This document shows, piece after piece, positions 1 through 64,000 of a DNA stretch of 64,000 bases. Within the stretch, counting starts at the first letter, position 1; every line of letters begins with the position of its first letter. The notes under the pieces were generated by a model. That model did not search any database. It was not told the origin of the DNA and worked only from the letters and a program-made list of their open reading frames with translations. The stretch lies in contig CAYOTK010000001.1 in assembly GCA_964406895.1 (NCBI GenBank), positions 90,697-154,696 of the forward strand. The letters are read 5' to 3'. Made by a program: the position numbers and the translations under genes. The DNA is from an uncultured Candidatus Saccharibacteria bacterium. Its GTDB lineage: Bacteria > Patescibacteriota > Minisyncoccia > Phycocordibacterales > PALSA-1337.

Positions 1-730
1 TCTGAGATATCCAGCCACGGGCATTTTCTCGTTCAATGATGATTGTCTGTATGTCTTGTCTGGGTAATATCGAGAATGAACTCGTGCACACAATGACAAC
101 AGGATGTTCGGTGGTTGATATTTTATTCCAAGTATCTATTATCTTTTTTTTCGTCAGTTCGGTGTTAAGCAGGAAAATATAGCCTTCTATGCCTTTTTCG
201 AGCGCTTCATAAATATTTCTTGAATCTTCGATGGTTGGTAAATATATTGCCACGGAATTCTTCTTGGCGAATTCTTGTCGAATCAAACTTTTCCATGTAC
301 TCAATCGGTCAGAGTCATCACCTTGCACTGCATATGTTTCGGAAGTATTGATATTCGATGGGGTCTTTTTTGTTTCAGTAATATTTATTTTGCTAATATT
401 TTCTAGCAAACTATCTGTTACCAATGAATTTATGATAGAGCCGATGTTCGTAGCATAATATTCAGCCAAATATTTACATGATTCCATGAATGAATTGCTG
501 AAGAAATTCGTTCCTTTTATTTTACTCAATTTTCGTATTTCAAACGGTGCATTCCTGATTTCCGATCGTGCCTCTTCCGCAGGTCTAACTTCACTCACTA
601 TTGCATGAATATTTTTTGACCTTACTGGCACTGATACTATTGAGCCTATTTCTATATCAGAGGTTGTGAAATACGAAAGGGTTGGAGACATTTTCGCTCT
701 CGAAATTGGTATGACGGTAATGAGATTCAT
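1..730 (-). CDS. priA: Primosomal protein N' (PriA)-like, N-terminal ~243 aa; the gene continues past the window start. Helicase motif I (GxGKT) is replaced by GDDSDR and motif II (DEEH) by EREN.
   Basis: Manual translation of the reverse strand gives an uninterrupted frame from the ATG at 728-730 to position 1. N-terminal 3'-DNA-binding-like region (VSVPVRSKNIHAIV, AEYYATNIGSIINSLV) aligns with PriA. This ORF is missing from the supplied track because it runs off the window edge. Confidence 0.55.
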   Translation of the reverse strand, partial: MNLITVIPISRAKMSPTLSYFTTSDIEIGSIVSVPVRSKNIHAIVSEVRPAEEARSEIRNAPFEIRKLSKIKGTNFFSNSFMESCKYLAEYYATNIGSIINSLVTDSLLENISKINITETKKTPSNINTSETYAVQGDDSDRLSTWKSLIRQEFAKKNSVAIYLPTIEDSRNIYEALEKGIEGYIFLLNTELTKKKIIDTWNKISTTEHPVVIVCTSSFSILPRQDIQTIIIERENARGWISQ

Positions 731-825
731 GCTCTAGTTATAACGTATTTAAACCATAAGTGGTAGTAGTTAAAGTATGTTGATCGTTGTGAATTGTTCA
801 TCAAAAAGTTCAGTATAAAAAGACG

Positions 826-852
826 CTGGCGCAACGGGTTGGACGTTGCGCC
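826..852 (-). terminator. Rho-independent terminator for the small minus-strand gene: GGCGCAACG-loop-CGTTGCGCC followed by a T-run on the minus strand.
   Basis: Perfect 9-bp GC-rich stem with TCTTTTTAT immediately downstream on the minus strand. Confidence 0.7.
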
Positions 853-1056
853 TTATTTGTCGGCGATCCAGGGGGCAGACTCGACCTTGACGCACAGAAA
901 GTCGAATTCGCAACCTCCGTGCTTTTCTCGAATGCGCTCGAAGTGAAGTCTACAGTTACTAAATTCACCCCTAAAGTACAATATCGTCTGATCGGCGTCA
1001 TTGTCCCGATTTCGTAGGTCGACGCTCGTCAACCCGAGACAGATTTTGCATTCCAT
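853..1056 (-). CDS. Small Cys-containing hypothetical protein (67 aa).
   Basis: ORF preceded by a consensus RBS (AAAGGAGGTGAGAAACCAAC-ATG) and followed by a terminator hairpin. Cys residues at positions 3, 6, 35, 48 and 55. Confidence 0.55.
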   Translation of the reverse strand: MECKICLGLTSVDLRNRDNDADQTILYFRGEFSNCRLHFERIREKHGGCEFDFLCVKVESAPWIADK

Positions 1057-1151
1057 GTTGGTTTCTCACCTCCTTTCAAGATTACTTTATTACTTTTCTA
1101 GTAAAAGTCAATATGGTTTTAATTTTATTTTTGCTGAGTATTAATTTTCAT

Positions 1152-1319
1152 CCGCACTCGCGATACGGGCAAATTGTATGAATTCGAACTCCACTCATCA
1201 TGTACGGGAATTTTCACAAAAGCCGGCTTCCACGGCTTCAGCCGGCATTTGGAAAATTCTACCGTACATTCTTCGTGGATTATTCGAATTCATACAATTT
1301 GCCCGTATCGCGAGTGCGG
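1152..1319. repeat. Long palindromic element, copy 1. Perfect 37-bp inverted-repeat arms enclose a ~95-nt core that is itself hairpin-rich.
   Basis: Arms ccgcactcgcgatacgggcaaattgtatgaattcgaa and its exact reverse complement. The core ctccactcat[c/t]atgtacgggaattttcacaaaagccggcttcca[c/a]ggcttcagccggcatttggaaaattc[t/a]accgtacattcttcgtggattat is shared with copy 2 at 15945-16133. Confidence 0.8.
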
Positions 1320-1385
1320 TCACGCAACAATCGTCACGTATCAATCAATTTGTTAAAAAGATAGAAAACTATTACAATGTTTTGA

Positions 1386-2714
1386 ATGAAGTCAAACGAA
1401 GCGTTCATAATTCAAGGCCTAGGGGGTAAGAAAACCCTGAAAGGGAAAGTGTCTATAAATGGTGCAAAAAATGCTGTGCTCAAAGCCATGTCAGCCTCGG
1501 TCTTATTCAATGGACCAATAGTGCTCGAAAATGTGCCGAACACAGAAGATGTTAAGACGATGCAGAAAATTCTCGAAAAACTGGGGGCAAAAATTTCTTG
1601 GTTGGAGAATTCTGATGCAGGTGGAAGATTGCAAATAGACGCAAGTCAAATACACACAACAGACATAGATGCGGAAATGGCTCAGAGTATGAGAGCTTCG
1701 GTTGTGCTCACGGGTCCAATATTATCGAGATTCGGAAAAGTCAGTTTCCCAGCGCCTGGAGGTTGTGTCATAGGCTCAAGGCCGATTGACTTATTCGTCA
1801 AAGCATATGAGAAGATGGGTGCCAAAACTGTTGTTGGAAAGGATTCGTATAATATAGAGACAAATAATAAAGAAAGTCTGAAAGGCGAGACCATATTTTT
1901 CGATATTCAAACTGTAGGCGGTACCGAGACATTAATGATGGCTGCGGTATTGGCGAATGGAAAAACAATACTCAAGAATTGTGCAATGGAACCAGAAATA
2001 GTCAGCGTTGCGGAATGGTTGAATAGTTGTGGCGCGAATATTGTCGGAGCCGGTACAACAACGATTGAGATAAATGGTACATCCGGGAAACTTCTTAGTG
2101 CAAAGCATATATATAAAACAATTCCTGATCGCATAGAGGCGGGCAGTTTCATAATTCTCGGTGCTGTTTGTGGAGAAGATATATATATAGAGAGGTGTGA
2201 ACCCAAACACATGGAGGCGCTCGTGAACTTGCTCAAAGATTCGGGTGTGAATATTGAGATCGGCAAGGACTATGTAAGAGTGCAAAATAATAAAGACAGC
2301 AATTCATTCAAGGCCTTTAATGTCCGTACTCATGAATATCCTGGATTTCCGACTGATCTGCAGGCTCAGATTGTTACCATGCTTACTCAAGCACAGGGAG
2401 AAAGCATAGTATTCGAAACAATATTTGAGGGAAGATTCAAATATACAGAAGACTTACAGAAAATGGGTGCAAATATTACGGTTATGAATCCGAGAGAAGT
2501 AATCATAAAAGGTAAAACTGATTTGAAATTGGTTCATGAAAATGAGGAGTTGCGAGCACATGATATAAGAGCTGGATTCGCTATAGTGGTGGCCGCGCTT
2601 TTGTCTAAAGGTCAATCGAAAATCACAAACATTCATCTTATAGATAGAGGCTATGAAAATCTCGAAAATCGTCTCACAAATATTGGAGCAGAAATAAAGC
2701 GGATATCCTCTTGA
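1386..2714 (+). CDS. murA: UDP-N-acetylglucosamine 1-carboxyvinyltransferase.
   Basis: 442 aa. N-terminus (IQGLGGKKTLKGKVSINGAKNAVL), active-site region (GGCVIGSRPIDLFV) and overall EPT-fold similarity to MurA. Confidence 0.9.
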   Translation: MKSNEAFIIQGLGGKKTLKGKVSINGAKNAVLKAMSASVLFNGPIVLENVPNTEDVKTMQKILEKLGAKISWLENSDAGGRLQIDASQIHTTDIDAEMAQSMRASVVLTGPILSRFGKVSFPAPGGCVIGSRPIDLFVKAYEKMGAKTVVGKDSYNIETNNKESLKGETIFFDIQTVGGTETLMMAAVLANGKTILKNCAMEPEIVSVAEWLNSCGANIVGAGTTTIEINGTSGKLLSAKHIYKTIPDRIEAGSFIILGAVCGEDIYIERCEPKHMEALVNLLKDSGVNIEIGKDYVRVQNNKDSNSFKAFNVRTHEYPGFPTDLQAQIVTMLTQAQGESIVFETIFEGRFKYTEDLQKMGANITVMNPREVIIKGKTDLKLVHENEELRAHDIRAGFAIVVAALLSKGQSKITNIHLIDRGYENLENRLTNIGAEIKRISS

Positions 2715-2745
2715 CATATAAATATATATCTATATACTGGAGGAT
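2711..2745 (+). promoter_or_regulatory. Candidate rRNA promoter. TTGACA overlaps the murA TGA stop, followed by an AT-rich spacer and a TATACT -10-like box.
   Basis: The sequence cTTGACAtataaatatatatcTATACTgg sits ~240 nt upstream of the 23S 5' end. The spacer length is ambiguous (14-17 nt depending on which -10 hexamer is taken). Confidence 0.4.
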
Positions 2746-3125
2746 ACTTCAGAATGAATACAAAAAACAAACCAAATATTCGGCCATAGCGCTTAACCTG
2801 TTTGGTTATCGTTAGAGCCGCCAAGAAGCGGTTTTGTTTTATTCAGAAAGAAAGCAATTTGAAAACCACATACCGAGAAATAAAATGTAGGTAGTTCATG
2901 TACCATATTTGCCTTGGTCGGCCGATATGAGAATGCATGAACACAAGTAAGTAAGCGGTGTACAGATTTCCTAATGGGAAATCAAGGGCGTATGGTGGAT
3001 GCCTTGGCTAGAAAAAGCGATGAAGGACGTGGCGTGGCGACGATACGCTTCGGGGAGGTGCCGAGCAACCTTTGATCCGAAGATGTCCGAATGGGGAAAC
3101 CCGATTATGTAAAACATAATTACTG

Positions 3126-3263
3126 TGTCTCGTTAGTGTTTATTATAAGCGCAAAGCTCAAAGCTCAAAGGGCAAAACTCAAAAGTAAAGGCAAAAGCTA
3201 AAAACTTTTAACCTTAAGCTTTGAATTTGAACCTTTAACCTTTTAATAAATAGTAACGAGACA
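3126..3263 (+). other. IVS-like expansion in the 23S gene at the helix-9 position. A hairpin (stem tgtctcgttag / ctaacgagaca) encloses low-complexity gcaaagctcaaag repeats.
   Basis: About 100 extra nt relative to E. coli between GGGAAACCC and GGGAACUGAAACAUC. Flanked by an 11-bp inverted repeat. Confidence 0.6.
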
Positions 3264-3591
3264 CGGAGCGTACGTTGGGAAGTAAAACATTTCAGTACCA
3301 ACAGGAATAAAAACAAAAATGCATTCCGTTAGTAGCGGCGAGCGAAAGCGGAGGAGACTAAACTTAACGTCGCAAGACGTTGAGGGTTGCAAGGCAGAGA
3401 CGTGCTATTTATAGCAGAGAAGTTACAAAATCTTTTGTTAGCAGAATGAGCTGGAAAGCTCGACCCTAGAGGGTGATAGTCCCGTAAGTTAAAACAAAAG
3501 ATCTTCTTGGTTTCTGTTCTTAAGTACCCCAGGACACGAATAGCTTGGGGGAATCTGCCGGAACTAACCGGCAAGTCTAAATATTTTTCTA

Positions 3592-3631
<40 letters not shown>

Positions 3632-4437
3632 CAGCCCGGAAGGGCGGTGAAATAGATCTGAAACCATATGCCTACAAGGAGTCAGCGCCGTTGCACCTCA
3701 TTGCATTTGCTATAGTGAAATAATCAATAACCAAGATCCAATAATCAAACTCTTATCGAGTTTTGTTTGTTGATTATTGGTGTTTGATTATTTCATGGTA
3801 TCGAATGTAACGAGGTGTAACGGTCATGGCGTGCCTATTGAAGAATGAGCCAACGAGTTTTAGCAAGCAGCTCGGCTAAGTCCGCGAGGACGGAGTCACA
3901 GGGAAACCGAGTCTGAATAGGGCGTTTGTTGTTTGCTAAAGACCCGAAGCCAGATGAGCTTGCCACGCGCAGGGTGAAGTTCGCCGAAAGGCGGATGGAG
4001 GCCCGAACCGGTTAGCCGTGCAAAACTATCGGATGACGTGTGGTAAGGAGTGATAAGCTAATCGAATCTGGTAATAGCTGGTTCTCTCCGAAAAAACTTT
4101 TGGGTTTGCGTCAGAATTACCTTCGTGGGGTAGAGCACTGGAAGGTCTCGACAGGTCGAAAGATCACGAGACCTATCAAACTCCGAATACACGAAGTAAC
4201 TATCTGGCAGTTAGACTGTGGGGGCTAAGCTCCATTGGTCAAAAGGGAAACAGCCCGGATCTCAATTTAAGGTCCCTAAATCGACGTTCAGTGCGCTTAA
4301 GGTAGTGAAAATTCTACGACAATGAGGATGTAGGCTTAGAAGCAGCCATCATTCGAAGATAGCGTAACAGCTCACTCATCGAGAAATTTCGCGCCGCAGA
4401 TAATCGGGGCTAAAATGTCGTACCGAAACTGAGGACT

Positions 4438-4683
4438 TGTAAACTACATTGAGGAAAATTTTGTTCTTTAGGTACCAGAGTAGTTCAATGGCAGAACAGC
4501 TGATTTGGTTGCGCATTGCGACCGTTTTAAGTCAGTATGTTGAAGGTTCGATTCCTTCCTCTGGTGCCAAGTAGATTTCGGTGCTCGGGTAGCACATCTC
4601 GCCAATAAAGCGAGACGGGTTAAAACCCCGCCGGGCATCAATTTCGGGGGGAACTTCGGTTCCCCTCCTCAATGTAGTTTACA
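4438..4683 (+). other. IVS in the 23S gene at the helix-45 position (E. coli ~1170). A perfect 17-bp flanking stem (tgtaaactacattgagg / cctcaatgtagtttaca) encloses a tRNA-like module.
   Basis: 23S homology stops at 4437 and resumes at 4684. The insertion is bounded by a perfect inverted repeat, as in RNase III-processed IVSs. Confidence 0.7.
4474..4569 (+). ncRNA. tRNA-like element inside the helix-45 IVS. Features: 7-bp acceptor stem (ACCAGAG/CTCTGGT), D-arm (GTTC AATGGCA GAAC), canonical T-arm (GAAGG TTCGATT CCTTC), discriminator G and an encoded CCA. The anticodon region is expanded by ~21 nt (loop-like TTTGGTT, i.e. a UGG-like anticodon, then a 21-nt insert).
   Basis: Folded by hand from the sequence. 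The GGTTCGATTCC T-loop and a 3' CCA adjacent to a complementary acceptor strand are both present. Confidence 0.5.
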
Positions 4684-5231
4684 AGTGGTAGGAGAGTATT
4701 TGCATCGCGATGAAGGTGAAGGGGTGACCCACACTGGAGCGTTGCGAAGTAAGAATGTTGGCACAAGTAACCGCAATGCGGGTGAGATACCCGCACGCCG
4801 AAAGATCAAGGTTTCCTTGGCAATGTATATCAGCCAAGGGTTAGTCGGTCCTAAGGGGATGGCGAATGCCGCACCCGATGGATACACGGTTAATATTCCG
4901 TGACTTTCATAAAAATCGATGGAGTGACGAAGTGTAGTATATTGTGCGCATAATTGGATTTGACGTTCATGTCGTAAGGATGAGTCTTGGTAAATCCGGA
5001 CTCTGCTTTTGATAGCATATCCAAGCGAAGTGAAAATTTCGAGCAATCGGGAAATACAATAAAGCACACTTCCAAGAAAAGCTTCTAAGATTATTTTTAT
5101 GAAAACCGTACCGCAAACCGACACAGGTGGTTAGGTCGAGTAGACCTAGGCGAACGAGTGAGAGGTCTCCAAGGAACTCGGCAAAAAAGCAGCCGTAACT
5201 TCGGAATAAGGCTTGCCCTCTGGATATTGGT

Positions 5232-5295
5232 CGTTAGTTTTTGGTTTTTGGTAATCGCATTTGTGATTACTAATAACTAATTACTAATTACTAAT
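5232..5295 (+). repeat. AT-rich hairpin mini-repeat (ttagtaatta family), copy A, in the 23S helix-63 variable region.
   Basis: The sequence cgttagtttttggtttttggtaatcgcatttgtgattactaataactaattactaattactaata is about 57/65 identical to the reverse complement of 6931-7015. Confidence 0.6.
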
Positions 5296-5489
5296 ACCCA
5301 GAGGGCCGCAGCTAAAGTATCTCTGGCAACTGTTTAACAAAAACACAGCTCCCTGCGAACTCGTAAGAGGAAGTATAGGGGGTGACACTTGACCAATGCG
5401 AGAAGGTCAAATAACGGCGGTGCGATTATATCAAGCTGACTGTTATAAGCCCTCGTGAATGTCGGTCGTAACTATAACGATCCTAAGGT

Positions 5490-6263
5490 TCTTGGTTTAT
5501 TCACAAGAATGAATCAAGAAGGACTGGGATCGTTATGAGATTAATTGTTAAATATAGAAAACGTATAAGGAATTAATAATGCTGCCTATCTGCGCAGAAT
5601 AAAATGCAGATGTCCTAATAAATATCTGACTATATGCTGGGAAGTCTGAGTATCTCAGGTCACTATGGTATAATTACACCATAGTAACAATACCATGAGT
5701 GCAGACAATCAGCAGGAAAGATTAAAAATTGAAAATTGGATTCTTGGTTTCACTGATGGTGAAGGATGCTTTTCGGTTAGTTTTATAAGAAATAAAACGA
5801 CGAAAACCGGATGGCAAATTTTTCCAGAGTTTGTGATTACGAAAGGAGCCAAAAGTCTGTCTGCTCTCAAAATTATCAAAAAATATTTTGGGTGTGGAAA
5901 ATTATTCGTAAACAGACGTCATGATAATCATAGGGAAAATCTATATCGTTATTGTGTTAGATCTGTTACTGAATTGGAGAAAGTTATCGTCCCATTCTTT
6001 CTAAGAAATGAACTGAAGACATTTAAAATGAATGATTTTCGATTGTTTTCGAAAATCATACTGATTATGTCTGCTGGCGATCATTTGAATATAGTGGGAA
6101 TGAATAAAATCGCCAAATTAGTAGAAAAAATGAACAGACGAAAAAAATCTCGATTTTTGAAATCCTCAGAAACCAAACGTCAGACCCTGAGCGAAGCGCG
6201 TAGCGCTGAGTCGAAGGGAAAATAGAGTTCGCGCTGCATAGCGATATGCAGATTAACAAAACG
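5490..6263 (+). mobile_element. Intron-like insertion (presumed group I) in the 23S gene at the helix-69 hotspot (E. coli ~1917), carrying a LAGLIDADG endonuclease ORF.
   Basis: 774 nt interrupt CCUAAGGU|AGCGAAAUUCC. Preceded by U and ends in G. Junction placement is ambiguous by 1 nt. The group I core was not confidently identified by eye. Confidence 0.65.
5695..6225 (+). CDS. LAGLIDADG homing endonuclease, single-motif (homodimer type), intron-encoded.
   Basis: 176 aa with motif ILGFTDGEGCFSV near the N-terminus. Lies entirely inside the 23S insertion. Confidence 0.8.
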   Translation: MSADNQQERLKIENWILGFTDGEGCFSVSFIRNKTTKTGWQIFPEFVITKGAKSLSALKIIKKYFGCGKLFVNRRHDNHRENLYRYCVRSVTELEKVIVPFFLRNELKTFKMNDFRLFSKIILIMSAGDHLNIVGMNKIAKLVEKMNRRKKSRFLKSSETKRQTLSEARSAESKGK

Positions 6264-6894
6264 TAGCGCAATTCCTTGCGGGGTAAGTTCCCGCGCGTTG
6301 AAAAGTGTAATGACTGGAGAACTGTCTCGGAGACTTGCTCGGTGAAAATACAATACCGGTGAAGATGCCGGTTACCTGCAGTTAGACGAAAAGACCCTAG
6401 AAGCTTTACTGTAATTTGGTATTGACTATACGTTTTTGATGCGTAGCGTAGACGGTAGGATTTGAAGTGTCCCTTTCGGGGGGCATGGATCCGACGATGA
6501 AACACCGTTCTTTAAGAATGTATATTCTAACCTCGGCGGTATAAACGCCGGGAGACAGTATCTGATGGACAGTTTTAGTGGGGCGCTATCCTCCTAAACA
6601 GTAACGGAGGAGCCTATTAAGTTCAGCTAGGCGCGAATGGAAACCGTGCCGATAGTGTATGGGCACAAGCTGGATTGACTGCGAGACGTACGTGTCGAGC
6701 AGATGCGAAAGCAGAGCCAAGTGATCCGACCTTACGCATTAGATGCGGGGGAAGCTCATCGGACAAAAGCTACTCTAGGGATAACAGGCTAGTTCCGCCT
6801 AAGCGTTCATAGCGACGGCGGAGTTCGGCACCTCGATGTCGGCTCACCACATCCCGGGGGTGGAGAAGCTCCCAAGGGTTTGGCTGTTCGCCAA

Positions 6895-6929
<35 letters not shown>

Positions 6930-6930
6930 A

Positions 6931-7015
6931 TTTAGTTATTAGTGATTAGTAGTTAGTTATTGGTGATCGCAAATATGATTACCTAAAACCAAGAACTAAT
7001 AACCAATAACCAAGT
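6931..7015 (+). repeat. AT-rich hairpin mini-repeat, copy B, inverted relative to copy A, at the 5' edge of the second intron. A partial third copy lies at 7099-7145.
   Basis: Reverse complement about 57/65 identical to 5232-5295. The ttagtaattagt motif recurs at 7099-7145. Confidence 0.55.
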
Positions 7016-7137
7016 AGGGCAGTCTGAATCACTTCGAGAGATAATTTTAGTAGTCTATGAAAAAGTATAGGAAATGAACAATCATATCATGGCGGTCGTT
7101 TTAGTAATTAGTCATTAGTAATTAGTGATTAGTTCTA

Positions 7138-7560
7138 ATGCGAACAAGTCGATTTATATCGGTGGAAATCCCGAAAAGGAAGATACCGAGGGAATTATGT
7201 TCACTTAAATGGAAAAGAAGGAAGCGTATGATAATAAAATGGAAGTTGCTAATAAGCGTGTGTGTAGATGATGATTTTGAAAATTGCTTCAAGGATCTGG
7301 AAGCAGATGATGCAGATCAGGCTTTGGAATTAGCGTTCAAAGAAGTTCAGAAAGTTAACAATAGTCTTAGTGATAACGCAGACATCAACAGTGCTCTTTT
7401 ACTCGGGTTTCCTCAAGATGGAGCTTGGAGAAAGAGGCATGGTGACTTCGTTTTCATTGGACGCTGCAGAGCTCTTCAATCCAAAGAAGCAATCAAACAT
7501 TCATCGGTCAGTGAGTTCTGGAGGCCATACGGTACAGCGGACGGCACCATCGAAGACTGA
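7138..7560 (+). CDS. Intron-internal ORF of unknown type (140 aa). No LAGLIDADG, GIY-YIG, HNH or His-Cys motif seen. Possibly degenerate or novel.
   Basis: Longest ORF inside the second 23S insertion. Acidic/low-complexity middle (DDDFENCFKDLEADDADQALE). Confidence 0.3.
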   Translation: MRTSRFISVEIPKRKIPRELCSLKWKRRKRMIIKWKLLISVCVDDDFENCFKDLEADDADQALELAFKEVQKVNNSLSDNADINSALLLGFPQDGAWRKRHGDFVFIGRCRALQSKEAIKHSSVSEFWRPYGTADGTIED

Positions 7561-8052
7561 CCTCAAGGGAATGGTCTCCATTCCCTCCATTTAAGTGAAC
7601 ATAAGCCCGTAGAGACTAAACATCGACCCCCACTTCGCTCCTTTGGAGCTACGCGGGGAAGCTATAGTCCATTGCATCCTGTAAAGGATGATAACAAGCG
7701 TGAGACAGGTTGGTCTCCTATCTACTGCAGGCGTTGATACTTGAGGGGATTTGATAATAGTACGAGAGGACCTTATTGAACAGACCTCTGGTCTACCTGC
7801 TGTCGTGCCAACGGCACCGCAGGGCAGCTATGTCTGGACCGGATAACCGCTGAAAGCATATAAGCGGGAAGCCGACCCCAAGATTATGTATCGTTGAGAC
7901 CCCTGAGAGATGATCAGGTTGATAGGCGTTAGGTGTACGCACCGTAAGGTGTTGAGCCGTGACGTACTAATCCGTCGATCCTGTTAGGAACTTTGTACAG
8001 CATTATTTACGCACTTTATTTCTCGGTTATGGTTTTGAAAGTTGAATATTTT

Positions 8053-8165
8053 GTTCTGGTGGTTCGGCGCTATGGCAACACCCGTTCTCATTCCGAACAC
8101 GGCAGTGAAACGTAGTTGCGGCGATGATAGTCCTTCGGGGCGAAAGTAGCTTGCCGCCAGAACAA
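8053..8165 (+). rRNA. rrf: 5S rRNA.
   Basis: ttctggtggttcggcgctatggc...ccgaacacggcagtgaaacg...gccgccagaac matches the bacterial 5S consensus. Flanked by a processing stem (gttgaatattttgttctgg / ccagaacaaaatattcaac). Confidence 0.9.
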
Positions 8166-8185
8166 AATATTCAACAAACTAAATA

Positions 8186-8214
8186 AGACACCCGAACGGG
8201 TGTTTTATTTTTTG
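8186..8214 (+). terminator. Rho-independent terminator of the rRNA operon.
   Basis: acacccgaacgggtgt hairpin followed by tttattttttg. Confidence 0.75.
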
Positions 8215-8279
8215 CTGTGAATTGTGTAGGTCTATATAGTGTGAGACAATGTATATAACTTAAAAAGTAATATACATAT

Positions 8280-9134
8280 ATGGACTCCAACCAAAACAAT
8301 ACAGGTCGGCTCGTATCGCCTACAGATCTACTATATAGATCATTTGATCTATTCAAGAAGTACTGGAAACATCTAGTGCCTGTTGTAATTATTCCTACTA
8401 TTATATTGCAGATCTCAGCTATCCTATATATGTTATCGGCATATTATAGCAATATCATAGTACTGATTATTAGTCTCGTCCTTTCATTGGGTGGTCTTGT
8501 ATTGTATGTTGCTATGCAACCTGCATTCATACAGTTACTTTACAAACATAAAGCAGGAAGTCATTCAGGTATACACGATTTGATCCAAGAATATAAACAC
8601 GGCTTCGTTTTGTTCTGGCCAATTGTTTGGTTGGCTATAATGCAGACGACAATATTTATAGGAGCTTCTATATTTCTTTTTATTCCAGGACTTATACTTT
8701 CTGTTTATTTAGGTTTTTCTGTTTACGGTTTAGTTATTGAGAACAAGAAAGGTCTGCATGCGATCCTCTACAGTTATTCTCTTGTCAAGAATCATTGGTT
8801 TGCGATCTTTGGTAGGTCATTATTTATCATTGCTTGTACATTCATATTTGGACTAGTGTGCGGATTGGTAGGTTCAATAATTGTAGCAATATTGCAGTTG
8901 GATAGTGGTCAGATTTCCGCAAGAATTATCAAAGAATTAATCAATTTATTCTACACAGCAACTGGAGGTGTCATTTCTATGGTTTACTATTACGAATTAT
9001 ATTCTTCAGTTAGGCATCATGAAGCAAGAAATATAAATAATAAGCCATTTGTTAACTGGTTATATTTCTTCATTGCAATAGCGATAATATTTGCCATTAC
9101 AGGATTCATAGTGCTTTCAAATATTCTTCCATAA
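8280..9134 (+). CDS. Polytopic membrane protein, hypothetical (284 aa).
   Basis: Multiple hydrophobic helices. No recognised motif. Confidence 0.55.
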   Translation: MDSNQNNTGRLVSPTDLLYRSFDLFKKYWKHLVPVVIIPTIILQISAILYMLSAYYSNIIVLIISLVLSLGGLVLYVAMQPAFIQLLYKHKAGSHSGIHDLIQEYKHGFVLFWPIVWLAIMQTTIFIGASIFLFIPGLILSVYLGFSVYGLVIENKKGLHAILYSYSLVKNHWFAIFGRSLFIIACTFIFGLVCGLVGSIIVAILQLDSGQISARIIKELINLFYTATGGVISMVYYYELYSSVRHHEARNINNKPFVNWLYFFIAIAIIFAITGFIVLSNILP

Positions 9135-9140
9135 AATCAT

Positions 9141-9893
9141 ATGAGCTGGTCTAGTAATCGCAAAACTCTATATTTCATCATTGTTCTATTTGTAGTTATT
9201 GTACTTATTGCTTTGCCAATATTCTTTTTAGTTTATAAGGCACCAACTTGTTTTGATGGCAAGCGTAACGGTAATGAAACAGGTGTTGATTGCGGAGGTT
9301 CTTGTTCTAGACTTTGTGCTAGCGCATTTTTGCCTGCAAATATTTCTTGGTCTAGATATGAAGAGATTGCACCTGATCTTTACAATCTTGCAGCATATAT
9401 CATAAATCCCAATCCTGAAGGAGAAGCCAAGAATGTACCTTACAAATTCAACCTTTATGACAATCACGGTATTCCAATAGAAGAATATACGGGTTATGTT
9501 GATATTCCCCCACACAGAAATACGCTCGCATTTACAGGAGCTATCAATGTCAAAAATAGAAAGATAGGCAAAGTCACTTTCGAATTCACGGGCTCGCCTG
9601 AGTGGCACAAAAGAGTTGATCCACTGAGCAATCTTGTTATAAGTGCCAAAGATTACACTGAAGATGATGTAGGATCCTCACTCATGGTTGGTCTCAAGAA
9701 TTCAGGTGTATCGTCAATGCGCAAAATTGCAGTGTTTGCAGTCTTGTTCGGAGATGATGGTAACGCCCTAGGTTTTTCTAAGACTGTTGTTGATGGTATA
9801 CCAGGAGGCAAGACAGTTACCGCACCATTCACTTGGCCCATAAACAGACAGGGCAAAGTCGTTTCCATAGAAATCATTCCTGTGGCAGAATAG
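9141..9893 (+). CDS. Hypothetical membrane-anchored or secreted protein (250 aa). N-terminal TM segment and a Cys-rich segment GKRNGNETGVDCGGSCSRLC.
   Basis: ORF with N-terminal hydrophobic helix. Tightly spaced after the upstream gene. Confidence 0.5.
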   Translation: MSWSSNRKTLYFIIVLFVVIVLIALPIFFLVYKAPTCFDGKRNGNETGVDCGGSCSRLCASAFLPANISWSRYEEIAPDLYNLAAYIINPNPEGEAKNVPYKFNLYDNHGIPIEEYTGYVDIPPHRNTLAFTGAINVKNRKIGKVTFEFTGSPEWHKRVDPLSNLVISAKDYTEDDVGSSLMVGLKNSGVSSMRKIAVFAVLFGDDGNALGFSKTVVDGIPGGKTVTAPFTWPINRQGKVVSIEIIPVAE

Positions 9894-9897
9894 AGAC

Positions 9898-11034
9898 ATG
9901 TACAAACTGAAAGAAAGTTCAAAAGAGCGATCCATTGATCCGTGGATAATATTTGCTCTAATACCGATCCTAGCTGCCGGACTTATAACCATGAATTCAT
10001 TCACGGGGGATAATTCTGTTGTGGTCCACCAACTTTTATGGTTGTGCATATCGCTTATCGTTTTCTTGGTCTTGAGTCATGCACATATCAGATTTATAAA
10101 ATCAACGTGGGTTTCTGTAACTTTGTTTGCGGTATCAGTTTCGCTTCTAGGTGTGCTGACAATTTTGGGTAGGGTTTCTCATGGGGCAGAAAGCTGGTTA
10201 TCATTTGGTTTTTTCTCATTTCAGCCGTCTGACTTCGCCAAGATCGCTCTGATCATAATATTGGCGAAATATTTTTCTCGTAGGCATATTGAGATAGCCA
10301 ACGTTCGTCATATTCTAGTATCTGGTTTCTATGCCTTTGTAATTTTTGCCATGGTTTTGTCACATCCTGACCTTGGTTCTGCTATGATCATATTTTTCAT
10401 ATGGCTTGGTATGGTCATGGTTTCTGGTATTTCCAAGAAACATCTTTTCGCGATGATAGCTATTGGAGTCATTGCTCTTACTTTACTTTGGTCATTCGGC
10501 TTCAAAGAATATCAGAAGAATCGTATAAGAAGCTTCATCAATCCTCTCTCGGATATTCATGGTATTGGTTATAATGCTTATCAATCTACCATTGCAGTCG
10601 GGTCAGGGGGTTTGTTGGGGAAGGGGTTAGGATATGGCACTCAGTCTCGCCTGAAATTTTTGCCTGAATATCAAACAGACTTTATCTTCGCCGCTTTCGC
10701 GGAAGAGTGGGGATTCATCGGTGTTCTTATAATATTTGCAATGTATGGTTTGTTAATAGTTAGAATAATCATAAATGCCACTTTGGGAGCCACTAATTTC
10801 GAAATACTGTTTGGCGTTGGTGTGGCCGTCTTCTTCATTGTTCATATTATCGTCAATGTGGGCATGAATCTGCAATTATTACCGGTCACTGGCACACCAC
10901 TACCATTCATGAGTTATGGTGGCACACATCTTCTCATGGAATTCGGAGCACTAGGTCTTCTCATGGCCATGCGAAGATATTCTCGATCAACTCATAAAGA
11001 TGAGATCAAGAATGAATTCTTGGGACCTAGATAG
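9898..11034 (+). CDS. ftsW: SEDS-family peptidoglycan polymerase (FtsW/RodA).
   Basis: 10-TM profile. Conserved LPEYQTDFIFAAFAEEWGFIG and PLPFMSYGGT motifs. Confidence 0.85.
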   Translation: MYKLKESSKERSIDPWIIFALIPILAAGLITMNSFTGDNSVVVHQLLWLCISLIVFLVLSHAHIRFIKSTWVSVTLFAVSVSLLGVLTILGRVSHGAESWLSFGFFSFQPSDFAKIALIIILAKYFSRRHIEIANVRHILVSGFYAFVIFAMVLSHPDLGSAMIIFFIWLGMVMVSGISKKHLFAMIAIGVIALTLLWSFGFKEYQKNRIRSFINPLSDIHGIGYNAYQSTIAVGSGGLLGKGLGYGTQSRLKFLPEYQTDFIFAAFAEEWGFIGVLIIFAMYGLLIVRIIINATLGATNFEILFGVGVAVFFIVHIIVNVGMNLQLLPVTGTPLPFMSYGGTHLLMEFGALGLLMAMRRYSRSTHKDEIKNEFLGPR

Positions 11035-12171
11035 TTAAATATTTTTGTAGAGTCTCTCTGTGGAAGCGTACATCTTTTCTATTGAAAAGACATTTGTCAC
11101 CCTGTCTTTGAGCGCATTGCCGTATCTGCGTCTTTCATCAGGATTTTCGATGAGGAATGATATGCCATGAGCAAGTTCTTTCGAGTTGCGAGCTTGGATC
11201 AATATACCAGAGCGCATGTCCTCTATGATCTCAGGTATTCCTCCAACAGGTGTTGAAACAACCGGTAATGATGCGGAGCCCGCTTCTAGAAGAGTATATG
11301 GTAGGCCTTCCTTGATCGATGACATTGTAAATATATTGAACGCCTTCAAATATTCTGAACAATTGTCTATGAATCCGGTCAAGAATATTTTGTCTTCGAG
11401 TTTGAGATCTTTGATTTGTTTCTCGAGATTTGCTCTTTCTTCTCCTTCACCGACGATGAGACATATAGCTTGAGGATAATTGCTCGAGACTATACTCATA
11501 GCGTCGATGAGATAATTCAAGGCTTTGTTTCTGTGCAATTCTGCTATTGTTCCTATAACTATTTTCTTGCCGAAAGAATTGATGTCCATGTTTAGCATTT
11601 TTCCGAAGAATTGTTTCGCGCCATCTATAGACATGAATACGGGAGTTTTGATGCCTAGTGGTATGGTTGTGAGTTTTTGTCTAACCCATGGGAATTTGAG
11701 AGCTTGATAGTATTCTTTGTCTGATAACAATATGACTTTGTGTGCCAATACCATGGTGAGCCAAGAGAAGAAGGCAATCGTGGCTTTTTGTATGAATTTC
11801 CTGTCTTCATTGAATGTCCATCCATGCACGGTTGTGATGATTCTTTTTGTACCGAGTAGTCTTGCGGCCAATGCGCCGAGTCCTGAAGCTTTCGGACTAT
11901 GGAGGTGTATAACGTCAGGACGACGTTCTTTGATGATGGAATATATTTCTCTTAGAGATTTGAAGTCTTTGCTAAAAGAGAAGTCCCTTTCGAGATAATC
12001 AATAGGGTGAGTGAATATGCCGGCTGATTCGAGTTTCTTTTGCAATACGCCTTTGCCTCCGAGAGCCACACTTACTTCATGACCAGAAGCTTTCATTTGA
12101 GTTGCTAGGTCGAAGACGTTTCTCTGAGCGCCGCCCCAATTGGATTTTGTGATCACGTAGAGTATCTTCAT
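11035..12171 (-). CDS. Glycosyltransferase, family 4 (GT-B fold).
   Basis: MKILYVITKSNWGGAQRNV N-terminus and C-terminal EGLPYTLLEAGSASLPVVSTPVGGIPEII sugar-donor binding motif. Confidence 0.8.
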   Translation of the reverse strand: MKILYVITKSNWGGAQRNVFDLATQMKASGHEVSVALGGKGVLQKKLESAGIFTHPIDYLERDFSFSKDFKSLREIYSIIKERRPDVIHLHSPKASGLGALAARLLGTKRIITTVHGWTFNEDRKFIQKATIAFFSWLTMVLAHKVILLSDKEYYQALKFPWVRQKLTTIPLGIKTPVFMSIDGAKQFFGKMLNMDINSFGKKIVIGTIAELHRNKALNYLIDAMSIVSSNYPQAICLIVGEGEERANLEKQIKDLKLEDKIFLTGFIDNCSEYLKAFNIFTMSSIKEGLPYTLLEAGSASLPVVSTPVGGIPEIIEDMRSGILIQARNSKELAHGISFLIENPDERRRYGNALKDRVTNVFSIEKMYASTERLYKNI

Positions 12172-12208
12172 AGTGTTAAACTAACATAAAATTGATATTG
12201 TTACATCT

Positions 12209-13603
12209 TTGCCTAGTTTACTATTTTGTGTTACTATTCTGCCTATGAATATTCACGAGAGTACAAAGCGATTTTTCCTCTTAGTTGTCGGAGATATATT
12301 GTCTTATATAGTTTCTCTCATATTAACTTTGACTTTTCGTTATGGCGAATTGCCAGGAAGGCATTTGTTAGGGTTACATACCACTTCTTTCTCTATACTT
12401 TTCCTTGTTTTCATACTTATCAATTTCAGTGCAGGTCTCTATGACAAACAAGCTGCATTTATTCGTGGGCGCATTCAAGGATTGCTTATAAGAGTGCAAT
12501 TTGTATCCGCTATATTCGGCGTATTGTTCTTCTATTTTGCACCGACAGGTATTGCACCAAGAGCCAACCTCTTCATATTTTTCATAGTTTCTACATTGCT
12601 TATTTTGCTCTGGAGAACAGTGATGTTTCCAGTTTTTATTTCTTCGAGAAGACAATCAGCTCTTATTCTGGGTGAAGGTGAGGATATTCATGAATTATTC
12701 TCAGAAATAAATACCAATCCTAGATATGAGCTTTTTTTCCAGAAGAATATAATTCCTAGTGAAAAGAAAGAACAAACTCTTGATGATTTGAGAGATGCCT
12801 GTGCTGAGACGGGTGCGAGAATTATCGTCTCTGATCTTCATAATAAAAAAATTGAGCCATTGGTGCCATATTTATATTCACTTATTTTGTCAGGGTATCA
12901 GATCATAGACGCTAGCAAGTTATACGAAGCGGTTTTCGACAGGATACCTTTGTCACTTGTGGGCGATAGATGGCTCATAGAAAATTCAGGGACTTTCTCT
13001 ATGAATAGAAGAATATACGATACAGTAAAAAGAGTATTAGAAATTATATTTTCTATTATTTTCGGCGGTATATCACTTATCGTTTATCCGTTTGTTTATT
13101 TGGCCATAAAAATCGAAGATGGTGGTCCTATATTCATACATCAGCAAAGAGTAGGTAAAAACGGCAAATTGGTTGATATTGTGAAGTTTAGAAGCATGTC
13201 AGGAAATGACAATGGCAAATATGGCGCATCAGGCACAACCACAAATGTCGTTACAAAGGTCGGTAAGTTCCTTCGTGAGTCCAGAATAGATGAATTGCCA
13301 CAATTCTGGAATATTATTAAGGGTGATATTTCTCTTATTGGTCCTCGCCTAGAATTTCCTGCGCTCGTATCCGTCTATGAAAAAGAAATTCCTTATTACA
13401 ATATTCGTCACATGATCAAACCAGGGGCAATGGGTTGGGCGCAAATTTATCATGATGAGCATCCGCATCATTCTGTGGCAACTGAACAAACTAGAGACAA
13501 ATTGTCATACGATCTTTTCTATTTGAAGAATCGATCTTTAACTCTTGATCTTAAGATTATATTGAGAACATTTCAGATTCTCTTGAAAAGAGTAGGGAAA
13601 TAA
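12209..13603 (+). CDS. Polyprenyl-phosphate sugar phosphotransferase (bacterial sugar transferase, WbaP/WcaJ-like).
   Basis: C-terminal catalytic domain: KRVLEIIFSIIFGGISLIV, GKNGKLVDIVKFRSM, IDELPQFWNIIKGDISLIGPR. The N-terminal TM region resembles EPS initiating transferases. Confidence 0.8.
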   Translation: MPSLLFCVTILPMNIHESTKRFFLLVVGDILSYIVSLILTLTFRYGELPGRHLLGLHTTSFSILFLVFILINFSAGLYDKQAAFIRGRIQGLLIRVQFVSAIFGVLFFYFAPTGIAPRANLFIFFIVSTLLILLWRTVMFPVFISSRRQSALILGEGEDIHELFSEINTNPRYELFFQKNIIPSEKKEQTLDDLRDACAETGARIIVSDLHNKKIEPLVPYLYSLILSGYQIIDASKLYEAVFDRIPLSLVGDRWLIENSGTFSMNRRIYDTVKRVLEIIFSIIFGGISLIVYPFVYLAIKIEDGGPIFIHQQRVGKNGKLVDIVKFRSMSGNDNGKYGASGTTTNVVTKVGKFLRESRIDELPQFWNIIKGDISLIGPRLEFPALVSVYEKEIPYYNIRHMIKPGAMGWAQIYHDEHPHHSVATEQTRDKLSYDLFYLKNRSLTLDLKIILRTFQILLKRVGK

Positions 13604-13665
13604 TATCTATTGTTTTTCGTATTGGGTTTGTTGCAAATTTCCTGAAAATACATATAATAGCCTAT

Positions 13666-15027
13666 ATGTTAAAACACAGAGCTCGAGCCATTTATTTGCT
13701 CATCATTGCCGCCATAGTCGGTTATTTTGTTTATTCATCTAGTTTGCCCAGAGGTACTAAGCCATTCAGATTAGGCTTGGATCTTTCCGGCGGTACGCAT
13801 TTGGTCTATCAGGCAGATGTTTCTAAGGTTAGTGCTTTTGATATCGCAGATTTTATGTCATCTCTTAGAGATGTTGTCGAGAAGAGAGTCAATTTGTTCG
13901 GTGTTAGTGAGCCCCTCGTACAAGTCGAACAAGGTAAGGCCTTGAGCTCGAAAGAATCCGCTTACAAACTCATCGTCGAATTACCCGGAGTTACTGACGT
14001 CAATGAAGCAGTCAAATCAATCGGCGCAACTCCTTCTCTCGAATTCAAACTTGTTACAGCAGAAGCTTTGAAAACTTTCCAGGAATCAAATCCAGAATTA
14101 GCTGGCACTACTACAGATCGGAATCCAGCCTATCTTGCTTTGTTCAAGCCAACTGGTTTGACTGGAAGACTAGTTGGCAGAGCAACATTGCAATTCAATC
14201 AAACAACCAATGAGCCTTCGGTTGGTCTTACTTTCACATCAGAAGGTAGACAATTGTTCGGCAAAATCACAAAAGAAAATATTGGCAATTACATAGGCAT
14301 ATTCTTGGACGGTGTACCGATATCTGTTCCTGTTGTCAGAGATGCTATTACAAATGGCCAAGCCGAAATCAGTGGTTCTTTCACTTTGGATGATGCGAGA
14401 ACTTTGGTCCGCAATCTTAACTACGGTGCTTTGCCTATTCCTATCAGCCTTATCTCTACGCAGACGATTGGTCCTTCTCTCGGTCAGGCAGCTGTTGATG
14501 GCGGTATAAGAGCAGGTATTATCGCCTTTATAATCATCGCTATTTTCCTAGTCATATGGTATCGCTTACCGGGTCTTGTGGCTGTTGTCGCGCTCGGAGT
14601 ATATACGATCATCATGCTTGCTCTATTCAAGCTTATTCCTGTCACACTTACTGCCGCCGGTATCGCTGGATTCATCTTGTCTATCGGTATGGCTGTTGAT
14701 GCAAATATTCTTATATTCGAAAGAATGAAAGAAGAGCTTCAGCACGGACGTGGTGTATGGGATTCTATGCATGAAGGATTTGCTCGCGCATGGCTCTCTA
14801 TACGAGATTCCAACATTTCTAGTATCATTACAGGTGTAATATTGTATTACTTCGGTAGTACATCGGTTGTCACCGGTTTTGCTTTGGTATTCGTAATTGG
14901 AGTTTTGGTCAGTATGTTTACAGCCATTACTGCTTCGAGATTGTTCTTGTACGCTATTGCTCCAAAGCATACGACCAAGTTCAGTACTTTCCTTATTAGC
15001 AACGGTTTCAGAAGAAATAATAAATAA
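13666..15027 (+). CDS. secD: Protein translocase subunit SecD.
   Basis: LGLDLSGGTHLVYQAD periplasmic start and a C-terminal 6-TM RND-like domain. Confidence 0.85.
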   Translation: MLKHRARAIYLLIIAAIVGYFVYSSSLPRGTKPFRLGLDLSGGTHLVYQADVSKVSAFDIADFMSSLRDVVEKRVNLFGVSEPLVQVEQGKALSSKESAYKLIVELPGVTDVNEAVKSIGATPSLEFKLVTAEALKTFQESNPELAGTTTDRNPAYLALFKPTGLTGRLVGRATLQFNQTTNEPSVGLTFTSEGRQLFGKITKENIGNYIGIFLDGVPISVPVVRDAITNGQAEISGSFTLDDARTLVRNLNYGALPIPISLISTQTIGPSLGQAAVDGGIRAGIIAFIIIAIFLVIWYRLPGLVAVVALGVYTIIMLALFKLIPVTLTAAGIAGFILSIGMAVDANILIFERMKEELQHGRGVWDSMHEGFARAWLSIRDSNISSIITGVILYYFGSTSVVTGFALVFVIGVLVSMFTAITASRLFLYAIAPKHTTKFSTFLISNGFRRNNK

Positions 15028-15030
15028 TAT

Positions 15031-15927
15031 ATGTGGGTAGTAAATTATAGAAAAATATTTTATAGCGTATCGATAATTCTAGTCATTGCCTCTGTTTTTG
15101 CCATGATATTCTGGGGTTTGAAACCGGGTATTGATTTTACTGGTGGTACTTTGATTGAGGTTGATTATCCAAGTGGTAGGCCTGAGCAAACTCTCGTTAC
15201 TTCTGGATTATCTGCGATCGATAAAGCTGTTTCAGTAAGACCTTCTGGACAAAATGGTTATATTGTTCGCATGAAGGAAGTCAATCAAGAAGAGAAGTTA
15301 GCTGTCATGAATGTATTGAGTGAAAATGGTAAGAATTCTATGGTTGAAAAGACTTTTGATTCCATCGGTCCTGTCTTGGGTGCTGAGGCCATGAGGAAAT
15401 CTCTCGTCTCTATCATTCTAGTTATTCTCGGTATTGTTTTGTATATTACTTTTGCTTTCAGGAAAGTTTCTGAACCTGTGAAATCATGGAAATATGGTCT
15501 TGTCGCTATCATTGCTCTTGTTCATGACGTGATCATTCCTACGGGATTATTCGCTGTACTTGGTCATTATTTGGGTTACGAAGTTGACACTCTATTCGTT
15601 ACTGCACTTCTTGTTATTCTTGGTTTCTCAGTTCATGACACTATTGTTGTATTCGATCGTGTTCGCGAAAATCTTCGCCACTCGCTCGGTCACAAATCTT
15701 TCAGTTCTATTGTTGGAGAAAGTATAAGTCAAACATTCACTCGTTCCATAAATACTTCCTTGACCACTCTCATTGCTCTTATTGTTCTGTATTTTGTCGG
15801 TGGATCTATCACTGAACATTTCTCACTCGCTCTCATTGTCGGTATTGCTGCAGGTACCTATTCTTCGATTTTCATTGGTTCACCACTACTCGTTACTCTT
15901 GAAGCCTGGGCATCGAAAAGGAAATAG
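15031..15927 (+). CDS. secF: Protein translocase subunit SecF.
   Basis: GIDFTGGTLIEV motif. Adjacent to secD. Confidence 0.85.
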   Translation: MWVVNYRKIFYSVSIILVIASVFAMIFWGLKPGIDFTGGTLIEVDYPSGRPEQTLVTSGLSAIDKAVSVRPSGQNGYIVRMKEVNQEEKLAVMNVLSENGKNSMVEKTFDSIGPVLGAEAMRKSLVSIILVILGIVLYITFAFRKVSEPVKSWKYGLVAIIALVHDVIIPTGLFAVLGHYLGYEVDTLFVTALLVILGFSVHDTIVVFDRVRENLRHSLGHKSFSSIVGESISQTFTRSINTSLTTLIALIVLYFVGGSITEHFSLALIVGIAAGTYSSIFIGSPLLVTLEAWASKRK

Positions 15928-15944
15928 TAATAAGATTCAGTTTG

Positions 15945-16133
15945 CCGCACTCGTCTTCGACCAGCATTGCAGTATTTTTGTAAAGTCTCGAACTCCACTC
16001 ATTATGTACGGGAATTTTCACAAAAGCCGGCTTCCAAGGCTTCAGCCGGCATTTGGAAAATTCAACCGTACATTCTTCGTGGATTATTCGAGACTTTACA
16101 AAAATACTGCAATGCTGTCCTCGACGAGTGCGG
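15945..16133. repeat. Long palindromic element, copy 2. About 47-bp imperfect inverted-repeat arms around the same ~95-nt core as copy 1, followed by a T7 run that serves as the secF terminator.
   Basis: Termini ccgcactcg...cgagtgcgg are identical to copy 1. Arm interiors differ from copy 1 but remain self-complementary. The core is >95% identical. Confidence 0.8.
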
Positions 16134-16143
16134 GTTTTTTTAA

Positions 16144-17370
16144 TTATATTCTCTTCGTCCCATCAGCCACAATTTCTCCTTTGTGCAATTCCTTCATGGA
16201 ACCAACTATAGCGATCATGAGAGCATTATCACCTGAAATATGTCTAGAAGGGAGGTAAAGTGGCAAATTATTTTTGTCAGCAATTTGTTTCAATAATTCA
16301 CGAAGATAATTATTAGCACTAACTCCGCCACCGACGATAATAGACTGAACATGTTTTTCGGAAATTACTTTTGAGAGTTTACTCTGGATTACATCACCAA
16401 CGGCTTCTTCGAATTCCCGGGCAAGACCTTTTTTGAAATCATCACTGAGTGTTGAATTGTTGTTTTTGGTTGCATCACGTACGGCATATAATACAGCGGT
16501 TTTTAGACCAGAAAATGAAAAATCAAAATCATTACTGTTTATCATTGGTCTTGGTAGTGTAACGTTTGAATTTATATTTTCTTTTCGAGCTTGCTCTGCG
16601 AGCATAGAAATATGTGGCCCTCCAGGGTAGGGTAGCCCCATCACTCTAGCTGCTTTGTCAAAGGCTTCACCAACAGCGTCATCTCTCGTTTGCCCGATAA
16701 TTGTGTATGAAAAATTTCGATTTGTGTGCGTATTTTGATGATTTTTCACCAGAACTAGCTCTGTATGGCCTCCGCTTATAAGAAGGGCAATACTGGGCAT
16801 TTTGGCTTCATACAGGCCTTGCCACACGCCATATGGCTTATCTGACGGCAATAATGAGCCTATGATATGCCCCTCCATATGATTCACAGGAATAACTGGG
16901 CAATCCCACATTGTTCCTATGAATCTTGCAAAAACTATCCCTACCCACAAGGCCGGCTCGAGTCCAGGCCCTTCAGTCACCGCTATTCGATCAATTGGTG
17001 GTCTTTGTTCCAAGAATTTTGCATCTTTGAGAGACTGCCATAATTCAATATTTTGTCCAGAATTAATTGCACTGCATGTGCTCATGAATTCATTTAGATC
17101 CTTATGAGTGGGTTTATTTTTTTGTTGGTTTATATTCTCGAGAATGTCTTTCGAATCAATAAGTAATTTGTGCAAAAGTGGCACGATGTTTTTGGCATGT
17201 TCACGTTTCGCTAGATTGGGATAAACGCCCCCATATGCACTATGAAGCTTAGCCTGAGAATGAACCAGTGAGTTTATAACTCTGTACTCAGTTTTGCCAT
17301 TCACTTCGCGACTTTCTATGAGTGCAAGCGCTGTTTCATCACAACTTGTTTCTATACCTAAGGTGATCAT
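16144..17370 (-). CDS. tsaD: tRNA N6-adenosine threonylcarbamoyltransferase TsaD (Kae1/YgjD).
   Basis: MITLGIETSCDETALALIE start. The track ORF extends further upstream through a TTG into tRNA-Val, so it is trimmed to the ATG at 17368-17370. Confidence 0.85.
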   Translation of the reverse strand: MITLGIETSCDETALALIESREVNGKTEYRVINSLVHSQAKLHSAYGGVYPNLAKREHAKNIVPLLHKLLIDSKDILENINQQKNKPTHKDLNEFMSTCSAINSGQNIELWQSLKDAKFLEQRPPIDRIAVTEGPGLEPALWVGIVFARFIGTMWDCPVIPVNHMEGHIIGSLLPSDKPYGVWQGLYEAKMPSIALLISGGHTELVLVKNHQNTHTNRNFSYTIIGQTRDDAVGEAFDKAARVMGLPYPGGPHISMLAEQARKENINSNVTLPRPMINSNDFDFSFSGLKTAVLYAVRDATKNNNSTLSDDFKKGLAREFEEAVGDVIQSKLSKVISEKHVQSIIVGGGVSANNYLRELLKQIADKNNLPLYLPSRHISGDNALMIAIVGSMKELHKGEIVADGTKRI

Positions 17371-17472
17371 GTGCGTTGTTACATTATTGAATATTTGCTG
17401 TGCAAACCTGAAATCAATTTCAAATTTCGTGCTTGCACTGCGAAGCTCCGAACGAAGTGAGGAGCGAAGCAG

Positions 17473-17545
17473 TGCGCGATACAGGATTCGAACCTGTGAC
17501 CCTTCCCACGTCAAGGGAATGCTCTACCAACTGAGCTAACCGCGC
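17473..17545 (-). tRNA. tRNA-Val (anticodon GAC).
   Basis: Cloverleaf: GCGCGGT acceptor, D-arm TAGCTCAGTTGGTAGAGC, anticodon stem TTCCC/GGGAA with loop TTGACGT, T-loop GGTTCGAATCC. No CCA encoded. Confidence 0.85.
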
Positions 17546-17572
17546 GTATTTATTTATAAATAAACAATATTT

Positions 17573-17691
17573 AATGCATTCTGCCAAGACAGCTAACCGC
17601 GCTTATTTAATGCATTCTACCAAAACAGCTAACCGCGCATATATTTTTAAATAACTTTCTCGATGCATTCTACCAAAACAGCTAACTGCGC
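17573..17691 (-). repeat. Three tandem copies (~27-30 nt each, ~40-50 nt period) of the 5' portion of tRNA-Val (acceptor 5' strand plus a mutated D-arm AGCTGTCTTGGCAGAA/AGCTGTTTTGGTAGAA plus GCATT), lying upstream of the gene.
   Basis: Plus-strand units aatgcattctgccaagacagctaaccgcgc, aatgcattctaccaaaacagctaaccgcgc and gatgcattctaccaaaacagctaactgcgc, compared with the genuine 5' end ggaatgctctaccaactgagctaaccgcgcg. Confidence 0.75.
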
Positions 17692-17753
17692 TTACAAATA
17701 AGATATACTAAAAAAACGACTTGCGCAACTCTTATTCATCGCTTGATTTGCTG

Positions 17754-18200
17754 TTAATACCTATACCACTTATTTCCAATTTTGATTGCTTCCAGTCGAG
17801 AAGTTGCACTACCTCTTTCTACCAAAACGTAGACTCTATTACCATTAAAACCCCAAGTTTTTGAGGCCGCGATTTCTTCTTGTGTGAAATTCTCTTTATT
17901 GTTAACGAGGAACGTACTCAATGACTTTATGGCACTATCGGGAAGTGTGTCGAACTTTTTGTCAGGTTTCGATGCAACTAAATATTTTCTGATTGCACTG
18001 ACATCACCAGACCTGAATAAGTCGCGACCTTCAACAAGCGCGGAAGCAATATCTGACTTGTCGGCGTCGGTAATTTCAGATGGGGAAGTTGATGTGGATG
18101 ACTCATTTGATTGTATCGAACTGTTTTTATTATATACAAAATACGCAGAGCCTAAAACGATGATAAGTATGATTGCTATTATGATATATTTTTTGTTCAT
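17754..18200 (-). CDS. Secreted or membrane-anchored hypothetical protein (148 aa).
   Basis: N-terminal MNKKYIIIAIILIIVLGSAYF signal/anchor. Ser/Thr-rich linker. Confidence 0.5.
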   Translation of the reverse strand: MNKKYIIIAIILIIVLGSAYFVYNKNSSIQSNESSTSTSPSEITDADKSDIASALVEGRDLFRSGDVSAIRKYLVASKPDKKFDTLPDSAIKSLSTFLVNNKENFTQEEIAASKTWGFNGNRVYVLVERGSATSRLEAIKIGNKWYRY

Positions 18201-18292
18201 GAGCGTATTATAACATTACGTTTCCTTATAATGAACTTTATTATTTCTGCGGAGACTTGGATTTTAGATAGTTCCTGATAAAATTAACTGTA

Positions 18293-18706
18293 ATGAATGA
18301 TTATATATCTACAATTCAAACAAAGGTCACCAACCTGCTTAAAGCATTCCCTGGCAGTCTAGCTAGAGCTTCAAAGGATCGCTGTAGTGAAATCGCCCGC
18401 CTGGTCGGATGTTGGATTTTCAAAGATTACCCTAATATTGAGATATCGGTCTTGAAAGGTGAGTTTAGCAATAATATGGCGCACGACATCTTGGTAGTAA
18501 AATATGTAGATAAAATCTATGTTCTAGATCCTACTGTTTGGCAAATCTTCCCAGAAAGTAAGACCATTGCAGTCTGTACTGTGAATTCCATCACAGAAGC
18601 TATCGTTTTTGTAACAAATAAATATGGTGGGGTTTGGAAAGTGTCCGAACTTCTTAAAGCATGTAGCTATGAGGAAGAACAAAAATTATTAGGTATTGTG
18701 TGTTAA
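18293..18706 (+). CDS. Hypothetical protein (137 aa).
   Basis: ORF only. No recognised motif. Confidence 0.4.
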   Translation: MNDYISTIQTKVTNLLKAFPGSLARASKDRCSEIARLVGCWIFKDYPNIEISVLKGEFSNNMAHDILVVKYVDKIYVLDPTVWQIFPESKTIAVCTVNSITEAIVFVTNKYGGVWKVSELLKACSYEEEQKLLGIVC

Positions 18707-18768
18707 ATCTGATTTTATTTTAATGCTGCGTACTTTAGACAAGGTTTAAATAGGGTACATATCATCAG

Positions 18769-18855
18769 CGGAGAGGGAGGGATTCGAACCCTCGAGACCC
18801 TTGCGAGCCTGCCGCTTTTCGAGAGCGGTGCCTTCGACCACTCAGCCACCTCTCC
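18769..18855 (-). tRNA. tRNA-Ser (anticodon CGA), class II with a long variable arm.
   Basis: GGAGAGG acceptor, anticodon loop CTCGAAA, long variable arm, T-loop GGTTCGAATCC. Confidence 0.8.
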
Positions 18856-18930
18856 AGGGGTGTGACCTTATATAGACTATCATTTTTTGCCTTTTTTTCA
18901 AAAAGTTGGTAATATTCGATCGGTACTTGT

Positions 18931-19002
18931 TAGTTGAATAGGCCCTATCGTCTAGTGGTTAGGACAGCAGGTTTTCAATCTGTTAACCCGGGTTCGACTC
19001 CC
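18931..19002 (+). tRNA. tRNA-Glu (anticodon UUC).
   Basis: GGCCCTA acceptor, D-arm CGTCTAGTGGTTAGGAC, anticodon loop TTTTCAA, T-arm CCGGGTTCGACTCCCGG. Confidence 0.8.
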
Positions 19003-19043
19003 GGTAGGGTCACATCGGATAATAAAAATAGATCCTAAATAGT

Positions 19044-19922
19044 ATGAACAAAACAACAAAAATAATTCTATTAGTGTTTTGGCTACTAGTCATATTATGT
19101 GAATTTATATGGATAATTATGCAATTATCACATAAAAATTCAGAAGAAGTTAAGCGTGATGTTTCAAGGCAAGAAAGTGGGGCGATTCGTATTGACGGAT
19201 GTTATTATAAACTAAATAATCAAATATATTGTGGTGGTATAGGAAGCGTGTACAATATACCAGATGTTGATATTTCTTCATTTCAGGTTATCGAACATAT
19301 TGTCGCAAAAGATAAAAATCATGTATATGTGACTAATCAAATTGATCCAAATTTGGACGCGCAGACTTTTCGTAAATATTATAAAGAAGGGCTTAATCTA
19401 TACGGTTTATTTGCTGATAAAAATGGAATTTATAATATGGACTCAAGTACAAAACTTGTACCTATTGGTTTGAATGTAGACACAGCAACAAGTGTCGATC
19501 CATTTTATATACGAGATGAAAATGGCATATATTTTAATGATTACTCTATTACGAAAATGAATAACGTAGATCCTAGAACATTTCGTATATTGGGTGGCTG
19601 TGCGTCTGTAGAGACATTTTACGCAGAATACGTGGCAGATAATAATCATGTATTTGTTGGCACTGAAATATTGCCCGGGATCGATCCGAATCATTTTGTT
19701 AGAATTGCCACAATTCAAAATAATGACGGTGAGATGCCGTACGCATTCTTTTTATGGAAGGATACAAGTGCAAAAAAAATATATGTTTACTGTGGAACCC
19801 ATATAAAAGAGGCAGATTACGATACATTTGAGTATAAAGATGGTCGTACCCAGGACAAAAATAATTATTATAACTTTAATACTGGCGGGGGAAGTTATAC
19901 AGTGTCTCCCAAATCCAAATAA
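19044..19922 (+). CDS. DKNYY-family repeat protein, membrane-anchored.
   Basis: N-terminal TM. Repeated motifs D..TF....AKDKNHVYV, DAQTFRKYY..ADKNGIYN, DPRTF...YVADNNHVFV, YDTFEYKDGRTQDKNNYYNF. Confidence 0.65.
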   Translation: MNKTTKIILLVFWLLVILCEFIWIIMQLSHKNSEEVKRDVSRQESGAIRIDGCYYKLNNQIYCGGIGSVYNIPDVDISSFQVIEHIVAKDKNHVYVTNQIDPNLDAQTFRKYYKEGLNLYGLFADKNGIYNMDSSTKLVPIGLNVDTATSVDPFYIRDENGIYFNDYSITKMNNVDPRTFRILGGCASVETFYAEYVADNNHVFVGTEILPGIDPNHFVRIATIQNNDGEMPYAFFLWKDTSAKKIYVYCGTHIKEADYDTFEYKDGRTQDKNNYYNFNTGGGSYTVSPKSK

Positions 19923-19976
19923 AATAGATTAAAAAATTTAAAACTTTTTTAGTTTACAAATTGTGTATGCTATAAT

Positions 19977-20190
19977 TTTCCGAGGAGGCGAACATGGCAT
20001 CAAAGCGTAAGAAACCGCACGGTCATCTTCGGCACTTCCTGAAACGGTGTAGAAGGCGCCGTAAGGAACGTGGCGGTTCGGGTCTCGGTCACCGGCACGT
20101 AGAAAAGTCCCAAACATGGTTGTGAGCGGGACTGTGTCGGTGATTTGTGGGCAACGGATTCGTTGCCCAACCTTGTGAGTTTATGATTAC
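19977..20190 (+). ncRNA. GC-rich island with its own extended -10 promoter (TGcTATAAT at ~19958-19966) and a 3' hairpin GGGCAACG-gatt-CGTTGCCC. Candidate structured RNA, or alternatively a 43-aa very basic sORF (19994-20125) behind a GAGGAGG Shine-Dalgarno.
   Basis: Local GC far above the flanks. Internal complementary segments (tcaccggcac / gtgtcggtga, gtccc / gggac). GC-rich codons are atypical for this genome. Confidence 0.35.
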
Positions 20191-20253
20191 GAATTGTATT
20201 TCGATCGTATATTTACAAGGTTTGACGCAGGAATACTATTCGCCAATAGTATG

Positions 20254-20772
20254 AAAATAGAGAAGTTGTGGTTGGTGTTTTGTGTTGTTTTGGTATTGAT
20301 CTGTATTTTATTTGTCGGTTTGAGTGTCGGTAATAAAAAAGCGCCATTTGTAGAAAATGAATATTATAAGATCGTTTACGTTGTTGACGGAGATACATTC
20401 AAGGTAAAAGTGAAAGATAAAATAGTGACCATAAGAATGTTGGGCATCAATACTCCTGAAACTTTGGATCCAAGAAAAGCCGAAGAATGTTTTGGCAAAC
20501 AGGCTTCAGATGAGAGTAAGAAAATACTTGCCGGTTCTATGGTGCGTTTCGAAATGAGTCCGAATAGGGAGGTTATGGATAAGTATGGTAGATACTTGAC
20601 TTACGTATATACGAAAAATAGTATATTCCTGAATGAATATCTTATATCGAACGGCTATGCCAAAGAATATACATACGACAAAGCATATTCCAAGCAATCA
20701 GAATTCAAGAGTTTAGAAAAGAAAGCCAAAAAAGATAGATTAGGTTTGTGGGGTATGTGTAACAACAAATAA
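20254..20772 (+). CDS. Thermonuclease (staphylococcal nuclease/SNase-like), membrane-anchored.
   Basis: GDTFKV...IRMLGINTPE...RYLTYVY...LISNGYAKEY SNase fold motifs. N-terminal TM. Start taken at the ATG, since the track ORF begins at an upstream TTG. Confidence 0.75.
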   Translation, partial: KIEKLWLVFCVVLVLICILFVGLSVGNKKAPFVENEYYKIVYVVDGDTFKVKVKDKIVTIRMLGINTPETLDPRKAEECFGKQASDESKKILAGSMVRFEMSPNREVMDKYGRYLTYVYTKNSIFLNEYLISNGYAKEYTYDKAYSKQSEFKSLEKKAKKDRLGLWGMCNNK

Positions 20773-20774
20773 AA

Positions 20775-21698
20775 CTATTTTGCCTTGATGTGAATATATA
20801 TATCCTCGAGAGCCTTGACCGCATCGCCAGCCGCAATATTATTCTGGTGATATAAGGCATCAGTACAATCACCCGCTGCCCAAATATTTGGATTGGAAGT
20901 CTTCTGGTCCTTCGTATTGATCTTTATGCGGCCGATAGGATCGAGTTCGATCACGTTCTTAGCGAAGTCGGTATTTGGTGTGGAGCCAATTTCTGCGAAA
21001 ATAGCTGACACGGGCAGAGTAATGTCTTTATTCGATGATGTGTCAGTGTATATGATTGCATTTACGAATTTGTCTCCGAGAATTTGTTTTGGGGTGGCGA
21101 ATTTGATGGCTTTCATGTGTGGATTCGATAATACTTTTTCGACTGTGCCTGGATCAGCTCTGAACGTACCACTGCGATTGAGAAGAGTAACGGATTTGCA
21201 GTATGCAAGAAGTTGAGCGGCACTTTCGAATGCCGCATTACCTCCTCCAACAACGACGACATCTTGTCCTGAATACATAGGACCATCACATGTTGCACAA
21301 TACGTGAGACCTTTGTGTTCATAGGTATCGGCGCCTTGAATGTCTAATTTTTTTCTTTTACTACCTGAAGCGATAAGAATGGTTTTGCTTTCGTATACGG
21401 CTTTGTCTGTTTTGATATTGAAATGATCATTTGACTTGGTTATGTCCAAGCATAATTCGCCATCTTGGAAATCTATATAGTCTTTGCCGTAGAATTTGGC
21501 ATGATTCTCTAGACTTTTCGATAGATCCAAGCCGGATATTGCAGGTGTGCCTACCCAGTTTTCTATCTTGTCTGAAACATAACTTTGTCCCAGCCAATCT
21601 TTTGTAATATGAACTGTTCGGAGGCGTTTGCGAGATGCATAAACAGCCGCTGCTGCACCCGCGGGTCCGCCACCTATAATTGCTAAATCATAAATCAT
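20775..21698 (-). CDS. trxB: Thioredoxin-disulfide reductase.
   Basis: GGGPAGAAAAVY FAD motif, CATC redox-active disulfide, VVVVGGGNAAFE NADPH motif. Confidence 0.9.
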   Translation of the reverse strand: MIYDLAIIGGGPAGAAAAVYASRKRLRTVHITKDWLGQSYVSDKIENWVGTPAISGLDLSKSLENHAKFYGKDYIDFQDGELCLDITKSNDHFNIKTDKAVYESKTILIASGSKRKKLDIQGADTYEHKGLTYCATCDGPMYSGQDVVVVGGGNAAFESAAQLLAYCKSVTLLNRSGTFRADPGTVEKVLSNPHMKAIKFATPKQILGDKFVNAIIYTDTSSNKDITLPVSAIFAEIGSTPNTDFAKNVIELDPIGRIKINTKDQKTSNPNIWAAGDCTDALYHQNNIAAGDAVKALEDIYIHIKAK

Positions 21699-21710
21699 CT
21701 TATGATTATA

Positions 21711-22904
21711 CTATTTTAGACGTGATCTTCTCAAGAAGGCAGGAATAGCTCCCCAATCATCATCTTCTTCTATCTTGGGTGTTTCTTTCTTTGGTTTGAT
21801 CTCTTCGACTACGGGTATGTCTTTCTTTGTAGTATCTGTAACGGAATTGAATATTCGGCCTTTCTCTGTAGGTTTGATATTTTGTTGAGGCTGGTGAGAG
21901 GTGAAAGGTTTCGCGAGAGTGGCGGTCGTGTCTGATTTGAGAGTAGTATTCTCTGGAAAACCGGTGGCAATAACTGTAATGCGAATCTCGTTTTTCTTGA
22001 GCTTATCATCACGAACATTACCGAATATGATTTTGGCTTCTGGATCGATGGATTCTGTAATAACTTTTGCAGCGTCTTGTATTTCGAACATAGTGAGATC
22101 TTCGCCGCCCGCGATAGAGAACAAAACACCTTTTGCTCCCGCAATAGAAACGTCGAGAAGAGGGGAATTGATAGCAGCTTTGGCAGCTTCGATGGCGCGA
22201 TTCTCGCCTGATGCTGAACCGATACCCATAAGCGCCGGGCCGGCATTTTCCATGACTGTTCTTATGTCCGCGAAGTCTATGTTGATAAGACCTGGAGTAG
22301 TGATGAGATCAGAAATACCCTCGACAGCTTGGCGAAGTATTTCGTCACACATTGCGAAGGCGTTCTTGACTGTTGTGCCTTTGTCTATGGTTGAAAGAAG
22401 TCTTTCGTTAGGAATGATAATGATAGCGTCTACTTCTTTGCGTAATTCTTCTAGGGCTGCTTCTGCTATACGAGCTCTTTGACGTCCTTCGAATGAAAAT
22501 GGTTTTGTGACAACTCCAACTGTGAGACAGCCGAGTTCCTTCGCTGTACGAGCAACGATAGGACTAGCTCCACTGCCTGTGCCACCACCAAGTCCACAAG
22601 TTACGAATACCATGTCTGCGCCTTTGACAGCTTCTTGTATTTCTTCTTTGTTCTCTTCGACAGCTCGGCGACCAAGATCTGGATTCATGCCTGTACCCAA
22701 GCCTCGGGTTAAATTCTTGCCAATGTGAATACGCTTCTTGGCTAATGAACGATGTAGGTCTTGCGAGTCTGTATTGATGGCCATGAAGTCTACTCCACGC
22801 ACCTTACAACTAATCATGTGATTGATAGCATTCATGCCAGAACCACCTACACCAAGGACTTTGATTCTTGCAAATGCTTCTATTTCTGGAGTTATATTGG
22901 GCAT
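21711..22904 (-). CDS. ftsZ: Cell division GTPase FtsZ.
   Basis: GVGGSGMNAINHM and VFVTCGLGGGTGSGASP tubulin signature. Confidence 0.95.
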   Translation of the reverse strand: MPNITPEIEAFARIKVLGVGGSGMNAINHMISCKVRGVDFMAINTDSQDLHRSLAKKRIHIGKNLTRGLGTGMNPDLGRRAVEENKEEIQEAVKGADMVFVTCGLGGGTGSGASPIVARTAKELGCLTVGVVTKPFSFEGRQRARIAEAALEELRKEVDAIIIIPNERLLSTIDKGTTVKNAFAMCDEILRQAVEGISDLITTPGLINIDFADIRTVMENAGPALMGIGSASGENRAIEAAKAAINSPLLDVSIAGAKGVLFSIAGGEDLTMFEIQDAAKVITESIDPEAKIIFGNVRDDKLKKNEIRITVIATGFPENTTLKSDTTATLAKPFTSHQPQQNIKPTEKGRIFNSVTDTTKKDIPVVEEIKPKKETPKIEEDDDWGAIPAFLRRSRLK

Positions 22905-23002
22905 AGAAGCAATAATATCAGTTCCATTTCAATGCGCAAGTTGAAATTGCTCAGAAAAGATGTTGAAAATATAAAGCCCAAATTTATGATACGAAAAAAT
23001 AA

Positions 23003-24184
23003 TTATGGCAAGAATTGCTTCAACCAACGAGAGCTAGCCTTCCACAAATTCTTGACTGTACGAAGTGAATTGTCTAATTCTGGTCCTTCTTCTGCATGAA
23101 GACCCCATATGCACAGACCGTATGCCACCGCCCATGTTCCATCCTTGAATGAAGATTTATTATCACTTGCAAATATCGAACCAATTCGACTCGGTAATTT
23201 GAGTGATGCTTTTGCCAAAGTATCGATTGTATTTAATCCTGATCCTCCTCCCGTAATAATAATACCCGCAGGAAGTAAACCGTTTCTGCCGATTTTCTTC
23301 AAGTGAGCTTCGATAAGTTCGAAAATATCAGATAGTCTAGCGGTGATTATTTCTTCGAGTTTCTTTCTTGGATATGAACTACCGGTTATGGCGCCAATCT
23401 TAATTTGTTCTGCTTCTTCGAGTGGCACCTTGAGGCCTAGAGCAATGTCATTTGTAATATCTGTAGATCCAATAGGGAAGACTTCGAGTGATGTCGGTAT
23501 ATTGTTCTCGAATACTGCAATAGAGACTGTTTCTGCACCGATATTGGCGAGAACACAGCCGGCGTTTTTCTGAGATTTGGTCAGCATTACGAAGCTGGCA
23601 GAAATAGGCGCAGCCATGACGTCTTCTACTTCTATGTCTGCTTCATTTGCTGCCTGAATAAGATCGGTTACATGATGATCTAAACAAGTTACGAAAAGTG
23701 TTTTGAGTTCGACTTTATTACCCGTCAATCCTTCGATACTGCCGAGCACAGGTTCATTGTCGACCTTGTATTGAAGTGGAATATTGTAAATAATACGACG
23801 ATTGGCGATGGCTGGCTTCGGTATGTCTTTCTCGCATTGCTCGTGGAGTTTTTTGATATCAAGATCAGTGATCTCAGCGTCTGCGCGGGAAGTAATAATA
23901 GAACTTGTTACATTAATACTACTTAGTCCTATGCCACCAATACCTAAGAAGGCTTTCTTGACTTTCACTCCTGCTTTTTCTTCGGCGATCGATACTGCTT
24001 CACGGATACTGGCTTTAACATCTTTGACATTGGTAACATAACCATGCCGGAGGCCGTGTGATTCGGCTATACCAAGGCCGATGATTCTAGGCATGCCTTT
24101 TTCGTTGCGTTCTCTTGCATCGACAATTACCACTTTGACATGATATGTGCCGACATCGATTCCTGTAATGATGTTTCTTGTCAT
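23003..24184 (-). CDS. ftsA: Cell division protein FtsA.
   Basis: Actin-like ATPase: IITGIDVGTYHVKVVI N-terminus. Immediately upstream of ftsZ. Confidence 0.85.
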   Translation of the reverse strand: MTRNIITGIDVGTYHVKVVIVDARERNEKGMPRIIGLGIAESHGLRHGYVTNVKDVKASIREAVSIAEEKAGVKVKKAFLGIGGIGLSSINVTSSIITSRADAEITDLDIKKLHEQCEKDIPKPAIANRRIIYNIPLQYKVDNEPVLGSIEGLTGNKVELKTLFVTCLDHHVTDLIQAANEADIEVEDVMAAPISASFVMLTKSQKNAGCVLANIGAETVSIAVFENNIPTSLEVFPIGSTDITNDIALGLKVPLEEAEQIKIGAITGSSYPRKKLEEIITARLSDIFELIEAHLKKIGRNGLLPAGIIITGGGSGLNTIDTLAKASLKLPSRIGSIFASDNKSSFKDGTWAVAYGLCIWGLHAEEGPELDNSLRTVKNLWKASSRWLKQFLP

Positions 24185-24202
24185 TTATATATGTTTGTGA
24201 AA

Positions 24203-24598
24203 TTAGACCTGAAATTTATTTCTGATTTCTGTCTCTATCTCTTCCATTTTACTACCATGGTCGTAACCTTTCAAATGCACGCAACCGTGGATAAATAAAA
24301 AAATCAAGAAATTGTCGACTTTGCGATCAAATTTTCCTGCCTCTTTCTCGACTTCATTCATGCAAAAGAATATTTCTCCTTCATTTTGACTCAAAGGGAA
24401 ACTAAGTATGTCAGTCGGAGTGTTTTTATTTCTGTAACTCGAATTTAATTCTTGGATTTTCTGAGAACTTGTAAAGACAACCGATAGTTCATATTTACTA
24501 CCCAAGCAATAGTCTTTAATTCCTTGAATTTTATCCAAGTCGAAATATTCAGGACATTTTTGGCCGGAATCAATCGTTATAGACACTTTTTGCGTCAT
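24203..24598 (-). CDS. ybeY: Endoribonuclease YbeY (rRNA maturation factor).
   Basis: HGCVHLKGYDH zinc-binding motif. Confidence 0.8.
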   Translation of the reverse strand: MTQKVSITIDSGQKCPEYFDLDKIQGIKDYCLGSKYELSVVFTSSQKIQELNSSYRNKNTPTDILSFPLSQNEGEIFFCMNEVEKEAGKFDRKVDNFLIFLFIHGCVHLKGYDHGSKMEEIETEIRNKFQV

Positions 24599-24605
24599 AG
24601 GAACG

Positions 24606-24848
24606 TTATTTCTTGTGTTCGGTTTTTGGAGCGATTTTGCCGAGCTTGATGAGTGTTTCCATTTCTTTCCTGCGATTCAAGGTTTTCAAAGTTTTTTGTT
24701 TGATCTTGTAGTGACTCTGAATACGAGTACTGAATCTCAAGCTTCTTACGCGAGGAATTATGCCTGAACCTTGTACTTTCCTAGTGAAACGTCTAAGCAC
24801 ACCTAGACTGTTTTCGCCGGTATTTCTTGTTACTGATGCATTTATCAT
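24606..24848 (-). CDS. rpsU: 30S ribosomal protein S21.
   Basis: LGVLRRFTRKVQGSGIIPRVRSLRFSTR aligns with the bS21 core ([27 protein letters not shown]). Confidence 0.65.
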   Translation of the reverse strand: MINASVTRNTGENSLGVLRRFTRKVQGSGIIPRVRSLRFSTRIQSHYKIKQKTLKTLNRRKEMETLIKLGKIAPKTEHKK

Positions 24849-24902
24849 AGTGCGTAAATACTATCATAAGACAATATTTTGGGCAAGTTTCTGAGATAAT
24901 TG

Positions 24903-26111
24903 CTAATTCTTATAATACTTATTTTCTATATCCTTCATGTACTTAGGTAAATCTTCAATTTTTATGATTTGTTGAGAATGACTGTCGTTATGTCTCACAA
25001 TGACGGTATTTTCGACTGCTTCTTTCTTGCCCATGACGATAACATATGGAGTGTGATATCTTTCCACAGAAGAAACTTGAGCACCAAGTCGGTCCTTGGA
25101 TAGAGAAAGGTGAAGTGGAATTTTGGCTTTTCTCAAAATCTCTATTACCTTGAGAGAAAGTAATTTGGATTCGACGCTGAGTTGTACGAAAGAGGCGATA
25201 GGTTTCTTCATTTTCGTGAGAGGTTTCTTGTTGTCTTTGTTTTTTGCTTTAACTAATATCGAAATACCACAACCAGGAACATCTCTTTTTACGTTCATTT
25301 TCTTTGCAATTCCAGAATATCGTCCTCCGATTGCCAAAATATTGTTTCTTTTGTTCTTATCGGAACTTTCGTCGGCATTCAATATTGTGAATATTGTTTC
25401 TGTACATAGAGACCGATTGCCAATCAATGAATTATTGATGAAATAGGGTACTTCTATTGCTTCTAAATATTCTAGGACTTCTTCGAGGTGCTTCTTGCTA
25501 CTCTCGCTAAGATAATTGATAGAATTCGGTGCGCGTTTGTTGATCTCTAGGCATGAAGGTTCATCCGAAGTCAAAACTTCGAAAGGTCCTTTCTTTAGTA
25601 ACTGTCTTCCTTCAGTAGTTAATTCATTTATATGTTTGCGATAATATGATGTCAATTCACGAGTGAATTTGGCCAAAGAATCCTTGTCACCGATGCTGTT
25701 AATTTCTACAATTGTATTTTTGTAACCTTCTTCTCCGAGCATTATTCTTGCGCATTGAATAATTGTGGCTTCAGATATGCTGCTTGTTGTGCCGAGAACT
25801 TCCAGTTGACCAAGAAAATTGTCATTTTTCTTCGCGCCTTTTATGGAATCCTTGAAATACAACATTACAGGCTGAGATTGGGAGAAAAGTTCTTTTTCTT
25901 GATACATTCTTACGATTGCAACTTTTTCATCGGTTCTGATATTGATTATGTTTGAATTGTTGCCGTGATTTTCTGGATCTATTGATTTTGCAATATCTTC
26001 GTCGGATTTGGATATTGTCGGAGACTTGATAGGTTGGAATCCATAATAAACTGGAATTTCACCGATTTTGTCTAAATTCTCGAATGAATTGAACTTTGTG
26101 ATTTTATTCAT
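24903..26111 (-). CDS. hisS: Histidine--tRNA ligase (class IIa), divergent.
   Basis: GGRYSGIAKKMN...VPGCGISI motif 3 region. C-terminal anticodon-binding domain (YVIVMGKKEAVENTVIVR). Confidence 0.65.
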   Translation of the reverse strand: MNKITKFNSFENLDKIGEIPVYYGFQPIKSPTISKSDEDIAKSIDPENHGNNSNIINIRTDEKVAIVRMYQEKELFSQSQPVMLYFKDSIKGAKKNDNFLGQLEVLGTTSSISEATIIQCARIMLGEEGYKNTIVEINSIGDKDSLAKFTRELTSYYRKHINELTTEGRQLLKKGPFEVLTSDEPSCLEINKRAPNSINYLSESSKKHLEEVLEYLEAIEVPYFINNSLIGNRSLCTETIFTILNADESSDKNKRNNILAIGGRYSGIAKKMNVKRDVPGCGISILVKAKNKDNKKPLTKMKKPIASFVQLSVESKLLSLKVIEILRKAKIPLHLSLSKDRLGAQVSSVERYHTPYVIVMGKKEAVENTVIVRHNDSHSQQIIKIEDLPKYMKDIENKYYKN

Positions 26112-26649
26112 TGTATTTTCCAGGTAATATGGATATTTTGTTAAGTGGTAATAATCTTATTATTGGACGACCAATTATTAGTTTTTCATTCACGGGTCCC
26201 CAAGCCCTAGAATCTGAACTATCTTTGCGATTGTCTCCCATCACGAAGTACTGATCTTTGCCGAGAATGAAGGTCGTGTTTTCGTGAGATTTTTGTGATG
26301 TCTTTACATAAGGTTCTAATAGATGTTTTCCGGTCGTTGAGGCATTGTTGTTAGAAACCGTCACCTCACCGTCTGTTATAGTTATTTTTTCTCCAGGAAG
26401 GCCGATGACTCTTTTTATGAAATATAGTTTTGTATTATTGGGGTATCTGAATACTATAACCTCGTCTCGCTTGGGATTCCTGAAATCAAATGTCAGTCTG
26501 TCAATAATGAGGAAATGTCTAGTTTCGAATGTGGGCGACATAGATGAGCCGTCAACCACGAATGGTTCAGCTATAAACAAACGGATGGGTATAGCTATGG
26601 CTAGAGCTATGACTATTATGAATAACCATTCAGTTATTTGCCTTATCAT
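26104..26649 (-). CDS. lepB: Signal peptidase I.
   Basis: VVDGSSMSPTF (Ser nucleophile box) and GDNRKDSSDSR box E. N-terminal TM. Confidence 0.85.
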   Translation of the reverse strand: MIRQITEWLFIIVIALAIAIPIRLFIAEPFVVDGSSMSPTFETRHFLIIDRLTFDFRNPKRDEVIVFRYPNNTKLYFIKRVIGLPGEKITITDGEVTVSNNNASTTGKHLLEPYVKTSQKSHENTTFILGKDQYFVMGDNRKDSSDSRAWGPVNEKLIIGRPIIRLLPLNKISILPGKYNE

Positions 26650-26781
26650 ATACGCATTCTATTATGAAAATCGAACTGGCACAAGTTTTTCAATATTATC
26701 AACATGCTACATGTATGCAGTGTATATATGTGATATAATTGTGATGAATATTTCTATTATTTATTATCGTATCCAAAACAT

Positions 26782-27111
26782 ATGAATCCCAAAAAAAACA
26801 ATCATGCAGTGCGCCTAGTTTCACTAATTGTTCTGCTTGTTGTTGCTATCGTTGTTTCTTTCTTGATTACTGATGTATTCAAAAAGAAATCACAACCTGT
26901 AGAGCCAATACCGACATTCAAGCCGACAATTTCAAGGTCAAATCTAGACATATTCAATGATCTCAAAATTGCAAATCAAGCAACCGTTATCTCCGATAAA
27001 GAAAGAGTCGATATATTCAAGGCAATGAAGGCAAAGAATAAATCCGACACACAATTGTCTGACAAACAAAAAACCGCAATATTATCAGCCATGATACAAG
27101 CACAAAAATAA
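26782..27111 (+). CDS. Small membrane-anchored hypothetical protein (109 aa).
   Basis: N-terminal TM helix. Lys-rich C-terminal part. Confidence 0.5.
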   Translation: MNPKKNNHAVRLVSLIVLLVVAIVVSFLITDVFKKKSQPVEPIPTFKPTISRSNLDIFNDLKIANQATVISDKERVDIFKAMKAKNKSDTQLSDKQKTAILSAMIQAQK

Positions 27112-27120
27112 CAAAATAAT

Positions 27121-27549
27121 ATGAATACAAAAAATATTTTAAATAAAATAGTTTCAGTAACAGGTTTGGCTCTGGGTGCATTTGCATTATCAGCTTTGGC
27201 TGGCTCATGGACTGCGCCAAATCAACCTCCTCCTAATGGTAATGCTGATGCCCCTATCAATGTAGGTACTTCTCCACAACACAAAGCTGGTACATTGGCT
27301 CTAGGCAAATCATCTGATGCCCTGAGTGGTTTGGTTATGGATATCAATGGTGCTATTGGTGCAGTCAATCTCATTACAACAGGGGATGTTACAGTTGGTG
27401 GCAATCTGGGTGTTGGCACAGCCTCACCTAGCAAGAAGCTGGAAGTAGTTGGTGGTCCTATCAAGGCAACTGGCGGTCTTATTATAGAGACTGTCTCTGC
27501 CGATCCTGCAAGTCCAGAGACGGGAAGAATGTGGCTAGTCACTCCATAA
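27121..27549 (+). CDS. Secreted Gly/Thr-rich surface protein, paralog A (142 aa).
   Basis: Signal peptide ...ALSALAGSW|TAP. Conserved block GNADAPINVG..QHKAGTLALGKSSDALSGL shared with 28852-29607. Confidence 0.6.
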   Translation: MNTKNILNKIVSVTGLALGAFALSALAGSWTAPNQPPPNGNADAPINVGTSPQHKAGTLALGKSSDALSGLVMDINGAIGAVNLITTGDVTVGGNLGVGTASPSKKLEVVGGPIKATGGLIIETVSADPASPETGRMWLVTP

Positions 27550-27556
27550 TATTCAT

Positions 27557-28225
27557 ATGATCAAAATCAAAAGTCATTCAAAAATTTTACTTAGTCTTAC
27601 AGTTTTGATCCTTATTGCTGGTGTTTTATTCGTGTCTCGAGAAGTTAAGGCTTTGTCTTTCATCGATATAGGTCTTAGAATCAATCAGGGCACTCAAGCC
27701 GTACCGGATATTCAGAAGATAGCGATCGAAGATCCTTCTGGCTCTGTCAGTTCGCCTCTTATGATTGCAAAGGGTGGTGCGAAATATCATGTTGCATTGG
27801 TTGATCCTTCTGATCCGTTTGCTACAAAGGCTCATATAAAATTGGCTAGTGGAATAGTGAAGGCTCTGAGGAAGTTGGGTAGTGCGGCTGTTTTGCAAGA
27901 TCAAACTGTTATGGCCATCGGTCATAGTAGTGGTTCGAATACCAATTTCTATGCTTCAATTGTAATTGCCAATCCTACTTCTAGTACAATTACTTTGACG
28001 AGAACATCATATACACTTGCATATCAAGAAGCTGTACCGCCTTCTACTATTGTGATCGGCGCAAACTCCTCAGTTACACAGATATTCGGTAGTAAAATAT
28101 TCCCTGGCAATCCCGCTGTGCCTGATGCCAATTATGCGAATAAGAGCGGAACGGTGACATATTCTATCAGCGTTGGGGGTACTTCTTCCGGCAGCGTGAC
28201 GTATATATGGGATTACGCAATATAA
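27557..28225 (+). CDS. Secreted hypothetical protein (222 aa).
   Basis: N-terminal signal/anchor. Lies between the two paralogs. Confidence 0.5.
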   Translation: MIKIKSHSKILLSLTVLILIAGVLFVSREVKALSFIDIGLRINQGTQAVPDIQKIAIEDPSGSVSSPLMIAKGGAKYHVALVDPSDPFATKAHIKLASGIVKALRKLGSAAVLQDQTVMAIGHSSGSNTNFYASIVIANPTSSTITLTRTSYTLAYQEAVPPSTIVIGANSSVTQIFGSKIFPGNPAVPDANYANKSGTVTYSISVGGTSSGSVTYIWDYAI

Positions 28226-28233
28226 TTTTAAAC

Positions 28234-28845
28234 ATGCCTTATATCATCACGGGACTCGGTAATCCGGGAAAAGAATACGAAAACACAAGACACAATACAG
28301 GTCGTATCGTTTTGGATATTATTCGCAAAGAACATGATGGTGAGGATTTTGTTTTTGATAAGAAGTCCAATTCATCTGTTAGCAAAATTACTATTGGTAA
28401 GGGTAAGAAAGCAGAAACAGTAACACTCGTTGCTCCGGAAACATTTATGAATAATTCCGGTAAGGCTATTGCTTATTTCGTCAAGAATGAAAAGGCTGCT
28501 TCGAAACTCATTGTAATATATGATGATTTTAATTTGCCTTTGGGTAGAATAAGGATTTCATTCAATCGCAGTTCAGGTGGTCATAATGGTATTGAGTCAA
28601 TCATCAAAAGTCTCAAAACCGAGGCCTTCATCAGAATTCGTGTTGGTAATGCCAAAGAAACAAGCAAGGGTTTAGCCAAAGTGCCACATGGTGATGATAA
28701 GATTGAGAAATTTATTCTCGGTGAATACTCAGATGCTGAAATGAAAGAATTAAAAAAGATATCCAAGAACATTTGTGAAGCTGTATCTGTTATAATAAGT
28801 GAAAGTAAAGAGAAAGCAATGAGTATTTATAATGCTAACAATTGA
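28234..28845 (+). CDS. pth: Peptidyl-tRNA hydrolase.
   Basis: MPYIITGLGNPGKEYENTRHNTG N-terminal signature. The track ORF starts 27 nt upstream. Confidence 0.85.
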   Translation: MPYIITGLGNPGKEYENTRHNTGRIVLDIIRKEHDGEDFVFDKKSNSSVSKITIGKGKKAETVTLVAPETFMNNSGKAIAYFVKNEKAASKLIVIYDDFNLPLGRIRISFNRSSGGHNGIESIIKSLKTEAFIRIRVGNAKETSKGLAKVPHGDDKIEKFILGEYSDAEMKELKKISKNICEAVSVIISESKEKAMSIYNANN

Positions 28846-28851
28846 AAAAAT

Positions 28852-29607
28852 ATGAATAAAACAAAAATAGTAAATAGAATAGTTTCGCTTGTGGGATTGG
28901 CTTTCGGTGCGTTTGCATTATCAGCTTTGGCTGGCTCATGGACAGCGCCAACACAAGCACCTCCTTCGGGAAATGCTGATGCACCACTCAATGTTGGTGT
29001 TACAGCTCAACACAAAGAGGGAACATTAGCGATAGGAAAGACAAGTGATGCTCTGACAGGACTCAAGTTGGACGTAAATGGCATTATAGGTTCTACAGGA
29101 CTTTTTACGACAGGTGATCTATATGTGAATGGCGTGTCTTCTACAACACAACTTAAGGTGACGGGTGGATCTCCATCGATCGGTAAGGTTTTGACTTCAG
29201 ATGCAAGTGGTAATGCTACTTGGCAATCACCTCCATTATCAGGTTCTTCTATAGTCATGGGCCGTGTACAAGGTTCAAGCGCGGCGATTACACTGAATCC
29301 TGGATCTTGGACAGTTATGGTTACAGCATATTTTGGTGAATGTAAACTAACTCCAGTTGTTATGAAAATTGATGGTGTTGAAATAGGTGGAAGTGGCATG
29401 GGAAGAGATGCAACTGATCTTGGTGATGAACAGGGTTGTGACCAAAATGCTGTTACGGGAATAGCCACAAATTTGGACAACACTAGAATACATACAGTGA
29501 CTCTAGAAAAATTAACTGCAGATCCAGGTGATGAGTTTGCAAATTCAGATCCAAATAGAAGTCAGGTTAATAAAAGGCAATTTTGGTGGATTGCTGTTCG
29601 ACAATAG
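28852..29607 (+). CDS. Secreted Gly/Thr-rich surface protein, paralog B (251 aa).
   Basis: N-terminal ~75 aa about 70% identical to 27121-27549, with a longer C-terminal extension. Confidence 0.6.
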   Translation: MNKTKIVNRIVSLVGLAFGAFALSALAGSWTAPTQAPPSGNADAPLNVGVTAQHKEGTLAIGKTSDALTGLKLDVNGIIGSTGLFTTGDLYVNGVSSTTQLKVTGGSPSIGKVLTSDASGNATWQSPPLSGSSIVMGRVQGSSAAITLNPGSWTVMVTAYFGECKLTPVVMKIDGVEIGGSGMGRDATDLGDEQGCDQNAVTGIATNLDNTRIHTVTLEKLTADPGDEFANSDPNRSQVNKRQFWWIAVRQ

Positions 29608-29625
29608 TTTCGTGATTTTCCAAAA

Positions 29626-29657
29626 AGAAAAAAGCTCCTTTCGAGGAGCTTTTTTCT
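29626..29657. terminator. Bidirectional rho-independent terminator (AAAAAGCTCCT-ttcg-AGGAGCTTTTTT) between convergent genes.
   Basis: Perfect hairpin flanked by A-run and T-run. Confidence 0.8.
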
Positions 29658-29673
29658 TTGTATTGTGAGATTA

Positions 29674-30792
29674 TTATTTTTTCTCACTTACATAAGTCAA
29701 TGCCATCTTTTGTTCCTTTGAATCAAACAAAGATATTTTGAAATTGTATGTCTTGCCGAGTTCGAGAGCCTTGCGAAGCTTCTCTTCAGAACCAAATTCT
29801 GATACATGGACCAAGCCCGCTACTCCTTCTTCAATAGAAGCCAAAGCGCCATGCTTGTTGAATTTGATAATAACTCCCGTAACAGGCATGTCTTTCTTGT
29901 ATTTCTTGCTTGCTTCAACCCAAGGATTGGCTTTGAGCTGTTTCATGGATAGGGAAATCTTGCCTTCTTTGATCTCTATTATCTTGGCTTTGATTTTTTG
30001 ACCAACTTTGACGAAAGCACGAGGATCTTCTACTAGACCCCAGTCAATCTCAGATATGTGTATGAGACCTTCTAGACCTTCTTCTAGTTTGACGAATACA
30101 CCAAAATCAACGATGCCAGTTACCGTACCATCAACCTCATCGCCCAATTCATATTTGGAAACGATTTTCTCTTTTTCTTTTTGTTCTGAACCTTTCTCTG
30201 AGAATATCAGTTTGCCTTCTTTAGGATCGGCTGTGATGATAGAAACAGTGAGTCTTGTGCCTACTAGTTTCTTTAATTCCTCCAAAATCTTATCTTTGTC
30301 ACCATCTGTTACTCTTGGATAGTGATCAGTTTTGAGCTGTGATGCAGGAAGGAAACCGACAATACCTTGCCATTCCATAAGAAGTCCACCCTTGTTTGCT
30401 TCTTTGACCAAAACATCGAGAGCCTTTTTCTCTTTGATTGCTGACTCAGCCTCACTCCATATGAGCGCCTGTCTTGCTTCTTTGAGTGATAATTCTAGAT
30501 ATCCTTCTGGGTGAGAATTATCAACTACTTTTGCAGCAATTACGTCACCGATGTTGATCTTTTTGATAACATCTCTTGCTACCATGTACTCACGACCGTA
30601 TATGATACCTGTGCCGAATGGGGACAGGTTTACGTATACAGAGGCCTTTTCTATGGCAATCACTGGACCTTCGACTATATCACCGACTATTGGTGGGTTT
30701 TTCATTCCCGTTACCAATGTTCCCATGACACTAGTCTTCTGTTCTTCTGTCATAACCATACTATCCTTATCAATTGCTATAACTTTTTTCAT
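29674..30792 (-). CDS. rpsA: 30S ribosomal protein S1 (short form, four S1 domains).
   Basis: Repeated S1 RNA-binding domains (GDIVEGPVIAI..., GTVTGIVDFGVFVKLEEGLEGLIHISEI...). Confidence 0.8.
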   Translation of the reverse strand: MKKVIAIDKDSMVMTEEQKTSVMGTLVTGMKNPPIVGDIVEGPVIAIEKASVYVNLSPFGTGIIYGREYMVARDVIKKINIGDVIAAKVVDNSHPEGYLELSLKEARQALIWSEAESAIKEKKALDVLVKEANKGGLLMEWQGIVGFLPASQLKTDHYPRVTDGDKDKILEELKKLVGTRLTVSIITADPKEGKLIFSEKGSEQKEKEKIVSKYELGDEVDGTVTGIVDFGVFVKLEEGLEGLIHISEIDWGLVEDPRAFVKVGQKIKAKIIEIKEGKISLSMKQLKANPWVEASKKYKKDMPVTGVIIKFNKHGALASIEEGVAGLVHVSEFGSEEKLRKALELGKTYNFKISLFDSKEQKMALTYVSEKK

Positions 30793-30931
30793 GAATTTAT
30801 TCGTGGCCGCTTTTTATGCTAATAAAATTAATTGCGGTTTTACACGAAATGATAATTTCTTATCATAACTGTTGGCTTTCGCCATATTGAAATCTAACAT
30901 ACAGAGTATGTTTTGTCACGTATTTAGGCGC

Positions 30932-31087
30932 CTATTTCTTGGCTTCCTTGAAAACGACGTGCTTGCGGAGTTTGGCGCTATATTTCTTGACTTCTATCTT
31001 ACGCTCAACTTTCTTTTTGTTTTTGCGCGTCCAATAGACCTCGCCGGTTGCTTTGTGTCTTAGTTGTATAAGTTGATTTTGTGACAT
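30932..31087 (-). CDS. rpmG: 50S ribosomal protein L33 (51 aa). Not in the supplied track because it is under 60 aa.
   Basis: Manual translation gives MSQNQLIQLRHKATGEVYWTRKNKKKVERKIEVKKYSAKLRKHVVFKEAKK, matching bL33 (...TKNKRTMPEKLELRKFDP..RKHVIYKEAK). Confidence 0.75.
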   Translation of the reverse strand: MSQNQLIQLRHKATGEVYWTRKNKKKVERKIEVKKYSAKLRKHVVFKEAKK

Positions 31088-31178
31088 GTTATTGAGTACA
31101 CAATATAGCGCAATATTGATTTTTTTGCAAAGGCAGTGAGCTCTATATTTAGAATGCGTGTGACAAGTACGATTTCTG

Positions 31179-31249
31179 CGGGCGATGAGGGAATCGAACC
31201 CCCGACAGCGGTTTTGGAGACCGCAGTTATACCACTTAACTAATCGCCC
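31179..31249 (-). tRNA. tRNA-Trp (anticodon CCA).
   Basis: GGGCGAT acceptor, anticodon stem GCGGT/ACCGC with loop CTCCAAA, T-loop GGTTCGATTCC. Confidence 0.8.
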
Positions 31250-31269
31250 TCGTATTAACGTATATTACA

Positions 31270-32202
31270 CTATTCGAGGTCGGTCCTCAAGAAGGTCGGA
31301 CCTCCAAAAGGTCCGACCTCATCAGCGTTTTCGTACCAGGAAATCGCCTTATTTCTCTTGAACCAAGTCATTTGTCTTTTTGCATAATGTTTGATCTCCA
31401 TTTCCAGTTCGGCGATCATTTGTTCCAAGGTTAGTTTGTTTTGTAAATGTCTCGCCATGTATCTGTATTCTAGGCCCAGTTCTTCCATTCTCTCAAAACT
31501 CAAACCTCTATTATGTAAATCTATCGCTTCGTTCAGCATTCCTTCATTCAGGCGATTTATTAGTCGAGCATGAATTCGCTGGTGCAATATTTCTTTCGGA
31601 GGATTGATGCCTATGAATACTGGCTCAAAAATAAACTCCAGCTGAGTCGTAGTCTCATGAGTTTTTTCTCCTGACTCTATTTCTATTGCCCGAATAAGTC
31701 TACGAGCATTTTTTCTGTCGGACTCATTCATGGTCTCGGCGCGGTTGATGTTTAAACTCTTTAATAGCTGAAATAATTCATCGACATTTTTCGTTTTTAG
31801 ACTGGCCCTCAATTCTTCATCGGCTCCAACTTCAGGCAGGTTTGTATTGTTTATGAATGAATCAATATAAAATCCGGTTCCTCCACACAGAATCGGAACC
31901 TTATTGTGTTTAATAATTTCCTTTACTGCCTCAGTCGCAAGTTTTCTGAATAGCGTGACCGTGAATCTATCCTGCGGATCCGCAACATCAAGCAAATAGT
32001 GTTTTACACCTTGCATTTCTTCGTTTGTGATTTTGCCAGTCCCAATATTCAAGCCTCTATAAACTTGTCTTGAATCAGCAGATATCACTTCTCCATTTAT
32101 TTCTTTTGCGATTCTAACAGCAAGGTCGCTTTTTCCAGAAGCGGTTGGGCCGAGAATGACTATAATTCTCACATTATTTATTTTTAGTGATGAATCTTTC
32201 AT
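31270..32202 (-). CDS. miaA: tRNA dimethylallyltransferase.
   Basis: ILGPTASGKSDLAV P-loop and DSRQVYRGLNIGTGK motif. The 3' end carries an embedded palindromic repeat. Confidence 0.85.
   Translation of the reverse strand: MKDSSLKINNVRIIVILGPTASGKSDLAVRIAKEINGEVISADSRQVYRGLNIGTGKITNEEMQGVKHYLLDVADPQDRFTVTLFRKLATEAVKEIIKHNKVPILCGGTGFYIDSFINNTNLPEVGADEELRASLKTKNVDELFQLLKSLNINRAETMNESDRKNARRLIRAIEIESGEKTHETTTQLEFIFEPVFIGINPPKEILHQRIHARLINRLNEGMLNEAIDLHNRGLSFERMEELGLEYRYMARHLQNKLTLEQMIAELEMEIKHYAKRQMTWFKRNKAISWYENADEVGPFGGPTFLRTDLE
31272..31322. repeat. GC-rich palindromic (REP-like) element with GAGGTCGGACC units, embedded in the last 17 codons of miaA.
   Basis: gaggtcggtcctcaagaaggtcggacctccaaaaggtccgacctc. 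The same unit family occurs at 46527-46559. Confidence 0.6.
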
Positions 32203-32827
32203 ATATATTTCTTTTTCTCTTTAAACATATTTTATTGGTACTATGGTAAATTTGATTTAGAATATACAGCGATTCCTTTTTTCCAAACTTTATTATATAC
32301 ATCGAATGTCCCAAATGATTCGGTTTAGATTTGTGAATCCTACCGTTTACTTTCGCTACTTCTACAATTTTATTATGAAGCCAAGTGATGTGTTTTTTAC
32401 TGGCTGATATAAATCGAACAATTATTCTGTTGTATATATATTTAGATTTGATTTTTGTATTATAGGTATCTGTATATGTTGTAATAGAGCCGTCGCCATC
32501 TAGATGACCACGCAAAAAATCAATAAAAAATTGATCTGGTATATTGATCTTTCCAATAGTAAGAGACTTTTTTTCTGTTAAACCAATCTCGATCAGATTT
32601 CTGTATAATCTGACGTTGCCAATTTGAATTCTATAAACCTGTGAATGTTTGTTTTTTGATTTTCCTATTGATGTATTTGTGGCATGAAAAATCTGCCTAA
32701 TATTTTTAACTAGCTCAATATCCTTGGAAGTAAAAACAACATGACGTTTATCTGATGAAAGGTTTCCATCTGTTACGAGAAGACCAATTCCATAGGCCAA
32801 ATCACTTGTCCATTTTATTGAATGCAT
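32174..32827 (-). CDS. Free-standing double-motif LAGLIDADG homing endonuclease-like protein (~217 aa).
   Basis: Motif 1 AYGIGLLVTDGNLS and motif 2 DFLRGHLDGDGSIT. Start trimmed to MHSIKW because the track ORF extends upstream into tRNA-Leu. The 3' end overlaps the miaA start by 29 nt. Confidence 0.7.
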   Translation of the reverse strand: MHSIKWTSDLAYGIGLLVTDGNLSSDKRHVVFTSKDIELVKNIRQIFHATNTSIGKSKNKHSQVYRIQIGNVRLYRNLIEIGLTEKKSLTIGKINIPDQFFIDFLRGHLDGDGSITTYTDTYNTKIKSKYIYNRIIVRFISASKKHITWLHNKIVEVAKVNGRIHKSKPNHLGHSMYIIKFGKKESLYILNQIYHSTNKICLKRKRNIYERFITKNK

Positions 32828-32830
32828 TTG

Positions 32831-32914
32831 TGCCGGAGGTGGGACTCGAACCCACAAGAGGTTACCCCCACACGATTTTGAGTCGTGCGCGTAGACCAAT
32901 TCCGCCACTCCGGC
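32831..32914 (-). tRNA. tRNA-Leu (anticodon CAA), class II.
   Basis: GCCGGAG acceptor, 3-bp D-stem, anticodon loop CTCAAAA, 15-nt variable arm, T-arm GTGGGTTCGAGTCCCAC. Confidence 0.8.
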
Positions 32915-32991
32915 AATATATTTTCTGTTAGTAGTTTATATTACAACTTATCGACATGCAATACCCACTATTTGCGTGATATAATCTCTTC

Positions 32992-33978
32992 ATGACAACA
33001 CCATATGTAAATGATGCAATTTTTTGGATAGAAGTCGAGAAGATCGAACCCAATCCATATCAGCCTAGACGAGAATTCGACGAAGCCAAACTCAAAGACT
33101 TGGCAGAATCCATACGTATGTACGGAGTTTTGCAACCATTAGTCGTGACGAGGAAAGAAGTTTACCACGATGGGGGCGGTATGTCGGTGGTTTACGAACT
33201 TATTTCAGGTGAGAGAAGATTGCGCGCATCTAAGATTGCAGGTTTAGCACAGGTTCCTGCGCTCATAAGATCTGGACAAGAAGATGCCCAGGTCAAATTA
33301 GAAATGGCTATTATCGAAAATCTTCAACGCGAAGATTTGAATCCTGTTGATAGGGCAAGATCATTCGAAAGATTGACCAAAGAATTTGGCTTGAAACAAG
33401 CTCAGATTGCAGAGAAAATGGGTAAAAGTCGTGAGTATGTATCCAATTCCATGCGTATATTGTCTCTACCTGACGAAATGATAAATGCTCTAGAAGAGGG
33501 AAGAATATCTGAAGGTCACACAAGACCACTTCTTATGCTCATTGATAAGCCAGAAGAACAGATGGTTTTATTCAAGGAAATTATTACTAAGAAACTGACA
33601 GTTAGAGAGGCAGAATCTCTGGGACGTAGAGCTGCCACTGAAAAAATCCGTAATAAGGGTAAGTATCTAGATCCAGCAATAATAGAGCTTGAGAAAAACT
33701 TTACAGAGACTTTGGGAACGCGCGTCCGTATTGAAAAAAACAAAGACGGAGGCACGGTTACGATCGATTTCTTTAGTCCTGATGATTTGGTGGCTTTGTT
33801 AAACAAGTTAAATAAAGAGCAAAGTGAAAAGGTCCAACACAATACGAATACAGTAAATAATGAAAATACAAGTTCAAATGATGTTTCTAATTCAGCACCT
33901 ATAGATGATCGACCCGAAGAAGAAGTTGAGAAAGAAAATACTGAAGATTTGTATTCCTTGAAAAATTTTTCAATCTAG
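32992..33978 (+). CDS. parB: Chromosome partitioning protein ParB/Spo0J.
   Basis: ParB box GERRLRASKIAGLAQVPAL, an HTH, and an acidic C-terminus. Confidence 0.85.
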   Translation: MTTPYVNDAIFWIEVEKIEPNPYQPRREFDEAKLKDLAESIRMYGVLQPLVVTRKEVYHDGGGMSVVYELISGERRLRASKIAGLAQVPALIRSGQEDAQVKLEMAIIENLQREDLNPVDRARSFERLTKEFGLKQAQIAEKMGKSREYVSNSMRILSLPDEMINALEEGRISEGHTRPLLMLIDKPEEQMVLFKEIITKKLTVREAESLGRRAATEKIRNKGKYLDPAIIELEKNFTETLGTRVRIEKNKDGGTVTIDFFSPDDLVALLNKLNKEQSEKVQHNTNTVNNENTSSNDVSNSAPIDDRPEEEVEKENTEDLYSLKNFSI

Positions 33979-34003
33979 TTTCAAATATTAATTATGAATC
34001 AGA

Positions 34004-34034
34004 AACGCCACCGCCCGTGGAAGGGGGTGGCGTT
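34004..34034. terminator. Bidirectional terminator hairpin AACGCCACC-gcccgtggaaggg-GGTGGCGTT.
   Basis: 9-bp perfect stem. T/A-rich on the minus-strand side. Confidence 0.65.
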
Positions 34035-34076
34035 GCGGTGATGAGGCTGGGTATTTAGTTGATCAGTCCCATTCTC

Positions 34077-34307
34077 TCATCCTGCGTTATTACGAAAAAG
34101 TTTCGTCCAGCAGGCACCGAACGGCCAAGAGATCATGGTCCAACGTCGAACAGCTTGTCGACCATTCACGACTTGACCGTGAGTTGCGCTTTTGAAATGC
34201 GGAATAACTCGCACGCGCGGTTTGTTGCTTCCACGATGTCGCGTTACCGCGTGTCTGATTAATGGCGTGCTCTCGAATCCGTTTGAAGGGTTAACTTTTC
34301 CGTTCAT
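34077..34307 (-). CDS. Small basic protein (76 aa) encoded in a GC-rich island. Unknown function.
   Basis: AAAGGAGCACAC-ATG Shine-Dalgarno. Protein MNGKVNPSNGFESTPLIRHAVTRHRGSNKPRVRVIPHFKSATHGQVVNGRQAVRRW.... Local GC is much higher than the flanks. Confidence 0.45.
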   Translation of the reverse strand: MNGKVNPSNGFESTPLIRHAVTRHRGSNKPRVRVIPHFKSATHGQVVNGRQAVRRWTMISWPFGACWTKLFRNNAG

Positions 34308-34409
34308 GTGTGCTCCTTTGTACTCCTTTTTGACTCTAACTCCTTGTTCGAACATAAGAATATACCCATACAAAGAAATCTGCAAGAGCAAATTTCCACA
34401 GTGATTCTA

Positions 34410-36686
34410 TTATTCTTTTTTCTTAGTAAATCTGCCTTTTCTCGGTGCCTTCGGAATAGCTAAAAGTTCTAGAGCTCTTTCGAGTGTAATATTGTAAACA
34501 TCGTCAGGTATTTTGACTGAACGGAAATTGCCATCAGATGCCACATAAGGTCCAAACCTGCCTATCGACGCAGTCACTTCTTTGTTAGTTTTTGGATCAA
34601 TGCCAAGAGTTCTGGGTACGCTCAAATATTTTAATGCATCAATTACCGTAACCTTGGAAGGATCAACATTTCGAGGTATGGATGCCATGCGTGGCTTGAT
34701 ACTCGGAGTATTCTCTGATGGGGAAGTTGGCTCGGCAGAAGTCGGAGTTACACTTTTTTGTTTTTTTGAAGAAGTTCTCTTCTTTTTTTCTAGTTTATAG
34801 CCAAGTTGAACATACGGACCAAATCTGCCGTTCAATACGAAGATCGGTAGTCCTGAAGTTGGATCCGTGCCAATAGGTTCATCTTTCTTGAATTCGACAC
34901 CTTCCATGGTTAAGGCTCCATCACATTCTGGATATCTCGAACATGACATGAATTTGCCATTCTTACCAAGTTTGATATCCATATCACTGCCACATTTAGG
35001 ACAGCGGAATTTGTCATCAGCCAAGCCAAGGTTTGTAATTTTTGCAATTTTGTCTTTTGCTTTCACATCATTGTGGAATGGGCCGTAAAAATCTTTTAAC
35101 GTTTTCAAATATTTACGTGTTCCATTGGCTATATCATCTAGCTCGTCTTCCATAAGTGCAGTGAATGAATCACTGATGTATGTAGGGAAATTTTGTTCAA
35201 GGAAAGTAGAAACTACTTCGCCAGTATCGGTTGGTCTCAAAGCTTTGTTTTCCTTTGTAACATAGCCGCGGTCTTCTATGGTCTTACAAATGCTCGCATA
35301 AGTAGAAGGTCTGCCAATGCCTCTTTTTTCTAATTCTTTGATAAGTCCAGCTTCTGTGTATCTAGGAGGAGGGGTGGTCGCTTTTTCCATCGAATCAATT
35401 GATTGCAATTTAATATTGTCGTTCTTGTTACATTTCGGCAATCTTACTTCGTCACCCGCAGAATCAGGGTCTGCTTTCAACCACCCATCAAAAATAACTT
35501 TTGAACCTGTTGCTTCGAAATCAGGAACGGAATTTGATTCGGTGTTCGCAATAATCTTGGATCTTGCAATCATTGCGTCTGACATTTGAGAACTGACTGT
35601 TCTTTGCCAAATTAGCTTATATAGACGTTTTTGTTCATCATTTGCGCCCGCGCTTAACTTGCCGGAATTAGTTGGTCTTATGGCTTCGTGTGCTTCCTGG
35701 GCATTCTTGCTTTTGGTTGCGTATTTTCTGACTAGGACGTATTGTTCACCGAAATTTTTCTTGATTGTTTCTGCTATTTGTGCCAATGCTTGATTGCTCA
35801 AATTGGTTGAGTCGGTACGCATATAGGTTATATGGCCTGCTTCGTAGAGTTTTTGCGCTATGCCCATAGTCCTAGAAGGAGAAAAACCAAATCTCGAGCT
35901 AGCAACTTGTTGAAGAGTAGATGTTGTGAAAGGTGCTCGAGGTGAACGTTTTTGTTCTGTATTCTCAATGTCTTTTATTAGCCATTTTGATTTGTTTGCT
36001 TCATCAAGAATGTTCCTCACTACTTTTTCGTCTCGTGGCTCTTCTTTGCAGGTAAGGTCAATAATTTGATCGCTGAGAGTCTTCCATGTTCCAGATATTG
36101 TCCAGTACTTCTCTGGTATAAATGATTGTATCTCTCTTTCTCTTTCGACGATGATTCTGAGTGCGGGGGATTGGACACGCCCTGCAGAAAGTCCATATCG
36201 AACCTTTTTCCAAATAAGCTGTGACAAATCATACCCGAACAATCTGTCGAGCACACGCCTGGCTTCTTGGGCTGATCGTAAATTCTCGTCTATCTCTCTT
36301 GGATGAGTGATTGCCTCATTGACTGCCTCTTTTGTAATTTCGTGGAAAGTAATACGAGAAATTTTTGATTGGATTTTTGCTCCCAATCTATCGGCGAGAA
36401 CTTGAGACAAGTGCCAAGCAATAGCTTCGCCTTCTCGATCAGGGTCGGTTGCGAGTATTATGTCTTCTGCTTTTTTTGCTTCTTTTGATATGTCAGCGAT
36501 GACTGGTTCTTTCTTGGGGTCGATTTCGTAGTGGGGCACAAAGCCAGCTTCTATGTCTATAGCTTTTTTGCTTGATTTGGGCAGATCTCTTACGTGTCCC
36601 ACAGACGCACGCACCAAATAACCATCTCCAAGATATTTGGAAATTGTTTTGGCTTTTGATGGTGATTCTACGACTACAAGTTTCAT
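34410..36686 (-). CDS. topA: DNA topoisomerase I.
   Basis: MKLVVVESPSKAKTISKYLG Toprim start, C-terminal zinc-ribbon repeats (CPKCGSDM..., CSRYPECDG) and a Lys-rich tail. Confidence 0.9.
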   Translation of the reverse strand: MKLVVVESPSKAKTISKYLGDGYLVRASVGHVRDLPKSSKKAIDIEAGFVPHYEIDPKKEPVIADISKEAKKAEDIILATDPDREGEAIAWHLSQVLADRLGAKIQSKISRITFHEITKEAVNEAITHPREIDENLRSAQEARRVLDRLFGYDLSQLIWKKVRYGLSAGRVQSPALRIIVEREREIQSFIPEKYWTISGTWKTLSDQIIDLTCKEEPRDEKVVRNILDEANKSKWLIKDIENTEQKRSPRAPFTTSTLQQVASSRFGFSPSRTMGIAQKLYEAGHITYMRTDSTNLSNQALAQIAETIKKNFGEQYVLVRKYATKSKNAQEAHEAIRPTNSGKLSAGANDEQKRLYKLIWQRTVSSQMSDAMIARSKIIANTESNSVPDFEATGSKVIFDGWLKADPDSAGDEVRLPKCNKNDNIKLQSIDSMEKATTPPPRYTEAGLIKELEKRGIGRPSTYASICKTIEDRGYVTKENKALRPTDTGEVVSTFLEQNFPTYISDSFTALMEDELDDIANGTRKYLKTLKDFYGPFHNDVKAKDKIAKITNLGLADDKFRCPKCGSDMDIKLGKNGKFMSCSRYPECDGALTMEGVEFKKDEPIGTDPTSGLPIFVLNGRFGPYVQLGYKLEKKKRTSSKKQKSVTPTSAEPTSPSENTPSIKPRMASIPRNVDPSKVTVIDALKYLSVPRTLGIDPKTNKEVTASIGRFGPYVASDGNFRSVKIPDDVYNITLERALELLAIPKAPRKGRFTKKKE

Positions 36687-36932
36687 TATTGTATAAGTAT
36701 TACACGACATTAACAAAAAACAAAATAATTGTTAATAAATATGCACTGGGCGAATATCTCTATGCAGTCATACATATAGATACTCGCCCCCGCCTTGTGC
36801 ATGTTTGAAATACGCAGGTAAGTTACACTATTCGCAACTTAATTCATAATGGTTATTTCGACTTATAACCTTTCCTATACTATCAACTGATAGTTAAAGA
36901 TTTATTAAAATAATTCTAAAGATTTATTAAAT

Positions 36933-37625
36933 TTACAACTTGGCGAGATTTTCTATAGTGTCTACGATATAACCGCGTCCAGACATGTTATGTATGACAT
37001 TGGGTTTGCCACCCTCGTTGAGTTTTCTTCTTAAGTTGCCGATGTGAGATTCTACGGTATTAGAGAACGGATCACCGTCTGCGGTCCAAACATGTTCCAT
37101 GATCAGTCCTCTAGATATAACAATAGATTTATTTCTCAATAAATATTCCAGAATGCCGTATTCTTTGCTGGTCAAATGAATACTTTTTCCATCTCGCGTT
37201 ACCATATGATTCACGGTATCTAGTTTGATATCTTCTATTTCTAGAATATTGTTGTTTTTAATTTCTTTTGGTCGTCGTGTTATTGCTTCAAGCCTCGCGT
37301 ATAATTCTTGCAAAGCATATGGCTTGGTCATATAGTCATCTGCACCACGTTGTAAAGCCTCAACTTTTATATCAACGTCATCGACAATTGATAAGAACAA
37401 TATCGGAGTTGTTTTACCAGCTCTACGTATCTCCGTAGTTACTATCAAGCCATCTTTATTGGGCAGAGAGTAATCGAGAATGATTGCATCGTATTCATAA
37501 CTTCTGGCCAAGAATGAACCGTCCGCTCCGTCATGACTAACGTCTACAACATGCATTTCAGAATTCAAACCACGCTTAACAATATTTGCTGTATTAACGT
37601 CGTCTTCGATTAGTAATAATTTCAT
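36933..37625 (-). CDS. OmpR-family two-component response regulator.
   Basis: Receiver domain MKLLLIEDD...DAIILDYSLPNKDG and a winged-helix DNA-binding C-terminus. No adjacent histidine kinase in the window. Confidence 0.8.
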   Translation of the reverse strand: MKLLLIEDDVNTANIVKRGLNSEMHVVDVSHDGADGSFLARSYEYDAIILDYSLPNKDGLIVTTEIRRAGKTTPILFLSIVDDVDIKVEALQRGADDYMTKPYALQELYARLEAITRRPKEIKNNNILEIEDIKLDTVNHMVTRDGKSIHLTSKEYGILEYLLRNKSIVISRGLIMEHVWTADGDPFSNTVESHIGNLRRKLNEGGKPNVIHNMSGRGYIVDTIENLAKL

Positions 37626-37669
37626 GGCACGATTATAACAATATGAAAGACTTATTGCCAACTTTTTTG

Positions 37670-37741
37670 TGCCCTCAGCAGGAATTGAACCTACATCTAC
37701 TCCTTAGGACGGAGCTGTTCTATCCGTTGAACTATGAGGGC
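37670..37741 (-). tRNA. tRNA-Arg (anticodon CCU).
   Basis: GCCCTCA acceptor, anticodon loop GTCCTAA, T-arm GTAGGTTCAATTCCTGC. Confidence 0.75.
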
Positions 37742-37772
37742 TCGGTAGATCACGACTTTAGATTATCACACT

Positions 37773-38075
37773 TTGAATATAAACATAAACATATGTTATA
37801 CTAGCGCCATGACACCCGAAGATAGAATATTATTGGAGAGAACTTTGAAGCTTGCAGAAGAGAACAATGAAATGCTACATTCTCTTAGGAGAGCCCAGAG
37901 ATTATCAACAACTATGCGAGGTATATATTGGGCTGTCATTTTAGCTTTGAGTTTTGGAGCATATTATTTCATACAACCGTATGTTGAGAATATGCTTAGT
38001 TTATATGGTCAGGTCCAAGACAATATAAACGCAGTGCAAGATGTAAGTGGTTCACTAAAGACGTTCCTGAAATAA
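37773..38075 (+). CDS. Small membrane protein, hypothetical (100 aa; likely start at MTPEDR, 37809).
   Basis: Single TM (IYWAVILALSFGAYYFI). Confidence 0.45.
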   Translation: MNININICYTSAMTPEDRILLERTLKLAEENNEMLHSLRRAQRLSTTMRGIYWAVILALSFGAYYFIQPYVENMLSLYGQVQDNINAVQDVSGSLKTFLK

Positions 38076-38089
38076 GTTTTTAATGACAT

Positions 38090-38230
38090 GCCAAGGTAAG
38101 CTGTCTTGGCAGAAATCATTTAAAATTATCATATACCGCCAAGGTAAGCTGTCTTGGCAGAAATCATTTAAAATTATCATATACTGCCAAGGTAGCTGTC
38201 TTGGTAGAAATCATTTAAAATTGTAATAGA
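38090..38230 (+). repeat. Three tandem ~47-nt units upstream of tRNA-Phe. Each unit is the tRNA 5' fragment (GCCAAGGTA + mutated D-arm AGCTGTCTTGGCAGAA + ATCATT) plus an AT-rich TAAAATTATCATATA tail. Each unit reads as a -35-like TTGGCA/TTGGTA, a 17-nt spacer and a -10-like TCATAT/TAATAG.
   Basis: Units at 38090-38135, 38136-38183 and 38184-38230 are near-identical. The last ends 2 nt before the tRNA. Confidence 0.8.
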
Positions 38231-38232
38231 CC

Positions 38233-38308
38233 GCCAAGGTAGCTCAGTTGGTAGAGCATTCCCCTGAAGAGGGAAGGGTCACCAGTTCGATCCTGGTCCT
38301 TGGCACCA
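38233..38308 (+). tRNA. tRNA-Phe (anticodon GAA) with encoded CCA.
   Basis: GCCAAGG acceptor, D-arm TAGCTCAGTTGGTAGAGC, anticodon loop CTGAAGA, T-arm ACCAGTTCGATCCTGGT, followed by ACCA. Confidence 0.9.
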
Positions 38309-38445
38309 AAACGATTCAATATAAATACTGCGATTTACTGCGGGATGGGGTAACATTCGATCCTGGTCCTTGGCACCAAATTACTCAAAATCATATCGCG
38401 CAAATTGCGGGATGGGGTAACATTCGATCCTGGTCCTTGGCACCA
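38309..38445 (+). repeat. Two tandem ~67-nt units downstream of tRNA-Phe, each ending in a copy of the tRNA 3' portion (GGGGTAACA-TTCGATCCTGGTCCTTGGCACCA).
   Basis: 38347-38378 and 38414-38445 reproduce the T-loop 3' half plus acceptor 3' strand plus ACCA exactly. Each is preceded by a small hairpin (cgcaaattgcg-like). The array abuts the stop of the 1351-aa gene. Confidence 0.8.
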
Positions 38446-38451
38446 AATTAA

Positions 38452-41400
38452 TTATTGCGAGTAAACTTCATTTAGTTTGGCGCGTGTTTTTGGTCCAACA
38501 ACACCATAACCTCTTTCTTTTTCATCTTTGACAACACCGTATTGTAGCTGGAATTTCTTCACGGCTTTCTCAGTAAGTGGGCCATAGAAACCAGTAATTT
38601 TCTTTTCAGGATAAATTTCATTTGATAGTTGAGATAAGAACTTCTGAAGATTTGTTACTTCACGAGACTGAGAACCTACAGACAATTCACTCATAAATGT
38701 TTTTGAATTAATATTTTTAGTATTATTTATGATTTGTGGTATTGCAAGAACCTTATCATTTGAGGTTATTGTGAATATGTTCGATATTGTTTCGGAAAAC
38801 ATGCCAAATGGGTTGAATATTCTAGTGTAAAGAGTATATTCTCCGTCTTTACAATCGGCATTTTTGTTCCTGTATCTTATCAAGGTTTTGCACATATCGA
38901 ATTGAATATCATTTGAGTAATTTAGCATTATAGAATCAGTGAAATTTTTCGATAATGATATTTCAATCTTTTTTGCATTATTATTTGCGTTGGAGTTTAA
39001 TCTAATGATTCGTTCGTCCTTTTGCGTAGAATTATTTTTTACTTGCTTAACTGATAGGGTAAGTTTAACATTTGCGCCATCTGTAAATTTTCTATTGTCC
39101 CAACCGATTGGTAATCTGCCCCCATAGGAGGTTGAAGAAGATGAATTTGAATTCGAAGAAGTATCTGTGGTCGTTGTTACTTCTTCGACCTCAAATGTTT
39201 TGGTTGAATAACCGTCTGAATAAGTGAAAGTAATTTGTCCTGAATTGTCTGCTGTATATGTACCAGTTTGCACGCCGTCTATTTTCAGTGCATAGGTTTT
39301 GCCAGGACTAAGATCACCAATAGTGTGGGCGGTCGTAACACTGTGTGTTGGACTAGATTCAACCCACTTTTTGTAGTAATTTCCTGATTTGTTCCAGTTT
39401 TTGATCTCTACATTTAATGTTGATGCTGAAGGTGCTATTCTCAGAGATGTTGAACTGCTGATGTGAATATCGATCTGTCTATCTATTGAATTGACTATTA
39501 ATCCTTCTGCAGTGGTGCTTGCATAATCCAAACTAATCAAACCGTCTGTTATTGTTGTACTGGCATTTCCAGATGGTGGTGTGATTGAAAGATCCGTGTT
39601 GACTACATTATCAATAGAAGAATCAGACGGATACATGATATAACCATCACCCATAACTGTGTTCGTTACACCTTTGAAGAATTTGACGATGCTTTGGATA
39701 GTAGATGATGCCGTTGAAAGAGCTGGTTCATAATATGTAGTTTTTCTTCTCTCGAAAATAGTACGTATTTCATCTCCAGTAAGGGCTCTGTTATATATTC
39801 GTACATCATCAATGAAACCGTTGAAGAATCGACTTGAATTATTCCATTTACCCATATACAAACCGGTTGTGGTTGCATCAATGCTTCCTGTGAGTGTTCT
39901 AGCTATCGCCGCTCTTAGTTGTCCGTCAAAATATATCTTGATTTCTGGATATGTGAGAGATTGACTATCTGCGACAGCGAATACATGATGCCATTTTCCG
40001 GCTTGTTCAGATGCAGGAATAGTGTACTGTATAGAGTTGTAACCAGCACCATTTGCAATCGCCACTTTTATATCTGATTGTAGAAGAACGTTTCTTTCCC
40101 ATGGAACTGAAAGATAGAAACCTCTTTGGGTCGTGTTACTACCAGAAAAGTCACCTGTAGACTTGTCGATGATAGCTGAACCCCAACTACTTCCTGGTCC
40201 TGCTATGTACACCCATGCTCCGAAACTTATTCCGCCAGTGCCGAAATTGTTTAGACTTGCGGGGTTTCCTGCAGTAGCATAATCATCCTTACCATCGAAT
40301 CTAAGAGCAGAACCAGTTGAGAATAATTGTCCATCCTTTGGACCCCAAGCACCTCCGTCTGTGTCAGTTCTAGCTGCTCCATATATGGTTGCAGTATTAT
40401 TGTTGGAAGAAGAATCTGTCAAAAGGTTACTTGATTGTCTCACTGATACAGAATCAATATATGCCACACCTGTAGTCGTCTCTGAATTAAGATAAACTTT
40501 TATTCTAACACTAGTAGTACTTGTAGCAGTGAATCTTACATTCATCATGTAATATCCTGTTGTTGTAGCCGTTGTTAAGGATTGAGTGGCGAGTATTACA
40601 GAATTTGTAAGATCATACGCTTCTACGTACAGAGTGCCCGCGGTTCTTGAATTGAATCTTTCATAAACTGATAACTGATATTTTTCATTACTAACAGTAG
40701 TTATATTTTGGGTAATGCCAAAACCAGTTGCATTATTTGAAGTGGCCGTAAGTTTGACAGCATGTGAACCAGCGTTAACTATAGATGTCTCGTCTGTAAC
40801 GTCTCTGACTCCAGTAGAAGTAGCATTAATTGTCCAATTATCTATATTAGTTCCTGTCCATGATTCGAAACTGCCATTTTGTATAAGTTCTGTGCCGGGT
40901 GTCTGTTCATCCATCTTAAAATGTGCAACGAGGCCAGAAGTTATGCTGTCCTTTGTAAATGTATTGTCATAGCTAGAAGTAGAAGTAGCACTTGAATTGC
41001 CGTAGTACATGAAATATTTTTCACCAGTAACACCCAATCTGGTAATCGCTTTATCTTTCATCATTTTATAGACATATATATGACCGAGAGCAACATACCA
41101 AACGTCGGTCCTATTTGCTATATACGTAGTGTGTAGATCTGCATACTGTCCTGTTGCTAGGTTAACGCTGGCCGGATGAAACATCAAATGATATATGGCA
41201 CCTCTTGCATATGTCGCATCAAAGACCGCATTAAGTGCGGTTGCGTCTGTTAATCCACTATCGGTTCCCATTCTTTGAGTATATCCTATCTGCCCATATA
41301 CACCGTACTTTGAGTCCCAATCAGCACTATGATACTTGTCGTATTCAATTGCAGAAAATACGTCGCGGTTTGCTAGGTATTTATATTTTCCAAGTGTAGT

Positions 41401-42507
41401 ATACACACTCGTATCTTCATTACCTCCGGGGGCGATCCAGGTATACAAATAATCTGTAGAACCTTTCCTGAATAATGGAGGGAATACCAAGTTGTTTATA
41501 ATGCTATTTTTACTATCACCTATTTCAACATCATAGTCTGCATATGGTGTCACGGTGTGGTTCGTAGAGTGTGAAGCCGGCTCTATATATCCTGCGTTAA
41601 CTTTATTTTGAACGTTTGTCCAGTTTGGAACTCTACCAACCCCTGTTTCTATACCTACAGCAAACCAGAGATGCTTACTAGAAAGCATGTCACAAGAACT
41701 GGCGAAAACAGTTTCTCCAGAACTTGTCCAGTCATCTCCAGATATTGTTACTCCCGCAACGCGATTGTCATAATAGTCAGTAATTTTTTTGTAAGTACCA
41801 ACTTGAGTTCCGCTCGAGTTAACAACTTTTATAAATATGTCATTTGAATTGGCGTCAAACGCAGCAGAAACATAAGCTTTGTTGTTTGTGTAATCAAATC
41901 TTACTGCGTCAATGCCGTTGAAAAAATCACTGGAAGTCTTTTCGGTAAGCTGAGTCCAACTTGTTGATGTTGCTATATACTTAACATATGCCTGAAGACC
42001 TGATGAACCAGCAGGGATATCGAATTCATATGTTACTGGATATGACAGACCGTAATTATCTCTAAGTGTAGATGAAGCGTTGAATCCGTAGTATTCTGGA
42101 ACCGAAGTAGAAGCGGCTGTGATATTAGCCCAAATTACAGCATTCTTATTCGTGGAATCCCAATTTTCAATGAAAAAGGGAACCAAGCTCGTCTTGTCAG
42201 AAGAAGTGATCCTAATGTCTGAACCGTCAACAGCAGCTTTTCTAAAATCAATATAATTTGATTTTGAGGTATCATTACCTTGAATAATGATTCTGGTTTG
42301 ATAGCCAGAAGGTGTTGATGTGCCCACATTGTCTAGGATGAGTGGCGCTCTAAAATTCCAACCCGTAAGCCATGTATCGGCAGCTTTTGCCATATTGTCT
42401 CCAATGACTAAAATAGCAGCTATGAATATTATTGAAAGAATTAAATATTGAGGTGCAAAATACTTAGTAAAATTTCTTCGAATATCTCCGTGGGATTTGA
42501 TTTTCAT
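38452..42507 (-). CDS. Giant secreted or membrane-anchored surface protein (1351 aa) with a LamG/concanavalin-like domain and a C-terminal peptidoglycan-binding (PG_binding_1-like) domain.
   Basis: N-terminal TM. LamG-like block FDGKDDYATAGN...GGISFGAWVY...FNGFIDDVRIYNRALT. C-terminal LQKFLSQLSNEIYPEKKITGFYGPLTEKAVKKFQLQYGV. Confidence 0.7.
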   Translation of the reverse strand: MKIKSHGDIRRNFTKYFAPQYLILSIIFIAAILVIGDNMAKAADTWLTGWNFRAPLILDNVGTSTPSGYQTRIIIQGNDTSKSNYIDFRKAAVDGSDIRITSSDKTSLVPFFIENWDSTNKNAVIWANITAASTSVPEYYGFNASSTLRDNYGLSYPVTYEFDIPAGSSGLQAYVKYIATSTSWTQLTEKTSSDFFNGIDAVRFDYTNNKAYVSAAFDANSNDIFIKVVNSSGTQVGTYKKITDYYDNRVAGVTISGDDWTSSGETVFASSCDMLSSKHLWFAVGIETGVGRVPNWTNVQNKVNAGYIEPASHSTNHTVTPYADYDVEIGDSKNSIINNLVFPPLFRKGSTDYLYTWIAPGGNEDTSVYTTLGKYKYLANRDVFSAIEYDKYHSADWDSKYGVYGQIGYTQRMGTDSGLTDATALNAVFDATYARGAIYHLMFHPASVNLATGQYADLHTTYIANRTDVWYVALGHIYVYKMMKDKAITRLGVTGEKYFMYYGNSSATSTSSYDNTFTKDSITSGLVAHFKMDEQTPGTELIQNGSFESWTGTNIDNWTINATSTGVRDVTDETSIVNAGSHAVKLTATSNNATGFGITQNITTVSNEKYQLSVYERFNSRTAGTLYVEAYDLTNSVILATQSLTTATTTGYYMMNVRFTATSTTSVRIKVYLNSETTTGVAYIDSVSVRQSSNLLTDSSSNNNTATIYGAARTDTDGGAWGPKDGQLFSTGSALRFDGKDDYATAGNPASLNNFGTGGISFGAWVYIAGPGSSWGSAIIDKSTGDFSGSNTTQRGFYLSVPWERNVLLQSDIKVAIANGAGYNSIQYTIPASEQAGKWHHVFAVADSQSLTYPEIKIYFDGQLRAAIARTLTGSIDATTTGLYMGKWNNSSRFFNGFIDDVRIYNRALTGDEIRTIFERRKTTYYEPALSTASSTIQSIVKFFKGVTNTVMGDGYIMYPSDSSIDNVVNTDLSITPPSGNASTTITDGLISLDYASTTAEGLIVNSIDRQIDIHISSSTSLRIAPSASTLNVEIKNWNKSGNYYKKWVESSPTHSVTTAHTIGDLSPGKTYALKIDGVQTGTYTADNSGQITFTYSDGYSTKTFEVEEVTTTTDTSSNSNSSSSTSYGGRLPIGWDNRKFTDGANVKLTLSVKQVKNNSTQKDERIIRLNSNANNNAKKIEISLSKNFTDSIMLNYSNDIQFDMCKTLIRYRNKNADCKDGEYTLYTRIFNPFGMFSETISNIFTITSNDKVLAIPQIINNTKNINSKTFMSELSVGSQSREVTNLQKFLSQLSNEIYPEKKITGFYGPLTEKAVKKFQLQYGVVKDEKERGYGVVGPKTRAKLNEVYSQ

Positions 42508-42663
42508 ATGGTTGTTTTTGTCTTATATAATCAGATTATATACTATTTCCGGACGAATTGTCTCTTAAAGATGTTAATATAATTGCGTCCTTGACTAAAT
42601 AAAGAAGATAGTATATAATTGTGAGGTAATATAAAATAGGTATATAATACCTAATACAATAAT

Positions 42664-44043
42664 ATGATTAAAAAAACACTATATATAGCATCTTTTTTTG
42701 CCCTGATTCTGGTTTCTTCCTTTGTCTTCACTCCTGCCAAGGCACAAGCTGTTGAGTTAGAGAGAATTTTGGATCCTCTTTGTCTTTTTACTTGCAATAG
42801 AAATAACAATTCTTCTTATAATAACTACAATCATATTTACGAGAATTATGACAATAACTACAACAATTACAGACGTGAACCAACGACTCCATCATATTCG
42901 TACGACAACAGACCGCTAGAAGCGTTAAGAGTAACTTGTTATCCAATGCCTACTTCAATACAAGTCGGTGGCAATGTTCAGTGGGTTGCTTCTGCATACG
43001 GAGGTAATGGCTCATACAATTATTCTTGGACTGGTACAGATGGTTTGAATGGCTATGGCTCATCAGTGACAAGAATTTACAACAACACAGGTACAAAAAG
43101 TGCCACAGTAAACGTTATTTCCGGTTCTCAGAATATATCCAAAAACTGTGATTCTTATGTGAACGTTTATGATAATTATCAATATTATCAACCTTACAAT
43201 CCTCCAGTTTATTATCCTCAGCAAACTTATTACCAGAATTATTATCCATCTTTATCTGTTTATTGTAGTGCAAACACTACTTACGTTAACAATGGCAGTT
43301 CTGTAACATGGACAGCATATCCTTCGGGTGGTAACGGTACTTATACTTATTCTTGGAGTGGTACTGATGGTCTATGGGGTTCAACTCAAAATATTTATTT
43401 CAACTACGTGAATCCTGGAAGTAAGTATGCTTCAGTCACTGTGTATTCCAATGGTCAAACAGCTACACAGAGTTGTTCAAATACAGTGAACGTAGCTAAT
43501 ACTTCTAGCAATTATTACAACCCAGTTTATTACGCTCCCGCTGTTACTTACAATAGTAATAGTCTTGATATTGGTTGCTATTCTGATCCTTCTTCTATAA
43601 CGCCAAATCAGCCAGTCACATGGAATGCTGAAGTTACTGGTGGTGTTGGTCCATATACATATTCTTGGACCGGATCGGATAATCTAACAGGTTCACAAAG
43701 TTCTGTAGTCAAATATTACAGCACGGCCGGTACAAAAAATGCTATCGTTACTGTCACGTCGGCAAATGGCAAAACAGGCGTTAGGGCATGTAGTAATACT
43801 CTTGCCGTTCGTTCAACTTCCAGTAATGTAGCGAAGAAGGTTACAACTACTACTGTTGCAAAACAAGACAGTACAACACAAACAAAAACTCAAGATAATA
43901 CTGCCAAGGGTTCAATAGGTGGACTTACTGCTGCATCATTATTCTCATTGGATAATGTTCCGTGGGGTTGGGTAGCGGTTCTCATCATACTAGTGCTATT
44001 CGCTACGGTTTTGTATTTGCTATTCAATAGGAATAAGATATAA
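42664..44043 (+). CDS. Secreted PKD-like repeat protein with a C-terminal TM anchor (459 aa).
   Basis: Signal peptide. Three ~95-aa repeats with GGNG.Y.YSW.GTDGL...C core. C-terminal WGWVAVLIILVLFATVLYLLF anchor. Confidence 0.65.
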   Translation: MIKKTLYIASFFALILVSSFVFTPAKAQAVELERILDPLCLFTCNRNNNSSYNNYNHIYENYDNNYNNYRREPTTPSYSYDNRPLEALRVTCYPMPTSIQVGGNVQWVASAYGGNGSYNYSWTGTDGLNGYGSSVTRIYNNTGTKSATVNVISGSQNISKNCDSYVNVYDNYQYYQPYNPPVYYPQQTYYQNYYPSLSVYCSANTTYVNNGSSVTWTAYPSGGNGTYTYSWSGTDGLWGSTQNIYFNYVNPGSKYASVTVYSNGQTATQSCSNTVNVANTSSNYYNPVYYAPAVTYNSNSLDIGCYSDPSSITPNQPVTWNAEVTGGVGPYTYSWTGSDNLTGSQSSVVKYYSTAGTKNAIVTVTSANGKTGVRACSNTLAVRSTSSNVAKKVTTTTVAKQDSTTQTKTQDNTAKGSIGGLTAASLFSLDNVPWGWVAVLIILVLFATVLYLLFNRNKI

Positions 44044-44051
44044 TATTTCTC

Positions 44052-44666
44052 ATGGATAAATCATTTGAGATTGGAAAGCCAACTTCTGATGAAGGAGTGT
44101 CTCATTATCGTGATGAAATATTAACAATCATTAATGATATTGAAATCAAAGTAAGATCTGTTGTTCCTGATGAGTTGTTACATAAAGAAACTCATGAAAA
44201 AAAACATATTGATGCTCGAAAAGAAAGAGAGCAATATGAAGAAATTAGACAAGACGTGTGTGCGTCTTTCGGTGTATCATACGATGATGAGCATGTATAT
44301 TTACATGACAGTATTGAGGGTACGCAAAGAGCTTTAAGAGCTTTTTATGTTCTAATTGATTCAATTAATAAACAGGCATTTTATGGAGAGGGAAGAATTG
44401 ATCACAATACTCTTTTAATAAAATTATGTGATAAGTTGGCTGCTTTTGATGGTGTTTCAACTTATGAATCAGTTACAAGAGCGATGGATGAAGAACCATT
44501 AAAATACTTGATTTTTAAAGGTTTTCTGAGTAAAAAAGAATTTAAGGAATTATCTGATGCGAGTCGTTCTGTATTGGAAACACCTATTATAGACGGAAAT
44601 GGTCACAAAATTTCTACACCTAGTACATGGTTTGTGACTGGACATAATATTCCAGAGGTAAAATGA
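44052..44666 (+). CDS. Hypothetical cytoplasmic protein (204 aa).
   Basis: ORF only. Translationally coupled spacing to the upstream gene. Confidence 0.45.
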   Translation: MDKSFEIGKPTSDEGVSHYRDEILTIINDIEIKVRSVVPDELLHKETHEKKHIDARKEREQYEEIRQDVCASFGVSYDDEHVYLHDSIEGTQRALRAFYVLIDSINKQAFYGEGRIDHNTLLIKLCDKLAAFDGVSTYESVTRAMDEEPLKYLIFKGFLSKKEFKELSDASRSVLETPIIDGNGHKISTPSTWFVTGHNIPEVK

Positions 44667-44684
44667 GTAAAAAAATATTGTTTT

Positions 44685-46496
44685 TTAATTTCTCTTTACA
44701 ATTTTCTCCACAAACATCTCCACGATTTTAGAAATGTCTTTCTGCCCAACTTGTCCCTCATCGCGACTTTCAAGTGTGACTTTGTTTGCGGCAATATCCT
44801 TATCACCAATAATGATGAAATAGGGCACGCGACTTGTTTTGGCCTCGCGGACCTTCTTGCCGAAGCCATTATTGGAATTGTCTATTTCTGCTCTTATCAT
44901 CTTGGAACGCAATGTATCAGTTATTTGTTTTGCTGTATTTATATGATTTTCACCGACTGGAATGACTTTGACTTGGACAGGAGCAAGCCAGAATGGGAAG
45001 TTTCCTCCATAATGCTCGATCAAAAATCCAATGAATCTTTCATGAGTACCTAGCGGTGCACGGTGAATACAGAGTGGTGTTTGCTTCTTGCCTTCGTTAT
45101 CAATATATTCAAGATTGAATCTTTTCGGCACAGCAAAGTCGACTTGATTTGTGGCTAATGTAAATTCACGACCAATTGCGCTCCATACCTGTACGTCGAT
45201 CTTTGGTCCATAGAAAGCGGCTTCGTTAGGGATTTCAACATATGGAATTTTTGATTCTATGAGAACGTTTCTAACCATATCTTCAGTTTTTTTCCATAGA
45301 GCAGGCTCATTGACGAATTTCTCACCCAATCTCTTAGGATCGTGAGTAGAGAAACGCATAACGTACTTCTGAATATTGAATATTTTGAAATATTGCAAGT
45401 ACATTTCATTGACTGCACGGAATTCCTGGGCAAACTGCTCTTTTGTACAATAAATATGCGCATCATTCATGAGCATGGCTCTTACTCTCATAAGACCGAA
45501 TAATTCGCCACTTTTTTCATGTCTGTAACACATACCGTATTCGGCCAGACGAAGAGGTAATTGTCTGTAACTTCTCGGTTCAGCTGCAAATATCTTGTGA
45601 TGATGGGGACAATTCATGGCTTTCATATAATATTTGCCGCCCTCGTATTGCATAGGAGGGAACATGCTGTCTTCATAATATGGCAGGTGGCCACTGCGCA
45701 AATACATTGAATCTTTAGCAATATGCGGAGTGTGCACGCGCTCATAATTCATTTTGAATTCTGTTTCCTTCGCCAATTTCTCGAGTTCCTCTATGATTGC
45801 GCCACCATTTGGTAACCATAATGGCAATCCTGGACCCACATCATCATCGAAGCAAAAAATACTCATTTCTTTGCCGAGTTTTCGGTGGTCTCGTTTTTCT
45901 GCTTCAGCCATCATCTTCTCATATTCATCAAGTTCTTTACCTGAATGAAAAGCGAGGCCGTATATTCTGGTTAGCATCGTATTGTTCTCATTGCCACGCC
46001 AGTATGCGCCTGCAATATGAGTAAGCCTAAATGAATCGGCGAGGATTTCTTCGGCGGGACTATCCGAATGACCACCACGGCATAAGTCCGTGAATCCCGA
46101 ATGCGATGATTGGTTATTGGTTATTGGTTTTTGTTTATTGGAATCTCCACCTGCTGTATACAAAGTCACCGGTTCTTTCTTCGCTACTATTTCATCAATC
46201 AGCTCGAGCTTGTATTTGTTTGAGCTAAAAATTTTCTTTGCCTCATCGGGTTGTACTTCTTTGCCTACTATAGTCTTCCAATGGGGAAGTATTTTGCGCA
46301 TTGATTTTTCTATGGACTTCAAATCATCATCGGTTGGTTTCTTGTCTGCAGGGAATTCGAAATCATAATAAAAACCATTATCTATGGCGGGTCCTATTGT
46401 AGGTTTTGCTTCCGGATAATGTTCGAGTACTGCCGCTGCCAATAAGTGAGCTAAAGTATGGCGCTTGGCCATCAGTTTTGGGTCGTTGTTATGCAT
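44685..46496 (-). CDS. thrS: Threonine--tRNA ligase, lacking the N-terminal TGS domain.
   Basis: Editing domain HTLAHLLAAAV...DLCRGGH, class II core, C-terminal anticodon-binding domain. Begins at the N2 domain relative to E. coli ThrRS. Confidence 0.85.
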   Translation of the reverse strand: MHNNDPKLMAKRHTLAHLLAAAVLEHYPEAKPTIGPAIDNGFYYDFEFPADKKPTDDDLKSIEKSMRKILPHWKTIVGKEVQPDEAKKIFSSNKYKLELIDEIVAKKEPVTLYTAGGDSNKQKPITNNQSSHSGFTDLCRGGHSDSPAEEILADSFRLTHIAGAYWRGNENNTMLTRIYGLAFHSGKELDEYEKMMAEAEKRDHRKLGKEMSIFCFDDDVGPGLPLWLPNGGAIIEELEKLAKETEFKMNYERVHTPHIAKDSMYLRSGHLPYYEDSMFPPMQYEGGKYYMKAMNCPHHHKIFAAEPRSYRQLPLRLAEYGMCYRHEKSGELFGLMRVRAMLMNDAHIYCTKEQFAQEFRAVNEMYLQYFKIFNIQKYVMRFSTHDPKRLGEKFVNEPALWKKTEDMVRNVLIESKIPYVEIPNEAAFYGPKIDVQVWSAIGREFTLATNQVDFAVPKRFNLEYIDNEGKKQTPLCIHRAPLGTHERFIGFLIEHYGGNFPFWLAPVQVKVIPVGENHINTAKQITDTLRSKMIRAEIDNSNNGFGKKVREAKTSRVPYFIIIGDKDIAANKVTLESRDEGQVGQKDISKIVEMFVEKIVKRN

Positions 46497-46526
46497 GCGT
46501 TAATGATAACTTGTTTCAAGCATGTA

Positions 46527-46559
46527 AATCAAGGTCGGACCTCTAAGAGGTCCGACCTT
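46527..46559. repeat. GGTCGGACC-family palindrome AAGGTCGGACCTCT-aa-GAGGTCCGACCTT between dnaE and thrS.
   Basis: Perfect 14-bp inverted repeat. Same unit as the element in the miaA 3' end. Confidence 0.6.
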
Positions 46560-46566
46560 GAAAAGT

Positions 46567-49500
46567 TTACAACGCTTTCACTCGCTCTATAATGAATCCT
46601 TTCTCGCCATTTTTGACATTTACTGTGACTTTAAAGGCCAAACACTTGTCTGACTGTATTGAACTATGGAATTCACGATAAACTCTAGGGAAAACAACTG
46701 CTTCTGCGGAGCCTGAAAAATCTGATATTGAAATAAAGGCCATAGTCTCATTATTTTTCGTTTGAACCGTTCTGACTTCATTTATAATTCCTGCAAAGAC
46801 TACAGAATCACCTTCTTTAATTGTTTCCAAAGCCTTTTTTATATTCATGTCTTTTTTCATTATTGACTCTTTGTATTTATCAAGAGGATGACCTGAGACA
46901 TATAAACCAAGCAATTCCTTCTCCCATGAAAGTTTTTCTTCTGCTGTTGCCTTATTTGTTTCGATAAGTCGCAATTTTGGAATACTCGAATGATCTTCCA
47001 TGGCTCCGAAAAGTGAAGTTTGATCTGAATGTTTATTGGCGTTTTCTTTGTTATATTCGAGCAAGAGATCCATGTTTGCGAGCATCACACCTCGATCTTC
47101 ACCGAAGCAATCCATAGCTCCAGATTTGATGAGTGATTCTAGAGATTTCTTATTCAAATTCCTGTCTTTAACCCGATCCAAGAAGTCGGCCAAAGAACGA
47201 TACGGGCCATTCTTTTTCCTTTCTTCAATGATTGCAGTAGAGATGCCTTGGCCGAAATTTTTGATTGTTACGAGTCCGAATCTTATGCGGTATTTATTTT
47301 TTTCGGGACTATTTCCGGAAACATCTGACGTAGAGGAAGTTTTGTCATCTTTAATAACTGTGAACTGACTATAACTTTCATTGACGTCAGGAGGCAAAAT
47401 AGGAATATTCATATGCTTACACTCTGTGATAATTTCGGCAATCATGTCATTGTCGCCGGATTCTGCTGTAAGAACTGCGGACATGTATATTTCAGGAAAA
47501 TTGGCCTTCATATATGCGGTCTGGTAGGCGACTTTACCGTAGCTTGCGGCATGGGCTTTGTTGAAACCGTAACCTTGAAATGGTTCGAAGAGTTTCCAAA
47601 TATCCTCACTTTGTTTCTTTGTTAAGCCACCGTGTTTCTGGCAACCTGCCACGAAAATTTCATGTTGTTTCGCCATTTCTTCAGGTATTTTTTTACCAAC
47701 GGCTTTTCTGAATTTATCAACTTCACCCCATGAATATCCTGCAACGTTAATAGCGGTCATGAGTAGATCGTCCTGATATACAAGTACTCCGAATGTTGGT
47801 TCCAAGAAATCCTTCATCTTAGGATGCAAGTATGCTGCAGGTTTTTTGCCGTGTTTGCGAGCAATATATTCATTTATGTTTTCTATTGGTCCTGGGCGAT
47901 ATAGAGCGACCATAAGATTGATATCGGTAATGGCTGTTGGTTTGAGATCTTTCAAATATTTGGTCATGCCTGAACCGTTGAGTTGGAATAGACCTATTGT
48001 TTCTCCTCTGGCTAGCATTTCAAATGTTTTTTTGTCATCGGTCGGGATATTTTCTATGTCTATATTTATGCCTTCAATTTTCTTTACTCTTTCTACGGCA
48101 TCAAAAAGAATGGCAAGGTTGCGTATGCCAAGAAAGTCGAATTTCAATAATCCAGCATCTTCGATAGCGTGCATGTCGTATTGAGTAATGATTTTGTTTT
48201 CTCCTTTTGTATCAAACTGTAATGGCGAGAAATTGACCAGCGGTTCGGGCGCTATGACTACTCCTGCCGCGTGCACAGAAATGTGTCGTGCACAACCCTC
48301 AATTTTCTTTGCCATGTCTATGATCGTTCTCGTGTCCTCGTCAGATTCGTACAGATTTTTCAATTCTGCCGTGTCTTCAAGAGCTTTGTCGATAGTCATG
48401 GGGAAGCCCTGTGAACCCATTGGTATGAGCTTTGATATTCGATCACCAACCTCATATGGATATCCCATTGCGCGTGCGACGTCACGAACGGCTCCGCGCG
48501 CCATCATGGTACCGAATGTACCGATTTGAGCTACTTTGTCTTCACCATATTTGCGTCTTACGTACGCTATCATTTCATCTCTGCGATTATCGGCGTAGTC
48601 CATATCTATGTCAGGCGCTGACGGTCTTTCTGGATTCAAAAATCTTTCGAAAGGAAGATTGAGTTCTATTGGATTGACGTTTGTAATTCCAGACAAATAT
48701 GTAACCAATGAACCCGCTACGGAACCTCTGATCGTAGTAAGGATATGATTCTCATGAGCAAATCTAAGCAGATCGGATACTACCAAAAAGTATGGTGCAT
48801 AACCTTTGTCGCGAATGACTTTGAGTTCGTATTCAACTCTCTCCATTACTTTGGGTGTTTGTTTAATTTTTCTTTTTTCGAAGCCATTCATGACTAGATA
48901 TCGCAATTCGTCATCATATCCTCGTCCGCTCTCTACTATATATTTCGGGAATACCCATTTGCCTAGATTCAACTCAAGATTGCACATATCTGCGATTTTG
49001 CTTGTGTTTTCTAGTGCTTCTGGCATATGTGAAAAAAGCTCTTTCGCTTTATCAGGAGATATAAAGGAGAAATCATCATCATCGCTGTCACTTATTTTTT
49101 CGCCAGTGTCAGAATGAGAGTTGACGCGAGCCAATGTCTCTCTTGCTATTCTATCTTCTGGATGAATGTAATATACATCGTGAGCAGCCATGATAGGTAT
49201 ATGTTCATCTCGCGCAAATGAAACTAACTTTTGCATATGTGCTTCGTGGCCGTCTATTTCTGGATGTCGGGTTATCTCAATATATAGTCTATCGGCAAAT
49301 ATTTTCTTCAGAAAATTGGCTGATTCGGTGGCTTTATCATTATTTGTGCCTTTTAGTAATTGTGATATTTCTCCCGAAAATGATGGTGATATACATATTA
49401 GACCCTCGTTGAATTTTTCTATAAGTTCGCGATCAATTCTGGGTTTATAATAGAAACCTTCGAGGTTAGAATATGTAACTAACTGCATTAGATTCTTATA

Positions 49501-49809
49501 ACCAATTTCATTCATGGCAAGAAGTATGAGACGGCTGCGTCTATTATCAATGCCTGCTTGCATGTCTTTTCTCGTACGTGAAGCAACATAGAAATCAACG
49601 CCGATTATGGGTTTGATCTCTTTTTTCTTGCAGTACTTGTAAAACTCAATCGCACCGTACATGTTGCCACTATCGGTAAGAGCGAGAGATGTCATGCCGA
49701 GTTTCTTGGCTTCACCTACAAGATCAGGAATTTTCGGTAATGCTCCTAGTAAAGTGTAGTGTGAGTGGGTGTGGAGATGAGTGAATGACATAAATACAGT
49801 ATAAGGCAA
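46567..49809 (-). CDS. dnaE: DNA polymerase III alpha subunit.
   Basis: PHP domain start (FTHLHTHSHYTLLGA), polymerase core, OB-fold C-terminus. 1080 aa. Confidence 0.9.
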   Translation of the reverse strand: MPYTVFMSFTHLHTHSHYTLLGALPKIPDLVGEAKKLGMTSLALTDSGNMYGAIEFYKYCKKKEIKPIIGVDFYVASRTRKDMQAGIDNRRSRLILLAMNEIGYKNLMQLVTYSNLEGFYYKPRIDRELIEKFNEGLICISPSFSGEISQLLKGTNNDKATESANFLKKIFADRLYIEITRHPEIDGHEAHMQKLVSFARDEHIPIMAAHDVYYIHPEDRIARETLARVNSHSDTGEKISDSDDDDFSFISPDKAKELFSHMPEALENTSKIADMCNLELNLGKWVFPKYIVESGRGYDDELRYLVMNGFEKRKIKQTPKVMERVEYELKVIRDKGYAPYFLVVSDLLRFAHENHILTTIRGSVAGSLVTYLSGITNVNPIELNLPFERFLNPERPSAPDIDMDYADNRRDEMIAYVRRKYGEDKVAQIGTFGTMMARGAVRDVARAMGYPYEVGDRISKLIPMGSQGFPMTIDKALEDTAELKNLYESDEDTRTIIDMAKKIEGCARHISVHAAGVVIAPEPLVNFSPLQFDTKGENKIITQYDMHAIEDAGLLKFDFLGIRNLAILFDAVERVKKIEGINIDIENIPTDDKKTFEMLARGETIGLFQLNGSGMTKYLKDLKPTAITDINLMVALYRPGPIENINEYIARKHGKKPAAYLHPKMKDFLEPTFGVLVYQDDLLMTAINVAGYSWGEVDKFRKAVGKKIPEEMAKQHEIFVAGCQKHGGLTKKQSEDIWKLFEPFQGYGFNKAHAASYGKVAYQTAYMKANFPEIYMSAVLTAESGDNDMIAEIITECKHMNIPILPPDVNESYSQFTVIKDDKTSSTSDVSGNSPEKNKYRIRFGLVTIKNFGQGISTAIIEERKKNGPYRSLADFLDRVKDRNLNKKSLESLIKSGAMDCFGEDRGVMLANMDLLLEYNKENANKHSDQTSLFGAMEDHSSIPKLRLIETNKATAEEKLSWEKELLGLYVSGHPLDKYKESIMKKDMNIKKALETIKEGDSVVFAGIINEVRTVQTKNNETMAFISISDFSGSAEAVVFPRVYREFHSSIQSDKCLAFKVTVNVKNGEKGFIIERVKAL

Positions 49810-49871
49810 AAATAAAAGAAATTCTAATATTTGAGCTTGATGTTATGCATATGGTCTGAGATGATGTCTGT

Positions 49872-51723
<1,852 letters not shown>

Positions 51724-52719
51724 TTAGATTTCTTGGGGTTTATAGTCATCTGGTGCTTTCTTGAGCCACCATTCGACCTGCTCATGCTCGAGTAAACCTT
51801 CTTGAGAGCCGATGAACTGAGATACAGACATAGAATTGATAGGTGCACGAATAAGGCTTTCGAGAGGGGTCATGCCCAGCGCTAAATATGTGACAAAAGT
51901 AGAAGCAAATGCGTCACCACAACCAGTCCTTTCTACTGCAGGTCTTGGGTTGGGGTACATCGGCATTTTATAAAAATGATCACCATCAAACATATAAGCG
52001 CCGTTTACGCCATCTGTAATGATTGTGAGTTTTGGACCCTTCGAATGTATACCTTTCAATAGGTATTTGATATCTCGAGAATCGTTAACCAAAATTCTCT
52101 GTGCTTCTTCTAGGTTTGATATGAATACCTCGCTTCTTTCATAGAAAAATTTCATTTTATCCAAACCAAGTTTGATCTGGAATGTTCCAGGTTGGAATGC
52201 TAATTTGATACTTGGGTTTTTCTCTAGATGATTTTGTATTGAAGCATAATATTGCGGAGAATATGCACCTATTGAAGTTAAATATATCCATTTGCTTTGT
52301 GGCAAAGATGGTAATTTATAATCATAATCAACATGATTGACTAGGATAGTCCTGTCATTCTCGTACCATAATACAAAATGATAGTTCGTGGCTTTGTCAT
52401 AATGTTTGGTAACGAATCTAGAGACTACTTTGTTTCGTTGCAATTCATCCAAACATTCCTTGCCATTGTCGTCATTGCCTATATCAGAAACAAGTAAAGA
52501 TTTTAGACCAAGTCTAGAGGCGCTGACTGCTGCATTACTTGCATTGCCAACAGCTCTTATGACTTTTACATATTCGAAAGGGATCTTTTCCTTGAATGGC
52601 ATGCACAATTCACAGTTTTGTTTGTCGAGTCTGCAATGTATAGATGCGTCTTTCAATCTTATGAATGCATCAGTAGTAATATCACCGATTGATACAAGAT
52701 CAATTTTTTTTGTGAACAT
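51724..52719 (-). CDS. PfkB-family carbohydrate/nucleoside kinase.
   Basis: GCGDAFASTFV pfkB signature 2. N-terminal GDITTD. Confidence 0.7.
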   Translation of the reverse strand: MFTKKIDLVSIGDITTDAFIRLKDASIHCRLDKQNCELCMPFKEKIPFEYVKVIRAVGNASNAAVSASRLGLKSLLVSDIGNDDNGKECLDELQRNKVVSRFVTKHYDKATNYHFVLWYENDRTILVNHVDYDYKLPSLPQSKWIYLTSIGAYSPQYYASIQNHLEKNPSIKLAFQPGTFQIKLGLDKMKFFYERSEVFISNLEEAQRILVNDSRDIKYLLKGIHSKGPKLTIITDGVNGAYMFDGDHFYKMPMYPNPRPAVERTGCGDAFASTFVTYLALGMTPLESLIRAPINSMSVSQFIGSQEGLLEHEQVEWWLKKAPDDYKPQEI

Positions 52720-52762
52720 GTGTTTAGTATATCATCTTGTGATTTTGTGGTAAAATATATCC

Positions 52763-53635
52763 ATGTCAAATTTTTCATTGAGATATCATATTGAAAATGC
52801 AAAACAAAAAGGTGTGGCTATTGGGCATTTTAATATTTCAACATTAGATGGTGTGTGGGCGGTTGCTGATGCGGCACAAAATCTAGGTGTGCCAGTTATT
52901 GTCGGAGTTTCCGAGGGTGAAAGAGATTATGTGGGAGTAGAGCAGATCTCGGCTGTTATTGCTTCTATCAGGAAAGCTAGAAATCAAGAAATATTCTTGA
53001 ATGCTGATCATACATATTCATTTGATAAAGTTCAAAAAGCCATTGATGCCGGTTTCGATGCAGTTATATTCGATGGAGCTCAATTATCTTTCGATGAAAA
53101 TATAGCAACGACCAAAAAATGTGTTCAATATGCCAAACAAAGCGGAAGAGATGTCTTGGTCGAAGGTGAGTTGGGTTACATTGGTACATCTTCAAAAATT
53201 CTAGATTCTATACCAGAAGGCGCCGCCGTAAAGGAAGAACAATTAACCAAGATTGACGATGCTCTATCATTTGTTAGTGAAACCGGTATAGATTTGCTAG
53301 CTCCTGCAGTCGGTAATATTCATGGTGTTGTGAAGGGGGGTGATCCAAATCTCAATACTGTAAGAGTCAAAGAAATAAGTTCAACCGTCAAAATACCTCT
53401 TGTTTTACACGGCGCTTCGGGTAACACGGCTTCAGATATTCAGGAATCAATAAGAAACGGTGTAGCGATTGTCCATGTAAATACAGAATTACGTATTGCA
53501 TACAGGAGTGGTTTGGTATCAGCATTGTCTTCTGAGCCGGATGAATTATCACCTTACAAATATCTCAAATCCGCAAAGAACGCCATGCAAAAAGTCGTCG
53601 AAGAAAAAATAAAGATCTTTAATTTCATCAAATAA
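52763..53635 (+). CDS. fba: Fructose-bisphosphate aldolase, class II.
   Basis: HFNISTLDGVWAVADAA, ADHTYSFD, LVLHGASG motifs. Confidence 0.8.
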   Translation: MSNFSLRYHIENAKQKGVAIGHFNISTLDGVWAVADAAQNLGVPVIVGVSEGERDYVGVEQISAVIASIRKARNQEIFLNADHTYSFDKVQKAIDAGFDAVIFDGAQLSFDENIATTKKCVQYAKQSGRDVLVEGELGYIGTSSKILDSIPEGAAVKEEQLTKIDDALSFVSETGIDLLAPAVGNIHGVVKGGDPNLNTVRVKEISSTVKIPLVLHGASGNTASDIQESIRNGVAIVHVNTELRIAYRSGLVSALSSEPDELSPYKYLKSAKNAMQKVVEEKIKIFNFIK

Positions 53636-53636
53636 A

Positions 53637-54611
53637 ATGAGCCAGAAAGTTTTCGTCACTAGGAAAATTCCAGAAAATGGCATCAATATGCTAAAAGAAA
53701 AGGGTTATGAGGTAGACATAAATCCAAACGATAGACCACTGACCAAAGATGAACTTATTACAAATCTTAAGTCCAAGAATTATGATGCTGTTATCACTCT
53801 TCTCAATGACAAAATAGACAAAGATGTTTATGATTCCGCTCCAACAGTAAAAATTTTTGCAAACTATACTATTGGTTTTGATAATTTTGATATCGAAGAA
53901 GGGAAGAAGCGGGGAGTTTATCTCACAAATGTTCCTGGTGGGGGTGCAGATAGAGTGGCAGAGCATACTTGGGCGCTTATTTTGGCATTATCTTGTCGCA
54001 TAGCTGAAGCAGATCGCTTCGTTCGAAGTGGGAAATATAAGGGTTGGGATCCGATGTTGCTTATGGGTACCAGGATCAAAGGCAAGACTATTGGTTTGTT
54101 GGGGGCAGGGCGCATCGGCACGGAGGTTGCGAGAATTGGTGCGCAGGGTTATGGAATGCGGGTGATTTATAATGATGTTTGCCGAAATGAAAAAATTGAG
54201 AGTTTGTTTAATGCTTCATATTATTCATCGGCAAAAGATATCTTGGTTCAATCAGATATCGTTTCTATTCACGTACCTCTTATGCCCACTACTCATCATT
54301 TGATAAATTCAGAGAATATTCATTTCATGAAGAAAACTGCTTTTATTATCAACACATCGAGAGGTCCAGTTATAGATGAGCAGGCTTTGGTAAATGCGCT
54401 GAAAAATAATGTCATAGCCGGAGCTGGTTTGGATGTATATGAAAATGAGCCAAATCTAACACAGGGTCTAGTCGATCTAGAAAATGTCGTTCTTACACCT
54501 CATATCGCATCTTCCACTCTGGAATCAAGAGAAGAAATGTCTCGAGTAGCAGCTCTCAATGTTATCAACACGCTTTGTGGTTGCAAGCCTGACTGTCTAA
54601 TATATAATTAA
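53637..54611 (+). CDS. D-isomer-specific 2-hydroxyacid dehydrogenase (glyoxylate/hydroxypyruvate reductase-like).
   Basis: GLLGAGRIGTEVARI NAD-binding motif. Catalytic ...RGPVIDEQALV...HIASST. Confidence 0.75.
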   Translation: MSQKVFVTRKIPENGINMLKEKGYEVDINPNDRPLTKDELITNLKSKNYDAVITLLNDKIDKDVYDSAPTVKIFANYTIGFDNFDIEEGKKRGVYLTNVPGGGADRVAEHTWALILALSCRIAEADRFVRSGKYKGWDPMLLMGTRIKGKTIGLLGAGRIGTEVARIGAQGYGMRVIYNDVCRNEKIESLFNASYYSSAKDILVQSDIVSIHVPLMPTTHHLINSENIHFMKKTAFIINTSRGPVIDEQALVNALKNNVIAGAGLDVYENEPNLTQGLVDLENVVLTPHIASSTLESREEMSRVAALNVINTLCGCKPDCLIYN

Positions 54612-54619
54612 CATCATAT

Positions 54620-54880
54620 ATGGCATCAGGCGTTGAATTTGATGAAGATACAATTGGAATGACTGGCCCTGCAAGCCAGGCTCAGCAATCCAGAAGTCCA
54701 GCAGATTTCCTAAGATCAAGCCCAGCATATGTAGATCCGAATACAGTTACGGGACTCAAGGGGTGGGTGTTGAGACATGGTTTTGCCAAGAATTCAAAGT
54801 CGGCTGAAATCCTGTTACTGGTAGTCATGGTTTTCAACTTCGTTATAACTTTTTTGGTAATAAGATATTTCGTAAAATAA
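54620..54880 (+). CDS. Small hypothetical protein with a C-terminal TM helix (86 aa).
   Basis: ORF only. Confidence 0.4.
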   Translation: MASGVEFDEDTIGMTGPASQAQQSRSPADFLRSSPAYVDPNTVTGLKGWVLRHGFAKNSKSAEILLLVVMVFNFVITFLVIRYFVK

Positions 54881-54887
54881 AAATAAT

Positions 54888-55787
54888 ATGAATTATAAAA
54901 CAAATAAGTATAGTAAAGCATTCACACTACTAGAATTGCTGGTAGCGGTTTCGGTCATAAGTATGATGTCTTCAGTGGTCTTAGCCGCGGTGCAGAATGC
55001 TCGAGACAAGGGTAGAATATCTGGAGGTATAAGGTTTGCAACAAATGCTTACAGAGCCTTTGGAGACAAGATGGCTGCGTATTTTGATTTTAATGGTAAT
55101 CCGACTTACAAGGATGTTGCAGGTAGCATAGCAATGGCAAGTCCAACAAGCGCACCAGCATTATCAGGACAAACACCAACTAAACAGTCAACATCTTATT
55201 CTTCTTATGCATATAGCTCTATCAATTTTGTAAGAAATACACCCTCAGGAACTTATCAGTATTTGAGAACATACAATTCATCTACGAATCAGGCTATAGT
55301 TTTGTCACCGGCAGGAGCGATATCTGTTTGGATCAGGGCCAATGCGGATGCATCTACAGATAACTTAATTGTGGCGGATGGAGCTGGCACCCCAACTTTT
55401 TCTATGTATATACCAAATTCGTCTTCTGCGTCAAATGCAAATCAAGTTGTTGTCGTAGAAAAAACCACGCTAGCTTCCGGTGTTACTGTTGCTGATGGTA
55501 ATTGGCATAACATAACATGGTCTTCTCCAATCAATGGACCAGAGAAGTTGTATGTTGATGGTAATTTGGTAGACCAGGAAGATATTGTAGGTTCGAGATC
55601 AAGTAAAAACTTTTTCTACCTCGGATATAATGGAAAAATTCCAGAAACTGCAGGAGCTATGGCTTTCCAGGGCGACATGGACGACTTCATGATGTTCCAA
55701 CAAGACCTTGCTGAGAGTGAAGTCAAACAAATTTACGCCATGGGAGCTCCATCTCATCCTGTAGCCAAAGCTAATACAGCTAAATAA
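54888..55787 (+). CDS. Type IV pilin-like protein with a C-terminal LamG/concanavalin-like domain.
   Basis: Class III prepilin signal KAFTLLELLVAVSVIS. C-terminal DGNWHNITWSSP...LYVDGNLV lectin-like block. Confidence 0.7.
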   Translation: MNYKTNKYSKAFTLLELLVAVSVISMMSSVVLAAVQNARDKGRISGGIRFATNAYRAFGDKMAAYFDFNGNPTYKDVAGSIAMASPTSAPALSGQTPTKQSTSYSSYAYSSINFVRNTPSGTYQYLRTYNSSTNQAIVLSPAGAISVWIRANADASTDNLIVADGAGTPTFSMYIPNSSSASNANQVVVVEKTTLASGVTVADGNWHNITWSSPINGPEKLYVDGNLVDQEDIVGSRSSKNFFYLGYNGKIPETAGAMAFQGDMDDFMMFQQDLAESEVKQIYAMGAPSHPVAKANTAK

Positions 55788-55844
55788 TCCCTTATAAATC
55801 ATATTTGCATTTTTTCTATAATCATGTAGAATGCTTTTACTAAT

Positions 55845-56525
55845 ATGCTTACATTAAATTACGAAAAGAGAGATGATAAAAGTTCCCTAGAAGCCCTCCG
55901 CGAATCAGGCTATATTCCTGCTGTATTCTATGGTCCAAAAGTATCCTCTACATCTGTAAAGATTAAAAACATAGACTTTACAAAAGTTTGGAAAAAAGCA
56001 GGTGAATCCTCAGTTATTTCTCTAAAGGGTTCTGATGGAGAAGAACACGAAGCTTTGATTCATGAAATTGATTTTCATCCTGTAACAGACACACCAAGAC
56101 ATGCTGATTTTTATGTCATTGAGAAAGGCAAGAAACTCGAAGTAGCAGTACCTCTTGTTTTCGTGGGTGTTTCTCCTGCAGTCAAAGACAAAGGTGGTAT
56201 TTTGGTCAAAGTACGACGTGATATGAAGGTTGAAGCTGCGCCAAAAGACTTGCCTCACGAGATCAAGGTTGATATTAGTTCCCTAGTCGAAGTAACAGAT
56301 GTTATTACAGCAAAACAACTACCTATTCCTACTGGTGTTGAGATCAAGATCAATCCTGACGACGTCGTTGCTTCTATTGCCGTTGCCAAGGAAGAAGTAG
56401 AAGAAGCACCAACTGCTATAGACATGTCAACAATCGAAGTAGAATCAAAGGGTAAAGAGGACAAAGAAGGCACAGAAGGAGCCGGTGAAGCTAAAGTTGA
56501 AGACAAGAAAGCAGAGAAAAAATAA
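55845..56525 (+). CDS. rplY: 50S ribosomal protein L25 / general stress protein Ctc.
   Basis: LNYEKRDDKSSLEALRESGYIPAVFYG N-terminus and a Ctc-type C-terminal extension. Confidence 0.8.
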   Translation: MLTLNYEKRDDKSSLEALRESGYIPAVFYGPKVSSTSVKIKNIDFTKVWKKAGESSVISLKGSDGEEHEALIHEIDFHPVTDTPRHADFYVIEKGKKLEVAVPLVFVGVSPAVKDKGGILVKVRRDMKVEAAPKDLPHEIKVDISSLVEVTDVITAKQLPIPTGVEIKINPDDVVASIAVAKEEVEEAPTAIDMSTIEVESKGKEDKEGTEGAGEAKVEDKKAEKK

Positions 56526-56569
56526 TTTCTCTACAAGTCTAAATCTAACAAATTTGTTATACTGATAAC

Positions 56570-57913
56570 ATGCCGAGAAGATACATATTGATGTTATCAA
56601 TTATTTTTTTATTGAGTTTGAGCAGTCGTGTGTCTGCTCAAGCCCTAACTATTGAACAGAAATTACAACTCCAGTCAGAGTTGTCGCAAGTGGAAGCTGA
56701 ACAAAAGAAAGCGGAAAAAGAACTTATAGATGCTCAGAATCTGACCTCGTCACTAAAACGAGATATAGCAATATTGGATGCGAAAATCAAAGCTGCAACC
56801 TTGGATATTAAAGCGAAAAATCTACTCATACAGACTTTGGGAAATGATATAAACGATAAGCAAAAACGTATTGCCGATCTCGAGGCACATATTTCTCGTG
56901 GAAAGGAAACTTTGGCACAATTGATAAGGAAAACAGGAGAAATGGATTCATATTCATGGCCAGAAGTTATTCTTGCTCAAGAAAATATTAGCGGTTTCTT
57001 CACAGACGTTGATACATTCCAGTCTGTACAACAAGGTCTCAAAGATACATTCGAGGAATTAAGAGCCATAGAAGCATCTACAACTGCTGAAAAGGAAGCT
57101 TTAGACAAAAGACGAAATGCAGAAATGGACGCGCGATATGCTATTCAACAAGAACAAAAAAGTATACAGGCTGATGAGGCTACCAAACAGCAATTGTTGT
57201 CGATAAGTAAGGGTAATGAAAAAGCCTACGCTTCTCTTATTGAACAAAAGAAAGCAAGAGCTGCTACAATTCGTGCTCAACTCTTCGCGTTGCGAGATGC
57301 TGCTTCTATACCATTTGGTCAAGCCTTGCAATATGCCAATATTGCAGCACAAAAGACAGGAGTGAGACCTGCCTTTCTTTTGGCCATTATGATGCAAGAA
57401 TCATCTTTGGGTAAAAATGTCGGACAATGTTATGTGACGAATACTTCGACAGGAAGTGGTGTGAATGCGAGAACAGGTAATAGTATTAGCAATGTTATGC
57501 ATCCTACTCGCGACGTCCCTGCCTTCTCTGATATCTTGTCACAAATCGGCGGTGAGGTGACCAAGACCGTTGTTTCCTGTCCGTTGTCTATTGGTTGGGG
57601 TGGCGCAATGGGTCCGGCCCAGTTCATTCCATCTACTTGGGTTCTTATGAAGAATAGAGTGGCCTCTGCAGTAGGTATTTCAGGAATGCCTGACCCATGG
57701 AATCCATCACACGCATTCATGGCTTCATCAATGTATTTGGCAGATCTGGGCGCTGGAGCAAGAACATATTCATCGGAGAGAAACGCTGCTTGCAAATACT
57801 ATTCAGGTCGAGCATGTGGTTTGGTAAAAGGAAATACTACTTATGGTAACCAAGTCGTAAGCCAAGCTGATATTATTCAGCGCACAATGATCGATCCATT
57901 ACAGGGTATTTAG
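56570..57913 (+). CDS. Secreted coiled-coil protein with a C-terminal lytic transglycosylase (SLT-like) domain.
   Basis: Signal peptide. Long coiled coil. MQESSLG...GAMGPAQFIPSTW catalytic motif block. Confidence 0.65.
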   Translation: MPRRYILMLSIIFLLSLSSRVSAQALTIEQKLQLQSELSQVEAEQKKAEKELIDAQNLTSSLKRDIAILDAKIKAATLDIKAKNLLIQTLGNDINDKQKRIADLEAHISRGKETLAQLIRKTGEMDSYSWPEVILAQENISGFFTDVDTFQSVQQGLKDTFEELRAIEASTTAEKEALDKRRNAEMDARYAIQQEQKSIQADEATKQQLLSISKGNEKAYASLIEQKKARAATIRAQLFALRDAASIPFGQALQYANIAAQKTGVRPAFLLAIMMQESSLGKNVGQCYVTNTSTGSGVNARTGNSISNVMHPTRDVPAFSDILSQIGGEVTKTVVSCPLSIGWGGAMGPAQFIPSTWVLMKNRVASAVGISGMPDPWNPSHAFMASSMYLADLGAGARTYSSERNAACKYYSGRACGLVKGNTTYGNQVVSQADIIQRTMIDPLQGI

Positions 57914-57914
57914 T

Positions 57915-59999
57915 TTATATTGTTAGTATAACAGGTATAACCATCGGTCTCTTGGCTGTTTTCTGGAGCAAGAATTTGCTTACTGCGTCAGTTATGTTTT
58001 CTTTTATATAGTCTACATTGATAGGATTCATACCTTTTGAAGATTTTTCTGTAGTTTCTTTTATAAGTAGTCTTACTTCATGCAAAAGATCCTGAGATTC
58101 ACGCAAATACACGAAGCCTCTTGAAATTATATCGGGTGACTTCTTGAGTTTTCCTGTAACTGCATTGATAATGCCGAATATTATGAATATTCCATCCTGA
58201 GCTAGCATTTGTCTGTCTCTTATAACCACATCTTGAACATCTCCAACAGAGAATCCATCAACAAGGACCAATCCTGAAGCGGCTTTTTCTTTGAGTTTGA
58301 CTATCTTGGTGCCACCGTTTTGAATTTCGATGATTGAACTATTGTCAGGAATAACTATATCCTCATCCTTAAGTCCATTCGCATCTTTTGCTATATCACC
58401 GTGAACTCTCAACATATAGTGAAATCCGTGGACTGGCATGAAGAATCTGGGATGGATCTGTTTGTGTATCCAAGCCGTCTCATCGCGGTTTGCGTGACCT
58501 GAAGAATGTACGTCTGCAATTCTGTAGTGAATGATTTTTGCACCTTGTCGAGACAGGTTGTCTTTCAACTTTTGTACAGCCTTTTCATTACCAGGAATAA
58601 CTGATGAAGACAACATGACAGTATCGCGAGGAGTAATGCGGATTTTGGTGTGAGTCTTGTTTGACATTCTCATCATGGCAGCGAATTCATCACCTTGTGC
58701 TCCTGTAGCCAAAATAATGATCCTGTCCGGTGGGTAATTATCTATTTCGTCTGAACTGATGATGGTTTCTTTCTTGGCTTTGAGTAGGCCTAGGTGTTTA
58801 CATATCTCTATATTGCTCTTCATACTTCGACCCTCAATAACAACTTTTTTATTGTGAAGTTCTGCGAAATCAATGATTTTGAGCATTCTTTCTAGAAGGG
58901 AAGCAAATGTAGCGATGATCAGTCTTCCCTTAACATTCTTTATTATTTGTTCAATATTTTTATGAACTTCTTTCTCGGGTATTGAGAATCCAGGATTTTC
59001 AACGTTAGTCGAATCAGCCATGAGAAGGAGTACCTTTTCATTTTTGAATGCTCTATCATATTCTTCGACTTCAGTTTCAGAAGGAATACCATTTGTATGA
59101 TCCAATTTCAGGTCACCTGTATGAACTATTGAACCATACGGTGTTTGCAGTATTACTCCCATAGCATCAGGAATTGTGTGAGTTACTGCGAAGAATTTGA
59201 CCTTGAATGAACCGATAGTAATAGTCTGGTTTTTTTCTACGACTGTAATATCAAGCTTAGGAACATGAGGGAATTCCTCTTGTCTTTTTTGTATGAGTAC
59301 TGATGTTAGTAATCTCGTGTAAACAGGGGGATTACCGATTCTCGGCATGATATAAGGAATACCTCCTATGTGATCTAGGTGTCCGTGAGTAATAATTACC
59401 GCTTTTATCTTATTTGTTCTTTCCTCCAAATATTTCGTATTGGGAAGAATATAATCAATACCAGGAGTATTCTCGTCTTTGAATTGGAAACCTATATCTA
59501 TTACGATTATGTCTCCGTTGAATTCAACCGCAGTCATATTCCTGCCGATTTCTTCTACACCTCCCAAAGGAATAATGCGTATAGAATCAGGTGCGAGAGC
59601 AGGTATAACGTCTTCATTTTTTGGGCGGAGCATAGGTCTTGCTGGACCGCGTCTTGCGCCTTTATTTTCTTTTCTGATGACGTTCATGCGTGCTCCCGCT
59701 ATGTGTTTGACTGCCTCGGGATGTTTCCTTGCACCTTTACCTAGGAATATTCTATGACCATTGTTTGGATTTGAATTTACAGGTGTTGTAATTGTTGGTG
59801 CAGGAGTTGTCGTATTATCAGAATCACTTCTCAGTATGCGAGTTTTGATCTGATTGTTATTATGATTATGACGATTGTTTGCGTGGAGGTGAGGTCTTCT
59901 ATTTCTAAAATTATTATTTGACCTACTACCGTGCTCGTCTTTATTTGTTGTTTGATTGTTGTGCATATTATTTATTGTTCTTAAAGAATTTCCAGACAT
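57915..59999 (-). CDS. rnj: Ribonuclease J (beta-CASP metallo-beta-lactamase) with a ~140-aa basic Asn/His-rich N-terminal extension. The true start may be the internal ATG at 59966.
   Basis: ITHGHLDHIGG motif II, beta-CASP region, C-terminal domain. As drawn, the track ORF overlaps the upstream gene by 32 nt. Confidence 0.8.
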   Translation of the reverse strand: MSGNSLRTINNMHNNQTTNKDEHGSRSNNNFRNRRPHLHANNRHNHNNNQIKTRILRSDSDNTTTPAPTITTPVNSNPNNGHRIFLGKGARKHPEAVKHIAGARMNVIRKENKGARRGPARPMLRPKNEDVIPALAPDSIRIIPLGGVEEIGRNMTAVEFNGDIIVIDIGFQFKDENTPGIDYILPNTKYLEERTNKIKAVIITHGHLDHIGGIPYIMPRIGNPPVYTRLLTSVLIQKRQEEFPHVPKLDITVVEKNQTITIGSFKVKFFAVTHTIPDAMGVILQTPYGSIVHTGDLKLDHTNGIPSETEVEEYDRAFKNEKVLLLMADSTNVENPGFSIPEKEVHKNIEQIIKNVKGRLIIATFASLLERMLKIIDFAELHNKKVVIEGRSMKSNIEICKHLGLLKAKKETIISSDEIDNYPPDRIIILATGAQGDEFAAMMRMSNKTHTKIRITPRDTVMLSSSVIPGNEKAVQKLKDNLSRQGAKIIHYRIADVHSSGHANRDETAWIHKQIHPRFFMPVHGFHYMLRVHGDIAKDANGLKDEDIVIPDNSSIIEIQNGGTKIVKLKEKAASGLVLVDGFSVGDVQDVVIRDRQMLAQDGIFIIFGIINAVTGKLKKSPDIISRGFVYLRESQDLLHEVRLLIKETTEKSSKGMNPINVDYIKENITDAVSKFLLQKTAKRPMVIPVILTI

Positions 60000-61737
60000 T
60001 TTCTGTCTTTATATACCAATTTGAAATGGTATTCCATCGGTCGCTAGAAGCGGTAATGGCTCTTGTATTAATATTTTTGATATCGCTATTAATGATGTAA
60101 ATATAATTTGGTGTGTAAAGGAAAATTTCTGGTATTTCGTCTTCTATGATCTGATTGAAATTATTCATTAGTTTCTCTTTATCAGAATCATTTTGTGTCG
60201 TTCTCAAATCTTCCAGTATTTTGTCTACTTTACTGTTCACATACATGGAGACGTTCAATCCAGGAGCATTTCTCTGAGAAGAATGCCAAAAAGCATAGTA
60301 ATCTTTGTCTTTTCCAATCATTTCTCCGAATAGTAATATGTCGTATTTTCTTTGTCTTATGACATTCTGGAATAGATCGCTTGGCTCAAATACTTTGATA
60401 TTAATATCTATACCTAGAGCAGACCAAGAAGTCTTGACCATATCAGCCACCTTCTTCAAATCATCACTGTTTGCTGTATACAAATTGAATGAAAGTGTTT
60501 GCGTTGTGTTCTTTGAAGTTTTCTTTTCATAAATGCCCGAAGTATTCTTTTTCCAGCCGTTTTTTTCTAGAATTTTTTGTGCTTTCAGAATATTTGCAGG
60601 TAGGTCTGCGGTTGATGTGGAATTCATGCCGTTATCATCGAATAAATCTGACTTTGCATTTGAAAATGGAATTGGTCCGTATAGTGGTAATCCATGTTGA
60701 CCAAAGACATTATTTACGATTGATTGCCTATCCACCGCTACATTGAGCGCTTGTCTTACAGCTATATCCGCCAAAGCACTTGATTGATTTTGATTCAAGA
60801 ATAGTCCGAATGTTCTCGAATAAGGTATAGAAAGAATTTTGAATGAATTATTTTTCGATAATTTGTTTGCATCTTCAGGAGTAACAGAACCTAACATGTC
60901 TATGGTTTTACTATTAAGAGCCGAAATAGCTTTTGAATAATCAGTATAGAAATTGAGATTGATTGTGCTTATAAATGGTGATTTGTCGTAGTATTTAGAC
61001 CAAGTGTCGAGTTTGTATGAGGTCGGAATACCACTACTGTCTTTGTTGATTGAAGTGATTTTATAAGGACCTGAACCAATGGCTTTGACATTATTCTCGC
61101 TAAATATGAATTGTTCATCTGGTATGTTGTTCCACACATGTTTAGGTAAAATACCTAAAGTCGTATTAAGCAAGAAAGGTGAATATGGTTGTTTCAAAAC
61201 GAATTGGACTTCATTCTCGGAAACAACTTTTGTTGAAATATTCAACCAATCTGATCTTTTCGGGCTTTTAATATTTGGATTTTGGATTTTTTGGATAGTA
61301 AAAGCAATATCTTCTGCTGTTAGTCTTATGCCGTCCTGGAAATATACATTGTCTCTCAATATGAAATCATATGTTAGGCCATCATCGGAAATTGTATATG
61401 ATTTTGCTATGTCTTTGGTTAAGTTGCCGTCTGTATATTTCATTAAACCAGAAAATACAATCGAAGTAATGTCTTTATCTATATCGGTAATAGCAAGAAC
61501 TGGGTTGATAGTTCGGGGCAAACCAATTATGCCTTCTGTGAACTGTCCACCATAAGTAGGGGACTGTACCATGAATGAATTGCTCAATTTGAAAAGTATC
61601 GATAATGCAGAAATAATAAGTGCAATACAAAATACACCAAAAATAGTTTTTTCTGTTATAGAAAACTTTTTAATATAGTCCAGTATAATATTTCCGCCTT
61701 TAATACGGAATTCTCTTATTGGTTTTTTGTCTTCCAC
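59968..61737 (-). CDS. ABC transporter substrate-binding protein, family 5 (peptide/nickel type), orphan.
   Basis: N-terminal anchor. Family-5 SBP fold signature region (FTEGIIGLPRTINP..., YKITSINKDS). No permease or ATPase adjacent. Confidence 0.65.
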   Translation of the reverse strand: MEDKKPIREFRIKGGNIILDYIKKFSITEKTIFGVFCIALIISALSILFKLSNSFMVQSPTYGGQFTEGIIGLPRTINPVLAITDIDKDITSIVFSGLMKYTDGNLTKDIAKSYTISDDGLTYDFILRDNVYFQDGIRLTAEDIAFTIQKIQNPNIKSPKRSDWLNISTKVVSENEVQFVLKQPYSPFLLNTTLGILPKHVWNNIPDEQFIFSENNVKAIGSGPYKITSINKDSSGIPTSYKLDTWSKYYDKSPFISTINLNFYTDYSKAISALNSKTIDMLGSVTPEDANKLSKNNSFKILSIPYSRTFGLFLNQNQSSALADIAVRQALNVAVDRQSIVNNVFGQHGLPLYGPIPFSNAKSDLFDDNGMNSTSTADLPANILKAQKILEKNGWKKNTSGIYEKKTSKNTTQTLSFNLYTANSDDLKKVADMVKTSWSALGIDINIKVFEPSDLFQNVIRQRKYDILLFGEMIGKDKDYYAFWHSSQRNAPGLNVSMYVNSKVDKILEDLRTTQNDSDKEKLMNNFNQIIEDEIPEIFLYTPNYIYIINSDIKNINTRAITASSDRWNTISNWYIKTENVWKFFKNNK

Positions 61738-61777
61738 GGAAATGTAAAGTTAATTTGGTGTTATTTGAGTAATATAT

Positions 61778-61999
61778 TTAGAGTAGATTGGCGAGTGCTG
61801 ATATAGCGAAAAGAATTGCTACGGCTATAGTAATGCCGAATAGTGTTTTTTCGAGGCCTCTTCTTGTGTGAAATGCAGAACTGAAGTTATCACTTCCACC
61901 GAAAGCACCGCCGACTTGAGCGCCGGTTCTTTGCAAAAGAATGCATATAACAAGAATAACTGACAGTATGATCTGGATGTAGGGAAGGAGGTTTTTCAT
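61778..61999 (-). CDS. secG: Protein-export membrane protein SecG (73 aa).
   Basis: ILLQRTGAQVGGAFGG...RRGLEKTLFGITIAVAILF matches the SecG consensus. Trimmed from the longer track ORF to the MKNLLPY start. Confidence 0.65.
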   Translation of the reverse strand: MKNLLPYIQIILSVILVICILLQRTGAQVGGAFGGSDNFSSAFHTRRGLEKTLFGITIAVAILFAISALANLL

Positions 62000-62133
62000 C
62001 TCGAATGACAATATACTAGCATATTGATTGCAAATTGCAAGTATCGTTAGGTATTGCTTCAAAAAAGAACTTATATATAATATGTAAACGTTCGATATTA
62101 TAAGCATTAATTGCGCTTTTTGCGCCACAAAAA

Positions 62134-64000
<1,867 letters not shown>

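Follow-up and report, generated by a model that had tools for sequence, protein, structure and literature searches.

In Escherichia coli, the tyrT gene is followed by 178-bp repeats that include the terminal ~19 nt of tRNA-Tyr and are not known to act as promoters. Eukaryotic RNA polymerase III uses the A-box, an internal promoter that lies inside the functional gene and is read by TFIIIC. The stable-RNA genes of E. coli are preceded by tandem promoters (rrn P1/P2) which, to our knowledge, are not gene-derived repeats. Native tandem promoters have been described (PMC8830795), as have extended -10 (TGn/TRTG) sigma-70 promoters, with their T-17 G-16 T-15 G-14 motif (PMC6212719), and transcription starts about 7 nt downstream of the -10 hexamer (PMC12641261). 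In the plastids of Douglas-fir and Vandenboschia, the trnY repeats are partial duplications of a tRNA gene, for which a regulatory role has been speculated (PMC3098776). Tandem promoters of stable RNAs, extended -10 promoters and partial tRNA gene duplications are, therefore, already known. What we did not find described in full-text searches of the literature is the stereotyped rewriting, throughout a lineage, of the 5' segment of a tRNA gene into promoter-like cassettes that form tandem, strain-variable arrays beside that same gene.

The case described here is an array of tRNA-Val(GAC) 5' fragments located upstream of that gene in the window, that is, the whole 64-kb stretch of DNA that was analysed. 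It resembles the E. coli stable-RNA tandem promoters in that co-oriented candidate promoters are stacked before a highly expressed RNA gene, and in the GC-containing, discriminator-like sequence (GCA here) that follows the -10. In contrast to them, the units here are 35-57 nt apart, originate from the very gene that they precede, lack a -35 and differ in number from strain to strain. With extended -10 sigma-70 promoters it shares the TG at -15/-14 and, in Val copies 1 and 2, the TAnnnT hexamer, and it would likewise not require a -35, although many members of the family break the T-12 and T-7 rules. Like the plastid trnY repeats, these are hypervariable tandem arrays of short tRNA pieces adjoining the parent tRNA. 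The trnY repeats, which belong to another kingdom and genome type, copy the anticodon arm and show no stereotyped rewrite into a promoter consensus, whereas the modules here copy the 5' acceptor strand and the D-arm. The E. coli tyrT repeats are likewise tandem repeats with a terminal tRNA fragment beside the gene, but they are 3' fragments placed downstream, whereas the Val modules are 5' fragments placed upstream; their close counterpart in the window is another repeat, at 38286-38450. The A-box shares with the modules a D-arm sequence that doubles as a promoter element, but it is internal, whereas the D-arm of the modules is a mutated duplicate placed ahead of the gene, where a bacterial sigma factor would recognise it.

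Direct reading of the minus strand bore out the three 5' copies that the initial annotation had placed upstream of tRNA-Val(GAC), each of them corresponding to nucleotides 1-27 of the tRNA with an altered D-arm. Copy 1 (GCGCAGTTAGCTGTTTTGGTAGAATGCAT) spans positions 17663-17691, copy 2 (GCGCGGTTAGCTGTTTTGGTAGAATGCAT) 17610-17638 and copy 3 (GCGCGGTTAGCTGTCTTGGCAGAATGCAT) 17574-17602, all on the minus strand. The genuine tRNA-Val(GAC), detected by ARAGORN and Rfam at 17472-17545 (minus strand), gave rise to the fragments and is the gene that the modules presumably serve. The Val-specific acceptor strand attributed to all three copies is exact in copies 2 and 3, which open with GCGCGGT, while copy 1 has a single acceptor mismatch (A for G) that the annotation's consensus had missed. 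Tandem Repeats Finder reported the array with a 36-nt period and 90% matches; the units are arranged head-to-tail, with high identity and with copy-number and indel polymorphism among strains, as is characteristic of tandem repeats produced by slippage or unequal recombination, and the spacers (7-28 nt) contain no ORFs. Neither the Val fragments nor those of the tRNA-Phe array described below were called as tRNAs by ARAGORN or Rfam RF00005, which called only the genuine genes.

Within the Val array, a sequence fitting the extended -10 pattern TGnTAnAAT (TGGTAGAAT) is found in copy 1 (17667-17675, minus strand), with copy 2 lying 28 nt downstream, and in copy 2 (17614-17622, minus strand), with copy 3 lying 11 nt downstream. 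Copy 3 carries a deviant form (TGGCAGAAT; 17578-17586, minus strand) with C at -12, 32 nt upstream of the tRNA +1. The Val hexamers have the orientation of the tRNA, and 11-32 nt separate the end of each from the fragment that follows or from the tRNA +1.

A second array, identified by Tandem Repeats Finder and direct reading, precedes the genuine tRNA-Phe(GAA) (38233-38308, plus strand; ARAGORN and Rfam) and consists of three 48-nt units at 38090-38232 (plus strand). Its fragments (AGCTGTCTTGGYAGAAATCAT), located at 38090-38119, 38138-38167 and 38186-38214 on the same strand, represent a variant with A at -7 that we call class A. Their core, AGCTGTCTTGGYAGAA, is the same as that of the Val copies, and the D-arm variant claimed to be common to both arrays is indeed present in all six fragments as AGCTGTYTTGGYAGAA. 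These six (three Val and three Phe) are the only exact matches to AGCTGTYTTGGYAGAA in the window, compared to 0.08 expected by shuffling, and the observed count was reached in none of 100 shuffles. When up to two mismatches were allowed, no further sites were found within the 64-kb window except two weak matches. The identity of the genuine Val and Phe tRNAs in their D-arm (TAGCTCAGTTGGTAGAGCA) and anticodon stem (TTCCC/GGGAA), also stated previously, was confirmed. The check proposed in the initial annotation, whether the motif is tRNA-derived or generic, favours a derivation from tRNA, as the motif occurs in the window only at the two tRNA loci and is unrelated to the 23S rRNA promoter. The latter is a canonical TTGACA-16-TATACT, at about 2711-2738, and the idea that the motif is a generic stable-RNA promoter was rejected, since that promoter lacks it.

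The two genuine tRNAs, at 17472-17545 (minus strand) and 38233-38308 (plus strand), also have the variable loop GGGTCAC in common, and their anticodons are one base apart; in the relative L186, the anticodon stem of Val(GAC) differs from that in the window. One of the two tRNAs may have been remodelled from the other. Downstream of tRNA-Phe, 2.4 tandem 67-nt units (38286-38450, plus strand) each contain a 3' tRNA fragment (GGGATGGGGTAACATTCGATCCTGGTCCTTGGCACCA), approximately tRNA-Phe positions 39-76 with a disrupted T-stem, and extend to the stop codon of a convergent 1351-aa gene. Such 3'-fragment repeats were not seen at the Phe loci L120, L129 and L142.

Compared with the genuine tRNA-Val sequence (GCGCGGTTAGCTCAGTTGGTAGA--GCATTCCC), the D-arm of the fragments has undergone two changes. 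C13-A14-G15 is replaced by GTT or GTC (GTY), and a 2-nt insertion (AT) in the 3' strand of the D-stem turns GAGCA into GAATGCA. The rewrite converts TTGGTAGAGCA into TTGGTAGAATGCA, that is, TGnTAGAAT. The tRNA D-arm TTGGTAGAGC departs from the extended -10 consensus at its last positions only; the insertion yields TTGGTAGAAT (TGG + TAGAAT), and the CAG to GTY change puts T at -17/-18. The latter change may have arisen through loss of CA and expansion of the T-run. An origin of GTC from a quasi-palindrome or hairpin was rejected, given that the GCCAAGG-TCTTGGC pairing exists in tRNA-Phe only and not in the other tRNAs.

The initial annotation had interpreted the variant as a conversion of the D-loop to TTGGCA, acting as a -35 element. 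This part did not survive, since TTGGTA, found in most copies, is unchanged tRNA sequence and TTGGCA is a minority variant. Moreover, in the arrays with 35-38-nt units (L161, L158), a -10 located 17 nt past TTGGYA would lie within the next unit's acceptor strand, so TTGGCA cannot be a -35; a scan for classical -35/-10 pairs at the Val array found nothing.

The sequence produced by the rewrite corresponds to the dominant promoter type of the window, the extended -10. The density of TGnTAnAAT is 5.6 times higher in intergenic than in genic sequence, and the pattern lies 6-7 nt before many start codons, including those at 18215 and 37640 on the minus strand and 32977, 19968 and 26731 on the plus strand. 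This spacing leaves no room for a Shine-Dalgarno sequence and suggests that leaderless mRNAs, produced from extended -10 promoters without a -35, are widespread in the window. The promoter-zone/genic count ratio, taken over 17 related loci, was 0.121 for TGnTAnnnT, whereas it dropped to 0.015-0.021 with any other base at -7 and to 0.016 with C at -12. Native extended -10 sites are enriched in T at -17 (0.51 vs 0.30) and -18 (0.49 vs 0.36) and depleted in G at both positions. The CAG to GTY change, thus, shifts -17 and -18 toward the native T preference, although the G that it places at -19 is not a preferred base at these sites. A protein gene in L161 is preceded by TTTTTGGTAGAGT, followed by 6 nt and the ATG, and appears to be driven by it; as TTTTTGGTAGAGT occupies that position, the real D-arm is one base away from an apparent promoter sequence. 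Fragment-free tRNAs in the same contigs have TGnTAnnnT 8-10 nt before their +1. A TATCTT hexamer located 8 nt upstream of Val copy 1 (17700-17705, minus strand) may be the original tRNA-Val promoter, since its distance is the canonical one at these fragment-free tRNAs.

Measured against this local pattern, the modules are uneven. The hexamer is preceded by TGG, which provides the TG at -15/-14, in six out of six copies in the window. The hexamer itself (TAnnnT) is an exact TAGAAT in Val copies 1 and 2, CAGAAT in Val copy 3 and CAGAAA or TAGAAA in the Phe array, where A occupies -7 throughout and C occupies -12 in copies 1-2. About half of the motif instances deviate at -12 or -7, the positions that native promoters conserve most: C at -12 is found in Val copy 3 and at several other loci, and A at -7 (class A, YAGAAAT) in the whole Phe array and at many loci. 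By this genome's own statistics such forms would be expected to be weak or dead promoters, and a weak promoter is predicted for Val copy 3. Deviant forms persist nonetheless, as in the class-A Phe fragments of the window and L177 and in a block present in L123, L131 and L141 (see below). In the short-unit arrays, the end of the hexamer is 10 nt (L161), 11 nt (window Val), 13 nt (L158) and 16 nt (L173) from the next +1, a spacing compatible with a start site ~7 nt downstream. Among other promoter types considered, opposite-strand promoters were rejected as a general explanation, as TGATAATTT, found on the minus strand of the Phe spacers, has no equivalent in the short-unit arrays. Sigma-54, LexA-like and palindrome readings were discarded by inspection, their spacing being unsuited.

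The module layout consists of a few flank bases, the acceptor strand of the module's own tRNA and AGCTGTYTTGGYAGAA; with one to four such units in tandem, it recurs at some 15 separate loci from metagenomes and genomes. It accompanies six tRNA species (Phe-GAA, Val-GAC, Val-TAC, Thr-TGT, Met-CAT and Lys-TTT), all of which have the D-arm TAGCTCAGTTGGTAGAGCA, while no upstream copies were found at ~20 tRNAs with other D-arms in the same contigs. The base that follows GCA, at tRNA position 27, is T in Phe and Val-GAC, A in Thr and Val-TAC, C in Met and G in Lys; it is always that of the module's own tRNA, and each fragment, therefore, derives from the neighbouring tRNA.

We retrieved 57 metagenome loci in a scan with a 20-nt motif. 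In 21 of them (~14 after merging duplicate or near-identical contigs), the motif lies directly 3' of a copy of the downstream tRNA's acceptor strand; the others comprise 14 chance matches in one conserved coding gene and a scattered remainder, and three of the 57 have the motif without any tRNA piece. The matches listed from a scan of one genome per species were mostly due to chance, but two Saccharibacteria genomes, L033 (tRNA-Phe) and L066 (tRNA-Lys), share the architecture. The collection scans fixed most motif positions, AGCTGT included, so that per-position conservation estimated from them is biased. The LigA protein of L158 has its best named matches in Parcubacteria/Paceibacterota, and the small ORF and TsaD of the window match proteins named Patescibacteria or Parcubacteria. 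The module family spans Saccharibacteria and Parcubacteria-like bacteria and is widespread in Patescibacteria. The presence of the same module at many tRNA loci elsewhere upholds the earlier view that the Val and Phe arrays result from one process and not from separate accidents.

The arrays differ between close strains. Two strain-level relatives, L188 and L190, have a TsaD that belongs to the 90%-identity cluster of the window's TsaD (via member P0207). Over about 170 nt of tRNA and downstream sequence, they differ from the window by 2 mismatches. Their array, compared to that of the window, has lost 27 nt of copy 1, motif included, has a copy 2 spacer that is 21 nt longer and shows redistributed T/C states at GTY and YAGAAT. 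Similarly, L126 has two copies, and the near-identical L137 has one. In L177 (small ORF 93% identical in amino acids), the Phe fragment equals that of the window except for the additional A present in window copies 1-2. The L177 spacer is unrelated to the window's, and the contig stops within the array. L149 and L164 retain an intact motif beside a decayed acceptor part. In L186 (TsaD 62% identity), GCGCGGA is followed by TGCTAATTT, 8 nt and tRNA-Val, an element that looks like a decayed module retaining the putative promoter alone.

An unbiased sample of tRNA-Phe loci, obtained through the conserved small ORF, contained fragments at one of the seven loci (L177), while none were found at the tRNA-Phe of L178, L180, L182, L191, L201 and L202; in the TsaD-neighbourhood sample, L185 had no tRNA. 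L173 and L191 have the same tRNA-Phe and a similar upstream ORF end, and differ in the presence of fragments. The class-T Phe fragments of L120, L129, L162 and L173 have GCATCG after the motif in common, which hints at common descent followed by frequent loss.

Contigs of close relatives break at the array or the tRNA: L177 ends in the array, and L184 and L189 start inside the tRNA. Arrays are, therefore, probably under-represented in MAGs. In L194 (~974-1030), a member of the L191 group, 27 nt are missing, from the acceptor strand and CCA at the tRNA-Phe 3' end into the bases just downstream. The contig is otherwise identical to the others of its group, and its tRNA-Phe is no longer called by ARAGORN. 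Either the tRNA-Phe of this strain is broken or the deletion is an artefact of assembly.

Among the readings considered, a promoter role is the best-supported function. We consider it likely that the modules act as extended -10 promoters, with a probability of about 0.5, because Val copies 1-2 fit, while Val copy 3 and the Phe copies look weak; that most of the sampled relatives do without fragments also speaks against such a role. The promoter hypothesis put forward in the initial annotation is partly supported, but the element would be the extended -10 (TGGTAGAAT) instead of a TTGGCA -35. In the mechanism that we propose, the 5' end of the tRNA gene (a few flank bases and nucleotides 1-27) has been partially duplicated in tandem, and the universal D-arm TAGCTCAGTTGGTAGAGCA has been rewritten, in a stereotyped way, into what would be an extended -10 promoter without a -35. 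The universal D-arm TTGGTAGAGC needs one or two mutations to reach the extended -10 consensus, which would make such a conversion possible. Transcription would start ~7 nt downstream of each module and read into the next unit or the tRNA, and RNase P would remove the resulting fragment-containing leader. The array would, hence, be a stack of extra promoters that raises the output of a single-copy tRNA gene, tuned by copy number. More tentatively, Patescibacteria might repeatedly have turned the first 27 nt of single-copy tRNA genes into promoter cassettes, whose arrays would grow, shrink and alternate, from strain to strain, between strong (TAGAAT) and weak (CAGAAT, TAGAAAT) forms. They would then constitute a heritable rheostat of tRNA supply in genomes unable to afford gene duplication. 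In a still bolder form of this idea, the conserved block, of 16-24 nt, would be read by a factor dedicated to tRNA genes.

The variation of copy number and spacers among strains would also be expected if the fragments were non-functional by-products. Slippage or unequal recombination would duplicate tRNA gene ends, gene conversion would match the acceptor strands, and the copies would drift and often be lost. Truncated or dead copies exist (L188 copy 1, L142), fragments are absent from most of the sampled relatives, the 3'-fragment repeats downstream of tRNA-Phe suggest a general tendency of tRNA ends to duplicate, and partial tRNA duplications are known from plastids (PMC3098776). However, drift predicts neither that one and the same multi-base change should affect the D-arm of six tRNA species, from Saccharibacteria to Parcubacteria, nor that this change should land on the local promoter consensus. 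Streamlined genomes should, moreover, easily delete useless arrays by recombination between the repeats, and we regard this explanation as unlikely. Alternatively, the block AGCTGTYTTGGYAGAA(A/T) could be bound by a sequence-specific factor, for instance one that regulates the transcription or processing of tRNAs, or by a non-standard sigma, its likeness to a -10 being secondary. This would account for the maintenance of the motif in forms that break the local -10 rules (C at -12, A at -7) and for its AGCTGT part, which has no explanation by -10 function, although the search patterns forced the conservation of AGCTGT. It would also account for a 24-nt class-A block, AAGCTGTCTTGGTAGAAATCATAA, that is identical in L123 (~466-489, plus strand), L131 (minus strand) and L141 (minus strand) despite diverged flanks, with no tRNA acceptor copy beside it and a related element, CTGCTTCGCAGAAATTA, nearby. 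Against it, the motif is weakly palindromic and, in the common TTGGTAGAA form, no longer palindromic, the two best Val copies are perfect promoter matches, and we know of no candidate protein. We consider such a factor unlikely.

Since the fragments are co-oriented with the tRNA, any upstream promoter would transcribe them, and they could function in the pre-tRNA leader as a signal for processing, as a decoy of the acceptor strand or through a structure that influences RNase P cleavage. The Phe array is more stably folded than shuffled sequences (z = -3.76), because GCCAAGG of the acceptor pairs with UCUUGGC of the variant loop, and the C/T variation at Y would keep a G-C or G-U pair with G13. 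The Val array, on the other hand, is no more structured than its shuffles (z = 0.11), a single unit is less stable than its shuffles, and the stem that could form has just 3 bp. Pairing at Phe is, furthermore, tied to the Phe acceptor sequence and absent at the Val, Thr, Met and Lys loci, and Rfam returned no match at the Val array at E <= 5 besides the tRNA itself and noise. A role in the leader RNA is, thus, very unlikely. Integrative elements create direct repeats of tRNA gene fragments, and the fragments might be seen as att-site scars of tRNA-targeting integrases. Yet the spacers (7-50 nt) contain neither ORFs nor mobile-element content, the fragments are 5' pieces that include upstream flank, the units within an array are near-identical, and the acceptor strand is always that of the adjacent tRNA. 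The motif had no match in 2.9 million viral contigs and no inserted element is present at Val, so that an origin in phages or integrative elements is effectively refuted, and att scars are scarcely credible.

If the modules are promoters, as we favour, they are a clear and repeated example of a gene that generates its own promoter by duplicating part of itself, in which a universally conserved structural RNA sequence, the D-arm, would serve as a ready-made proto-promoter. They would explain how tRNA dosage is adjusted in the ultra-small genomes of Patescibacteria, with one gene per tRNA, and would provide a simple sequence signature to locate promoters in an uncultivated phylum, as well as a strain-variable marker. 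In practice, the arrays apparently break metagenome assemblies (L177, L184 and L189) and could be misread as tRNA pseudogenes or integration scars.

Other repeats and tRNA-like sequences were observed in the course of the analysis. The contigs L123, L131 and L141 are AT-rich (GC about 30%), and a related repeated element, ATACCTGCTTCGCAGAAATTAAGAA, lies ~75 nt upstream of their 24-nt block and again downstream; no Rfam family matched at the block. In the window, the 23S rRNA match (2972-7054, plus strand) covers 4083 nt against a 2925-nt model, with ~1.1 kb of insertions, and its span also holds several 7-nt tandem repeats. It includes a 93-nt tRNA-like sequence (4474-4566, plus strand) that scores 58.5 bits with the Rfam tRNA model, has a 25-nt insertion in the anticodon loop and is not called by ARAGORN. 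Finally, three imperfect copies of GAGGTCGGACC, direct and inverted, are located between the end of the upstream gene and tRNA-Trp (31277-31321, minus strand). They are probably terminator-type hairpins, unrelated to the tRNA-fragment modules.

Follow-up and report, generated by a model that had tools for sequence, protein, structure and literature searches.

Four kinds of described system come close to the locus reported here: the basic micro-proteins of bacteria (bL34, bS21, bS22 and E. coli Sra); the arginine-rich-motif (ARM) RNA-binding peptides, as represented by lambda N, P22 N and HIV Tat/Rev; the leader-peptide or upstream-ORF attenuators, including the trp and pyr leaders and the ermC and cat leaders; and the Shine-Dalgarno (SD)-led exceptions in genomes that otherwise avoid SD sequences, such as rpsU autoregulation in Bacteroidia. 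The locus itself is a GC-rich island bearing a small ORF (sORF) 5' of an SNase-family gene, in a 64,000-nucleotide (64-kb) stretch of DNA that was analysed as a whole and is termed the window below.

Like the basic micro-proteins, the predicted product of the small ORF is 35-45 residues long and very basic, and its gene, which has its own predicted promoter and a putative ribosome-binding site, is missed by gene callers. There is no sequence relationship to bL34, bS21, bS22 or Sra; the resemblance to bS21 covers 9 residues only (HLRHFLKRC in the peptide versus ALRRFKRSC in bS21), and kinship with bS21 was rejected on the basis of an hhalign probability of 0.7% over 9 columns and no match to the Ribosomal_S21 profile. 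The element occurs in a single genus-level clade, and the peptide is therefore not a core ribosomal component. With the ARM peptides it shares a short Arg-rich helix (predicted for residues 10-26), positioned beside conserved hairpins, termed H3 and H4, as a possible target. It is not homologous to them, no pentaloop of the boxB-like GNRA type was identified, and its conserved hydrophobic stripe (L, F, L, C/V) is missing from classical ARMs.

The arrangement of a short SD-led ORF followed by hairpins, between a promoter and a structural gene, with the stop codon lying within a hairpin, is as in the leader-peptide attenuators. Unlike in those systems, there is neither a U-tract terminator nor a demonstrable alternative pairing, the core of the peptide is conserved in its amino acids, and there is no obvious metabolic logic leading from Arg codons to a nuclease. 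The locus is like rpsU in Bacteroidia in that a gene for a small basic protein would be the lone strong-SD gene of an SD-independent genome; the peptide, however, is not bS21, and the present genome, unlike those of the Bacteroidia type, appears to be leaderless.

A GC-rich island with a promoter-like box and a lone Shine-Dalgarno-like sequence

The GC content, averaged over 100 nt, is 0.57-0.59 at positions 20000-20150, compared with 0.27-0.33 in the flanks and a mean of 0.39 for the 64-kb window; this level is matched elsewhere in the window by the rRNA and tRNA regions only. The original prediction had described the island together with TGcTATAAT, GAGGAGG and a 43-codon ORF with its translation, and all of these are indeed in the sequence. 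With respect to the proposed limits (19977-20190), the GC-rich island is real, but position 19977 comes immediately 3' of TATAAT and the GC-rich stretch begins at 19980. The minimum free energy (MFE) of the 214-nt island is -82.9 kcal/mol, with z = -3.1 relative to dinucleotide shuffles.

The GC content of the ORF is 0.55, compared with the 0.45 +/- 0.03 expected for the identical peptide written in the codon usage of the genome, and its GC3 is 0.53, compared with an expectation of 0.34 (p = 0.004). The earlier remark that its codons are atypical was thus borne out: CGG, which makes up 2% of Arg codons genome-wide, is used three times in the small ORF, and the log-likelihood of its codon usage, which is not host-typical, lies under all 5000 simulations. 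As judged by the fold z-score, ORF GC and GC3, the island is more than chance. The high GC comes in part from the Arg/Gly/His/Pro-rich composition of the peptide (expected GC 0.45), in part from GC-rich synonymous codons (observed GC 0.55), the cause of which is unexplained, and in part from the stems of hairpins H2 and H3. A GC3 of ~0.5 is kept across the ORFs of all 4 lineages in which the island was found (described below), without conserved structure that accounts for it.

The extended -10 box TGcTATAAT (19968-19976, + strand), as read from the sequence, is a predicted promoter element, and a transcript of the island would start at ~19982-19984. TATGCTATAAT is invariant in 4/4 lineages, and the DNA 5' of the promoter box is at neutral identity; no good -35 element was seen at the proper spacing from TGcTATAAT. 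The SD-like GAGGAGG (19982-19988, + strand) ends 5 nt 5' of the ATG, and GGAGG-N5-ATGGCA, comprising the start and the putative ribosome-binding site at fixed spacing, is constant across 4/4 lineages.

Among the 42 long ORFs of the window, an SD core was found for none as a 5-mer and for one as a 4-mer; 17 of the 42 have a -10 box whose 3' end lies 4-10 nt from the ATG, most often at 6-7 nt, compared with 5.8% of random ATGs. This pattern suggests a genome that is for the most part leaderless and SD-free, in which the small ORF is the only SD-led ORF in 64 kb; it is likewise the only ORF of the window that a GGAGG-N4-9-ATG opens at a plausible start. Given that the genome is otherwise without SD use, the GGAGG is to be regarded as a putative ribosome-binding site and no more.

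Genomic context and distribution of the module

Placement by FtsZ assigns the window to the Patescibacteria, class Paceibacteria, among Taylorbacteria-like MAGs. The gene order FtsA-FtsZ-TrxB-SNase is kept in 80 related loci, and in those relatives for which upstream DNA is available tRNA-Ser(CGA) and tRNA-Glu(UUC) directly adjoin the SNase gene. In the window, tRNA-Glu(UUC) (18941-19013, + strand; ARAGORN), the ancestral upstream neighbour of the SNase gene, is separated from it by a DKNYY-family gene (19044-19922, + strand; Pfam PF13644) and the island. The staphylococcal-nuclease-family (SNase) gene (20251-20772, + strand; Pfam PF00565, E = 2.3e-25) encodes a protein with an N-terminal membrane anchor. 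In blastn, nhmmer and peptide-HMM searches at the level of loci, the island was absent from the 80 related Paceibacteria loci; it is thus a lineage-specific insertion and does not represent a conserved housekeeping locus.

Homolog contigs, which were located via homologs of the flanking proteins, revealed the island in three further lineages, L086, L092 and L093, as well as in same-species copies (L001, L002 and L094). The SNase orthologs of L086, L092, L093 and L094 are all preceded by the sORF module, and the element lies ~125 nt 5' of the SNase start in every lineage. With identities of 94-96% for FtsZ and 90-97% for TrxB, the four lineages form one genus-level clade; L108, the next relative (FtsZ 88%), is without the sORF. 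Searches of 92 loci with the island (blastn and nhmmer) and with the peptide HMM on six-frame small ORFs returned same-clade copies only, and no analogous SD-led basic sORFs were found 5' of the SNase gene in other lineages.

What lies 5' of the sORF varies: in the window it is the DKNYY-family gene, in L086 a DKNYY-family gene together with one of 412 aa, in L092 tRNA-Glu, and in L093 a different gene. The DKNYY-family gene is context that is unlinked to the sORF; its candidacy as a partner was rejected because DKNYY homologs in L085, L087, L089 and L091 occur without the sORF, and it is also contradicted by L092 and L093, in which the sORF is present and DKNYY absent.

Four-fold degenerate sites in FtsZ, TrxB and SNase served as a neutral yardstick; they differ by 34-44% between the window and L092 and by 47-53% between the window and L086. 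This yardstick bears on the proposal that the island is a decaying, functionless fragment of foreign, GC-richer DNA inserted beside tRNA-Glu. The atypical GC and codon usage, the tRNA-adjacent site, the sister lineages without the island and the lack of a homolog in any database searched all fit such an origin. We nevertheless hold it to be very improbable, because the module has been retained in four lineages that differ by 34-53% at neutral sites, with the promoter, GGAGG, ORF core and H3/H4 all at identities far above neutral, and because no integrase, repeats or other mobile-element marks were found and there was no viral match.

Evidence bearing on whether the small ORF is coding

The small ORF of the window (19994-20125, + strand) comprises 43 codons, MASKRKKPHGHLRHFLKRCRRRRKERGGSGLGHRHVEKSQTWL, and the stop codon TGA (20123-20125); the net charge of the encoded peptide is +13. 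The homologous ORFs correspond to the peptides MAEKKPSKHLRHFLERVRERRRHPLTKVGKRRARK (L086:4578-4685), MASKKGKIHRHLRHFLKQCKRRRKERGGSGLGRRHVKSPHVWL (L092:1082-1213) and MASKWAQKKLRGHLRRFLKGCRARRKKLGGSGVGHRHTRYPQTYL (L093:402-539), such that Arg-rich peptides of 35-45 residues would be encoded across the 4 lineages, with the frame open in all of them. The sole indel among the three close ORFs is of 6 nt, and relative to L086 there is a 12-nt gap; indels of 1 and 2 nt occur only 3' of the stop codon, immediately after it.

The conserved core is HLRHFLxRxRxRR, in which codon variation is almost confined to third positions; the core codons are CAT CTN CGN CAC TTY CTN, with the variants CTT/CTC/CTG, CGG/CGC, TTC/TTT and CTG/CTC, and the core Arg codons interchange between CGN and AGR (AGA<->CGT, CGG<->AGG). 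The substitutions in the aligned ORFs point to selection on the amino acids of the core. The pN/pS is 0.40-0.54 between the three close lineages, and in comparisons with L086 pN is well under a near-saturated pS. Summed over pairs of the four sequences, the sense frame has the lowest pN/pS of the six, 0.57, a value that indicates only mild constraint, the other frames being at 0.60-1.47. The mirror antisense frame has a pN/pS of 0.60, but contains stop codons, and no conserved start was found when one was looked for in the homologs of the antisense open frame. Over the whole ORF the codon-position periodicity, at 13/15/20 variable columns, is not significant (p = 0.44, four lineages), and the C-terminal half of the peptide is unalignable in L086. 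With only four lineages of one narrow clade available, the coding statistics are weak.

With no alignment as input, AlphaFold2 models residues 10-26 as a helix (pLDDT ~90 for the core block), and the conserved hydrophobic residues L12, F15, L16 and C/V19 are spaced as in a helix. The core, (K)HLRHFLxRxRxRR, would thus fold as an amphipathic alpha-helix with one face formed by L12, F15, L16 and C/V19 and the remainder by Arg, Lys and His. The gene callers called the ORF on no contig.

No match to the peptide was found in Pfam, NCBIfam or PHROGs, and a profile search of the PDB gave non-significant matches only. A two-peptide profile found nothing in a word-indexed database of 5.8 billion protein sequences; exhaustive phmmer against 1.84 billion representative proteins returned low-complexity repeat proteins only, with no called homolog. 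Translated searches, for which the query was 49 residues long (the peptide of 43 residues preceded by 6 more in the same frame), gave no relative among the 600 candidates listed for each of GTDB genomes and JGI metagenomes, and none in IMG/VR. A degenerate DNA pattern for the HLRHFL core had 13 matches in metagenome contigs, all of them by chance and in unrelated or GC-rich ORFs, and viral contigs held neither this pattern nor that of H3. The predicted peptide would be an orphan small protein, and there is no match to a known RNA or protein family.

RNA structure within the island

The original prediction favoured an RNA gene, for example SRP RNA, 6S RNA or another housekeeping ncRNA, and the GC-richness, own promoter and ~200 nt length of the island are features that a divergent SRP RNA, 6S RNA, RNase P RNA or tmRNA would have. 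When the whole window was scanned with Rfam 15 at gathering thresholds, 23S, 5S and tRNAs were identified, with nothing on the island (19977-20190). A scan of 19850-20350 with 4227 Rfam models at E<=10 gave three chance-level matches, none of which lies on the island (0/4227 models); ARAGORN found no tmRNA. The Rfam check that had been proposed for this region hence produced no family at either stringency. Moreover, the island is confined to one genus-level clade and the same site is empty in sister lineages. Given no Rfam match, no counterpart in the 80 related loci, broken stems and no covariation, a known or housekeeping RNA was rejected, and we regard it as effectively excluded, as far as the tools used allow.

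The complementary segments that had been pointed out within the island, tcaccggcac and gtgtcggtga around gtccc and gggac, are present and form hairpin H2 (20089-20143, + strand), in which tcaccggcac (20089-20098) pairs with gtgtcggtga (20134-20143) and gtccc (20107-20111) with gggac (20128-20132), leaving the TGA (20123-20125) in the loop. Two positions of its 10-bp outer stem are broken in L092, and the stem is absent from L086, which has unrelated sequence there. H2 is thus not supported as a conserved structure by the alignment. L086 has its own hairpin across its stop codon, and the stop codon lies inside a hairpin loop in 4/4 lineages. The RNAalifold covariation terms are +0.81 and +0.25, i.e. 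~0, and the intra-ORF stems are broken in L092 and L086. The fold z-scores of the relatives are -1.3, -1.9 and -2.2, compared with -3.1 for the window copy. Permutation of synonymous codons revealed an excess of intra-ORF structure in the window copy only (z = -2.6), the corresponding values in the relatives being 0.05, -0.6 and -0.2.

These results also bear on the possibility that the island encodes a non-coding small or structured RNA of ~190 nt, with an incidental open frame, whose GGAGG and CU-rich core pair with one another or with the ribosomal anti-SD. Consistent with such an RNA, GGAGGYGA is able to pair with the intra-ORF UCAUCUUC, an SD is odd in an SD-free genome, the ORF is uncalled by gene callers, the island resembles the window's rRNA and tRNA genes in being GC-rich, its window copy folds with z = -3.1, and GC-rich synonymous codons are maintained in all the lineages. 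We consider this explanation improbable, since it is at odds with the lack of an Rfam match, covariation of ~0, the intra-ORF stems broken in L092 and L086, z-scores of only -1.3 to -2.2 in the relatives, where synonymous permutation gives no excess of structure, and the fact that start codon and frame are conserved and the indel is in frame, with the sense frame having the lowest pN/pS. The original prediction had offered a basic micro-protein as an alternative to an RNA gene; that the homologs conserve the peptide rather than the base-pairing, an outcome named beforehand as telling against an RNA, supports the micro-protein.

Hairpins and leader between the small ORF and the SNase gene

The perfect hairpin previously noted at the end of the island, GGGCAACG/CGTTGCCC, is present at 20149-20168. 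It forms part of H3 (20148-20169, + strand), a 9-bp hairpin of the form UGGGCAACG-GAUU-CGUUGCCCA, which is 100% paired in the four lineages, with one compensatory change from C-G to U-A and one G.U, at an identity of 0.71-1.0 versus a neutral expectation of ~0.5-0.6. By form, H3 is not an intrinsic (Rho-independent) terminator, its tail, AACCUUGUGAG, being without a U-tract, and it is unlisted in the terminator scan, which gave no canonical terminator between the ORF and the SNase gene. H4 (20170-20221, + strand), an 18-bp AT-rich stem in the RNAalifold consensus, is stacked directly on H3; 95.8% of its cells are paired, six pairs change on one side and are still paired, and there is 1 compensatory change. 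The H4 arms are at an identity of 0.70-1.0, with the loop being variable and at neutral identity. Taken together over the four lineages, H3 and H4 are 96-100% paired, with 2 compensatory and 7 one-sided changes, compared with 31-43% for slid controls. The predicted pairing of H3 and H4 is demonstrably conserved on this comparison.

H4 is followed by the SNase leader, TGACGCAGGAATACTATTCGCCAATAGT (20223-20250, + strand), which has an identity of 0.77-1.0 in all lineages and includes a small hairpin, H5 (ACUAUU/AAUAGU, 20235-20250, + strand), that adjoins the SNase ATG and is seen when the window, L093 and L086 sequences are folded to their MFE structures. SNase loci without the sORF are also without the conserved leader. 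Conserved H3/H4 and the SNase leader lie partly beyond the coordinates of the original prediction. A second ORF (20183-20254), which would overlap the SNase start by ATGA, was rejected because it is open in the window only; TAA interrupts its frame in L093, and tcaTAAgg is also present in L092 and L086.

In H3, the H4 arms and the SNase leader, conservation exceeds both the neutral level and that of the ORF itself, and the greater conservation of these non-coding parts is in keeping with a role that is mainly cis-regulatory. Of the earlier suggestion of a structured leader for the nuclease gene, the link to the SNase gene stands, the two being always joined, but the conserved structure is 3' of the ORF. 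If the module were purely such a leader, one long transcript would run into the SNase gene, and translation of the small ORF as an upstream ORF (uORF), or its nascent peptide, would remodel H2, H3, H4 and H5 and so set SNase expression, with the peptide having no function in trans. Several observations argue for this arrangement: the spacing to the SNase gene, to which the module is always joined, is fixed at ~125 nt; conservation is higher in H3, the H4 arms and the SNase leader than in the ORF, with pairing kept; there is no canonical terminator in between; and the loop of a hairpin contains the stop codon in 4/4 lineages. In addition, the SNase gene is without a -10 box at the leaderless 6-7 nt spacing typical of the genome, and so may depend on the sORF promoter; against this, a weak promoter-like site, TTTACA-16-TACTAT, is located 5' of it.

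RNAalifold further proposes that UUCCUG (codons 15-16) pairs with CAGGAA of the SNase leader, but this pairing is broken in L086, and none of the four single-sequence ensembles prefers it. A terminator and antiterminator that exclude each other were not found, and the conservation of core amino acids in the face of third-position variation would be unexpected for a purely positional uORF. On balance, we view a solely cis-regulatory leader as possible, if rather unlikely.

Discussion

The reading that we favour, and believe to be probable, is that the island is a clade-specific, unannotated micro-protein gene for a very basic peptide of 35-45 residues; it possibly doubles as the upstream ORF of a structured SNase leader. 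According to this micro-protein reading, the conserved extended -10 promoter would give rise to a transcript with an ~11-nt 5' leader bearing GGAGG, from which the ribosome would translate the peptide. The small ORF would constitute the first part of a ~270-nt module, with the stacked H3 and H4 and then the SNase leader following, and the module probably arose in one genus-level Paceibacteria clade, between tRNA-Glu and the gene for the membrane-anchored SNase. Our best guess for the peptide is that it is produced and functions as a micro-protein that binds nucleic acid in the manner of an arginine-rich motif. H3 and H4 may end, process or stabilise the sORF transcript, and would in this manner set the amount of transcription or translation that reaches the SNase gene.

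A more speculative proposal, which we consider quite improbable, is that the module, in a symbiotic Patescibacterium whose translation starts almost wholly without leaders or SD sequences, is a new type of switch, in which the lone SD-led uORF and the stacked hairpins would couple the state of the ribosome to expression of a surface nuclease, at the same time yielding a cationic amphipathic peptide that works with the nuclease. Roles that such a peptide might have are to bind or condense nucleic acid, or to permeabilise host membranes so as to provide DNA for scavenging.

The general impact of these findings is limited, in that the element is not a housekeeping one, its distribution is very narrow, and the role of the peptide is a matter of conjecture. 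With respect to annotation, the locus illustrates that a GC-rich island with AT-rich surroundings need not be an RNA gene. As the sole SD-led ORF in 64 kb, the small ORF provides a natural test case for whether ribosomes of this type still use SD pairing. If the peptide is real, it would represent an orphan micro-protein family that standard gene calling overlooks, from an episymbiont lineage with a reduced genome, and its gene would be one that is tied to that of a surface nuclease, which probably serves nucleotide scavenging.

Sequence evolution upstream of and within the nuclease gene

Within the genus-level clade formed by the window and three further lineages, the staphylococcal-nuclease-family (SNase) protein, encoded at window 20251-20772 (+), shows 61-82% identity among orthologs, compared with 94-96% for FtsZ, and its pN/pS values are 0.25-0.43, against 0.04-0.10 for its neighbours; thus, within the clade, the neighbours change much more slowly than the SNase protein. 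A second, 23-codon frame (20183-20254) begins at an ATG within the AT-rich hairpin preceding the gene, continues through the conserved SNase leader and overlaps the SNase start in an ATGA. Because this frame is broken by a TAA in L093, with the identical tcaTAAgg present in L092 and L086, it is, judged from these sequences, probably fortuitous.

GC-rich, non-tRNA stretches also lie about 100-200 nt upstream of SNase genes at three other Paceibacteria loci, L047 (e.g. gcccctccgctttagcagggcaccatccggtacccc), L054 and L064; these are different and non-homologous, and no Shine-Dalgarno (SD)-led basic small ORF was found in them.

Ribosomal RNA genes and translation initiation

The 23S rRNA gene (2972-7980) spans ~5 kb because it carries several large insertions. 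In the Rfam scan of the full window the 23S alignment stops at 7054, with the 3' domain (model positions 2656-2912) located at 7735-7980 and followed by 5S rRNA (8055-8162). One insertion contains a LAGLIDADG homing-endonuclease ORF (5695-6225; PF00961, E = 1.7e-20), and another (about 7054-7735) a 140-aa ORF (7138-7560) with no family match. A tRNA-like Rfam match within a 23S insertion (4474-4566, 58.5 bits) was not called as a tRNA by ARAGORN. The region 5' of the gene (1-2970) encodes a MurA-like ORF of 442 aa (1386-2714) and lacks a 16S rRNA gene; the rRNA genes therefore seem to be unlinked. The same region includes a GC-rich patch at about 820-1000.

Across the whole window, none of the 42 long ORFs has an SD core, and a TATAAT-like box ends 4-10 nt before the ATG in 17 of the 42, versus 5.8% of random ATGs. 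The genome appears to be leaderless and SD-free.

Follow-up and report, generated by a model that had tools for sequence, protein, structure and literature searches.

Why should a tRNA gene stand between tandem repeats of its own two ends? The question is raised by a tRNA-Phe gene in the 64,000-nucleotide stretch of Candidatus Saccharibacteria DNA that we analyzed (hereafter the window), where pieces resembling the 5′ end of the tRNA are stacked upstream of the gene and pieces resembling its 3′ end are stacked downstream (Table 1). A reading of the sequence alone had taken the arrays for stuttered promoters or possibly for decoy substrates of tRNA-processing enzymes. We examined the structure of the units, their occurrence in related genomes, and the readings that could account for them.

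Tandem copies of both ends of tRNA-Phe

ARAGORN and Rfam each reported one intact tRNA-Phe(GAA) with an encoded CCA, as had been expected. The gathering threshold of RF00005 was passed by 38233-38305 only (69.3 bits), and the 5′ and 3′ fragments gave zero tRNA matches in the Rfam search, even at E ≤ 10. Tandem Repeats Finder described the upstream array as a repeat of period 48 over 38090-38241 (3.2 copies, 92% matches), and the downstream array as a repeat of period 67 over 38286-38450 (2.4 copies, 85% matches). The three direct repeats noticed upstream are real (48, 48, and 47 nt long), as are the two 67-nt direct repeats downstream, each ending in the exact tRNA 3′ end, with unit copy numbers in the window being those assembled in this contig.

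Table 1 Features of the tRNA-Phe and tRNA-Val loci (positions in the window)
Feature	Position	Strand	Remarks
Small membrane-protein ORF	37809..38075	+	Conserved, 88 aa from ATG, directly upstream of array
5′ unit 1	38090..38137	+	48 nt; tRNA-Phe nt 1-12 plus extra A (GCCAAGGTAAGCT)
5′ unit 2	38138..38185	+	48 nt, 98% identity to unit 1
5′ unit 3	38186..38232	+	47 nt, adjoins tRNA-Phe; GCCAAGGTAGCT + GTCTTGGTAGAAATCAT + tail
tRNA-Phe(GAA)	38233..38308	+	Intact, CCA encoded; ARAGORN, Rfam
3′ unit 1	38309..38378	+	47-nt spacer, then exact copy of nt 54-76 (38356-38378)
3′ unit 2	38379..38445	+	44-nt spacer, then exact copy of nt 54-76 (38423-38445)
Surface protein gene	38452..42507	-	Convergent, 1351 aa (Laminin_G_3, CBM_4_9, PG_binding_1)
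tRNA-Val(GAC)	17472..17545	-	Identity to tRNA-Phe at positions 8-31, 39-50
tRNA-Val(GAC) array, three upstream 5′ units	17546..17691	-	17691-17639, 17638-17603, 17602-17546

Each 5′ unit reproduces the stretch that runs from the upstream flank to about nt 29 of the tRNA. The units open with GCCAAGGT(A)AGCT, which is tRNA nt 1-12, continue with GTCTTGG[C/T]AGAAATCAT in place of CAGTTGGTAGAGCAT, and run into an AT-rich tail; in unit 1 the altered D arm reads GTCTTGGCAGAAATCAT and the tail closes with the leader ..ATACC. The outer part, consisting of the leader and nt 1-12, is identical to the gene, and the lesions lie inside it: CAG at positions 13-15 is replaced by G-T-Y, and the 3′ strand of the D stem is disrupted after A23. 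The tails have no significant similarity to tRNA nt 28-76, and we therefore rejected the idea that the units are whole decayed tRNA copies. The tail of unit 3 includes TGTAAT/TAATAG (38222-38229), which is similar to the TGTAATAT elements upstream of tRNA-Trp and tRNA-Leu in the window.

The 3′ units are built in the same manner, each copying roughly nt 38-76 and a few trailer bases. The last 23 nt of tRNA-Phe (T54 to A76, TTCGATCCTGGTCCTTGGCACCA) occur in three exact copies, starting at 38286, 38356, and 38423 (chance expectation 0.00), and an identical 45-nt block occupies 38339-38383 and 38406-38450. The outer part (nt 54-76 and a few trailer nt) is again identical to the gene, and inside it ACCAG has become AACA, which breaks the stem; the spacer of 3′ unit 1 ends in GCGGGATGGGGTAACA, a diverged copy of tRNA nt ~38-53 in which the 5′ strand of the T stem is broken. 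The small hairpin thought to precede each 3′ copy does not stand out, its folding being no better than that of shuffled sequence (z = -0.04 and -0.57). No 5′ or 3′ copy is able to fold as a tRNA.

On its downstream side, the array does abut the stop codon of the surface protein gene, whose ORF ends one base past the 45-nt block. Relatives show synteny between the small membrane-protein ORF on the other side, tRNA-Arg(CCT), and tRNA-Phe. An extended -10 element (TGTTATACT, 37794-37802) sits 6 nt 5′ of the ATG of this ORF, so it may be co-transcribed with the tRNA-Phe array, and a search of 37600-38700 for intrinsic terminators (a G+C-rich hairpin followed by a T run) returned zero sites. The genes neighboring the tRNA-Phe array include those for ParB, TopA, a response regulator, and the surface protein.

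The sequence-only reading had named two grounds on which it would fall, namely assembly error and, as a sign of neutral slippage debris, absence of the arrays from close relatives together with a lack of transcription from the units. Contigs of relatives often end within arrays (L017, L021, and L069; L numbers denote related loci), and short-read assemblers clearly struggle there. However, the same architecture recurs across independent samples and assemblers (contig names suggest MEGAHIT and SPAdes, and the records come from JGI and NCBI), and the units of relatives lie in unique flanks on both sides. The close relatives carry one or two upstream units and one downstream unit. Because independent assemblies of close relatives share the architecture, the arrays are real, and we give next to no credence to an artefact of mis-joined or expanded repeats.

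A unit family at four tRNA isotypes

The tRNA-Val units of the window consist of GCGC[G/A]GTTAGCT, then GT[T/C]TTGG[T/C]AGAATGCAT, and then a tail, and an additional decayed copy is found directly upstream of their array at about 17692-17730. The altered D-arm motif AGCTGTYTTGGYAGAAWKCAT has six copies in the window vs 0.04 expected, all of them upstream of tRNA-Phe or tRNA-Val, so the unit family is not gene-specific. Every one of these copies carries the acceptor strand of its own tRNA.

A search of related CPR genomes for the variant D arm, suggested by the sequence-only reading, found the motif upstream of other tRNA genes as well. It occurs upstream of tRNA-Phe, Val, Ile, and Thr in assemblies of Saccharibacteria, Parcubacteria, and other Patescibacteria, and in all related loci it follows the acceptor strand of the local tRNA. 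Units were found at tRNA-Phe and tRNA-Val in a Saccharibacteria assembly (L004), at tRNA-Ile in a Parcubacteria assembly (L003), at tRNA-Thr in an uncultured bacterium (L001), and at tRNA-Phe in eight metagenome contigs. The tRNA genes that carry the family (Phe, Val, Ile, Thr) have the D arm AGCTCAGTTGGTAGAGC, and they belong to several Patescibacteria lineages. Two lineages are without units (L022 and L026), the frequency of unit-less tRNA genes being based on eight protein-anchored lineages only. Our literature searches found no prior description of such repeats in Patescibacteria, and a paper on group I introns in Patescibacteria tRNA genes makes no mention of such fragments.

G-T-Y at positions 13-15 is shared by 22 of the 24 distinct unit cores, representing four isotypes. 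Most related loci were retrieved via the motif itself, so that its apparent conservation is partly by construction; for the same reason, we do not rely on the higher pairwise identity in the variant segment than in the tails (0.73 vs 0.37). G-T-Y is also present in the loci found without the motif (L018, L024, L028, L004-Val, and the tRNA-Val array of the window). Random decay does not predict this replacement, which is a point against regarding the units as debris.

The units copy lineage-specific leader bases (2-15 nt) and lineage-specific features of the tRNA, such as GAGCGC in L028 and the Val anticodon arm in L004, and are therefore derived from, or homogenized with, the local gene. Their turnover is rapid, with unit copy number varying among near-identical strains. 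Three loci whose neighbor protein is 94% identical (L018-L020) have 1 + 1 or 2 + 1 upstream and downstream units, and in strains whose TsaD is >90% identical (L066-L068) the Val array differs in unit lengths and C/T states. Old units have degenerated in L024, L011, and L012. Furthermore, the sequence 5′ of the first unit aligns to the unit body in 5 of 11 loci (z = 3.1-5.5), a signal that owes much to shared leader bases at its 3′ end; the alignment is consistent with tandem duplication in which the distal copies decay.

We consider the arrays most likely to result from birth-and-death tandem duplications of both gene boundaries, and thus to be duplication debris and not a dedicated device, a reading in which our confidence is evenly balanced. 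The locus would then be one working tRNA-Phe gene between two short tandem arrays of truncated and disabled copies of its own ends. As direct repeats, the exact outer blocks would permit unequal recombination or replication slippage, which would add and remove units and keep the blocks homogenized with the gene, and distal copies would be left to decay into spacer. The Phe units of the window would have no dedicated function and would be tolerated as pseudo-fragments in the leader and trailer region.

The persistence of the repeats in very compact genomes hints at some benefit, against the debris reading. We entertain, more tentatively, the possibility that the altered D arm (AGCT-GTY-TTGG-Y-AGA with the lesion after A23) is not decay but a selected, Patescibacteria-specific cis element. 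In that case, tRNA genes with the D arm AGCTCAGTTGGTAGAGC would duplicate their own 5′ end into a regulatory module. The module may be an extended -10 promoter derived from the D arm; it may also, or instead, be a leader element that controls maturation by pairing either with nt 1-12 of the tRNA or with its own acceptor strand. The Phe array of the window would be partly degenerated and the Val array intact.

Promoter, integration, and RNA-level readings

The D-loop change had been read as creating a -35 box, TTGGCA, at 17 nt from a -10-like hexamer. We scanned for sigma-70 promoters (both hexamers with at least 9/12 matches, a 16-18-nt spacer, and A2 and T6 in the -10) and found none on the plus strand in the Phe units and none in the Val array. 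The hexamers in question, TCATAT and TAATAG, have only 3/6 matches to TATAAT and are missed by a consensus scan. Two further results led us to discard this type of promoter: its geometry is not constant, the next tRNA or unit beginning 21 to 59 nt from TTGG depending on the locus, and the closest relatives (L018-L020), with a tail of 16-17 nt, have no -10 at all.

A different form of promoter agrees better with part of the family. Duplication of the flank and D arm would put TTGGTAGAGC upstream, and two changes would make this TGGTAGAAT, which is an extended -10 element with the G+C-containing discriminator GCATCG behind it; the 5′ units would then be working promoters made from the tRNA's own 5′ end, raising tRNA output in tandem. 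The pattern TGnTAnnnT is enriched in the intergenic DNA of the window (5.9 vs 2.6 per kb), where it lies 6 nt 5′ of many start codons and also upstream of tRNA-Arg and tRNA-Ser, and it is present in two of the three tRNA-Val units (a and b, TGGTAGAAT at 17667 and 17614). Among the 24 unit cores, YAGAAT is found in 12 and the strict TGnTAnnnT pattern in 6; the 12 TGGYAGAAT cores continue with GCAT(C/T)G in nine cases and with GCATTA in three. The tails of L003 and L013 also hold TGATAGTAT and TGATACTGT. That 12 of 24 cores match the extended -10 type is itself an observation against debris, and the promoter reading explains why units occur only at tRNAs with the D arm ..TTGGTAGAGC...

We nevertheless regard working promoters as unlikely. 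YAGAAA, TAGACA, or TAGACG, all without the essential last T, are found in the Phe units of the window, L018-L020, L005, L009, L011, L028, and L004-Val; in the window's Phe units TGG[C/T]AGAAA has no T-7, and the extended -10 pattern TGnTAnnnT is absent from them. The AAT class is over-represented because our search pattern required GAAW.CAT. Moreover, the reading leaves G-T-Y at positions 13-15 and the 3′ units unaccounted for, and its -35/-10 version fails the consensus scan. Likeness to P1/P2 tandem and extended -10 promoters lies in the many units elsewhere that combine TGGYAGAAT with GCATCG, in the two to three promoters in series that the arrays would provide, and in the TGnTAnnnT promoters that the genome of the window is predicted to use; unlike known stable-RNA promoters, the unit element derives from the gene's own D arm, and it is absent or defective in the window's Phe units. 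If the arrays are duplication debris, the only plausible promoter element in the Phe array would be TGTAAT/TAATAG in the tail of the last unit; alternatively, tRNA-Phe may be read through from the leaderless small ORF upstream.

The arrays were also held not to be a classical att duplication, and this stands because there is no insert and no integrase: in the window, the 3′ copies are 44-47 nt apart, with no mobile element or integrase bracketed or nearby. The fragments might still be scars of elements with tRNA-targeting tyrosine recombinases, left by repeated integration in which the core was duplicated and the element mostly deleted, with arm remnants staying behind. The T loop is the exact starting point of the 3′ identity block (nt 54-76 and trailer), which extends through CCA, as classical attL/attR pairs do. 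The 16 nt to its left (GCGGGATGGGGTAAC) are conserved in the window, L018-L020, and the more distant L012, and the remaining spacer is not; the two cores of L018 are followed on the right by different sequences, as attL and attR would be, and GCCAAG-N8-CTTGGC in the Phe units resembles a recombinase core site. The start of the block at the first base of the T loop is also a side observation against debris. K. Williams' 2002 survey is said to give the T-loop start as the crossover site of one class of tRNA-targeting integrase. The arrays thus share with att duplications a 3′-end direct repeat that begins at the T loop and runs a few bases past the gene, but they differ in having 5′ copies too, which are the more widespread.

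Such scars seem highly unlikely to us. Only 24-60 nt separate the repeats in each of >20 loci, with no element body or integrase anywhere. The leader bases in the 5′ units are the lineage-specific ones of the gene itself, and an incoming element would not bring these along; the Val and Ile units are without the inverted-repeat core. Neither variant arm had an exact match in 2.9 million viral contigs, and the 3′ core and the altered 5′ arm likewise gave zero matches in viral contigs. The 5′ fragments that viral contigs do contain have CAG as the D-arm triplet in 27 of 29 matches, with TAA and CAA in the other two, and never G-T-Y. BLAST of phage and plasmid records for an attP counterpart matched the tRNA itself only. 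We rejected a phage or plasmid origin, as the viral-contig scans and BLAST gave only ordinary tRNAs or 5′ fragments with the unaltered triplet.

At the RNA level, the units might act in the precursor. In a Phe or Thr unit, the copied acceptor strand pairs with the altered D loop to give a 7-8-bp hairpin, which could stabilize the small-ORF mRNA at its 3′ end once RNase P has cut; alternatively, the unit could base-pair with nt 1-12 of the tRNA and so modulate its maturation. All four changes in the Phe units (C13G, A14U, G15Y, and U20C) lengthen the pairing with GCCAAGGU, and the unit hairpin has a predicted ΔG of -7 to -12 kcal/mol vs -5.4 for the true 5′ end. An old unit in L024 retains the hairpin despite a changed tRNA acceptor. 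There is no predicted terminator between the small ORF and tRNA-Phe, and co-transcription of ORF and tRNA is likely in L022, where the tRNA starts 4 nt after the stop codon.

However, the Val and Ile units have the same changes without a hairpin (ΔG = -2.7 to -6.4, no better than true 5′ ends), which eliminates the hairpin of Phe and Thr as the family-defining feature. Folding z-scores of units are only -0.6 to -1.5, no better than shuffles. Equilibrium folding of whole precursors predicts that the copies would capture the 3′ acceptor strand or the 5′ end of the tRNA, which would be harmful and not helpful. Reverting the lesions in silico gave mixed results, the true acceptor stem forming less often in four loci, more often in two, and with little change in two; in native and reverted versions alike, the copies are predicted to out-compete the true 5′ strand at equilibrium. 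We therefore judge a role in the precursor RNA very unlikely. The suggestion of decoy substrates for RNase P, RNase Z, or the CCA-adding enzyme fares no better: an acceptor helix with a T arm cannot arise from a single unit, the units do not fold exceptionally well, and the prediction is interference with tRNA folding rather than service to it. The predicted fold of the whole array is not a cloverleaf, and the Rfam search of the units returned only chance-level matches and no known RNA family. CRISPR- or TIGR-type guide-RNA arrays were considered because one Val unit is 36 nt long, and were dismissed since the units are near-identical including the "spacer" part and no effector-like gene is adjacent.

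Parallels and implications

Under the preferred reading of duplication debris, the closest architecture is that of plastids. In the plastid trnL-trnF spacer, trnF(GAA) pseudogenes of 32-73 bp stand in tandem immediately 5′ of the functional gene, in one to seven copies; in Brassicaceae, Solanaceae, Asteraceae, and others, they comprise partial tRNA domains and differ in copy number between close relatives (PMC3786074). Sigma-70-like promoter motifs alternate with these copies or precede them, and the copies are considered non-functional outcomes of recombination (PMC3786074). The window's arrays agree with this type in having tandem partial copies immediately 5′ of a functional tRNA, with copy number variable among relatives. 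They differ in that the acceptor strand and leader are exact and the anticodon part is missing, that there is a 3′ array as well, and that the same altered D arm occurs at four isotypes in free-standing bacterial genomes. The likeness is one of architecture and presumed mechanism only, and the origins are probably independent.

The 3′ units have a counterpart in tyrT of E. coli, where Egan and Landy in 1978 and Rossi et al. in 1981 reportedly described 178-bp units, in 3.14 repeats downstream of tRNA-Tyr, as the source of rtT RNA; each unit is said to contain the tRNA 3′ end, and the repeats are said to be attributed to unequal recombination. In both systems, downstream tandem units end in the exact 3′-terminal 19-23 nt or so, including CCA. 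The units here are 67 nt and not 178, inside they carry a diverged copy of tRNA nt 38-53, and the 3′ units of the window, whose arrays gave no match to the rtT Rfam model at E ≤ 10, are not known to contain an ORF or to yield a processed RNA.

Arrays that are debris would still matter in practice, since they interrupt short-read assemblies at tRNA genes, can pass for att sites or the borders of genomic islands, and offer a fast-evolving strain marker for organisms mostly known from metagenomes; the very compact genomes of Patescibacteria would tolerate a birth-and-death repeat family at essential genes. If the G-T-Y "disarmed D arm" is selected instead, it would illustrate how a stable-RNA gene, by copying part of itself, can give rise to a promoter or a leader control element of its own. 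The units would then also provide a handle on tRNA transcription and maturation in a phylum for which, to our knowledge, both processes are almost undescribed.

Arrays of gene ends at tRNA-Phe and tRNA-Val

The sequence-only reading placed a single intact tRNA-Phe within arrays of its own ends, and this was borne out by ARAGORN, Rfam, the repeat units and a 23-mer count. tRNA-Phe(GAA), its CCA encoded, is the sole intact copy by ARAGORN and Rfam. It is preceded by tandem partial copies (5′ units) and followed by two 67-nt copies of its 3′ end (3′ units), the last of which adjoins the stop codon of a convergent gene for a 1351-aa surface protein. The 5′ units open with exact nt 1-12 of the tRNA (units 1 and 2 with one additional A), carry GTCTTGG[C/T]AGAAATCAT in place of the gene's CAGTTGGTAGAGCAT, and end in AT-rich tails whose final bases repeat the gene's own leader. 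The 3′ units terminate in exact nt 54-76 (T loop, T-stem 3′ strand, acceptor 3′ strand, and ACCA), a 23-mer with three occurrences vs. 0.00 expected; directly before it, GCGGGATGGGGTAACA represents diverged nt ~38-53, with the T-stem 5′ strand broken. Rfam matched no family beyond the tRNA itself at this array, and the "small hairpin" earlier seen in the 3′ units did not survive folding: neither 5′ nor 3′ units surpass shuffled sequence in folding.

A k-mer check covering the window's seven tRNAs revealed three upstream units at tRNA-Val as well. In these, the altered D arm seen at tRNA-Phe comes after the Val acceptor strand GCGCGGT, and the region upstream of the three looks like a fourth, decayed unit. 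The common 21-mer AGCTGTYTTGGYAGAAWKCAT is found six times in the window (0.04 expected), solely at tRNA-Phe and tRNA-Val; the D arms of the remaining five tRNAs are different, and these genes lack copies.

The tRNA-Val and tRNA-Phe genes themselves are identical at positions 8-31 and 39-50, anticodon stem included. The corresponding pair in a related Saccharibacteria assembly (L004) differs at these positions, which suggests gene conversion or remoulding between the two genes in this lineage.

A tRNA-like element (Rfam tRNA, 58.5 bits; not called as a tRNA by ARAGORN) lies in the 23S rRNA gene, within a ~215-nt insertion at model position ~1218. It has the acceptor ACCAGAG/CUCUGGU, normal D and T arms, a 25-nt anticodon-loop insertion, and then GCCA, and could be an RNase P/Z processing signal fragmenting the rRNA. 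The gene measures 4083 nt vs. 2925 nt for the model, and thus holds ~1.1 kb of insertions.

Positions of the features discussed
Feature	Positions	Strand	Remark
tRNA-Phe(GAA)	38233-38308		
tRNA-Phe 5′ units, three	38090-38137, 38138-38185, 38186-38232		head-to-tail, upstream of gene
Extended -10-like sequence in tails of units 1 and 2	38123-38131, 38171-38179	minus	
Small ORF	37809-38075	plus	membrane protein
tRNA-Val	17472-17545	minus	
TGnTAnnnT, examples	18207, 52726	minus	
TGnTAnnnT, examples	32977, 37794, 52748, 56555	plus	
16-nt tandem repeat	31277-31321		upstream of tRNA-Trp (minus)
23S rRNA gene	2972-7054		
tRNA-like element	4474-4566	plus	
AT-rich 7-nt and 14-nt tandem repeats	3147-3247, 5266-5296, 6928-7013, 7101-7133		in or adjoining 23S gene
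GCGCGGA in L064	930-965	minus	35 nt upstream of tRNA-Val

Distribution and anatomy of the units

Scanned with the motif, a genome collection of 185,579 species yielded four real loci, plus a fifth match that is probably due to chance. The four are tRNA-Thr in an uncultured bacterium, tRNA-Ile in a Parcubacteria assembly, a contig end in Patescibacteria, and tRNA-Phe in L004, which is syntenic with the window and has a unit upstream of tRNA-Val too. In a metagenome collection, the scan gave eight tRNA-Phe loci (1-3 units each), a ninth match (L010) at a contig end with the acceptor strand of another tRNA, and two further matches that are probably chance. The variant D arm, which the sequence-only reading had suggested seeking upstream of tRNA genes in relatives, is therefore found at tRNA-Phe, Val, Ile, and Thr. 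Units derive from the local gene: the acceptor strand is that of the downstream tRNA in every real case, and 2-15 nt of the lineage's own leader are usually copied as well.

Motif-based retrieval is biased, and we therefore also sampled loci by neighbouring genes: the small ORF that precedes tRNA-Phe and the TsaD gene adjoining tRNA-Val. In the closest relatives (small ORF 94% identical), a single 3′ unit accompanies one or two 5′ units of 38 nt, with two contigs terminating within the array, and strains with >90% identical TsaD differ from the window's Val array in unit length, internal deletions, and C/T at positions 15 and 20. No units occur in two more distant lineages. Among lineages sampled without the motif, one has a lone old unit whose acceptor strand is now mismatched to its own tRNA, another carries three units whose positions 13-15 read GAC, GTT, and AAC, and one has a 5′ fragment with CAG retained and a 42-nt two-hairpin insertion. 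Given this motif-free sampling, tRNA-fragment arrays are real, widespread, patchy, and fast-changing; an assembly artefact, barely conceivable here, is excluded by independent assemblies.

The fragment with the insertion belongs to a more distant relative (L030-L032, where the source name of the small ORF points to Candidatus Taylorbacteria); it lies ~70-170 nt downstream of the small ORF, ahead of tRNA-Phe, and retains TAGCTCAG. Its insert, between G15 and TTGG, comprises two 7-bp hairpins (CCCCGAC..GTCGGGG and AGCCGAC..GTCGGCT) and may be a small palindromic element. In L064 (TsaD 62% identical), a lone GCGCGGA without the D-arm motif matches the Val acceptor strand with one change, and may be the last remnant of a unit, or chance.

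Among 24 distinct unit cores, position 13 is G in 23 and A in one, position 14 is T in 22 and A in two, and positions 15 and 20 are each C or T. Directly after A23, the 3′ strand of the D stem is interrupted by inserted AT, AA, or C (by loss of G24 in the L004 Val unit), while the leader, nt 1-12, TTGG, and AGA are unchanged from the gene. Past the lesion, a unit tracks its local tRNA: units at genes with GAGCAT read GCAT..., those at genes with GAGCGC read GCG..., and the L004 unit copies even the Val anticodon arm. Unit tails lack homology to the remainder of the tRNA. In five of 11 loci, what precedes the first unit can be aligned with the unit body (z 3.1-5.5, a signal largely from shared 3′ leader bases), which is expected if tandem duplication is followed by decay of the distal copies. 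The change of CAG to G-T-Y at positions 13-15 recurs in four isotypes and several lineages. It could reflect selection for promoter context, for a hairpin, or for a heterology island blocking gene conversion with the essential gene; it could also be a slippage-type lesion in which C13 and A14 were lost and the T16 T17 run expanded, for which the GTTTTGGTTTTGG of the L004 Val unit may be cited.

Promoter signals at the arrays

Each 5′ unit had been read as a promoter with a -35 box TTGGCA, N17, and a -10 hexamer. This reading failed: a consensus scan was empty on the plus strand of the Phe units and in the Val array, the spacing between TTGG and the following start varies from 21 to 59 nt, and the closest relatives have no -10 candidate. 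Promoters of the window genome are of the extended -10 type, and TGnTAnnnT is enriched in intergenic DNA (5.9 vs. 2.6 per kb) and present upstream of tRNA-Arg and tRNA-Ser. It also precedes many start codons by six bases, with exactly 6 nt to the ATG of several genes (ParB, the small ORF, and others), which suggests widespread leaderless mRNAs in this genome.

That the 5′ units are functional promoters derived from the D arm is unlikely. Two changes convert the D arm TTGGTAGAGC into TGGTAGAAT, and YAGAAT is present in 12 of the 24 cores, all window Val units included, followed by GCAT(C/T)G in nine of the 12 and by GCATTA in three (two of them window Val units). However, the last T is missing in the window's Phe units and most loci sampled without the motif, and the search pattern itself favours units with YAGAAT. 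A D-arm-derived cis-regulatory module may be entertained tentatively. Other tRNA promoters of the window have TGTAATAT (tRNA-Trp and tRNA-Leu), and in the Phe array only TGTAATAG resembles it; this occurs in the tail of the last unit, just 3-5 nt before the mature 5′ end. Alternatively, tRNA-Phe may be read through from the leaderless small ORF, since the interval between the two has no predicted terminator.

Read in reverse orientation, 5′ units 1 and 2 each contain in their tails TGATAATTT, an extended -10-like element directed toward the small ORF and tRNA-Arg. The 16-nt repeat AGGTCGGACCTCAAAA near tRNA-Trp (2.8 copies) amounts to three copies of the palindrome GGTCGGACC/GGTCCGACC and adjoins the upstream side of the tRNA-Trp promoter region.

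Origin of the arrays

All changes in Phe and Thr units lengthen a hairpin with the copied acceptor strand, as would suit an RNA-level role in which this hairpin caps the upstream mRNA or sequesters a decoy strand. Such a role is improbable, since this hairpin is impossible in Val and Ile units, which share the changes, and equilibrium folding predicts that units interfere with the tRNA. We consider att scars improbable: although the start of the T loop is also the exact start of the 3′ block, and distant loci share the block's conserved left flank, mobile-element signatures are absent, with no element body or integrase at any locus and no counterpart found in phage, viral-contig, or plasmid sequences.

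Five viral contigs (L036, L046, L048, L042, and L052) contain 5′ tRNA fragments (GCC[A/G]AGGTAGCTCAGTTGGTAGAGCA..., ~27-35 nt, then non-tRNA sequence) in which the G-T-Y change is absent; such contigs may carry tRNA genes interrupted by introns, or else att sites in the 5′ portion of a tRNA.

We give roughly an even chance to the arrays being tandem duplications of both tRNA gene boundaries. The exact outer blocks would act as direct repeats for unequal recombination or slippage, which would explain why copy number turns over, why the blocks are identical to the gene, and why distal copies decay. The inner lesions leave every copy incapable of tRNA folding. No description of such arrays was found in the literature on Patescibacteria and other bacteria; the architecture and likely mechanism are already known from plastids and E. 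coli. Among the closest precedents for the arrays are the 178-bp repeats downstream of E. coli tyrT, each with the 3′ end of the tRNA. Plastid trnF(GAA) pseudogene arrays are another (PMC3786074). Architecture, turnover, decay, descent from the local gene, and the lack of mobile-element signatures are all shown by the data; the arrays presumably arise by recombination, and their units probably serve no dedicated function.
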